Positions 1 through 47,196 of a stretch of 47,196 nucleotides of DNA are shown here, in pieces (the first letter of the stretch is position 1; every line of letters starts with the position of its first letter). Position numbers and translations under genes: made by a program. Under the pieces are notes generated by a model that was not told the DNA's origin, did no database searches, and saw only the letters and a list, made by a program, of their open reading frames with translations. The stretch is from Elsinoe ampelina (taxonomy: Eukaryota), in NCBI GenBank assembly GCA_010093995.1, contig ML992509.1, forward strand, positions 289,588-336,783. The letters are read 5' to 3'.

Positions 1-550
1 CCCCGTTCACCAGCGCTCTACGCAGTGACTCCTCCGATAGCTGCCCTGATCTGTCTCGATCCACGGAGAGGAAGAGTGGCCATAGAGCATCTCGTTCGGC
101 TTGAGATCGTGAAGGAGGCGCGACAGTTGGCGGTCGTTGTGATTGGGGTATTGTTGGTCGAGATATGCTGCTGGCTGCGGGTCGCGGACCCGATCCATAT
201 GTGGATGGCGGTGGAGGAGAGGTTATGCTTGCTCGGTTCGGACCTGGCGGGGGAGGGTTTGAGTAACGAGGATCTGATCCATAGGTCGTGGAAGAGGGGC
301 GATTGTAGCGATCATCTGGTCTTGGAGCGGGAGAGGAGGCCGCATAGGTCGTTGAGGGCGGTCTTTGGCCCGATGATTGTCTTCCGTGTATCATCGATGC
401 GGCTTGCTCGGGTTCCGCATGTCTGGGAAGTACGTCAGCTGCGCCCATGGTAAAGGTTTTGGGAGGAGGTTGTTGGAGGGAGAGTTGGAAAGGGATGGCT
501 TACGCTGGAAGTGCGTCTGGATTACCTGTATACCCACGATTATACGCCAT
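1..550 (-). CDS. PEF1: Penta-EF-hand (peflin/ALG-2-like) Ca2+-binding protein, 5' part; runs off the window start
   Basis: Manual splice: exon 550-504 MAYNRGYTGNPDALPA, intron 503-423 (GTAAGC..GCTGAC..CAG), exon 422-1 HAEPEQ, then a Pro/Ser-rich region, then ERDALWPLFLSVDRDRSGQLSEESLRRALVNG (first EF-hand). Not in the ORF track in this frame. Confidence 0.85.
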
Positions 551-918
551 GTCGGAGGAAGGAGGGAGGAGGGCGCTTGAGGATCTGTTTGAAATGCTCG
601 TAGTGGGGCCTAAGAATAGAGCTTAATCCCACGGAGCGCGTAAGCAGTGGTTGAGAGATGCGCGGAAGCGCAGGACTGGTTTGGCGATGCTAGCGATCGT
701 GTTTGAAGGTGTACCGGGTGTCGCTAAAGGGACAGAGGCAGTGAGCGAGTGTTACACAAAAACCTGAAAAGTGGTGATATATTGAATGAGTTTGGGCTTC
801 AACTTCAAGACGTCCCATGAACAACAACTTCAGGCGCCTTGGCCTTGGCGAAGCCATTGCCTTATGCTACAAACGGACACTTTGGACTAGGTATCGAAAT
901 GCCCATTACCTTGAAACT

Positions 919-1542
919 TCATTCCATGACTTTACTCATGGTCCCCTTCTCATGCTTCAGACTCGCCTCATCACCCGTGCGAAACAAGTCCTTGATCCAT
1001 CCTCGTCCATCAGACCACCAAGTATGTCGATCTGCCCTGACGAGCTCAAGCGATTCGTTGTCGAGAGTGCCGGTGGCCACATCGATCAACGGGCCCATGC
1101 CTCTGAAAGTCTCTCCTCCTTCCTCAGAGAATGTGAGAGAGCTGCCACACCTCTTGCAGAACGTTCTGAAATTGCCTTTGGTGTGACAGTAAACTCCGAT
1201 CGTCGTCTTCTGGTCGACCACATTTGCGCCGAGTAAGATATCCCTGATTGCTTGCTGTCGCGTCGTGCCCTTTGCTTCCTGTGTGGTGAATGATACCCAA
1301 GCCTGCGGTGTACCCAGCCAGGATGCAACTAAACCACCTGAGCCTACGCGACAGCTGGTGCAGTGACACCAGCTGACCAAGGGCATGCGAGGATAATCAT
1401 CGTCGCTGCTACCACCACCGCCCTGCATCGCATCTTCTGCTTGTGGTCGGTCTTGAAGCTCGGGTACTTCGATCGTGTACCGCACCGCACCGCAGAGACA
1501 CCCGCCGTAGAGGGAGAGGGGAGATTCGGGAAGTCTCCCCAT
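919..1542 (-). CDS. GFA/CENP-V (Mss4-like) zinc-binding protein
   Basis: GGCLCGAVRY, WCHCTSCR and RTFCKRCGSSL motifs in a single-exon 207-aa ORF. Confidence 0.85.
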   Translation of the reverse strand: MGRLPESPLSLYGGCLCGAVRYTIEVPELQDRPQAEDAMQGGGGSSDDDYPRMPLVSWCHCTSCRVGSGGLVASWLGTPQAWVSFTTQEAKGTTRQQAIRDILLGANVVDQKTTIGVYCHTKGNFRTFCKRCGSSLTFSEEGGETFRGMGPLIDVATGTLDNESLELVRADRHTWWSDGRGWIKDLFRTGDEASLKHEKGTMSKVME

Positions 1543-2107
1543 GAAGACGATGCAATGTAATGCAGACTGGAAGAGATGCTTTGGATTGACCTACAGCTCC
1601 GTTGTCTCGCCGTCAAGGGGCATAGCTTGTGAGTTCACTCGGTAGGGCGTGGATGGTCAAACTGTGACCTCAGCGGCTGTCCTGGGGGGTACCTTAGTTC
1701 AAGAATACAAGACGGTGTGAGAGCATGGCTAGCTGGACCAGCCTTTGGCTGTCGTAAGAACCATGCAACAGAGCGTATTAAGCACAGAGCTCCATTCAGC
1801 TGCAGTTCAAGAAATGTGGAAGGAAACCAAGCAAGAATCTGCAGATTGCGGCGCGGCTTTCTCTCTCGTAATTCGGCCACGTGATCTCATATGAATGCTC
1901 ATGAGCATGCGACGATGTAAAACCATGATGAGTGCAGATCCATGAGAGAACATAGGTCTCTTCCCATATCTGCCTTGTCTCTGTCTCAATGTAGCCATGT
2001 TTTCGCCATTGTGCGTGGTCGACACGTCCCCAACCTTTCCCTTTCCCATATGCTTCTTTCGACCCAGAACGCCCGCTTGAACGCAGCAATAAGAACATGA
2101 GCTCCAA

Positions 2108-2734
2108 TCACCCTCTGCCATAACTGATCTTACTCCTCTTCGCCGGCTTTGACTCGTCGTCCTCGTCCTTATCTAGAGCCTTCTTCTTCTTGCTCCCTCC
2201 CTTTGAGGTCGTGCTTCCTGGTGTCGCATGGTCCAGCGCTCGCATGGACGGTGGCACCCCTGACGTTGGCGTCGGTGCATGTGAAGGCGTATTCGCATTG
2301 GACGTGTCCCCTGGCGACTCTTGTGACTAAGGCGCATTAGGTCAGATACCCACAGCCTGGATGATGTCCATTGGGCCAGCCGCGACAGGACTCACCCTGA
2401 TCCAAGTCATGCTACTGTTGGAGAATATCCTGTCCTCCTCCCTCACCCTGGCTCTTGCCTTGCGATCGTCTCCACGTCTGTCATTTCCCACCACGACACC
2501 CTTGACCCAGTTGTCGAAACCGCGAACAATGTTCCCTGCGCCGCTTGTATCTTCCAGATAATTAGTCTCTAGCTTGTAGATATGTTCCTCCAAACTAGCC
2601 AGCTGTTCGTCGAGTGCTCGTTTCTTTGCCAGTGTTCCGCGCAGGGTTGATCGCAGAGACTCGTAGTATGGACGTCCTGGTTGATCCGTAGTTGACCCAT
2701 TTGCGCCGCCTGATGGCGGCAGATTCTCCGTCAT
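2108..2734 (-). CDS. EAF6: NuA4/NuA3 histone acetyltransferase subunit Eaf6
   Basis: Exon 2734-2396 (LEEHIYKLETNYLEDTSGAGNIVRGFDNW..EEDRIFSNSS), intron 2395-2327, exon 2326-2108 ending KPAKRSKISYGRG*. Confidence 0.9.
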
Positions 2735-3005
2735 TCCGAGACGTAGTGAATGACTCCAGTGAGAGACTCAAGCATACACCGACTTTGTCCTCACGACATT
2801 GTGTTCCAAGTAAGAGGAAGGAAGACGATGATTGATTCGCGGTGATCATTGAAGCGTGCGGAACTACTCCGCAAGTTTCACGATCACGTGATTCTGTTCG
2901 TAGTGACTACTACTATTATGCTCTTATTCCTCTCGTCAGATGCATCCTGTAAGCCTTGGGTATCTAATCATTGAAACGTCGTGGAGCATGCGTTTGGGGC
3001 AATCG

Positions 3006-4674
3006 TCACTCAAGACTCTTCCTTCTCGCGGCGAAACTTCTCATCAGCTTCGCCTTCAACAGCTTTTCTCGCAGCTCCGGGGCTGACAATTTTCTTGCAG
3101 AATGGATAGGCTCATGGTCCGAATTGGGCTTTTCGATCGTTAGTGTCACAGCATTAGAAACCTCTCCACTGATCATGAGGTTTCGATTGTAATAGCTACC
3201 CTAATATGAATACTGGGTATACAAGTGTTGTTCTGGTGGCTCATGGTCATTGACCCACCTCGATTGTCTTGTTACCGGCAGAACCATCTTCAGCTTTGCC
3301 CATATCTGCACTTTTCTTGGTCGATCGTGATGGCGGACTTCTACGTGGCGGCGAAGCTCTTCTGTATCGGTCATTGGCCGACGAGGAGCGTCTTCTGCGG
3401 TCGCGACGAGATGGTGGAGATCGGGTTCGGCGACGAGGAGGGCTTCGTGAACGGGACTTGCTTCGGCTGAGGCTTCGATCGCGTCGGTCATGGATATCTT
3501 TGCGACCATTAGCAGTCTTACTCGCACGTCCAGGAGATGCGGAAGGGCTTCGTCGTCTGGGTCTTCTGTCCCTCTCCCTGCTGTCACGGCGCCGCCTCGG
3601 CGGCGATCGAGATGGCGAACTGAATCTGCGCCTGTCCCTGCCATTGTGACGAGCTCGCTTCGGTGATCTGCTACCTTCCGCGCTAGGGCTCCGACGCCGT
3701 GGACGCGATGTTGGGCGGCGGCGAGGAGATGGAGAACGACGCCTTCGTGGTGATTGTGAGTGCCTTCTCTTGTCGCCGGCACGAGAACCTTTCCCTACCG
3801 GCGATGGGGTGCGATCTACAGAAGCTGATCGTGACCTAGAGCGGCCGCGACGGTGACTGGGTCTTGGTGAGCGATTACGCGTGTACCTTGACGAAGACGA
3901 AGGTACGTAAGAATCCATGTCTCGCGGAGGCGGTCTCCTGTCGTAGTCGAAGTCTGGGCGCGGTCGTCGTGGTGGCGAGCGAGAGAAGTCGCGACGAGGT
4001 GGACCTCTCCTGTCAAAGTCGCGGCCTCCGCGAGGGAAGCGACGGTCATCGCGATCTCTCCTATCGCGGAATCGCATGTCGTCAAGCTCGCGGTCACGTG
4101 CGTCGTCTTGTTCTCGGCGGCGTCGAGCCTGTTCTGCTGCCTGTTCCTGTGCTTCCTGCAATCGATCAGCACAAGTACCGCCTATTGGATGATTGATCAT
4201 ACCCTCTCCTGCCTCAATTCTGCTTTCTTCGCCTCGAGCAGCTGCTGTGGGACTCCTGTCTCGCTGTCTTGGGCTGACAAGCAAAGGTTCCATAGTTGTT
4301 GACAAAAAGATTTTGCATCATCTCCCAGAAAGCCAGTAAGCTGTAGCTGTAGGACCTTGATGTTTGGCTAAAACTATCAGTAACGCTGCAGAGTATATGT
4401 CGACCGCTGCAGACTCACGTGCTTGTCGCCTTCCAGCAGATCGAAGAGCATTCCTATCACAACATCGTCCTCGAAACCCAGAAGCTTCGATACCTCTGCT
4501 GCTGCCCAGCTATATTCGTCAGCTCGATTCCACAGTAATGAAGGAGAGGTTGTGTGTATACTTTTTGATGACCGGGACATTGATCTTGGCCGTGTCGACT
4601 TTCCGACTGAACTCCGCAGGGAATTTTGTGTCTCTCAGAAGTTTCTGATCAACACTTGTGATTATTGGAGGCAT
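3006..4674 (-). CDS. PWI-domain Arg/Ser-rich splicing factor (SRm160/SRRM1-like), multi-exon
   Basis: ATG 4674 MPPIITSVDQKLLRDTKFPAEFSRKVD..; later exons WAAAEVSKLLGFEDDVVIGMLFDLLE and QLTGFLG..LWNLCLSAQ form the PWI domain; long RS/RSP-rich exon. Last exon (..LREKLLKAKLMRSFAARRKSLE*) inferred after a GTGGGT donor near 3258, so the 3' end is less certain. Confidence 0.85.
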
Positions 4675-5112
4675 CTCTCATCACCCTTGGATTTTCCAAA
4701 GGTGTCAATGAAAAGAAGTGAACGAGTGGAATGGATGAGATTGAAAAGTGAAGTGTGATCGTGAATGCTTGAAGTCATCTCACTTCCGAGCTTCAGCATC
4801 TGAAATGCCAAGGCTCCGCCCAATCAACCACTTCTCTGAACGAGGAAGGGGCGAATAATACATGAACCAATCCTTTGGGTTAATCTTTGACCATTCCCCT
4901 CACATTCTATTCACGCGCAAGGACTATCACATTCCCATTGTTTGATTGGCATCATTTATTCCGCTAGCCAGAGATCCTTTCGTGGGTGGAATCGCTGCGA
5001 GCCCCACGAGGGTCCTCTCTCCTGATCCTGAACACGACTGATCCATCTTCACGAACTAAGTATCCATCACAACCTTTCAAAAAACCTTCGCAAGCTCTCT
5101 CACCGCACGACC

Positions 5113-6629
5113 ATGTCCGATCCAACCGTCAAAGAAGGTACAAAGCCATTCTCACTGCAGCTAGAACATTGCTGATGAACGAATCAGAGCCGAAGCCATC
5201 TCCTCCCAAGCCCGCAGAGGAACCCAAGCCGAATCCGCCCTCTCCCATGCCAAAGGTCATGACGGTCGAGGCACCTCCAGCACCACCTTCACCTCCAGCA
5301 GACAAGAAACCCGATCCAGAGCCAGCCAAGCCAGCTGAGGTCGTGGTCGTGGAAAAGCCCAACCCAAAACCCGCGGTTCCAGAGCCAGCAAAGCCTGTCG
5401 AGGTCGCGCCTGCCAAACCAGATCCGCCTGAGCCAACGAAGCCCAGTCCAACCAAAGAGGAGCCAAAAGTGGTCCCGGTGGTCGCGCCCGAGCCTGCTAA
5501 GCCAGCCCCAGCAAAGGAGGAGCCCAAGATCGTTCCGGTGGTCATTCCAGAACCCACGAAGCCAGTCCCAGCGAAGGAAGAGCCAAAAATTGTCCCGATT
5601 GTCATGCCGGAGCCTGCGAAACCAGACCCGCCTAAAGCAGTTGACACCGTCAAGCCTGAGCCGGCCAAATCGACTGAAAGCACTAAACCGATGGAAGTCA
5701 AGCCTGTCGAAGACAAGCCTGCCCCTCCTCCGCCTGCTCCAGTCGCAGCTTCTGCGCCTAACCAGGTTCCTGTCCCGCCTCCGGCCCCAGACGCTTCCAA
5801 GCCAAAGGAGACCTCCAATGTCCCGAACGCCCTTACAGCACTGGCAGCTCTCGAAGCACTCAAGGTGGAGAAGGCCAAGGAGAAGGAGAAGGACCCTCCA
5901 GCAGAGCCTCCCAAGATTGCCGAAGTCAAAAAGACACCCACTCTGCCGAAAACGACCTCGATTCTACGTCAACCAACAGACAAGCCTGCAGTGAAGAAGG
6001 TCGAAGAGCCAATTGTGACTGTCCCCCCGCCTCCAAAACCTGTCGAGAAGAAGGCCGAAGAGCCCGTGGTTGCCGTTCCTCCGCCAACTCCAGAGGTCAA
6101 GCCGATCATCGTAGAGGCCAAGTCGCTGCCTGCTGGACCACCCGCTGTCATCATTGTCGACAAGCAGGTGAAGAAGGATACAGTCGTGGCGGTCCCATCC
6201 GCAGCTACAACTTCCATCCCAGCTGTGCCCAAACAGGAGGCTGTCGTTGCGCCAGTCATCATCACGGAGGAGAAGCCCATTGTAGCACCAACCCCCGTCC
6301 TGCTTGTGGAGAAGCCGATCATCATCCCGGAGAATAAGACCGCAACAATCATTACAACCACGTCGCCAGCAATCGTCACCACCACAGCCATGACCAAGAC
6401 CGTTGACACGACTACTGCTTCGACAACGACTGCTACCACGAAGGCTGAAACGAAGGTCGTGCCCGTTACAAGCAGTCTTTTCGAGGAGGTAGAGCCAGCT
6501 CCGAAGAAGTCGCTTCTCGATCGATTCCTCGCCAGATGGGGTTTTGGTGGACATGTCGATCCAGCAGTCAAACTAGCAATGGACAAAGACAAGGCGAAGC
6601 TTGAAGATGCCGGAGAAAAGCGACCGTAG
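5113..6629 (+). CDS. Pro/Lys/Glu/Val-rich low-complexity protein with internal 20-aa repeats; function unknown
   Basis: Likely ATG 5113 (MSDPTVKE) spliced by a short GT..CAG intron (~5138-5187) into ORF 4986-6629; repeats of the type EPAKPAPAKEEPKIVPVVIP; biased codon use with long antisense shadow ORFs. Confidence 0.7.
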
Positions 6630-6913
6630 TACAGTTTCAGAGGATGGTTGTTCCGGGGATCGAGGACACGACTGACTGCAGCGAGAATGTGACTTGCTCG
6701 AGGTGTTGTTCTTCCACACAAGTCTACGGCACACTTGCACGCAGACTGAGGAGAGGCATTGGGGGATGGCGTTGACGCTGCTTCGGACAGATTCCCTGAG
6801 CCACTTTTCTTCACGATCCCTCTCGACCTAATCACGAGACCTGCTCTCTTCTTTTCATAGCTCGTTGCTCATTCACATCATATGCTTCATTTCTCCATCT
6901 TGAGTGCTCTCCG

Positions 6914-7232
6914 TCACAGTGACTCCAGCACCTCCCTCACATCATCTCTGGCTTTCAACAACTCGTCATCCACCCCGCTACTATGTCTCATCTTGACTAT
7001 CCCATGCAATTCAATCAAGTCGTGAGCTCTCTTCAGATCCTCATCTTTCTCATTCGGTTTCGAAGCATTCATCGAATCTTTGTCATCGGATCGTGACGGT
7101 CGAGCAGAGACGAGAGCAAGTGCGGCTTGAGGATCCTGGTTGCGGTCAGATATGGCTCAACTGATACGAGATTGCAAGACCTACGCAGGCACGCAGAGAC
7201 GTCAAGTCCGACAGCAGCTCTGCTGCACGCAT
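6914..7232 (-). CDS. Small two-exon hypothetical protein (~89 aa), helical
   Basis: Exon 7232-7185 MRAAELLSDLTSLRAC, intron 7184-7136 (GTAGGT..CTGAC..CAG), exon 7135-6914 DPQAALALVS..DEDLKRAHDLIELHGIVKMRHSSGVDDELLKARDDVREVLESL*. Confidence 0.7.
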
Positions 7233-7611
7233 ACTGGCAGCTTTTCAGCGTTACAAACAGCCTCGCCGTCGCCGTCTTTGAGCTTGACACCCGTCTGTGA
7301 ACTGGGGTGGAGTTGGAGATGCTCGCCAAGGACAGGTTCGGATTACCAAAAAGGGTAATTCACATCGAGCTCAGGGGGATGGTAAAGAGACATGAATGAT
7401 CGTGACTATATACAATACTTTTCGAAAACAGGAACGTATCTCATGACTCACTGAGTCTTGCTGAAGCTCAATCAGCGCCCTCGTCCATCAAATCCCATCT
7501 CTCGCCTTCCCACGTCCTGGCCTTCGCCCATCTCTCTATGACCCCTGCCCCCCTCCCTGTCCCTCCCCCCTCACTATCCCTGGCTCTCTACCTCTTGCCC
7601 CTCCCATTCCC

Positions 7612-8805
7612 CTACAGCCCCCTCAAAAACCCCAACACCTCCTCCACCACCCTGGACGTCTGCTCCTGCTGCACCCAATGCCCCGCCCCCTGCACCATCT
7701 TCACCCCTCTGAAATCCGTACAATTCTCCGCGTACTTCTCCAACGAATCCGGCTGCTGATAATTCCCCCAATCCTTCTCCCCACTAATAAAACAACACGG
7801 CACCTCGATCTTCCTCCCCGCGAAGAGCAGCATGTCCGCTTTCTGGAACGCCGTCTGCGACGTCTGCGCTCTGTACCAGTTCAGTCCGCCCTGGAAGCCG
7901 GTGCGGGTCCATTCTTGGACATACACAGCGAGGTCGGCGTCTGGGAGCCAGGAGGTGGTGAGGGTTGCGTCTTCTGGGGCCATGAGGGAGGCGATGGCTT
8001 CGGGCATGGTGGAGTGGAGGGGGAGGATGTAGTAGTGTGGCATTTTGGCGAGTTCAGGGGCGGTGAAGGAGGTGAGTGGATGGGGGGTGTTGGGGGTCCA
8101 GGCGGCGGATTTGACGTGGAAGTAGCCGCGGAGGAAGGCGTGGAGGCCTTGGGGAGGGTGGGACCAGTCGTGGGAGGCTGGGGAGGTGGAGTTGTACCAT
8201 TTGTAGTGTTTGCGGGGTGGGGTGAGGGAGGCGAGGTCTTCTTGGAGGGTGCTGGTGGTTGGAGCGGAGGTGGATGATGAGGAAGGGGATGGGCTGGTAC
8301 CGATGTTGAAGGGTGGAGTTGGAGGGGCATGGTGTGGGTGAGACATCTGGATGCAGGAGGTGAACATGTCCGGGCGGATAAGAGGAGCGATTGCTGAGGA
8401 GACGCCGCCGAAGTCGTGGCCGATGATGCAGTGGACTTTCTCGTAGCCTAGTGCGTAAACAAGACAGACAATATCGCGAATGAGATTAGTGATGGTAAAT
8501 TGACGGAGGTCGACCTCGTCGTATGATCTGGTGTCCCAGCCAGTTGTACGTCCGTATCCTCTCTGATCAGGAGCTACTACATAGTAGCCTTGCGCGGCAA
8601 GTTTTGGTATGATGTTCCGCCACGAGAAGGCCAGCTCAGGATAGCCATGCATGAGAAGGATGAGAGGTTTCTTAACACCTTCATTCGAGCCGCCAGATAG
8701 GATATGGAAATTCAGACCGCAGGAGGTTGTACAATCGACATAGGAAGACTTCACACCGTCAGGAAGTGGCAAAGGTGGAAGGTCTGATGAAGTTGGAGAC
8801 ATCAT
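7612..8805 (-). CDS. Alpha/beta hydrolase, epoxide hydrolase-like
   Basis: HGYPELAFSWR, APDQRGYGRT, nucleophile elbow GHDFGG, GGLNWYR, GAGHWVQQE; ATG at 8805 or 8802. Confidence 0.92.
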   Translation of the reverse strand: MMSPTSSDLPPLPLPDGVKSSYVDCTTSCGLNFHILSGGSNEGVKKPLILLMHGYPELAFSWRNIIPKLAAQGYYVVAPDQRGYGRTTGWDTRSYDEVDLRQFTITNLIRDIVCLVYALGYEKVHCIIGHDFGGVSSAIAPLIRPDMFTSCIQMSHPHHAPPTPPFNIGTSPSPSSSSTSAPTTSTLQEDLASLTPPRKHYKWYNSTSPASHDWSHPPQGLHAFLRGYFHVKSAAWTPNTPHPLTSFTAPELAKMPHYYILPLHSTMPEAIASLMAPEDATLTTSWLPDADLAVYVQEWTRTGFQGGLNWYRAQTSQTAFQKADMLLFAGRKIEVPCCFISGEKDWGNYQQPDSLEKYAENCTDFRGVKMVQGAGHWVQQEQTSRVVEEVLGFLRGL

Positions 8806-9574
8806 CAATTATCGACTTTGAGATTGAAGTTGTCCAGTACGATGCGCTGCACCATTCGTATGGCTACAGTCGCCGTCCACTGCTTATGGTCAACATCATA
8901 CCAGGACATGAACGCCGAACATACCTCCAAAGTTGCGAACACCGACCTACCTGTACAGAAACCGGATCCGAGTTAGATCTAAGTATTATGATTTCTTTCT
9001 CGTTCTGAAGTAGTGCCCACCAGACGTAAACATCAATGTGTAGTACCGTAATTTGAAGTAGAAGAGATGTTGACTTTGATGGCTTTGGTGAATGTGGAAG
9101 ATCAGCATTGAGATGGTGCTGCGGGGTATTCTTTGTGGCGATTCCTTGGTCCGGCTACAGGGACATCAGTTCTTAGGGAACTCAGCTGAACATGACGAGT
9201 CAAGAATTATGGTCCCATTATCGTGCTTATATACAGGATGGCTCATCGGCAGAGTGCGTAGCGACAAGAGAAGCGACCTATCTCGCAAAACAGTAAACAG
9301 CAAATCAAGACCCGGCATCACTGCGAAGCATCGGGTGCATGACTTGGACCCGGTATGTACTCGTGATCGATGGGCATGCAGCACTCTATGTGGCGTCTTG
9401 CTGGTCGTCTCCTTCAAGGATCGTGGTGATCAATGGCGTTGAGCTCTTCTCTGTTCCCGTTCTATGCTCTACAGTCCATCTCGTGTCCGAAGAGCCAGAC
9501 TCTATACGCCCACGCTTCCAATACTAGAAGCGAGCGAAAAACAAGGCCGCCACCTGAGGCGATGGGAAGCATGA

Positions 9575-10571
9575 TTAAGGCCGCTTTAATATCGAAGTGC
9601 GGGCACTCAGCTCAGCGGGAATTTCGGTCCCATCAATTTGGGAGTGCATTCGACTGTCAAGCTCGTACGTGTAGACAGTACCAGGTAGCGTGCTGCTGAC
9701 CTGCGATCCCATGGCGGTGTGTGAATAACCGTCGCTCATGGGATGGCCGTCCTTAAGGTAGTGCGCATAGGCTGGTGGGTTCGTCTTCCGCCCTAATCGC
9801 CAGAATGAATAGCAAAGCGCAGCTATGAGCAGTATACCGAGCGGAATCCCTACTGCTATACCAATCGTGACTGGCGATGGTCCTGATTTGGGCTCGGGTG
9901 TGGCAGAGGCGGAGCCCGACAAGGCGGTTGCGGTGGCATCTATCTTCACTGTAGAACCTATCCCAGCTGTTGCGTCAAGTTCACCAAGACTTGCGCCTGT
10001 GGTCTCAGACCCTGCTCTTGCTGTCGATGTTGACGTGGAGTCTGTGATGCTGGTAGGGATCGTACTGGTGGTGACTGGTCGTGAGGTCAAGGTCGAAAGT
10101 CGGATGGAAGCTGTGTTGGCTATGACAGCGGGACCGAGTTTGTAATTGAATTGCTTCGTCTCGCAGCAGGTGAAATTCCAATCTTGTGCAAGACCAAACC
10201 CTTGGGCACAGCACCAGGTTTGGTCGTCGGCGCATTGGAACATCAAGTGCGCTTGATCATCGTAATCTGTCATTGCATCAATATCGTGCTCCATCCGACA
10301 TCCGTGGTCTGCTCCACTCACCTACACCGCGACAGTAATTCGGACACGCCGGATCCCTGAATGTCTTGTCGGTGCAGCCAACCCTCCATCGCCAGTTCCA
10401 ATCGTTGTTGCCGTTTGCTTTGCATAATCCATTGGTAAAGCAGAGGTCGTTGGGCGCGCAGCACGAGCTGTGTTTGCCCTGTGATACTGCGACCGGATCG
10501 CAGGGTATATATGTCTTATCTTGCGCGACCGAAGTGCTGTCGCCACTCATGAAGTAACACGGTGCGGACAT
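9575..10571 (-). CDS. Single-pass membrane protein: Cys-rich N-domain, Ser/Thr stalk, TM helix, cytosolic tail (cell-surface sensor-like)
   Basis: Exon 1 MSAPCYF..CCAPNDLCFTNGLC..VGCTDKTFRDPACPNYC, intron ~10321-10268 (GTGAGT..CAG), exon 2 QCADDQTWCC..S/T-rich..IGIAVGIPLGILLIAALCYSFWRL; a 5'UTR intron is predicted at ~10639-10583. Confidence 0.75.
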
Positions 10572-11829
10572 GTTTGCGGAACCTGTGATTGAATGTGTGC
10601 GACTAGAGGAGAGGAGGAAATAATAGGAAGAGGGATTACCTGTAATCGTGCAGCAGACTGGGGTCCAAGACTACTTGCACCTTGTCCAATCTCAGCAGAA
10701 TGAAGTGCGCGGTAGCTGAAACGGCCTATCCATGCAGCAGGGTAGCGCCCAACTGCGCCGCACGACCAGACATTGGAGCGACAATCTGTGAGGATTGAGA
10801 TTCGTCAGAGCCTGAAGATACGATGAATCTGTCACCTTGGACAACTCTGCAATATATAAACTTTCTTGCGAGAGCTCGTTGTGGATGGGGTCGTGATCGG
10901 CATGGTACAGAAGTAAGGTAGAGGCTGTGAATACAGAAAAAGTGCAGTCTGGATAGTGGTGGGCGCTGATTGGTCACAAAATCTGGGACGAGAAGCACTC
11001 AAGGAGATAGCGAAAGCCACAGGGGACTGAGCCTCCATGAGCTATGCCACCTCCTTGCCTCACAGCCTGCTGTGTTTGTTCCGAAGAATTGCGACCACTT
11101 GGTACACATAGGATGCGAGACTCGAGAGGAGGTGGAGCGAAGAAAGGAAGTGAGGGTTGCTTACGCTGGTAAATTCGCGACCGAGGACGTGAGCTGACAA
11201 GAGTTGAGGGGCCTCGACACAGCCGGCGTAGACAAAATGGATGGCAAGCTCGTTGTATACCAGCTCCATGAATCACAATTTGTTTAGGAGAGCCGTCGTT
11301 GGATATTTAGGGAGCAAAGTGGCCAGTTCAGGGAGCTGGTTGTATGCTGGTTGCATGCCGAACAGGCCGGAGACGACGTACTGTGATTGGTGCGCTAGCG
11401 CAGCGCTACTGCGGTCGACCGTCATCCCGCGTGGTGGGAGAGCAAATGGCGGCCAGTGCCCGCGGCCTCTCACGACTGATCCAAGCAAATCGGTGTGACG
11501 GAGTCTGTGGAGAGTCGCAAATGTCTTAGAATTACACCATGCAGAACTCACTACCTCATACACTTTTCTAACAAGTCTGTGCCCCTGTCGCGCCCTCCTC
11601 TCCGTCATACACGACTAGCTGTCGCTTTGTGTTCTGGATTCTCTCAGGAGCCATGTCGACTCTCCATTTGACGACATTCCAATCATGAGCTTTGCGGCGA
11701 ACCAATCAGTCGCGTCGCATACCTTGATCGCCGACAACCAAGTCGCGCAACTCCACCGACCTCGCATGGACTCTCTGCGTCGATAGCGACGTCTTCATTG
11801 ATCTCTCTGGACATTTCCAATACGCAATC

Positions 11830-14800
11830 ATGGCCATCTTCTCGCGTCGGCGGGGTTCGACCGGCCAGGTTTGTGATTGATCATCTGCTTTGTCACGGGA
11901 GACTGACGAGGATATACAGGTCCAAAGACCAAATGCGCCGGTCAGTTCAGCGGCTGCGGTCGCTGCGAATGCTGCTTTCCTCAACAAGTCTCCTTCCGCA
12001 GCTTCGCTCAGTTCTGCTGCTGCAGCTGCCGCTTTACGATCTCATACAACTTCGCCAGAACCAATCGCCAATCTCCAAACAAAGCGAATGGTGCGACGAC
12101 TCTCACAGTCCTCGAATGGTAGTGGCAGCGTAATAGTCGGTCCAGGCTTTGGTGGGGGACAGCGCCCAGTCGTGCGTAGGAGCAGCCAAGGTTCCATGAC
12201 GGACAGGACATTCAGATCTCCATCTCCGGGAGGCGTATCCCCGAGGAGAGCACCTGTTCCAGCCGCCGACGATGCTCCACCAGTACCTGTCTTGAGGCTC
12301 GATGGCAACAGCGGCGAACAACATTCAAGGCCAAGTTCGAGAGCATCTGCTACGGCACCGCGTCCGAAACCTGCGCCAGTCAAAGTATATCAGCCTACTG
12401 GACTCCCAAAGGTTCATGAGCTGGAACGTGAAGGTAGCAGGAACTCAATCAATTTCTCGAGACCAATCACATCCCCTACCGAGTCGACTCCTCCCGTCTC
12501 GCCGACTAGACCGAAAACTGCTGGCTCTTGGTTTGGCGCTCCTGCAGAGACAAAGGTCGCTGCACGACAGTCCGTTCACGATCGACCAAAGAGCGCAGTT
12601 GGTATTTCGGCAGGAAACAAATCAGGCATTGAAGCTGGACTCCAATCTGTTGCAAGAACACCGTCGAAGAAGAAGCAGAAAGCGGCCACCCAAGCTCAAG
12701 GCTCCAAACTTGCAGCGGGCACTTTGAGCAAGACGCCGCAAGGTACAGCAGTGTCTGCACTAAGTACGCAAGCGCGAGCACAAACGTCATCTCCTACACC
12801 TCTTCCGAAAAAACGACCAGCCACGAAAGCTGCTACAGCAGAAAGGACCGAGTCTGACACGGATGTGTCTGATGCCGATCGCAGGCGACAGACGAACTCA
12901 CCGTCAAGAACTCGCAAATCCACGCATACACTCAACAAGCAGCCTTCGGTAGTCATGGAAGAGCCGGACACTGAGCAGGACATCACAAAGCAGAAACGGG
13001 AGCAGGACAGTGCATATCCAAAGCTAGACCCGGCAAAACAGAGATCGCCACAAACACAGCACCTTGCGCCACGATCGAGAGAACCATCCTTGACACCTAG
13101 TACGTCTTCTGCCGGTTCTCCACATATGCGGTCACGTCCAGTGTCCCTCGAAGTGCCAGATCACTCGCACAAGTCTGCCCATTTCTCGAGCAACATAATC
13201 GACACTCCGTCAGGAGTTCGCCACAATCCTCCACCTCGATCCATTTCACCAGCGAAGTCTGCTCTGAAGCACTCGCCTTCTTCGTCTATCCGCACGACCT
13301 CACCGGTCGCAACATTCAGTCCGCCGACTAGACCCCCTGGTAGCGATACTTCTGACAGCATGTCGCTCACCTCCCAGGACGGCATCAAAACGACCAAGAG
13401 GAAGAAGGCAGCCCGAGTCAGCTTCGACGATAGTGCCATTGAACAAATCCATGAACGAGAGCCCAAGCCGCTTACCAACGGTGTCAAGAATGCTCGTCGC
13501 TCACTTTCTCCTGGTTTGTCTGACGAGGACATGGATGACGAGACAATGAAGCCAAGACCAGCCCTGCCATCATTTGGCAGCGTACGGAAAACTACGCCAA
13601 GGAGAAACCAGCCCGAGTCTCCAGAGAAGGTCACGGAGACTCTCAACGACACGACGAAACAACGGGACGCCCAGCAAGGTACATCCAGTGACCACGCAAT
13701 TGCGTCCATACTCAATGACGCCCACGGCAAGAAGACTTCGCATGACGAGAATGCTCCTCTCCCCCCTGAGGTCACATCTGTGGAAGGGACGGGCCATTTC
13801 TCTGATAGCGGAGAAAGTTCTGACGAGGAAGAATTAATCAAAGTTCACAAGCGTGACCCACAAGGGGTTCCCACCGCGGTTCAAGAGCCAGCGCAAAAGC
13901 GGGATGACTTGGTTGCACGAGACTCCGTCGCGCAACACATGGCAGTCCCTGACATACATGTTCTGCCCGCCACCCCTGGAATCGAGGACGTCCCGAATGA
14001 GTTGATGCAAGAGTCCGGTCCAAAGGCCGAAGACTCCTCCGTGAAGCCAGACGATATTGCGTCCAAGCCCACCAGAGTGTCTGTTCCAGGTGGCTGGGAC
14101 GAGGACGAGGAAGAGCCAGTTGCAGCAGGCATTTCCCAATTGGTCGTTACTCCGTCGACTTCTTCAAAGGAGCCGCAGGAAGCAGGGGAAGAGCAGGCCG
14201 AGTCTGATTCTGACGACAGTGCTGCCTTCAGCGACGCTGCAGAAGATCCTTCCGAGCTTGAGCCATTCGGCTATGCCTCGCTCGACGCCATCGTGGAAAG
14301 TCCTCTACCAAGTCGCGATAAGCAAAAGGAACAGGCTGCATCGCCGGCAATGTCAAGCCCATTATTCGACTCCTCACCGGAAGTGGGCACGCCTACCTCG
14401 GACAACAATGACTGGAGTCGTGCTAGCGCCTATTGGAGCAACCAAAAGCAGCAATTACAGCGCCGGGAGTCTGATCAACCGGCGACGGAAGACGAGACCT
14501 CGGCGCAGAGCTTGCCAGCCCCCAAACCGAAAGCAGTCAAGCCTCGAAATAAACCCGTTGTGGAGAACCCTTCAGGAGCAACGAGCTCGAGACAGCCGGC
14601 ACGCCAAATGCGCAGTTCGATGCGCGAGAAGCAACCACGAGTGGTCGAAGAACGGCCTTCCACGTTCCGCAAAACGATGAGAGGCCCCCCACCTGGACCA
14701 CCGCGACCCACCCCAGCTGAAAGGACTAAGCCAGTACCCACATCCGCCTTACAACAGAAGACCATGAGGCCAGCATCGGCTGGGGGCCTACCTTCAAAGC

Positions 14801-16233
14801 CAGCGCCTGTGACTGCGAAACCTTCAGCAAACGACAGCGATTCGGAGTCAAGCTTCCGGAAGAAGCCACGACGAGGCAGCGCAAGCGATACTGGGAGGTA
14901 TACGATGAAGCGCTCCATGCGATCTGCCTCTCTCGATAGAGACCAAGAAAGAAGACCTTCCTCCTCTCAGGGTGTTCCCGGACCCGGCAGATGGAGCTTG
15001 CGGTCCATGTCGCCTCCTGGTGATACCCCTCAATCCAATAGAAGCGCTTTCCGTACCTCGCTCAGAGGTACCTCAATTCCAGAAGGCCCAACCCTTAGAG
15101 GCAGCAACAGTATTGCTCAAGGGAAGCAGTCCAAGTCTGGTAAATTCAGCATGTCTGGCTTCTCTCGGGGTGCCAAACCACCTGCAGCAACGCCCGCTCC
15201 GGCTCAGACTGAGAAGGCGTTCAAGTCTCGCTTCGCTGACTCAGAATCTGAAGACGAGGCACCTGTCAGTGCTCCGACCCGAGGACCGAAACAAGGTTTC
15301 CGAAGTCGCTATGCAGACTCCGATGACGAAGATGATCAGCCGCGTCACATTGCCGCCGATCTCACGCCTGTCCGGGGTATTCCTCGACCGACAAACACAA
15401 TCCACGAGGATTCCACTGATCTCGATGACTCTTCTGATGACGAGTTCTCCCGCCGACGTCGAGCCAAGCGCGATTCTGCTCGCACTGTGGCAAAGCCGGC
15501 AGTACCAAGTCAAGCAGATATCGATAAGGCAATGGCAGCGGCTCGCCAGAACGTAGCAGCAATGACGGGCAACCAAGCTTTGCTCGAACCCTCTACCCCC
15601 AAGGGCAAGGTCCAGAAGCGTGTGACACTTCAAACGGACGCCCAATCGCCACCAGATGCTCCAGCGACACCAGCGATCACCACTGATGCAGCACCGATCG
15701 CACGGCGCAAAGGTCTACTTGGTTCCATTTTCAGCCGCCGAAACTCAAGTTCTTCGGTTACCTCGGTGTCAAAGCCCGCAGCGACGACTACAGACATGAC
15801 TCCGCCCGCTAGTCCAGGTAGCCCTCGCGGTAAGCTCCAGCGCCGTCACGCACCAAAGCTCAGTCGAAATGCTTCGGCGCAGAGCCAACTCAGCACGAAG
15901 AGCGACATGTCAACAGGTACCACAGCTACAGCCACCACAACCCCTGCTGCCCCGGCGACACCAGCCATGCCCGCTGTCAAGGAAGACGACGAGACCGAAC
16001 TCTGGCCACTAGAACCACCACGCATGCCAGCCGCGGAGGAAGAAAGAGAACGCCCCGCTAGCAGTGACGGCGTCGCGGAGAGCGGAAGAGCCAAATTATC
16101 CGAAGCCAGACCCAAACTTGAACGACGAAGCGTCAGCGGTGGCGAGAAGATCAAGCCCCAAGTGTACAGCGAGAAGACCGGGAAGAAGAAGCGATTCGGG
16201 AGGCTCAGGAGAGCATTTAGGTTGGATGATTAG
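11830..16233 (+). CDS. Large disordered Ser/Pro-rich protein, probable eisosome Seg1/Sle1-like
   Basis: Exon 11830-11868 MAIFSRRRGSTGQ, intron 11869-11919, long exon to 16233; SSAAAAAALR and GSMTDRTFR blocks and a basic amphipathic C-terminus KKKRFGRLRRAFRLDD. The gene is solid; the family call is by resemblance only. Confidence 0.6.
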
Positions 16234-16649
16234 GCATCATGCTTCCTTTCGGAGGAAGACATGGAGGGGATGGGGAATTGGTGGCAATGATTCATGATAG
16301 ATGTGTATTTTACGGTTGAACAGGGGACGTTAATGAGGAGGAGTAATATTAATCATTTATCATTGATATCTCACGCTGTGTATCTCTCCTCGTATCCCAG
16401 CTTATTCTGGTGTCGCAGAAGCAAAAGTGATGGCCCTACGTCATCCTTCCTTTTGCTCGGAGGAGCCCGACAGATCGGGTGGCGTCCCACTCTAACCCAA
16501 TCGAGCGATGGCGCAACCTTGCAACGACTTCATCTCGTCTAGGGTGCGTTTGAAGAATATTCCCATCATCATTCCATCTGTATTCTTCAGTGCTGTGGCC
16601 GTCGAAGTCGATTTTTTCGTTCTGATATTTTTTCACGCAAGCTTCGGAC

Positions 16650-17529
16650 ATGTCCGCTTTGACGGAGGGAGGCGATCTCTGGCTCTTTGGCTACGGGTAT
16701 GGGTTTTTTCTGGTCGGAAGACTGAAGAGAGAGGAAATGTGTATTGATATGTTTGTAGAAGTCTTATATGGAAGCCTCCTCCTCATTATGGTTGTCTAAG
16801 CTGTGTGTCATGTGATTTTGCCACTTCTGACGCAGTGCCAGATCTGAGGGTGCCCGGATACATTGAGGGGTATGTGAGGAGGTTTTGGCAGGTAGGTTGA
16901 TGGTTTTGGGGGCGGTCAGGGTCGTCGCTGATGGTGTTGCAGGCAAGGTTGGTGCTGTGTCACGTGCGGCTCGCCACTGGCTGAGAGATTTGTAGTGAGG
17001 ATCACAGGGGGACGCCAGAAGCGCCTGGCAGAGTGGTCACGCTGCTTGATAGGAAGTTTTGGGAGACATTGACGGATCATGTATGTCATTGCTGTATGAT
17101 CCGGGAGACCTTGCTGACGCCTAGAAGCACGCTGATGCGCCACCTCTGACCTGGGGTGCCGCCTACCGGATACCAGCGCCCAAGGTCGCAGAAGTCCAGG
17201 AATACCTTGATATCAGAGAGATCAATGGGTACAGCATGCAGTACGTGCCCTTCCTGCCGGCGCCCAGCTTCAAGACTGAGGAACGCCTCGAGACGCCCAT
17301 ACCTTGCCTCGTCTACATTGGCCTGCCCGACAACCCTCAATTCGTCGGCCCACAAGATCCACAGCAACTAGCAGAGCATATAGTCACTCATGAAGGTCCC
17401 AGCGGGCTCAATAAGGACTATCTCTACGAGCTGGACATGGCGCTCTCTCAGCTCAGCGCTGAAAGTCAGGACGAACACGTACACGATCTAGCGCGACGCT
17501 GTAGGCAGATAGAAGCAAATAGGTCATAG
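16650..17529 (+). CDS. ChaC-family glutathione-specific gamma-glutamylcyclotransferase
   Basis: Exons 16650-16696, 16759-16790, 16842-16891, 16943-16947 (microexon), 16996-17080 and 17125/17128-17529 give [49 protein letters not shown] and GPSGLNKDYLYEL. Confidence 0.92.
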
Positions 17530-18185
17530 ATCATTCTGCTCATCTATCTATACGCCCAGCTATGTCTCTCGATGCCTGGCGCCTCCTCTACGGCCTCGCC
17601 GTCGCCCTCATACTATGGCCACGTCTCTCGTTCTTGGGGCTCTGCGGCGTCTCCCGCGTCCTATTCGGGCTTCGCGCCGTACATTTGTGGAGCAGTCTCC
17701 GGTGAGCTGTATGAAGCTGAGTGAATTGGTCTGAGCTCTGGTATAAGCGGTTTTTAGGCCGGCAGGCATCGGAATGGCTATACAGTACGTGAAGAGATGA
17801 TGAAAGTTGGTCAGGTAGGTAAGCTCGTTACGCGCATTCTCATGATACAATTTAGGATGTCCTCACTTTCCTCCTTCACGTGTTATCGACCAATTTCCAC
17901 ACGACGTTCGTGAGGGTGACTTTCGCCCTCCGCAGCCTCATCGGTTGACCATATCAGCACGGGAGCATCCCGTCCCTGATTTGAATAAAACCATTCTTCC
18001 TCCCAGCCCAAACCTCTCTTCCTTTTTTTCTCCCATCGCGTTCTGTCTCCAAAGCTGTGAGTCCCGACCCAAAATCCGGTCACCCACCCACTTAACCCGA
18101 GCCGGTCAGCTGACTCTTACTGCAAGATCACAGTTTACCATTCACGACTTTACCGATTTACCAAAAATCAATCACCATTCTCACC

Positions 18186-19900
18186 ATGCCTTCTACCAAG
18201 GCCACCACCCTCGCCGCCCCATCGGGTAAGTCTTTTCTCACTTTTCTGTGATGCCTTCTCCTCTCGTGTCGTTATTTCTTCCTCTCCGCTTCAAAATTAT
18301 CTGCACGCAAGATGAGCCAAGTGCTCCTTTACCATCCTGTCGGTATGACAAATTTGAAGCTGACAACCTCGCAGGGCCTCGCTCCTCCCGCCTCCCCCGG
18401 CTTGTTGGGAAGGCACCTGCTGCCACAGGTGTCGCCCCAACCCGGGCGCCAAGTGCTGTCACCACCGGACAGCAAACCGCGACCGTCCTGGCTTCCGTAA
18501 GGAAGTCGCAACTCCCACGGCTCGCAGCCCCTCGTTCTGCGAAGCAGCAAGCTGGCTAGAAGCCGGCCCAAGCTTCAAAGGCATCCTCTGCCTCCGGCCC
18601 GAAGCCGGAAAAGAGAGCACGCTGGGTTGGACCCGGCAAATCCACCACCACCGCCCGTGCCGCGGTCAAATCGGCAAAACCTACCACTGGATCGCCCTCT
18701 GGTAGGATCACTCGGCCATCCGCCACCTTCCGCGCGCCCGCCGTCGCCACAACGGCTACTATCGCTTCTGCCGCCAAGGCAGTCACCCCTCGCGCCCGCG
18801 CCGTCGCTAAAACGGCCAACACCACCACCACTACCGCCCGTGCCCCGGTCAAATCGGCACGTCCTACCAGTGGCTCGTCCTCTGGTAGTTCCAACACACT
18901 CGTTGGCTCGACCTCTGCCAAAAAGGTCACTTTCGCCGACAAGCCGGCACTTCCTACCACTGGCAAGGCCTCTGGTAGGTCCATCCTTCGCGGTTCCACC
19001 GCCAACACCGCCCCTGCCGCGCCTAAGGCAGTTCCGACACCGCCGGCCGTCGTCCCATCGGCCTCAACTACCAGGACACGCAGTTCTGGTAGTTCCACCC
19101 TCACTTCGTCCGTGATCTCTGCCCCCAAGAGATCCAAGGGCTCATCCATCGCTCGTTTGGCTTCCAACTGGAAACCAGCCCCGGCTACCCCCGCCCGTCC
19201 GGTCCCTTTTTGGCCGACATACACCCCCGGCGCCTTTGTGCACGGGTTTCTTGCCGCGAACCAGCGGCGAACACAGCAGGCCCGCGCCCTTCGGGTTATC
19301 ACTCCTTCCTGGGACGGTCCAGTCCCTCAGGTCATCTACCCACTTCGTCTCGGCCATCTCTGGTCGCGCGATGATTCTGTCTTTAAAGGCGTTCCGATGA
19401 GTTTTGACAATGATTCGGACTCCGACACCGACTCGGTCACTGATGACTCGACACCTGCCACGTCTGTCGCCGACGTGGTAGAATCTGACACGGCGACTAC
19501 CACTCCTTCCTCCGGGGTCACTGCTGCCATGGCCGCCAGCTTGCTGGGCCTGGTAGTACCCTCGTCGCCAACTACCACCTCCTCGGTGGATTCTTCGGTC
19601 TCTTCAACGGCTTCCTCACCGTTCATCTCCCAGGTTTCTTCCCGGGTCCCTTCTTTCGAACTTCCTTCGGTCATTCCTACCACGTCTGTCGCCGACCTGG
19701 TAGGATCTCCTCCGGCGACTACCACTCCTTCTCTGGCATTCGCTGCTGACTTGGCTACTCGCTTGCTGAGTCTGGTCGAATCTTCGGCACCAACTACCAC
19801 TACTGTGGACTCTACCGTCTCTACCGCCGCCTCTTCGCCTTTCATCTCCCAGGCTAGCTCCCGGGTACCTTCTTTCGGCTCTTGGTCGTCTTTCGCCTGA
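18186..19900 (+). CDS. Orphan Ala/Thr/Ser/Pro/Lys-rich disordered protein interrupted by one in-frame TAG (18557-18559); 74 aa if the stop is used, ~521 aa if recoded
   Basis: Strong start context TCACCATG, exon 18186-18225, canonical intron 18226-18374 (GTAAGT..GCTGAC..CAG); the same frame stays open from 18560 to the TGA at 19898-19900. Could alternatively be a pseudogene. Confidence 0.6.
18681..19799. repeat. Array of CTACCA/TGGTAG inverted-repeat pairs with fixed 13- or 15-nt spacers inside the orphan CDS
   Basis: CTACCA-N13-TGGTAG at 18681, 18864, 18954, 19068; TGGTAG-N15-CTACCA at 19476, 19551, 19698 (TGGTCG variant at 19773); CTACCA-N15-TGGTAG at 19677. Confidence 0.85.
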
Positions 19901-20730
19901 TCCGACGTGTCTACACGCAGGATCTTCTGGAGGGCTGGCTCGTGGGACTTTCCGTTGCGTGCGAACGCAGGATTGCTTCACTTGCCTGGCTATCTGGGCT
20001 GATCCGTTGCGTTTGACACGGTTGGGTCTACTGGACTTCGACATCACGATCACTAACATCACGATCACTAACATCACCATCGCTTCAACATCGACATCCG
20101 CTGGACTCCTTGTTTAGACGCTGGACTGGCTGGACTCTAGCTGCCACTTGTCTCCGTCGCGTGCAAACGCGGGAGCTTGTCGGCGGCTTAGGACCTCTGG
20201 ATCCTGGCTGGCTTTACTCGGACCCTTCTGGACATCGGTACCGACACTCATTGGACAACACTTTTTTCTCTTCGACCTTCTGGTACTTGCTGGCTGGTCG
20301 GTCCTCTCGTTGCGGGAAGGGCAGTCGTTGGGGGACGGCTTGCTCCGAACGCTTTCCTCCTGGACGGAGCTGGAGCTGGAGTTCGCTGACTGGTCCATCA
20401 CTGGGGAGGGGATGGATGGACGTGGTGGAGGAGGAGGAGGATGATGGTCGCCGCCGGGCACGAACAGAGGCGTAACCCGGCACCCTTCTCTTTTGTTCTT
20501 CATTCCTGTCTCTTATCTCTTTTGTCTTTCTTATGTCTTGCTCTTCTGATCCTCTTGCATCTCTTTAGAAAAACACAAAAGGTTCTTGCTTACTTGAAGG
20601 GAGTTGGTGGCAGCCTTCTCTCCGATGGTGGCTTGGGCGCAAAAAAACTTGTAAAAGGCAACAAAAACAGCGAAGGCAAAAAATGCAGTCTCGGGGTATC
20701 CAGGCCCTCTTTCCTTTGTTGTCATCATGG

Positions 20731-20907
20731 GATAGATTTCTTAGGCGTGGTCGGGTGTTTGGGTATTGGCTTCTTTTCTTTTCCGATGATCCCTTCGGGG
20801 GGAGGGGTCCCTTCGGGGACCGCCTGACGATTGAGAGGCGCTTTCACGCAGCGTTGGGTGTCAGTACCTCACGCCGGCGAGCTGGGGGAAACCAGGACCT
20901 CTCTATC
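20731..20907 (+). ncRNA. Candidate structured RNA element (two cUUCGg hairpins, kink-turn, possible pseudoknot); family unknown
   Basis: Manual folding: CC-GAU-GA-UCCC-UUCG-GGGG-GA-GG K-turn (20783-20805); GGUCCC-UUCG-GGGACC (20806-20821); GAGAGG/CCUCUC (20833-38/20898-903); hairpin 20851-20874 whose loop GUCAG is complementary to CUGAC 20824-28. Confidence 0.45.
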
Positions 20908-21147
20908 TTCTTTGTCATTTTCCTTGTGCTCAGGAGCACCTCTCCTGTTTCCTATCTTCCTTCTCTTCATCATCATCACTGTCCTTGAGCACCATTTCCA
21001 TCCTCATCATCACTGTCCTTCCAGTCATTTTCTTCACCATCCTCATCTTCCTGTCATTTCATCTCTCTCTTTCTCATTGTCACTGTCCTTCCCGTCCATC
21101 TTCACTGCTGTCACCTTCTCGTTTGCCACTGACCTTAGCACCGACCT

Positions 21148-21305
21148 TCCCTTGCCACCGTCTTTATCTTGCCACCCACCTTCCCTTGCCACCGTCTTTA
21201 TCTTGCCACCCACCTTCGCTCGCCACCCACCTTCGCTCGCCACCCACCTTCGCTCGCCACCCACCTTCGCTCGCCACCCACCTTCGCTCGCCACCCACCT
21301 TCCCT
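21148..21305. repeat. Minisatellite: two 34-bp units followed by ~5-6 copies of 17-bp GCCACCCACCTTCGCTC
   Basis: Direct reading of tandem units. Confidence 0.9.
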
Positions 21306-21477
21306 TTGCCATTAATCCTTCCAGGTTTTCTTCACAACCCCACCTCCCATCGCTATCATCTTTTCCTTCCCACCATCCTTTCCTTCCCACCACTCTCTCT
21401 TTTGCGACCAGTCTCTCCTTTGCCACCGCTCCTTTCTCATCATTATCATCGCACATCTCACACATCTCCCACTCTCG

Positions 21478-21557
21478 CTGCACATACCTTCTTTCCTGTC
21501 ACTGCACATACCTTCTTTCCTGTCACTGCACATACCTTCTTTGCTGTCACTGCACAT
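21478..21557. repeat. Minisatellite: ~3 copies of 24-bp CTGCACATACCTTCTTTCCTGTCA
   Basis: Direct reading; a degenerate copy recurs near 21880-21910. Confidence 0.85.
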
Positions 21558-21580
21558 CCCTCACTGTCATTACATATCTC

Positions 21581-21860
21581 TCACCGTCACTACACATCTC
21601 CCACCGTCACTACACATCTCCCACCGTCACTACACATCTCCCACCGTCACTACACATCTCCCACCGTCACTACACATCTCNNNNNNNNNNNNNNNNNNNN
21701 NNNNNNNNNNNNNNNNNNNNNNNNNNNNNNNNNNNNNNNNNNNNNNNNNNNNNNNGTCACTACACATCTCCCACCGTCACTACACATCTCCCACCGTCAC
21801 TACACATCTCCCACCGTCACTACACATCTCCCACCGTCACTACACATCTCTCACTGTCAC
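21581..21860. repeat. Minisatellite: 20-bp CCACCGTCACTACACATCTC array spanning a 75-N assembly gap (21681-21755)
   Basis: About 5 perfect or near-perfect units on each side of the N run; true copy number unknown. Confidence 0.95.
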
Positions 21861-22925
21861 TGTAAATCCTTATTGTCACTGCACGTACCTTCTTTCCTGT
21901 CACTGCACATCCCTTCCTGTCACTGCACGTCCCTTCCTGTCACTACACATCTTCCCCCGTCACTGCACATCCCCCACAGTCATTACCCCCCCCCCATAGG
22001 GCGATAATCGACTTTCTCGTAAGTATCATCCATGATAGTAAGTAGCTCACCGGATTTCTTTCTCGATCTGCATAAGCTTCGTTGTGCGCTGTTCTGCTGG
22101 CGCAGCCTCGCAGCATGCAACCAAATGACTTGCCTGCAAACGTGTGTTCCCAATGCTGGCTGCCTTTCTCCCTTTCTCCGTTTTCATTCCCAAATTGTCC
22201 TGTTGCCGCGAATCTGGTCCACATCCAGTGCGGCTTATGCGTGTCCAGGCACCTACCGAATCCTCTCCATTGCAATTGAAGAGAGTCACATCGCTGAAGA
22301 CGATGCTAACACTATCGCGATCGAAGCTCATCTGCCCGCCGATAAGGAGGAGACGTATGTCGAAGCTGTTCCCGAGTGTATGCCATTGTTGTTGCTGACA
22401 TAGCTGCAGGTGTATGCAGAAACTCCAGTAGGCTAACCTCTACACTCAGCGTGGTTATCTCTGCTGACATTTGCTAGTATCTGTGTGCATATTGATCCCG
22501 CGTATGATGGAGCTGAGATCTGCAAATTTGATGTAGAAGTATGAGTTTGGATTTTCGCGATCGGATGGGACAATTCGAGATATAATAATGACCTGAATCA
22601 GCACAAATGTTCAACGGTCCCACCGGTGACGCGAACGGTGAACCCCTTGACGGCTCATTGCTTCCTTGGCTCACTGCTACCCTGGCTAACTAGCGCCCTG
22701 GCTCAAACCCCCCGATCCGACAGCGGAGGCGGGGGGCGGGGGTGAACTCCGATTTGCTGCGACGTCTGTTGAGTCTCCACTGCTATATCTCGTCTACTAA
22801 TCCCGACATTGACCTTTGACATCTCGCAGCCTTCGCACGTTCTCCGCCAAATCATTGCGGATGGCAGCGTGATGGTGCCATGAGATCGTTGGCGAGCTGT
22901 CCTGGCTCGCTGATGCAGGACCAGC

Positions 22926-24145
22926 ATGCTCAGCTTGCAGCTTCTCCGGAAAGCACCAAGGTCGCAGATAGCACGAGCAGAAGCAGTCTTCTCACCGAGC
23001 AACTCCTCATATAGCTCACATCGCTTTTACTCGCCACACTCGCGATCTGGACGACCTTCAGAGCCCAAGACGGGCACCACAACACCCATTCCGGACGAAG
23101 CTCATCCAATCCGCTCTAGCAGCATCTTCTACTTTGAAGCAGGATATGCGCTCTTCGCCAAAAGGCCGTCACGGCCGTTCCCTCCTCCTTTCCTCTCCGC
23201 ACCCTCAGCATCCTTCTCCGATCCACTTAGCACTCACAACAAATCCCGAGATCGCCGCCCGAAAGTCAACGGTGAGATGATCCGCGGGATCACGAATGGT
23301 GACGACGCAGTACTGGTCAGCGATAACTTTATCTGCGCCAACGATGGAGTAGGAGCGTGGGCCACCAAAGAGCGAGGACATGCAGCGTGGGTATAGATCG
23401 CTCGTGTAGGTCGGCAGAAGCTAACGGACACAGTCTTTGGTCACGCCTCCTTCTTCACTTCTGGGCCGTAGAAGCAGAACGCGACTCCTACGGCGGCGAT
23501 TCCGAGCCAGACCCACGGAGATACCTCGATGCAGCGTACAACGCCACGAAAGAAGCTACAGCGGCGCCCAACGAGTGGCTGGGCACATCGACGGTGAGCT
23601 CCGCCTTGCTCTCCACGACGCATAACGGCTCGCCTCGTCCAGTCGTCTACGTGACACAGCTAGGAGACAGTCAGGTCTTGGTCATCAGACCCAAGGACAA
23701 GAGCACGATATTCAAGACGACAGAGCAGTGGCACTGGTTCGACTGTCCCCGGCAGCTAGGAACCAACAGCCCTGACACACCGGAGAAGAACGCACAAGTG
23801 GACAAGATCGACGTCGAAGAGGGAGACGTGGTTCTCGCCATGAGTGACGGAGTAGTGGACAATCTCTGGGAGCACGAGGTCGTTGAGAATGTCGTACAGA
23901 GTATGGACAAATGGGAAGGTCAAGAGAAGGCCAAAGCCGAAGAGAAGGGCGAGACAGGTGAAGCGGCAGGAATGAGGTATGTCGCGCAGGAACTGGTCAA
24001 GGCAGCAAGGGTCATCGCAGAGGATCCCTTCGCGGAAAGCCCTTTCATGGAACGGGCAGTGGAGGAAGGTCTGAGTATCGAAGGGGGCAAGCTGGACGAC
24101 ATCTCCGTCGTGGCAGCCATATGCCGGCGACGAGCAGGGCAGTGA
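22926..24145 (+). CDS. PP2C-type protein phosphatase, Ptc7/Azr1 family
   Basis: TNGDDAVLV, ANDGVGAWA, intron ~23387-23433 joining HAA-LWSRL, QLGDS, QWHWFDCPRQLG, MSDGVVDNLW, GGKLDDISVV; Arg/Ser-rich presequence-like N-terminus. Confidence 0.9.
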
Positions 24146-24304
24146 GGCCCAAATGTACTACTGGGCAGGGCAAACGGCGACCGGCGTTGTATCAAGCGTC
24201 TGCATTTCCAGCATAACAGTCATGTCTCATGAATCTCTTTCCCTTCCCTCCCTCCTCTCCCCCTCTCCCTCCCTCCTCTCCCCCTCTCCCTCCTGCCCTT
24301 GCCC

Positions 24305-24919
24305 CTACGCCGGCCTCCTCCTCACAAACTCCTCCAAGTCCTCCCTCGTCGCCACGCCCAACACAAACCTCCTCCCCGCATCCGTCACCACCGCAAACTC
24401 CTGCCTGCCCGTCCCATCCGTGCCCTCGAAAAACGCCTCGAGCTCCTCGAGCGGCGTATCCATGCTGATGACTTTATACTTTCTCGCTTTCCGCTGGAAC
24501 CTCGTCATCGCCGCCTCGACCGCGTCGGACTCGCGCGCCTTGCCGTCTTTGAGCAGCTCTTTCAGGCGCGGGATGGAGAGGTAGCCGAGCAGGGCGCGGT
24601 CCGAGGGGGAGATGACGGTCAGGTGGGTGTAGTCGCGCTCGAAGGCGGTCATGAGGGCGTGGGAGATGGGGGAGGTGGGGGAGACGGAGAGGGCCGGGGG
24701 TGGGTCGAGGTCTTCTACTGTCGCCTGAGAGGGCAGGGGTTAGTGGGATGGGAGGATCGAGGAGGGGGTGGAGCGTGATTGAGGGAGGGAGGGGGTGGAG
24801 GGGCCATAGTGGGGGAGGGGAGGACGTACCCCGCGGTACTTTTTGGCCCATTCGGAGATTTGGTCTTCTGGGCGCGCGGAGGGGGCATTGTCCTGGGGAG
24901 GTATAGAAGAGTTGGACAT
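24305..24919 (-). CDS. Small CBS-domain protein
   Basis: Exon 24919-24830 (..WAKKYRG), intron 24829-24725, exon ATVEDLDPPPALSV..AFERDYTHLTV..FAVVTDAGRRFVLGVATREDLEEFVRRRPA*. Confidence 0.85.
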
Positions 24920-26427
24920 TGGAGCGCTGACAGAGCGGTAGGAATGTGGATTGGCTGCGATGTGAGCTTGCTGTTTGGTGAGATATGCTCCAAAGTCAAG
25001 ATTTTTTTTCCCGGTGGTGCTTCGCGAGCTTCGGAAATCGACCTGCTGGCGTTCATGCTAGATGCCGCACCCCACCACTATCCGTGATGGCATGATGCCT
25101 GGAGCATTAATCACAGTACAAAGGCACAGTCAAATACAAATCGCATCACGATCTTCGCATTCGCAGACTTCACGACCAACTAACATGCACACGACTACCA
25201 ACTGCTCGATTGCAGAAGTTAAGAGCACCAGTTGTTTCTATGAAGACCTCAGCGTTCCCACGTCTACGCTATGGTTTCGTGGTCACTCAGCTCTCCGTAG
25301 GCTCGATTTATTCGTGACAGGAGTGATCAATGCGTGCGCTTACCTGTGCCGAACAGACCGCCCCCTCTTCCAGTATAAGGGTGTGCTCTTGCCGTGATAT
25401 ATCGCGCTTTGGAGGTTGCCTGGAATATCAAAGTGTTCCTGCCGTTTGCACCCAAAGCATGAGACCGCTCCTACCATATCAGGTATTCAACTACCTCGCC
25501 CCTGCTCTGCTTTGCAGCTGCCGTGTGAGCGTTTAGCATAGTACAGGTTCGTGAACAAACTCCGTTATCTGGTCCATCCTCTTCCTCAATCGTCTACTCC
25601 ATCTTCGCCATATCTCTCCCTTTCCCCCATCGTACACTCATTACCATTCATCGCCCACGGCCACAACGATGACGGCTGCTCCACACGGGGTGCGCCTAGA
25701 CCCTGTCGACACCTTGTGGCCTCAGATGCCAACAGCTTCGTGATCAAGTCATCCTCCTGAGTCGAAAGACGATGGAGAAACGACAGTATTTGAGGGTAGT
25801 CAACGCAAGCATCTCATATTCGCTGCGATTATCGGGGTCGGGTTCTTCCCTTATGGGCTCATCTTTCCGCACTCACTTAGTCAATGAGTAATAAAATGAA
25901 TTTTCCGCAGGTTTTTGATCCACTCATCGTCGGCAATTTCGAGGCCACGTATCTCGCAACAATCGACTTACTTTAGATAGCTTACCTTTCAAAAATGCAT
26001 ATCTGTCCTCATCTTCACGAATTGTCTGCCTTTCGTTATGTTGATTGTTGGGAGGGATGCTCTTGGGATTGAGACTTGAGGATGAAGCATGAGTGTTGGA
26101 GTGAAAGCCATTAATTAAGTCAGTGGCTGATCCTTGCCCCGCATGTTGAGCCGCATTGGTCATTGGCCCAAGCTCCAGCTCCTTCCTGGCCCTGTTCCCT
26201 TGATCGTAGGAAGCTGTTGCTATCGCCCTCTGCTCCCGCTATCTCCGCTGTAAGCAAGTTTGTGCCATCTCGCTCCCTTCGTTACTTGCTGTGACGTTGG
26301 GTTTTCTCCGCCCTTGGTAAGTGTTGGCCCTTCTCTCACCTCACGAGCAATTCCTTGAAGCCCGTGATCCGCGCATTGAAGAGCCTCTCATTGCTCAATC
26401 GGCGGTATACTCAGGCATACCTCAGCC

Positions 26428-27774
26428 ATGCCGTCCCTCTTCCCAGGGCTGGACGCTCTCAGCAGCACCTTTGGCGCAAGTTCACCGTTGAACTTCATAC
26501 AAAAGCCGGTACAACAGAGCAAAACCTCGACCACTTTCAGTCGCACAGACATCTTCCAGACATGGAGCGTAGCAGACGACGCAAAGGCCAAGGCTCAGGA
26601 GGTCGGTGAGGTCGTCGTCAAGGACTACCAGAAGGCGAGCGCAGCAGCCCAGGCAAAAGCCGGCAACATTGAGCTGTACTCTGCCAAGTACTACGCCGCA
26701 TGCACCTTTGGTGGTCTCCTCGCCTGTGTAAGTACGCTTCCCTAGGCCACTCGACAGCAGCTGATGTGTTCAGGGCGTGACCCATTGGGCGGTCACTCCA
26801 CTCGATCTTGTCAAGTGTAGAAGGCAGGTCGACTCGAAGCTGTACAAGGGCAACTTTGAAGCATGGGGTAAGATTAGGGCAGCCGAGGGCGTCAGGGGCA
26901 TCTACACCGGTGGCTCACCAACATTCTTCGGGTATTCGGTATGTTTGTCCCATTTGCTCCATCAGGTGAGCAAATCGCTTTGAGCAAACCACTAAGATCA
27001 GTACCAGGCCCAAGGAGCCTTCAAGTATGGCTTTTACGAGTTCTTCAAGAAGACATACTCCGACCTGGCTGGGGAGAAAGCCGCCGCCCAGTATAAGACA
27101 GGTCTCTACCTCGCCGCATCTGCCTCCGCCGAATTCATTGCCGACATCGCTCTCTGCCCTCTCGAAGCCGTCAAAGTCCGCATGCAGACCACCATGCCTC
27201 CCTTTGCGAATGGAACGCTTGATGGTATCCGCAAAATCACATCTACAGAAGGTGTCGCCGGGTAAGCAAAGATTTGCTCACATCTCTTATACCATTTTTC
27301 TCATTTTCTCCTTCAATACTGATTGTTTTTAGACTCTACAAAAGCCTGTACCCTCTCTGGGGCCGTCAAGTGCCCTATACGATGATGAAGTTTGCCTCCT
27401 TCGAAGTTATTGTTGAGAAAATCTATGATCGTCTCCCTGGTAGCAAATCAGACTATGGCAAGGGGGCCCAAACCGCCGTAGCATTCTCTGGAGGCTATCT
27501 CGCCGGTATCCTCTGTGCTATTGTCTCTCATCCAGCCGATGTCATGGTCAGCAAGCTCAATGCAGGCCGCAAACCTGGTGAGGCATTCGGCGCTGCCATG
27601 GGTAGGATCTACAAGGACATTGGTTTCGGTGGTCTCTGGAACGGTCTACCAGTCAGAATTGTCATGATCGGTACGCTCACTGGTCTTCAATGGATGATCT
27701 ACGACTCATTCAAGATCTTCATGGGTCTGCCGACGACTGGTGGTGCTGCACCACCAGAGGAAAAGAAGGCTTGA
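26428..27774 (+). CDS. Mitochondrial phosphate carrier (SLC25A3 family, Pic2-like), 4 coding exons
   Basis: Carrier signatures [50 protein letters not shown]; introns ~26728-26773, 26939-27007, 27262-27331. Confidence 0.93.
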
Positions 27775-28053
27775 AGATGAAGTTGATGAGGATGGCTGTA
27801 CGATATGCCGGACGACGAGAAGGCCTGCGATCTCGACTCATGGGGAGTGTAGTAAATGTAGCAGGTCCACAGAGCTATGCCCGCATTTGCTACTGCTCCA
27901 AAGGTATGCTTACAGAAGTTGAACCGTGATCCTACGCAGGTCATCACGCTTGACATACTCCACCAGCCGACCACGGCAAGTGCATTTCAACAGCAACGAT
28001 TCGATGTACTGCTCCCTGAAACACATCGATTTGCTCACACCCTATCACCTCTC

Positions 28054-29329
28054 CTAATAACTACTCTGATCATTCCAATACAGCGTCCCACTCTGCACCT
28101 GCCTTCCCGTGTTCAAAAACTCCCACCCAAACTTGATCTTCAAGTACTGCATGAGGTGCATCGCTACCTTGGCCGCCCCAAAATCCGTGGGATGATACTG
28201 CGGCCCCACATCATTATGATTGAGTATGCCCTTTGTATCAAACAAATGCACGAACCCCGCATCCTTGTAATGCTCCCCTACAGCCTGAATCTCCTCCACG
28301 AACCCGGCCGACGCACCATACCCGGTACCAGATTGGTAGAAGAAGAAATTGAGCGTGAGAAACACGACTTGGGCATCGGGCCAGGTGGAGTGTACGCCGT
28401 CGATGAGCCGGATGTACGAGGCCATAAACTCGGACGAGCTGACGTTGTTTGCCGTGTTGTTGTCGTTTGTGCCGATGTTGATCAGGACAATGTCGGCGGC
28501 CGGGTGCGAGGCAAAGTCCCATTCTTCGGGCGAGTCGCCCCAGATTTGCGAGGCGCGGTAGGACGTGTCGCTCGTGCGGAACCATTGGTAGGTTTGGCCG
28601 TGGGGGTTGCCCCAGCAGTTTTTGTCGGTGAGGCAGATGCCGGGGTAGGCCTGGGAGTGGTCAGAGGAGGGGGAGGGGGGGAGGGAGGGGGAAAGAGGGG
28701 CGAACGCTGATGGTGTATTCTGTTTGGCCGAGGCCTTCGGAGAGGCCCCATGCCCAGGACGAGACGCCTTCGTAGGTCTGGTATTGTCCGGCTGTGAGGG
28801 AGTCGCCGATGATCTCGAGGCGGCGGGGGAAGTCCGGGACTTTGATCAGGGAGGCGTCGTTGGAGACGCTGATGCCGTCGAGCTGCACGCCGTAGGCCCA
28901 GTTTGTGACGCGGAGTTCGAAGGTGAGGGTTTCACCTGGTGCGGTGAGGTTGACGCCGTAGGTCGCTGGGGAGACGAATTGGTAGGTAGCGTTGGCTGTG
29001 ACGTTGGAGAATTGCCAGTCTAGGTCACCGATTCTGTAGGCGACGAGCACGCCGGGGCTGGTGTATTGTCCGAAGCTCAAGGCAAGGTTGCTACCAGTGA
29101 AGCCGAATTTGAGGCCAGGGGCTGACCACCAGGAGACGTACTTGCTGTCCCATCGACCCTTGTAGGAGATCTCGGTGGCGTCTGGACCGTATGACTTCCA
29201 GATGTCGCTGCCATTGTTGCTCACCAGCGTTGCTTGTCCAGGGTAAGGGTTCTCTCGAGGCCTGCCGTTCTCAAGGACAGTGGCTGATGCCAGGGGTAGC
29301 AGAGCGAATAACGACGATAGAAGCTTCAT
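28054..29329 (-). CDS. Secreted SGNH/GDSL esterase (CE2-like acetyl esterase)
   Basis: Signal peptide MKLLSSLFALLPLASA; IIGDSLTAG (block I), intron 28705-28651, AYPGICL, INIGTND (block III), YHPTDFG (block V). Confidence 0.88.
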
Positions 29330-30046
29330 CCCGAGTGCTTGTGATGAACCAAGAGATACTTCGCAAGGCAGAGACAGGGACCAAGTTATATATTCTTGCC
29401 TCTTGTACCTACAGACTTCACGCTACCATGCCGGACACATGGAGAAAGAGCAGATCTTCCGCAATATCGCAATCAAACCATCCACTCACGGTAGTACGGC
29501 ATACCTACTTCCCTCACCAAACAGCATGTATCCATGACCCTTTTTGATGTAAAAATCCACAAACCGCAGCCGTCAAGGGGGTCCGCAGTCCGCACACTCC
29601 GCACTCTTCGGGAAGGTGACCCGTGACTTCTGGTGAGGTCGTTCCGTGTCGCATCCGGCATAGATCAGAAACCCTTCGACCTTGAAAAGACTTGAAGAAG
29701 AACGACACCGGTGCACGGGTGATCCGCGGACATGCAGAGACGGAGAGAGATTTTTATTTCCCTTCGCCAATGCATGTGGCACGTGGCTGGCCTGACCTCT
29801 GTGGCTGAAAAATTTCCGTGCTCGACCAAAAGACTCGGCTGACATCATGGGCTGGCTGCTGGCTGCTGGCGGTGGGATGGATGGTACGTAAGGTAGGGCC
29901 AGGGAAAGAGCAAAGAATTTGTCCTGCGCGTGAGCAATCAAAAGATAAGGTCTGGGTCTTTATAACTTGGTTGTCTCTCCTCGTCACTACGCGCAACCCA
30001 CACTCCAACCACCTCACCTCCCACCATTCAAACAAACCAATTGAAC

Positions 30047-30542
30047 ATGTCTGACGGCATCCACTCCACTGGCCGCGGCGGTAAGCCCCCCCCCACCCTC
30101 CTTTTCCAGCCCACTTCCTAACCCCCCTCCCACAGGCGCAGGCAACATCGGCCTCGACAACAACTCCTCCTACGCCGACGGCGGCATCGTCCACGAAGGC
30201 GTCTACGGCGAGTCCAAGAACCCGGAATACAGCGCGGGCCGCGGCGGCGCAGGCAACATCGGAAAGTCACCCAACCTTCGCCCGGCCGATGGCGCCTCCA
30301 GCGCCCCCAGCGCCCCGAGACTCGATGACGATATCGTGCCCGAGACGGCGGTGAAGCCGCAGGATCAAGGGGCGTATCACACTGGTCGTGGGGGCCAGGG
30401 GAACGCGCATCATGCTACTTCGTCTGCTGCTGCGGGGACGACTGGAGCGGCGGGGGCTACTGCCGAGGCGCCCAAGCAGAAGGAGAGTCTGTTGCACAAG
30501 GTGCAGGATAAGGCGAAGGGGTTGTTGCATAAGGATAAGTAG
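30047..30542 (+). CDS. DUF3602-type protein with GRGGxGN repeats (Par32-like motif)
   Basis: ATG 30047 MSDGIHSTGRGG, intron 30081-30135, then AGNIG..SAGRGGAGNIG..HTGRGGQGN..KGLLHKDK*. Confidence 0.85.
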
Positions 30543-30698
30543 GGGAGGTAGGGAATGGGACGAGAGAAGAAATGATACCCTGGTGGGAAGAGATGTGGTA
30601 ATGAGGATGAGAATTGGTAGATGATACTGAATGATTAGAATGTCTTGCGATTCATGATGTGAGTCTACGTAGTGAAGCCAACCGTCTATATCCTGGTA

Positions 30699-32240
30699 TC
30701 AAACGCCTTTGGATGTCCCTGGAACGCCGTCATTCCTGCTCTTAACCTTGGTCCACCCCTTGGTACCTTCGCCTTGACCGGGCTTGTCTCTAGCCTTGCC
30801 CTTGTCGCACTCAAGGTCACCGTTACCGTGCCCGTCATCAGTCATTGCAGTCGTCATGTAGCTCACTCCCATCCTGCTCGCTCCACCGGCATGCAGACTC
30901 CATCGCGCTCCGCCGACCAAGACCGCCCTCTCGTCGTCACGATCTTCCTCCCACTCCTTCTCGTCGAGCATCTCCCACTCCGCCCCAGACATTTCGGTAA
31001 GAAGATGACTCTTCAGCTTGTCCTGTATCCGAGCAAGACTTGGTAGATCCCACTTCTGCATGATGCTGTTTGCTTTGGCGCCATTGAGATCAGCTTGAGC
31101 CGAAGCGTGAGAAAACTCGCCGAAGAGTAGTCGAGGCTGGACGGCTTCATCTGTATCGGGCTTCAGATCATGGTGTTCGCCAAAGTAGAGCTCGTATAGA
31201 TTCTTTCCGATGTTGCAGAGCCTCTCCCATGTGTCAATGTGAAAGAGACCTTGCGATCTACAGAGCCAAGCGATGTTATAAGCGAGCAAGACCATACCCT
31301 CGACAAAGTTGTTGTAGATGACCGGATCCTCTTTGGCAAGCAGGGGCAAAGGCTTCGATACAAAGAGGTGGCGAGTCTTGCCGTCGCGCAATCTGTTGTA
31401 TGAAGACGATAAGGAAAAGATGGTCGGATTAGGTTGTCCAGCGTGAGGCGGGTGGAGCTCCGCAGGCAGACGTATCGCGAGGTAGTGCGCTGAGGTGACA
31501 AGGAGCCGCGAGATTTGCGCAAGAGATGCGTTGACAACATCTGGATGAATCGCTAGGTGGGTCAGCACATGATACCGCTACGTTTCAAACTCGTGCTCAC
31601 TGTTAAGTTCTCGCAGATCTGGTATAGATATCCCGCCGATCATGTACCTGTCGTCGGAGATTGTCCCGTCCCTCCTTCGTCGCCGCTTGAGATTTAGGCC
31701 CGCTAGCAGCGCTGTCTCCATGCAGAGTTTCTGGCGTCCTTCCATGGTATGCTTCTGTACTTTTGCCAGCCGGTTGTTCAAGCGCTTGCTCTCGGAAAGG
31801 GCCAACTCAGATTGCGTGATGTGATCCGTCTGCAGCTTCTTCCTCGCAAGAGATACACGCTGTTTTCCCTGCTCTTGCTCTCGTCTGCGCGCCGCATTGT
31901 GTTTCTTCGCTTGCGCTATCTGCGACTTGAGAAGTTGCTGCTGTTCGCGAATGACTTCTAGACGTGATTCGACGGCTCGGACTTGATTGCGTTGTTGTTC
32001 AACTTCTAGCTTCCTCGATGCTTCGGTGAGATCCACGATTTGCGAGGTAGAAGATATGTCGGACGATCCCAACTGGGACGGTGGCTTGAGAACTGTCTGG
32101 ATCTGTTTCTGCAGCTTCTCTCGATCAAGCAGCGCGCCGACTTGCTCGAATCGGGGTGTGTACAGGGAAGCCCGTACACATGACGGGCAATTTGGTTGTC
32201 TTTGCTTGCCGAATCGCTTCGAGCAGATGCCGCACTCCAT
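30699..32240 (-). CDS. Atg14/Vps38(UVRAG)-family PI3K complex subunit
   Basis: N-terminal CxxC..CxxC (MECGICSK..CPSC), long coiled coil, intron ~31601-31553, HYLAIRLPAEL and EGMVLLAYNIAWLCRSQG motifs. Confidence 0.82.
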
Positions 32241-32617
32241 GGCTATGAAATGTTCTTCGGATCGATGCCTTGTCGGTCCTGCCGAGGAAGCGCGTTCAGT
32301 CGCATGCTTGGTGTAGTCGATGCGATGAACGAGGACGACCAAGAATTATTGCTTTTGTAAGAATCCAGAAAGTATGCAGGAAATCATGCCTGAGGTTGAT
32401 GTTGAGTCGAACGCAGGCATCACATGCGAGTGATTAAGAAATGACGCCACGTCACGTGGAAGCGTGTCAGGTGGGGGGGTTACAGAACGCGAAACTTCAT
32501 GATTTCTCCACCACATTGCATCACATCTTTGTGCTTAGCACACGCAACCAAGACTCGCCTGCCGGGGACTACTCTTGATCAGCCTCCGTGTGCTCCGTGA
32601 TCGACTGGCCTCTCATA

Positions 32618-33088
32618 ATGAGTGCCGAAGAATCACAGCCCGCTGAAGGCCAGTTCAGTGCACCTCAGAAGGCAGTGAGCACCAATGAAATAACATACCA
32701 AGACGATATCAGTGCCGAAGAAGACGCGATAGACGACGCGAAACCAGAAGATCCCTTGCCGGACTACGACTGGAAATTACTAGAGGAACAGCTTATGCGT
32801 GAAATGCACGCGAAGGACAGGGAAATGAGCATAGCGTACGAAGAATGGGCAGACCTCACCAGCGTACTTACATCTTCTGGACTCATTTATACCTGCTCAC
32901 ACTCGTAGTTTTTCTCCAGGTGGTATGACATCGGGAACAGCCTCGAGAATAATCGTACACGCAAGAGACACAAGACACAGCAACTTTATGTCAGACACGA
33001 GGAGGAGAGCCTCGAGGAACTCCGCGAAGGCTACGTCAAGGTTATGAGCGCTTTTGAGTCTGCAATGGAGATGCTGAATAGAGGGTGA
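32618..33088 (+). CDS. Small acidic/coiled-coil hypothetical protein, two exons
   Basis: Exon 1 MSAEESQ..PDYDWKLLEEQL..EEWADLTS, intron ~32864-32908, exon 2 FFSRWYD..KRHKTQQLYVRHEEESLEELREGYVKVMSAFESAMEMLNRG*. Confidence 0.7.
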
Positions 33089-33380
33089 TAGTCCCTCCGT
33101 CATAAGAACGATGTCACATGGTCCCAGACGCAGCGCGGGCTCGCGTCTATCCTATGGAGTTGGTGGGAAATGGTCAGACGAGTAATGACCCGAGCATAAA
33201 CGGCATGCAACATAAGATACCCATTTGCTTTGTGACAAAGATAGCATGATGAATCAATGAGCTTCTACATTTCAAGAAGGTCTCTATCCAGATCTATATG
33301 CTCGCCAAGGTATCACCGACTTCGTACCGCGCTAAACAAGATCAGATTCCAAAGATGTCAAGATGCGTCAGGAGATGCAC

Positions 33381-34504
33381 CTACAGCAGAGGATTCGATC
33401 TGTACTCGGGTACATCTCCATTCGTCTTGCCCTTCTTGGCCTCGGTCTCTTTCTCGAGGTTTGACTCTTCGGGTCCATCTTCCCGTTCGACGAGATACTT
33501 CTCCGCTTCGAGAGCAGCTATACATCCGGAACCTGTTGTTGTTAGCCTGTGGGCGCTGATAGGGTATACCTGCTACACTTACCTGCGCTGGTGATAGCCT
33601 GCCGGTACTTCTTGTCTTGCACATCTCCCGCGGCAAAGACACCTTCAATGTTTGTGTGCGTATTGCCCGGATTTGTGATGAGGTAGCCTTCGTCGTCCAT
33701 GTCCAGTTGTCCCTTGAACAAATGCGTCGCGGGCTCATGTCCAACAGCGTAGAACAGTCCGTTCGCCGGAATCTCTTCCTCCTCGCCCGTCTTGCTGTTC
33801 TTGATCTTCAGCCCGGTCATCAGTCCCCGCTCCTTCTCCTCTCCTGTGATCTGTGTTGCTTGTGTGTTGTACCTGATCTCGACCTTCGGGTGGCTCATCA
33901 ACCTCTTAGCATTGGCTTTGCTCGCCCTGAGTACGTCCCTCCTGACCAGTACGGTGACCTTCTTCGCCTTCTTCGTCAAGTAGATCGCCTCCTCCACGGC
34001 ACTATCTCCACCTCCGATGACGACAAGCGGCTTCTCCCTAAAAATTGGCAGACTCCCGTCACAGACCGCGCACGCACTAACACCATTGCCCCAGAACTTC
34101 TCCTCCCCATCCAGTCCCAATCTCCTTGCCTTCGCTCCAGTAGCAATGATGATCGCATCCGCCGTGTGCTCCTCTTCCTCCAAAGTCTCCTCGTCTCCCA
34201 TCGGATGCAGCCAATACTTGAACGGCCGGCTCTTCAGGTCCACCTTACCCACAGTCTGCGACACGATCTCCGTCCCACACGCCTCCGACTGCGCCCTCAT
34301 CTGGTCCATAAGCTCTGCGCCCTGGATCTTCTTGAAACCAGGGTAGTTCTCCACCTCGTCTGTCGTGGTGAGCTGTCCACCAGCAGCGATGCCGAGAGCG
34401 AGGAAACCTTCATAAAGCACAGGCGAGAGGTCTGCGCGGGCGGCGTAGATGGCTGCCGTGTGCCCTGCTGGGCCAGAGCCAATGATGACAACCTTGGAGT
34501 GCAT
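33381..34504 (-). CDS. TRR1: Thioredoxin reductase (low-MW type); possible GUG-initiated N-terminal extension from 34663
   Basis: MHSKVVIIGSGPAGHTAA, redox CAVC, GGGDSAVEEA, GDVQDKKYRQAITSAG, intron ~33582-33533, last exon SGCIAALEAEKYL..SNPLL*. Confidence 0.97.
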
Positions 34505-34912
34505 CTTGCGGGTCGAGAGGGAGGCGGTGGTGGGCGGGAGGAAGTAGGATGCGAATGGGTGCGGGGCGGGGTTGGGTTTGTAGAAAGCTGCTGCTGCGAA
34601 GGGGAGGGCGAAGGAGGATTTGAGTGCTGTAGTGCCGAAGCGGCGGAAGGGTGAGGAGAACACTTTGACGGTGGTGGGGATAAGGGTGGGAGGAATTGGT
34701 ATGGAAGTGTAGAGGTGGGGATAAGTTTCTTATGAATCACGAGAGAAATAACTCGAATTAGAGTTGCTGGTTGCTTGCGCGATGTGCTGATGACATAATA
34801 ATCTTCGGATTCTAGAATTGTACGGCTAGATTAAGCTTTGTACAAAGTGGGGCATTGCGGTTCCTGAGATTTTATGCGCCGAGGCTATGCTTGATCTTGT
34901 GCATGCTACTTA

Positions 34913-37878
34913 GGGGCCGTCTCCTTCGATCTTGGTGTTTTGGTGGAGCTGGTCTTTTTTGGCGTAATTAGCGTAAAAGGTGTAAAATTGGCGGCGGCCG
35001 AGGCCGAGATACAGGGCTAAGACACTTTTATAGCTTAGGAAGGCAGTAAGAAGTCGCGCGAGTGTCACGTTTAGTGTTAACTTAGCCGTAAGAGACGTAA
35101 GGCTATAGTACTCTATACTAACAAGATTAGCACACTAAATTAAGCAGTTATAGATAACTAATCGCGTGTACTCCTTATAAGTCTCCTCTCTAGTACTTTA
35201 CTTACGTAGTTAAATAACATATATAAGCCTCTAGGGAATACTAGTAACTATCGGCTTAATACTTAAGGCTTTAGCCTTAACTAGATTAACTAGAGTATTA
35301 AGGTTAACGAGGACTATAAGCGATACATGTAGTGTATAGTAGTCTCCTTCTACTATCTCTATAAGCGCTTAACAATAATAACTCTAGTGCTTAATAATAG
35401 CTATAAGTTACTTACTTACTATAAGCTCTTTATTACTCTCTATATCCTCGCCACTAGCGCTAGCTATCGGTATGTCGCTGCTAAGGTTAGTGTAGTTATC
35501 TAAATAGTTAGCCGATTCTTCTATTAAGCCTTATAAAGTCTCTTTACTTTATATAATAAATATATAGTGCCAATTATAACAGTCTAAGTGCTACTAGATA
35601 TCTAGATAAATTGCAAGTTTTAGCCTTACTTTAAAGGCTATATTAGTGCTCTTAATAGCACTTATATCTACGCTTATGTTCTTAGCGAGTAATTAGCTTA
35701 GAGAGATTAAAAAGGTAGCCTGTTATAGAATGTATTAGTAGTTATAAACTATAAGATAAAGTTTACCTACCTATTACTAGAATAGAAGAGGTCTATATAT
35801 AACACTTAAGTACTTACTAATACTTACACTAAGGGCTTCTCTACTCTAGAAGGCGCTTATTATCTCGTAGATACTAGATATAGTAATTAGATTAATATCT
35901 TAGTACTCTATTAAGGTGTAAGGTACTACCTCTAAGAATATAAGGCTACTAACTAATAGCCTTAAAGTCTAAAGGAGCTCTTTAATTTATACTACTTATA
36001 ACTCTATAATATTATTAAAAGAAGCTTTAGATTACTTAAGAGATAGTAGTAGATATTAGATAAGCGATTTAAGTTCCCTTCGATACTTACGTAGGTGCGA
36101 ATAGTATACTATCTAGCTATACTTTATAACCTTTTACTAAGTATCTAGATAGCTGTCTATCTCGAGGAGAAGAAGGAGAAGAAGAAGAAGAAGAAGAAGA
36201 AGAAGAAGGTCTCTAAGCCTATTAGCTATCTAATAGGTAAAGGGGAGCAAAATATAGAGGATATATATATAGTTAAATATCGTAATAAGATAGCTAAGGA
36301 TATATAGCGTAATTACTAGCTTAAGCTATAGCAGCGCTAAGGTCGATAGAAGGGAGTAGTAAATAATATAGTATAATTAGATAATAGTTTCTAGTTATTT
36401 AATAGTTGTTTAGCAGCTTCTATATTTAAATTAGATATATAATAAAGAGTGTAAAGAATTAAAGAGGTTGTAAAAAACACCTCGCTACCTATCCTAAAAG
36501 GAATATCCTAAAAGGGTAATAGTTATATAAGAAATTAACTTTAAGCTATAAAGGCTCTTTCTCTCTCTTCTCTAATTATACCTCTTTATCCTTCTCGTCT
36601 TTAACAAGCATTATAAGCAGTAAGCTAGTCTGTTCGCTTATAAGCTTATATCTTATACCTTTATCTAACTTAAGCTAGTACTCTACTACCTCTTTTAAGG
36701 CTAGTAAAGCCTTTACCTTTGTCGCTAATACAAGATAAGTAAACTCCTTAGTAAACTTAGTAGTTGCTTAAGCGACTACTAAAGGCCTTTTAGTAATCTT
36801 ATTTAACCTCTTTATTACATTAAGGATAGCTTATATTATCTAGTTTACCTTATTTATCTTTTGCCTCTTATTTAGAATAGTTAAGCTTACTAGTATACCT
36901 ACGTATAAGAAGGTAATAGAGGCTACTAGCGTAAAGAGCGGCTGTATAAGGTAAGGGCTTAGAGATTAACTAAATTTTATAGGCCTATCTAACTCCTCTA
37001 CTATCTATAGTACCTCTCTCTCTTCTTTCTTCTTCTCTATACTAATCTTAAGCATATTAGAAGAAGTAAGAGCGTACTTACTAGAGGCTATAACGTTACT
37101 CTAAAGCTCGTTACTAAGATTAAGCTACTTAAACTTATAGTATCTAAATTTTTAAGCGCTAGCGTAAGAGGTAAAATACTTCTCTATTATATAAGGCTTA
37201 GTATATAGTATACTATTACTGTCTATTGTTTAACTAGACTAGTAGTAAAGTATCTTATAATTCGACTAATTCCCCTTTAAAGCTCTATACTTATTACGAA
37301 CCTTCTCTTCTATTATATCGCTAGGTTCTATATGCCTTATTACTACTATAATAATTAGTATAGCCTACTAAAAGGTAATAGCCTTAAAGCTAGATTAAGC
37401 TTGTTTACTAGTAGCCTTCTCTCTTACTAAGAAACTAAGGAACGTAGATACTATATTATTAGTCTAGCTACTATTAAATCGCTGCGGCGCTAGAGTTAAT
37501 AACGCTATAGAGGTTGCTTAGAAGGCTAGCTAGCTAGCTGGCGGCGCTATTAAGGTCATAATTAAGGTAGTTAAAGGGGTAGTAGAGGTGGTAGATTAAG
37601 TGCTTTAAGAGGTAGTATAAACACGAGGTTTACTTATATACGTTTACTAAGACTAGTAAAAAGCTAGTTATCTATATATACAATTACGAGAGTAAGTACA
37701 AAGAACTAGCCTTAATAAGCTAACCTTACTCTATTAGGCCATCGAGTTAGTCTAGCTAGTCAAAAGCGCTACTAAAAGACCGACTATTAGTTATCGAAGA
37801 ATACGCAAATCGGTCATCTATTACACCTTCCTAATCGAGCACAAAAAACCGGTCAAATTCGACGAAGGATACGGGCCC
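34913..37878 (+). mobile_element. PIF/Harbinger DNA transposon, full-length but inactivated by RIP
   Basis: TIRs GGGGCCGTCTCCTTCG (34913-28) and CGAAGGATACGGGCCC (37863-78), 14/16 identical as inverted repeats; TTA duplicated on both sides (34910-12, 37879-81); interior extremely AT/TpA-rich with no ORF >=60 aa in the track. Confidence 0.9.
35200..36340 (+). pseudogene. RIP-mutated Harbinger DDE transposase (DDE_Tnp_4 type); boundaries approximate
   Basis: Reverting C>T/G>A changes gives IGALDGTHI (35642-35668), SQNVL..FTYLLPGWEGSAHD, YYLADAGY, PYRGVRYHL and KELFNLRH..ERSFGLLKRRW (from ~35972). Confidence 0.88.
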
Positions 37879-37951
37879 TTAGTAATCCAACGGAAGGACT
37901 CTAGAAACGTCATATCCAAGGTGGATTCTAACATCTCTCGATCGGAACATG

Positions 37952-39469
37952 TCATTCGTCTTGCTCGGCTTCGTTCTCGCGCTTCCTTAATCTCTCCACG
38001 CCGTGCAGTAGACCTTCTAAATCGGCCTGCCCGGGCCCCGGAACATTGACGTTGTTGAGCTCATCATACTTGGTCGAAGCATCCGTATCAGGTCTCAGTG
38101 ACCACTGCACGCCATCTTTGACAGCTCGCCACTGCTCCAACCTCTTCCGATGACTGCTCACGATAAAACCTCCGGACCCCAGATCTACGATGTCGAAGAT
38201 GTGTCCCTGCTCTGATGTGTCGACAACCGAGATTTTGCTCTCTGGGGATTCCAGATCGCTTGCATCGATGTAAGCAAGGGCATCCACACCCTCGCATGCT
38301 ATAAGGATGAGGGACGAGTCGCCAATTGACAACATCCAGATGTTGCTTACCGCGATCGGCTTCTTGTCGTTTTCATGACCGCCCCGGACTAGTTGCAAGT
38401 CTTTGCGTGCTAGGAGTTGTCCAGTCGACCAGTCCCAGACACCGAGCCAGTTGTCACCGCCACCACTGACTAGCAATCTGCTACCCGGTATTCTTCGAAT
38501 CCGATGCACAAATTCTGTGTGTCCAAGGCAGTAGCTTTCCGTGATATGCGTCTGAGGGATGCCGCGCGAGATTCTGATATGCTCGTCCCTGTCGCAGGTA
38601 ACAATGTATCGCCGAGACTTGTCAGCGGCTTCGACCGTCACCAGTTGCATGTCCGTAAGCATCGATACATGTCCCAAAAGAAGCTTGTGTTCGAATGCCG
38701 ATGGCTCTCTCGTGGACTTGATGAGTTTCCCCTTTGCCTTCAGTTGTTCCTGTAGGGCCTTCAGATTCCGCTTCGTATGCACAGTCAACTCAGTCGCAGT
38801 CGGCTCATAGACCCTTTGACCACTCAAAGCTTGAGCTTGCGCTGTCTCTGCGCCATTAGTGCCGCCGTTAGTATCATTCGCCGGCGGATGTAGAGGCAAG
38901 GAGTAGACATCTCCGAATTTATCTCCGCAGATAATAGTCTCGCTGTCGTCGGTGATCTGAATTGCACACGGCCGCTTCGGCATGCATCTGAGAACCAGGT
39001 CAGATTGCCCAATAGTCCTGCTAATCGCACATACCGTTGACTGAGCTCCATAAGCACTCCCTCGACCAGAGAAAAGACTCTGATGCATTTGTCCACTCCG
39101 GTCACAGCCACAATGTGCTGCTGGTCAGGCGCCGGGGTCAGGAGCGTAACATCATGGTGGGTAGTGCTCGTCTGTTCCAGCTTCCGCTTCTTGTTCTGCG
39201 GCTCGGTGCCATTGCTTGTTGACTGTGTCAGTCAGATTTGATGACCCCATGACCGTAGGACCGTCCGAGGGAAAAGCTCGAGATGGAAGACAGTAGCCTA
39301 CCTGATCACTCTCTGAAGACGCTGGCCAACGCGAAATCACATGGTGAGCATCATTTGCGTTCCCGAGGCGAGCTGATATCAGATTCGGTCCGCAAGCTGC
39401 CACAAGAATCTCATCTTCGGCTGCAGGCGACACCTTACACAGAGCCTGATACGGATACATCGTATCCAT
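37952..39469 (-). CDS. TRM82: tRNA (guanine-N7)-methyltransferase WD40 non-catalytic subunit
   Basis: Three exons; RCMPKRPCAI, CGDKFGDVY, LLLGHVSMLTD, TCDRDEHIRISR, YCLGHTEFV, SGGGD. Confidence 0.93.
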
Positions 39470-39742
39470 CTCAAGCTCACTCTCCAGACACTAGATTCAG
39501 TACGCTCGATTTTCACCACATCTGCAAGGGGCAATTGTCCTGTTTCGTCATGGAGAAAATCGATGTACATGACATGTGCTGGGACTGCGACCATGCCCGG
39601 CTAATCTTCGGCGGCCACATTTCGATATCACCGACCTGCAATTTTCCATGCGAGCTTCAAACAACCAACAACGCTCACCACAACCAATTACAATTAATAG
39701 ACTTGCCTGAAAAATCCCTATTCTCGTCGCAAGATCGTAGAC

Positions 39743-40739
39743 ATGGGGGGCAAGTCCGCAAACAAGGCTGGCTACTTCGACAAGCTGAAGGGTCTTCTCG
39801 AGGAGTACAAGTCCATCTTCATCGTCTCAGTCGACAATGTCTCGTCCCAGCAGATGCACGAGATCCGCATCTCTATGCGCGGCAAGAGTGTCGTCCTCAT
39901 GGGCAAGAACACCATGGTATGTGACATTAGCAATTGGGCCACCGATCGCATATTAACGAATTCAGGTTCGTCGCGCCTTGAAGGGCTTCATCGCCGACTT
40001 CCCCGAGTACGAGCGCCTCCTCCCTTTCGTCAAGGGCAACGTCGGATTCGTCTTCACCAACGAGGACTTGAAAGAGACCCGTGAGAAGATCCTGTCCAAC
40101 CGTGTCGCTGCTCCTGCGCGTGCCGGTGCCATCGCTCCCGGCGATGTGTACGTCCCGGCTGGAAACACTGGTATGGAACCCGGCAAGACCTCTTTCTTCC
40201 AGGCTCTTGGTGTCCCAACCAAGATCGCCCGTGGTACCATTGAAATCGTTTCCGATGTCAAGGTGTGCGAGGCCGGTTCCAAGGTCGGTGCTTCAGAGGC
40301 TACCCTTCTGAACATGTTGAACATCTCTCCCTTCACCTACGGTATGGGAATCAGCCAGATCTACGACCAGGGTCAGACCTTCGATGCCAGCGTCTTGGAT
40401 ATCGAGGAGAGCCAGCTCCTCAAGGCCTTCACCTCCGCCATTACCACGATCGCGACCATCTCCTTGGCCACCAACTTCCCTACCCTTCCTTCCGTCATGC
40501 ACTCGGTCGTCAACACCTACAAGAACGCCATCTCCGTGGCTATTGAGATCGACTACGAGTGGGATGCCATCCACGAGCTCAAGGACCGTATCGCCAACCC
40601 CGACGCTTACGCTGCTGCCGCCCCCGCCGCCGGTGCTGCTGCAGCTTCCTCTGATGCTCCCGCCGCTGCGAAGGAGGAGGCCAAGAAGGAGGAGTCTGAG
40701 GAAGAGGACGAGGATATGGGCTTCGGTCTGTTCGACTAG
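39743..40739 (+). CDS. RPP0: 60S acidic ribosomal protein P0 (uL10)
   Basis: [23 protein letters not shown] across intron 39917-39965, C-terminal [16 protein letters not shown]. Confidence 0.98.
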
Positions 40740-41076
40740 ATGTCTTCAAGGACACGGATTTCGATACAGCACAACTCCAGAATTGAAACTTTCAAAAGCC
40801 ACAGTCATTGAGATGCACAACGTGACGACAGGACAGTGCTTATCATATCAATTCATTTTGACCAAGGTACGTTCGACACACTTTCCATTCACTCTGCACC
40901 CAAATGATTATACATTTTTAACCCTGATCTTCAATGAAGATAAAAAAGCGACAACAACACTCTAATTTTTTCATGACTCCTTTCTATACACTCCCAGTCT
41001 CGCTATGCATATTCTCAATTCACATGGCTGACTCCTCGAACAGAAATCATGCCAGCTTTCGTCCTCGATATGCTCA

Positions 41077-42384
41077 CTAATTGTCCGCCTTGTCTTGCAA
41101 TGCATTCAGATCCGCTCGGAACCAGTAGTCCGCCCACTCCGTGTACCCTCCGAGCGACTTGCAAACTCCGTTACTCGGCGCGTTCGAAATGGCCACATCT
41201 GCGTGTGCCCATCTCTCCTCCACTTCCTCCCCCTCCATATATTGTCTTACATACCATCCTAAATGCTCCCTCAACACCTTCAATGCCAATCTCTTCGCCA
41301 GCCCCCTCCCTCTGTACTCCTCCTCGACATGCAGCGTCGTCAAGCTCGAATCCACTCCCAAGAACGTCCACGCCACCGGTGCTCCTTTCTCCTGACCAGC
41401 AATATAGATGGCAACCGAAGGTAGCATCCTCAACGTGCGGTCTTGCCTGGGGATCCCCGTTCTGCTCCTCACAAGAGCGTAGTCCCTCTCCCTGACCTCT
41501 CCCCATACCAATCCATCAGGTAGCAGCGTGTCCTCAATAGAGAACTTCTTGCCTCTTGCACCCTGTGCTCCCTGTCGCAAACCCATGCCCGCGCCCGTCC
41601 CCACGCCTCCGTTCAGCAGCCGCTCTACTCCCTCGCCGCCCATGACTCCCTCTCCAAAACTCCCCCTGAGGTCGAAGATCCACTTGCTATACCTCTCGGG
41701 CAAGCCATCCCCTCCTTTCCTCCCGTCCACAAATTCAGGATCCAAGATGCCGAACGAATGCAAGATCTGCGCCGTAGATTCATGCACTGCTCCCAGGAGC
41801 GCATGGTGCTTCTTCCCCTTCCCATTCCCAGCCCCAGTCCCCATTTCAATCCTTGGGTTGATACCCGAGCCAGTTCCAGAGCCAGATCCCCCGACAGGTC
41901 CAGAGTCACTCGTCCTCGCCCTGGGGTTCCCCGTCCCCGTCTGAACAGAGCCATACATCCCCCCATCCCTCACGTATCTCACAAACCCCTTCATCAACGC
42001 CCTCACCGCCTCATCCCTCTCCGGCACCCACTCCCTGTCCCTATGCCCCTCCCCCTCCCCCTGCCCCTCCATCGACAATCCCGCCGTCGGAACCTCCCAA
42101 CTCCCAAACATGAAAATCTGCGTCTCCGGCCCCCGACTCGGATCCGAGTGCGCCGCCAGCCAAGGCTTCGGTGGCGAGGGGTTCGGGCTGGGCAGCAGTA
42201 GGTCCGGGGGGAAAGAGAGGAAGAGACGCGTGGTGGGGGTGGAGTGGGCGAATTGGATCCTGCGGTAGAGGGGGAGGGAGAGGGGGAGGTGGGGGCGAAG
42301 GAGGGCTAGGAGGGCCGGGACGAGGTGAGGGGAGAGGGTGGGGTCAATGGCGTGGATGAGGGGAGGGGAGGGAGGGTGGGCCAT
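41077..42384 (-). CDS. GNAT (FR47-like) acetyltransferase with Gly-rich insertions
   Basis: PLSLPLYRRIQF, LVRSRTGIPRQ, AWTFLGVDSSLTTLHVEEEYRGRGLAK acetyl-CoA motif, NAPSNGVCKSLG; first ATG at 42384. Confidence 0.85.
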   Translation of the reverse strand: MAHPPSPPLIHAIDPTLSPHLVPALLALLRPHLPLSLPLYRRIQFAHSTPTTRLFLSFPPDLLLPSPNPSPPKPWLAAHSDPSRGPETQIFMFGSWEVPTAGLSMEGQGEGEGHRDREWVPERDEAVRALMKGFVRYVRDGGMYGSVQTGTGNPRARTSDSGPVGGSGSGTGSGINPRIEMGTGAGNGKGKKHHALLGAVHESTAQILHSFGILDPEFVDGRKGGDGLPERYSKWIFDLRGSFGEGVMGGEGVERLLNGGVGTGAGMGLRQGAQGARGKKFSIEDTLLPDGLVWGEVRERDYALVRSRTGIPRQDRTLRMLPSVAIYIAGQEKGAPVAWTFLGVDSSLTTLHVEEEYRGRGLAKRLALKVLREHLGWYVRQYMEGEEVEERWAHADVAISNAPSNGVCKSLGGYTEWADYWFRADLNALQDKADN

Positions 42385-42794
42385 GCTGGGTTGGGGGTTG
42401 AGGAGGGGTAAGGCAGGGGGTGTTGGCAGACAGGTAGAGATGAGAGTCGAAGACGCGAAGAATTGTGAGAGGGATGAATTCGAGAGGGAAAGTTTGTGAT
42501 ACAATGTTAAGCGGCACGGTCATGTTAAGGCATTTTGGCATGACTTTCATTGGGCGAGACTAGCAACACGCGAGACTCGCTATTACCCCCGGACTTGGAG
42601 TCTACCGTCTCTATGGACAACGTTCGATCATGCCATACGCCGCGACTCCCTCATTCCTCGATCAAAAGAATGCAAATGCTCATGCCGGACGAATCGAAAG
42701 TCCGAGTCTATCCTCCCCTTATGCGTCGTACTATCATCGCTTCGTCGTCCTCTGCTTTTGGTGCCACGTATATGTAGTGGTGGTGTTAACACGT

Positions 42795-44171
42795 CTACTG
42801 CGACTGACACTGGACGTTTTGACCTCCGCCTTGCATATCATCGTCATCGTCGTCGCCCATCATGCCGCCTTGGGTGGCACGGGTGGCTTCCCTCTCGGTG
42901 TCTACCTTATCCAGAGTGAAGTCCTCTGTCATGGCGTTCTCGGGTGGTACTGCTTGTGGTGTGCGTGGTGGCAGAACACTTTCCAGTGCCTTGACCTGCT
43001 CGTCGCTCATGGGCTCTCCGTCGGGACCGCCGAGCTGATCGGGGAACTTGACGTCGAACTGTACGTAGAGGTTGCCGAAATCGTGATGACGGTAGCTGGG
43101 CATTCCTTGTCCGCGGATGACCTTGACCTCGCCTGTATCATGTTAGTTGAAAATTTCTCTTCTGCAAGACCGAGAGCTGCTTACCTGGTGCAATCACGTC
43201 GCCTGGTGCAATCTCGACAGTCAACCACCGCTCGTCGAGATGCTCAATGTAGATGGCGCCTCCAGCGAGAGCGGTAAGAAGGTCGATCTCTGCTCGGTAG
43301 AAAAGATCGTCTCCGCGACGCTGAAAGCGTGCGTGTGGCTTTTGTTCGATCTCGAACTGTACGTCACCAGGCTCGACACCTGGCATCTGGTCGCCCTCGC
43401 CGTGGAAGTTCAGCTTTGTGCCCGTCTTCACACCGCGGTCAACATGGACATGAAGGACCTTCCGCTCCACAACCGTCTTCTTGCCGTGGCATGCCTTGCA
43501 TCGGTCCTTGTCGCGAATCTGTTCGCCCTCACCCTGGCAATCCGGGCATACTGTCTGGAATCGCTGAATCATGGGACCCATTTGGCGCATCATTGTCTTC
43601 ATACCCGCACCGTTGCAGCCTGAGCAAGTCTTGACGGCGCCCTCCTTGCCTCCACGTCCCTGGCAAGACGAACAGATGACCGACTTTTGCAGAGCAAGCT
43701 TTGAGACTTTTCCTTTGTAAATATCCTCCAGGCTGACTTTGTGTACGTGGTGAATGGTGCGAGCCTTCTTTGGGCCTGTGTCCCTCATGCCGCCCATGCC
43801 ACCACCGCCGAAAATGTTGCTGAATCCACCACCACCGAAGAAGGAGTTGAAGAGATCCTCGGCGGCCATACCACCACCGCCCATGCCGCCTTGCTCGAGG
43901 CCTTCCTTGCCATACTGATCGTAGATCTGGCGCTTTTGAGCATCTGAAAGAATTTCGTAGGCTTCTGAAAGTTCCTTGAACTTTTCAGCGGCGTCCGGGT
44001 TGTGGGCGTTCTTGTCTATGCGAGCATTAGTAGAGACCCAGAAATGGAAGCTGATATGAACATACCCGGGTGATGTTTGAGCGCTCCTTTTCGGTACGCC
44101 GACTTGAGCTGCGATTCGCTTGCATCAGGTGCGACACCTAAGATGTCGTAGAGTTTTGTGTCCTTGACCAT
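42795..44171 (-). CDS. YDJ1: Type I DnaJ/Hsp40 co-chaperone
   Basis: [16 protein letters not shown] split by an intron (~44065-44016), G/F region, four CxxCxGxG-type repeats, second intron ~43184-43133, CaaX end CQSQ. Confidence 0.96.
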
Positions 44172-44498
44172 GATGACGGTGGAGTGGAGATATGGTTGTG
44201 AAGATGTTGCGTCACAAATCACTGTCGGACGACGTGATGAATCGTGGAATCAGGGAGGATGAAGGCGACACTTGACTGCCTTCCAGGACCCGGGCAGACT
44301 TGGACGGTCGAGGCAATAGTGGTAAAAGTGTCGGATCTGGAATTTTCGCTATGTGGGATCGTTGGTCGTGAGTGCGACGTGAAGGCTCTATGTGAGGTGA
44401 AAATATGCAGAGGGGAAGTCGCTCGTTCTCGCTGAAGTAAGACCTCACGCAATCAGAAATCTTTATTCCTGACATGAGGATGCGGCTGATCCGCGGAC

Positions 44499-44521
44499 TT
44501 CTAAAATCTTCCGCGAGATTC
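44499..44521. promoter_or_regulatory. Step-type heat-shock element candidate upstream of YDJ1
   Basis: TTC at 44499, 44509 and 44519 (10-bp phasing, TTCtaAAAtcTTCcgcgagaTTC), ~330 bp upstream of the YDJ1 ATG. Confidence 0.4.
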
Positions 44522-44641
44522 GACACTGAATCCGTGCTGTTTCTGAACACTTTCTTTTCAGAATAGCAAGTTTGGCATGGGGTCAAGCTTGTTCGCAACA
44601 CAACTACAAAAACAGTCGAGCCGATTGTAGAATATCATTTC

Positions 44642-44651
44642 TATATAAAAG
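44642..44651 (+). promoter_or_regulatory. TATA box candidate for FCY1
   Basis: TATATAAAAG ~190 bp upstream of ATG 44835. Confidence 0.4.
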
Positions 44652-44834
44652 CGTACTAGATGACCTCCTGCAGAACGAGTCCATCTTCGAGACCCCGGCG
44701 TGACTTCTACGCTAGCATGAATTGAGATGACTAGTGCCGGGCCGAAGCGACGAACTACCCGCCCAGTCGGATCAAGGATTTATCAAGTATCAGAGGCTTG
44801 GCTAATACTTCCCCCCTTTCAAGTAATGGTCAAC

Positions 44835-45383
44835 ATGGAAAGTGATCAGGGCTTCAAGATAGCTGTTGAAGAGGCAAAGAAGGGAGCTGCTGAAGGGGGC
44901 ATCCCCATCGGGGCTTGCTTGGTATCTGCAGATGGCAAGGTCCTTGGACGCGGGCACAACATGAGACTTCAGAAGAGCAGTCCCACTATCCATGTAGGCC
45001 GAAAGGACAAGAAGAAGGCTACCACTTCTGATCATGATTAGGCTGAGATTGCGGCACTGGAAGATGCTGGGCGTCAACCCGCATCATCATATAAAGGTGC
45101 GACTATGTACACCACCCTGTCTCCCTGCGACATGTGCACTGGAGCATGCATTTTGTACAAGATCGGCCGGGTTGTCCTTGGCGAAAACAAAACTTTTGTT
45201 GGTGGAGAAGACTACCTCAAGCAACGAGGAGTCGAAGTCGTGAACGTTCGAAGCTCCGAATGCGAGGACCTGATGAGGAAATTCATCAAGGATCATCCAG
45301 AAGACTGGTGGGTGCAGAACATGCACAAAAAGTCTTCACAAGCTTAGTCGTTTCGCAGGTATGAAGATATTGGAGAGATCTAG
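44835..45383 (+). CDS. FCY1: Cytosine deaminase
   Basis: EGGIPIGACLV, GRGHNMR, H-AE split by an intron (~44994-45041), YTTLSPCDMC, second intron ~45308-45358, W-YEDIGEI*. Confidence 0.95.
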
Positions 45384-45523
45384 ACCCGCATGTGGCTACC
45401 AGTCGCCTAAGAGCATGTTCCGGTCATGCATCTTCTGTTCCGTCTTCGAGGCGATCCCATTGCTCGGCTGGAAACCTAGAGCTTGACTTGTAAATACGCC
45501 TGTATTGACGAATAGAGACGGTG

Positions 45524-46712
45524 TCATGTACCAGCTTGCGCATGTATCTGCGTGAAGTAGAACTTGAGATCATCTGGATCCACACCGGGAGTCACGCCTG
45601 TACTTCGTCAGTAGCAATCACAAAGTCCTCCGGGGTATTGCATACCGTGTCCTAGATTGGCGATCCACCCCTGCTTACCACCGGCAAATCCCACGACCAT
45701 TTCTCTGACTGCAGCCGTTATGGCGGCCCTGTCTCCGTACAGGATGCCAGGGTCCGCATTACCCTGTAACACTTTGCCGTACTTTTGCGCCACTTTGTAT
45801 GCATCTGCCGGTCGGTGCAACCAGTCAAGGCCAATGACGTTGTATTTTGTTTTGCAAAGATCCTCCAGTGCGTACCATGCGCCTTTTGCGAAGACGACCA
45901 TTGGGACGGCCTCCTGCTTCAACTCCTGAAGCCGTTGAGGAAGGTGATCTGCAATGTAGTTGAGGTACGGTAGCGAGAACTCTGCGAACGTAGCCGGAGA
46001 AAGCTCGCCAGCCCAGCTGTCAAAAACTTGTACAATTTGCGCTCCGGCAACAACCTGCTCAGCAAGATAGTCCACACAGATCTCTGCGATCTTCTGCAGC
46101 AGCTTCTTGCTCTCCTCAGGGTATTTGTAGATCCACGTCTTTGCTTGTCGGAACATTTTGCTTCCTCCTCCTTCTACCATATAGCTCAAGAGCGTCCATG
46201 GGGCTCCACAAAACCCGAAAAGAGGGACCCGTCCATCGAGCTTCTTGCGAGTGAGAGTGATCGCCTTGTAGACATAGTCGAGCTCAACCTTGACGTCTAC
46301 TTTCTTGTCCAACAACTCCTGATACTGCGGGTCTTCCGGGTCGATCAATGGTTCAGGAAACACAGGACCCTTCTTATCTTCCATGATGACAGTCATTCCC
46401 ATGGCTTGTGGAATGACTAAGATGTCCGAGAAGATGATTGCTGCATCAATTAAGCCGTCGTAGCGGTCGATTGGTTGAAGGGTCAAGGTGGAGGCGATTT
46501 CAGGACTTCTGCAGCATTCGAAGAAATCTCTGCCTCCTTTTGCCTCATGGTATTCGGGGAGGTATCGTCCTGCTTGTCGCATGATCCATATCGGCGGTCT
46601 GTCCACACGCTCACCTGGTCGAAAGTTAGCTGACCAGCACTATGCGACTCGTGATGGACCAACCTCGCGCAGTCCGCAAGAGCCGATCGTTCTTCAAAGG
46701 CGCGAAAGGCAT
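45524..46712 (-). CDS. HEM12: Uroporphyrinogen decarboxylase
   Basis: [17 protein letters not shown], intron, [46 protein letters not shown], intron, [14 protein letters not shown]. Confidence 0.97.
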
Positions 46713-46971
46713 GTTTGCCAACCAGTATCGGAGTGACCGAAGTGTGTGAGCTTAGAAGTACGTAGGTCGCAAATCGAGCAGCGAGGTAGGAGGAATTTAT
46801 AGGCGGACATTAGGGTAAGGTTGACGTCGGAAGGAGGAGCTTGTTGTAATGGAAGGCTGGTACAGCTTCTCTGGTACTGAAGAACTGGTACTGATGAGTC
46901 AGCGCACGCACAGTAGATAAATCGGTTATTGTAACTCTCTGAATGAAACACACGTCTCTCGATCCGATTTG

Positions 46972-47196
46972 CTAGTTATAACAGGTTATAAGCCCGGCGC
47001 TTCTACAAAAGCACTTAAAGCTATAGCAAATTAAGCGTGTCATTATCAAAAGGATTACTAAGCCGCCTACACTAAATTCTAGACTAGCTACATTAAGATA
47101 AACACTTATAGTAGCCCGTATTAACCCTTTAATTAAACGGTTTAAACGGCTTAAATAAGCTAATTACATTAATTAAATTAATAGGCCTTTAGCTAA
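46972..47196. mobile_element. Start of a second AT-rich RIP-like repeat relic, truncated by the window end
   Basis: Abrupt shift to TpA-rich, TpG-poor sequence resembling the interior of the Harbinger copy; family not identifiable. Confidence 0.55.

What the first reader, a model, noticed from the sequence alone, without database searches (positions are those of the whole stretch)
18551..18567. In-frame UAG placed at the A34 position of a tRNA anticodon-arm mimic: candidate A-to-I stop-codon repair
Seen: the only stop interrupting a ~521-codon spliced ORF lies in GCTGG-CTAGAAG-CCGGC, a 5-bp stem (one U.G) with a 7-nt loop C-U-A-G-A-A-G. The loop maps onto C32-U33-A34-G35-A36-A37 of a tRNA-Ser(AGA) anticodon loop, with A18558 as A34. 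Editing gives UIG, read as Trp, yielding GWKPA; the same protein has a genomically encoded NWKPA ~200 codons later, so Trp is the expected residue. Established: the Tad2/Tad3 deaminase converts tRNA A34 to I, and sexual-stage A-to-I mRNA editing that repairs premature UAG codons is described in Sordariomycetes such as Fusarium and Neurospora. Inference: this gene may be switched on by editing, which would be notable if the host lies outside the lineages known to edit. The competing explanation is a TGG>TAG RIP-type mutation (CpA>TpA on the minus strand).
Basis: partly seen in the sequence, partly recalled or inferred. Interest (0 to 1): 0.85.

Follow-up and report, generated by a model that had tools for sequence, protein, structure and literature searches.

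The report
Conserved in-frame stop in hairpin loop
A gene of an Elsinoe-like plant fungus carries a stop codon, shared with a sister species, in the loop of a strong RNA hairpin, and the long reading frame behind it still evolves like a protein, which makes it a testable candidate for stop-codon repair by RNA editing in a fungal class where such editing has never been shown.

Summary
TAG 18557-18559 is the only stop in a 521-codon spliced frame (ATG 18186, intron 18226-18374). It lies in hairpin 18551-18567, the second most stable of 1,509 17-nt windows in exon 2.

It is not a sequencing error or a private mutation. An RNA contig with intron 1 spliced carries the TAG. The Elsinoe batatas model ends at the same codon.

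The 446 codons behind the stop look translated: best codon-usage frame of six, 12 of 20 listed substitutions synonymous, and relatives' length differences of 0, +3, +6 and +12.

The flanks C-U-A-G-A-A-G meet 5 of 6 Fusarium editing preferences. Only 13 of 965 TAGs in the window combine such flanks with a loop closed by 5 or more pairs.

Against editing: the host is a Dothideomycete, a class with no reported mRNA editing. The one RNA contig (depth about 3) reads A. The free RNA prefers a 3-5-nt loop, not the tRNA-like 7-nt loop.

Verdict: a well-founded but unproven candidate for restorative A-to-I editing (about 0.4). Rivals are a decaying pseudogene, translational readthrough, separate initiation and a rare intron.

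The parts
18186..18225 (+). Exon 1: ATG plus 13 codons and one base
   Evidence: Sequence. RNA contig of run X3 covers 18145-18224 and joins to exon 2.
18226..18374 (+). Intron 1, 149 nt, GTAAGT...CTGAC...CAG
   Evidence: Joint 'skips 149, GT..AG (cut +1)' in RNA run X3 and absent from DNA run X1. Sequence.
18375..18556 (+). Exon 2 before the stop (codons 14-74)
   Evidence: 58 of these 61 residues are identical in the E. batatas model P0123.
18557..18559 (+). In-frame TAG (codon 75); A18558 is the candidate edited base
   Evidence: Present in RNA contig 18491-18711 with 0 differences and in the DNA contig. A stop stands at the same codon in E. batatas.
18551..18567 (+). Hairpin holding the TAG: 5 to 7 bp stem, 7 to 3 nt loop
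18541..18576 (+). Outer 5-bp helix (18541-18545 with 18572-18576) stacked under the hairpin
   Evidence: 41-nt fold -17.1 kcal/mol, z -2.76; 61-nt fold.
18560..19900 (+). 446-codon frame behind the stop, ending at TGA 19898-19900; no ATG for about 280 codons
   Evidence: Codon usage best of six frames. Open in 9 of 5,000 Markov simulations. 12 synonymous against 8 non-synonymous listed differences. Length differences in the relatives are multiples of 3. RNA contigs cover 18491-18711 and 18816-19714.
18593..18637 (+). Two further very stable hairpins (18593-18609 and 18621-18637) just behind the stop
   Evidence: ranks 4 and 2-3 of 1,509 windows. Whether they belong to the mechanism is not known.

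Best explanation
This is a lineage-specific gene of an Elsinoe-like Dothideomycete that encodes a mostly disordered Ser/Ala/Thr/Pro-rich protein. It carries a conserved premature UAG at codon 75. By default the mRNA yields a 74-residue product. I propose that the tRNA deaminase Tad2/Tad3 deaminates A18558, which sits behind a U in the loop of a very stable hairpin. UAG then becomes UIG, is read as Trp, and the full 521-codon frame is translated. This would happen only in a fraction of transcripts or under particular conditions, such as sexual development or stress, as with the Fusarium genes PUK1, AMD1 and CHE1. Shown here: the stop is in the spliced mRNA, it is conserved in a second species, the frame behind it is under coding constraint, and the cis-features match published editing preferences. 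Inferred: the editing itself, the enzyme, the condition, and Trp as the decoded residue.
For: (1) The stop is real and in mature mRNA. In RNA run X3 intron 1 is spliced out, bins 18268-18334 have depth 0, and a contig covers 18491-18711 with 0 differences. DNA run X1 agrees. (2) The stop is conserved. E. batatas KVT40_008824 (P0123) has 102 aa like the window's own NCBI model P0002 and ends at the same residue. (3) The relatives laid belong to that lineage: 6 of 6 residue changes made by their listed shared differences equal the E. batatas residues. (4) The frame behind the stop is constrained. It is the best of six frames by codon usage and open in 9 of 5,000 simulations. Of 20 listed differences, 11 are at third positions and 12 are synonymous, against 29% expected (p 0.003; p 0.057 if 40% is expected). 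The relatives' pieces differ in length by 0, +3, +6 and +12, and the listed indels inside the frame are 3, 3, 1+2, 6, 6, 3 and 69 bases, while the two outside are single bases. Of the listed differences, 10 synonymous and 7 non-synonymous lie before the first in-frame ATG, so translation must come from upstream. (5) Cis-features. The bases at -2 to +4 (C, U, A, G, A, A, G) are preferred at 5 of 6 positions by the F. graminearum rules (PMC9600606, section 6 read). A18558 is in a hairpin loop in the same +/-30-nt fold those papers use. 13 of 965 TAGs (1.3%) in the window combine preferred -2/+3/+4 with a loop closed by 5 or more pairs, and this one has the lowest fold energy of the 13 (-18.1) and the longest stem but one (7 bp; one site in the AT-rich block has 8). 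(6) Precedent. CHE1 has a conserved premature stop in a hairpin loop, is annotated as a truncated protein, and is edited at 0.68-5.1% in hyphae without sexual cofactors (PMC11169179, passages read). 50 of 71 Fusarium genes of this type encode disordered proteins and 43 encode hypothetical proteins (PMC10776026, passages read).
Against: No A>G was seen. The only RNA contig over the site reads A, although a consensus at depth about 3 cannot show a minority and the growth stage is unknown. The host is a Dothideomycete. Editing is established only in Sordariomycetes and Pyronema, and was not found in Aspergillus nidulans or Botrytis cinerea (PMC11156358, passages). The Ame1-Tad3 interaction that confers mRNA editing is reported to have arisen in Sordariomycetes (PMC11087585, passages). 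The free RNA prefers a 3-5-nt loop, not the 7-nt tRNA-like loop, and +2 is a depleted base. About a third of all TAGs (304 of 965) have their A in some predicted hairpin loop, so loop position alone means little. Hairpins are unusually dense in 18551-18637 whatever the cause. The constraint test uses only the 20 differences that one search listed; 123 rows were not shown. The nucleotides of the stop and hairpin in relatives were not seen. The protein has no homologue outside this clade: 1 hit among 1.84 billion representatives, and it is the window's own short model. Recalled, not from a call: eukaryotic Tad2/Tad3 is said to need the whole tRNA shape, and nothing tRNA-like surrounds the hairpin.
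Confidence: 0.4

Rival explanations
1. A true nonsense mutation (TGG>TAG or similar, possibly RIP-type) was fixed in the common ancestor of the window species and E. batatas. The gene now makes only the 74-residue product or nothing useful, and the frame behind the stop is a relic that has not yet decayed.
For: The one RNA contig over the site reads the stop as it stands. Both annotated genomes call only the short product. The gene is an orphan without any homologue elsewhere, and such genes are easily lost. The host class is not known to edit (PMC11156358, passages). The relatives are only about 7% diverged (125 differences in 1,893 bases), so a relic frame could stay open. RIP exists in this genome: block 35-38 kb has indices 2.04 and 0.28.
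Against: If the stop is ancestral to both lineages, everything since should be neutral. Yet the listed indels in the frame and the net length differences are multiples of 3, while those outside are single bases. Synonymous changes exceed expectation (12 of 20 against 29%). The frame is still the best of six by codon usage in all five 300-nt segments. The gene's RIP indices (0.87 and 1.01) are far from those of the RIP-like block. The fit to the editing context would be a 1-4% coincidence.
Confidence: 0.25
2. Translational readthrough: a fraction of ribosomes decode UAG with a near-cognate tRNA and continue, giving a low level of the long protein. The dense hairpins behind the stop might help.
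For: It explains a conserved stop with a constrained frame behind it and needs no machinery unknown in this class. Two of the four most stable hairpins of exon 2 lie 34-78 nt behind the stop.
Against: The context GGC-UAG-AAG matches neither readthrough motif that I recall (UGA-CUA in fungi, UAG-CAR-YYA in viruses; recalled, from no call). The stop lies inside its hairpin, which the ribosome must melt on arrival, and the next hairpin starts 34 nt downstream rather than about 8 nt (recalled spacing). Rfam found no element; the best match had E 0.65. The fit to the editing motif would be coincidence.
Confidence: 0.15
3. The stop ends a genuine 74-codon reading frame, and the frame behind it is translated separately, from an internal transcript or from a non-AUG start or by reinitiation.
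For: The frame behind the stop is constrained. The RNA contigs differ in depth (about 3 before 18711, about 10 after 18816), though the tool warns that contig depth cannot rank parts of a gene.
Against: There is no in-frame ATG for about 280 codons behind the stop, yet 10 synonymous against 7 non-synonymous listed differences lie in that stretch. I saw no in-frame CTG, GTG or ACG in the first codons behind the stop (reading). Reinitiation after 74 codons is unusual (general knowledge).
Confidence: 0.08
4. A rarely used 63-nt in-frame intron (18497 GTAAGG ... CTAG 18559) removes the stop, and the RNA seen is the intron-retaining form.
For: GTAAGG is a plausible donor. The length of 63 nt is typical of fungal introns and is a multiple of 3. 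The intron would end exactly with the TAG.
Against: The RNA contig 18491-18711 keeps these 63 nt, while intron 1 is fully removed in the same run. None of 135 in-frame GT/GC..AG candidates spanning the stop, this one included, has a YTRAY branch motif 6-50 nt before its end, whereas intron 1 has CTGAC. Contigs can hide a rare isoform.
Confidence: 0.05

Closest known systems
CHE1 (FG3G21220) of Fusarium graminearum: conserved premature UAG corrected by A-to-I editing in hyphae (PMC11169179, passages read)
   Same: In-frame UAG in the middle of the frame, in a predicted hairpin loop with U at -1. It is conserved in closely related species. Automated annotation ends the protein at the stop. There is no conserved Met behind the stop, and the N-terminal part is disordered.
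   Different: CHE1 editing was measured (0.68%, rising to 5.12% with H2O2), whereas here none was seen. CHE1 has zinc fingers behind the stop, whereas here there is no known domain. The host here is a Dothideomycete, not a Sordariomycete.
PUK1, AMD1 and the 71 premature-stop pseudogenes of F. graminearum with sexual-stage restorative editing (PMC4817773 and PMC10776026, passages read)
   Same: UAG to UGG at a premature stop, a preference for stable hairpin loops, many hypothetical and disordered proteins, and some transcripts also present in hyphae.
   Different: Those depend on the Tad2/Tad3 short isoforms and Ame1, whose interaction is reported to be a Sordariomycete innovation (PMC11087585). 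All their stops arose within Sordariomycetes. The machinery could not be looked for here because no genome is held.
TadA editing of tRNA-Arg-like mRNA hairpins in bacteria (known to me only as cited in PMC11169179, and from the search-listing abstract of PMC12255301)
   Same: The idea that a housekeeping tRNA A34 deaminase edits mRNA hairpins that copy its anticodon loop, without extra cofactors.
   Different: That enzyme is bacterial and accepts a bare stem-loop. Here the 7-nt loop form is disfavoured by 4.5 kcal/mol.
Programmed stop-codon readthrough giving extended isoforms in fungi (cited in PMC4817773 as Stiebler et al. 2014; details recalled)
   Same: A conserved stop with a conserved frame behind it.
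   Different: The known fungal cases use UGA followed by CUA and add short C-terminal signals (recalled). Here UAG-AAG stands 74 codons into a 521-codon frame.

Membership tests
Fungal premature-stop gene with restorative A-to-I editing (PUK1/AMD1/CHE1 type) | In-frame UAG present in the spliced mRNA and not removed by an intron | tested here: met
   intron 1 is spliced, and contig 18491-18711 carries the TAG with 0 differences; no credible intron spans it.
Fungal premature-stop gene with restorative A-to-I editing (PUK1/AMD1/CHE1 type) | Frame behind the stop is maintained as coding | tested here: met
   codon usage, open in 9 of 5,000 simulations; 12 of 20 synonymous; length differences 0, +3, +6, +12. 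This rests on a listed subset of the differences.
Fungal premature-stop gene with restorative A-to-I editing (PUK1/AMD1/CHE1 type) | Stop conserved at the same codon in related species | tested here: met
   the E. batatas model ends at the same residue. This is one species only, and the stop's nucleotides were not seen.
Fungal premature-stop gene with restorative A-to-I editing (PUK1/AMD1/CHE1 type) | U at -1 and preferred bases at -2 and +1 to +4 | tested here: met
   Sequence compared with PMC9600606 section 6: 5 of 6 positions are preferred, and +2 (A) is depleted.
Fungal premature-stop gene with restorative A-to-I editing (PUK1/AMD1/CHE1 type) | Edited A in the loop of a stable hairpin (+/-30-nt fold) | tested here: met
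   (unpaired, first loop base, -18.1 kcal/mol).
Fungal premature-stop gene with restorative A-to-I editing (PUK1/AMD1/CHE1 type) | A>G in RNA but not in DNA of the same strain | tested here: inconclusive
   the single RNA contig reads A. Consensus contigs at depth about 3 drop minor variants. The growth stage is unknown, and no other RNA holder was listed.
Fungal premature-stop gene with restorative A-to-I editing (PUK1/AMD1/CHE1 type) | Host has the mRNA-editing set-up (short Tad2/Tad3 isoforms, Ame1 able to bind Tad3) | not testable with these tools
Fungal premature-stop gene with restorative A-to-I editing (PUK1/AMD1/CHE1 type) | Host belongs to a lineage with demonstrated mRNA editing | tested here: not met
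   Searches place the host in Dothideomycetes (Myriangiales-like). Paper searches (4 papers, all on Fusarium; 1 review) found no report for this class.
tRNA anticodon-arm mimic (substrate of the A34 deaminase) | 5-bp stem closing a 7-nt loop with U33-A34 | tested here: inconclusive
   The sequence allows it, but that form is -5.3 against -9.8 kcal/mol for the 7-bp/3-nt form, and the C-G pair that shortens the loop has probability 1.0.
tRNA anticodon-arm mimic (substrate of the A34 deaminase) | Rest of a tRNA-like body around the arm | tested here: not met
   ARAGORN found 0 tRNA genes in the window, and Rfam gave no tRNA match in 18000-20000.
Programmed translational readthrough site | Known leaky context behind the stop | tested here: not met
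   The sequence is UAG-AAG-CCG. The motifs compared are recalled and come from no call.
RIP-mutated duplicated DNA | High TpA/ApT, low (CpA+TpG)/(ApC+GpT) and low GC | tested here: not met
   the gene scores 0.87 / 1.01 at GC 0.595, against 2.04 / 0.28 at GC 0.333 in block 35000-38000. A single G>A of RIP type cannot be excluded.

The most novel reading that the evidence does not exclude
mRNA A-to-I editing operates in Dothideomycetes. The housekeeping Tad2/Tad3 deaminase, alone or with a cofactor that evolved independently of the Sordariomycete Ame1 system, opens a conserved premature UAG in an anticodon-loop-like hairpin. The fungus thereby switches between a 74-residue and a 521-codon product. 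That would be a further lineage, and probably a further origin, of restorative editing in fungi.
Probability: 0.35. Interest if true: 0.8.

Novelty: new variant of a known kind. Interest (0 to 1): 0.6.

Why it matters
Reviews of fungal RNA editing state that it is not known which classes of filamentous ascomycetes edit mRNA. They also note that fungi forming pseudothecia have not been examined (PMC11156358 and PMC7306014, passages read). The current model ties the capacity to a Sordariomycete innovation (PMC11087585). This site offers a single, precisely located test in a Dothideomycete. One amplicon across 18558, sequenced deeply from cDNA and DNA, would either extend restorative editing to a new class or show another way to live with a conserved premature stop. 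It also shows that both annotated genomes carry a wrong model here: an intronless 102-aa frame that starts inside the intron.

Tried and rejected
**Searches that found nothing or failed**
- Whole genome: none is held, so Tad2, Tad3, Ame1 and other premature-stop genes could not be sought.
- RNA runs: one search listed no holder on record as RNA. X3 proved to be RNA through its spliced contig.
- Base at 18558 in the relatives' runs: not among the 40 rows shown (123 not shown), so it is left open.
- Homologue searches: one search timed out. One search (residues 255-350) gave 0 hits. One search (exhaustive) gave 1 hit, the window's own short model. Pfam gave 0 families.
- Metagenome scans: 599 pattern matches, none confirmed; 0 matches.
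- Earlier notes of this scan: one search failed; searches returned nothing.
The Atlas look-up of the neighbouring thioredoxin reductase gave only phylum-level taxa.

**Explanations rejected**
- Sequencing or assembly error: DNA and RNA runs of two studies and a second species agree.
- UAG reassignment or a general suppressor: no other long frame in the window is interrupted by a TAG in this way. Of the 15 listed sites, the four other TAGs are three preceded by G (GTAG, donor-like) and the opposite-strand reading of this same palindromic CTAG. The rest are TGA or TAA.
- Selenocysteine or pyrrolysine: not known in fungi (general knowledge).
- A gene on the opposite strand: all three minus frames score below the plus frame, and the intron is GT..AG on the plus strand.
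- A known RNA family or tRNA.
Full report
**1. What is there**

GCTGG (18551-18555) and CCGGC (18563-18567) flank CTAGAAG, and TAG 18557-18559 separates two stretches of one frame (18230..18559 and 18560..19900).

Public runs gave the gene model. Run X3 is from the same organism label as the likely source run, but from another sample and study. One of its contigs joins 18225 to 18375, skipping 149 nt with GT..AG ends. DNA run X1 is colinear there. So X3 is RNA, and the intron is 18226-18374 (GTAAGT donor, CTGAC branch motif, CAG acceptor).

With ATG 18186 the frame holds 74 codons, the TAG, then 446 codons to TGA 19898-19900, 521 codons in all. The first in-frame ATG behind the stop comes only after about 280 codons.

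**2. The stop is real, is in the mRNA, and is shared with another species**

A second X3 contig covers 18491-18711 without a single difference. The intron-1 bins 18268-18334 have depth 0 in that run. The spliced transcript therefore carries an unedited UAG, at least as the consensus at depth about 3.

An exhaustive phmmer search used exon 2 read with TAG as W (P0001) against 1.84 billion representatives. It found one protein, P0002. P0002 is this genome's own NCBI model, an intronless 102-aa frame that starts at an ATG inside intron 1 and ends at the TAG.

A word-index search with P0002 found one relative: 'hypothetical protein KVT40_008824 [Elsinoe batatas]'. It also has 102 aa, is 89% identical, and ends at the same residue...AG then stop. 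The stop therefore predates the split of the two species.

**3. Host**

The neighbouring thioredoxin reductase frame (33542-34729, minus strand) has its best named hits in Dothideomycetes. Examples are 93% to 'Dothideomycetidae sp. 11243' and 88% to 'Dothideomycetes sp. NU459', with two lichen Arthoniomycete genomes further down. I saw no Sordariomycete among the 120 rows.

Together with the E. batatas orthologue, the window is from an Elsinoe-like fungus (Myriangiales, Dothideomycetes).

**4. Is the frame behind the stop still a gene?**

Four lines say yes.

- **Codon usage.** A model trained on three or four other long frames of the window scores frame 0 best in each of five 300-nt segments. 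Frame 0 is also best of all six frames: +0.041 against -0.078 to -0.565.
- **Open frame.** Only 9 of 5,000 first-order Markov simulations of this C/T-rich stretch stay open. Frames 1 and 2 have 6 and 15 stops.
- **Substitutions.** One search listed 20 differences inside the frame that both relatives' runs (X4, X5) share. Eleven are at third positions (p 0.038). Twelve are synonymous, where random change would give 29% (p 0.003; p 0.057 if mutation bias raises the expectation to 40%). Seventeen of the 20 (10 synonymous) lie before the first in-frame ATG.
- **Indels.**
  - The relatives' pieces differ from the window in length by 0, +3, +6 and +12 bases.
  - The listed indels inside the frame are 3, 3, 1+2 (adjacent), 6, 6 and 3 bases, plus a 65-base back-step with 4 extra letters (69).
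  - One adjacent pair, 1+1, is incomplete in the listing, and 10 indel rows were not shown.
  - The two indels listed upstream of the ATG are single bases.

The relatives belong to the E. batatas lineage. All 6 residue changes produced by their listed shared differences in 18251-18374 are the E. batatas residues. Both lineages have the stop, yet the frame behind it has kept evolving like coding sequence.

Limits of this evidence:
- One search showed only 40 of 163 difference rows.
- I could not see the relatives' bases at 18557-18559 or in the hairpin.
- I could not check their frames for stops.

**5. The hairpin**

- The 17-mer folds at -9.8 kcal/mol (z -3.96, 0 of 200 shuffles as stable), and an outer 5-bp helix stacks below it.
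- It ranks second of 1,509 17-nt windows in exon 2. None of 4,336 windows in the 1,450-codon control frame reaches -9.8.
C18556-G18562 pairs with probability 1.0 and U18557-A18561 with 0.81, leaving a 3- or 5-nt loop. The 7-nt-loop form costs 4.5 kcal/mol.
- A18558 is unpaired in every version. It is the first loop base in the +/-30-nt fold that the Fusarium studies use.

So the anticodon-arm likeness is partial. U-A-G-A-A copies positions 33-37 of a tRNA with anticodon AGA (numbering recalled), but positions 32 and 38 would form a Watson-Crick pair. No tRNA-like body surrounds the hairpin.

**6. Fit to known editing rules**

Section 6 of PMC9600606 gives these preferences for F. graminearum:

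| Position | Preferred | Depleted | This site |
|---|---|---|---|
| -2 | C/U | A/G | C |
| -1 | U (strongly) | the other three | U |
| +1 | A/G | C/U | G |
| +2 | G | C/A | A (depleted) |
| +3 | A/G | C/U | A |
| +4 | A/G | C/U | G |

The site meets 5 of 6. That paper notes that the class with only +2 depleted holds many edited sites. It and PMC4817773 (passages) report that about 62% of sites lie in hairpin loops and that more stable hairpins are edited more.

As an empirical control I examined all 965 foldable TAGs of the window:
- 304 have their A in some hairpin loop.
- 109 have preferred -2, +3 and +4.
- 38 have both.
- 13 (1.3%) have both with a stem of 5 or more pairs. This site has the lowest fold energy of the 13 (-18.1) and a 7-bp stem; one site in the AT-rich block has 8 bp.

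Loop position alone is common, but the combination is rare. One caution: three of the four most stable hairpins of exon 2 lie within 18551-18637, so hairpins are locally dense for whatever reason.

**7. Rivals**

- **Rare intron.** I noticed a possible 63-nt in-frame intron (GTAAGG 18497 to CTAG 18559). The RNA contig keeps it while intron 1 is fully removed. Neither it nor any other of 135 in-frame GT/GC..AG candidates has a YTRAY branch motif.
- **RIP.** The gene's indices are 0.87 and 1.01 at GC 0.595, against 2.04 and 0.28 in the AT-rich block at 35-38 kb. The stop is shared between species, so a recent RIP hit is unlikely. An old single G>A cannot be excluded.
- **Readthrough.** It would explain the conservation, but the context UAG-AAG does not match the motifs I recall, and the stop sits inside the hairpin.
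- **Separate initiation.** It lacks a start codon.
- **Decaying relic.** This is the main rival. It fits the annotation, the orphan status and the unedited contig, but not the in-frame indels and the synonymous excess.

**8. Comparison with what is known**

The closest case is CHE1 of F. graminearum (PMC11169179, passages). It has a premature UAG in a hairpin loop, conserved among close species, and is annotated as a truncated protein. It is edited at only 0.68% in hyphae and 5.12% after H2O2, apparently by the housekeeping deaminase without sexual cofactors.

The larger set of 71 Fusarium premature-stop genes is enriched for disordered and hypothetical proteins (PMC10776026, passages), like this one (Ser 80, Ala 66, Thr 61 and Pro 46 of 446 residues).

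What differs is the host. Editing has been shown in Sordariomycetes and in Pyronema. It was not found in A. nidulans or B. cinerea (PMC11156358, passages). Pseudothecium formers were named as untested (PMC7306014, passages). The enabling Ame1-Tad3 contact is assigned to Sordariomycetes (PMC11087585, passages).

Two full-text searches found no report of mRNA editing in the class. The terms 'A-to-I' + 'Dothideomycetes' + 'RNA editing' gave 4 papers, all on Fusarium. The terms 'pseudothecia' + 'A-to-I' gave 1 review. I did not open any supplementary files.

**9. Verdict**

I put restorative A-to-I editing at about 0.4. The rivals are a relic behind a true stop (0.25), readthrough (0.15), separate initiation (0.08) and a rare intron (0.05). 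If editing is shown, it extends a known mechanism to a new fungal class and questions its single-lineage origin. If not, the locus still needs an explanation for a conserved stop in front of a constrained frame.

Noticed in passing
window 18621-18637: A near-twin of the stop hairpin lies 70 nt downstream. 13 of its 17 bases are identical, it has the same outer stem GCTGG/CCGGC, and the C-G pair next to the loop is replaced by G-C. It is equally stable (-9.8 kcal/mol). It holds a genomically encoded TGG, but in the stem and in another codon register. By my estimate, 13 of 17 identity between two 17-mers of this gene is expected by chance many times over.
   Followed up: partly
window 19637-19920: The last 87 or so codons of the gene and 20 bases beyond have at least one close copy elsewhere in the genome. 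Extra DNA and RNA contigs with 1-7 differences and loose ends at both borders were laid here. One is a 2,529-nt RNA contig at depth 70. No annotated protein matches this part.
   Followed up: no
window 18642-18705 / 18825-18888 and 19454-19658 / 19676-19877: Internal direct repeats of the gene, 64 nt at 87.5% and about 206 nt at 77%. They correspond to repeated peptide units of the disordered protein.
   Followed up: partly
window 35000-38000: AT-rich block (GC 0.33) with strong RIP-type dinucleotide indices: TpA/ApT 2.04 and (CpA+TpG)/(ApC+GpT) 0.28. The genome has, or had, active RIP.
   Followed up: partly
window 20828-22007, N run 21681-21755: Long low-complexity frames with tandem peptide-like units such as HISHRHYTSPTVTTHLPPSL. 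They are interrupted by a 75-base run of N, probably an assembly gap in a tandem repeat.
   Followed up: no
window 18251-18556: The public annotation of this genome and that of E. batatas both call an intronless 102-aa protein that starts inside the RNA-supported intron. Its first 42 residues are intron sequence.
   Followed up: yes
window 11881-16233: A 1,450-codon open frame on the plus strand has no Pfam family. I used it only as a control.
   Followed up: no
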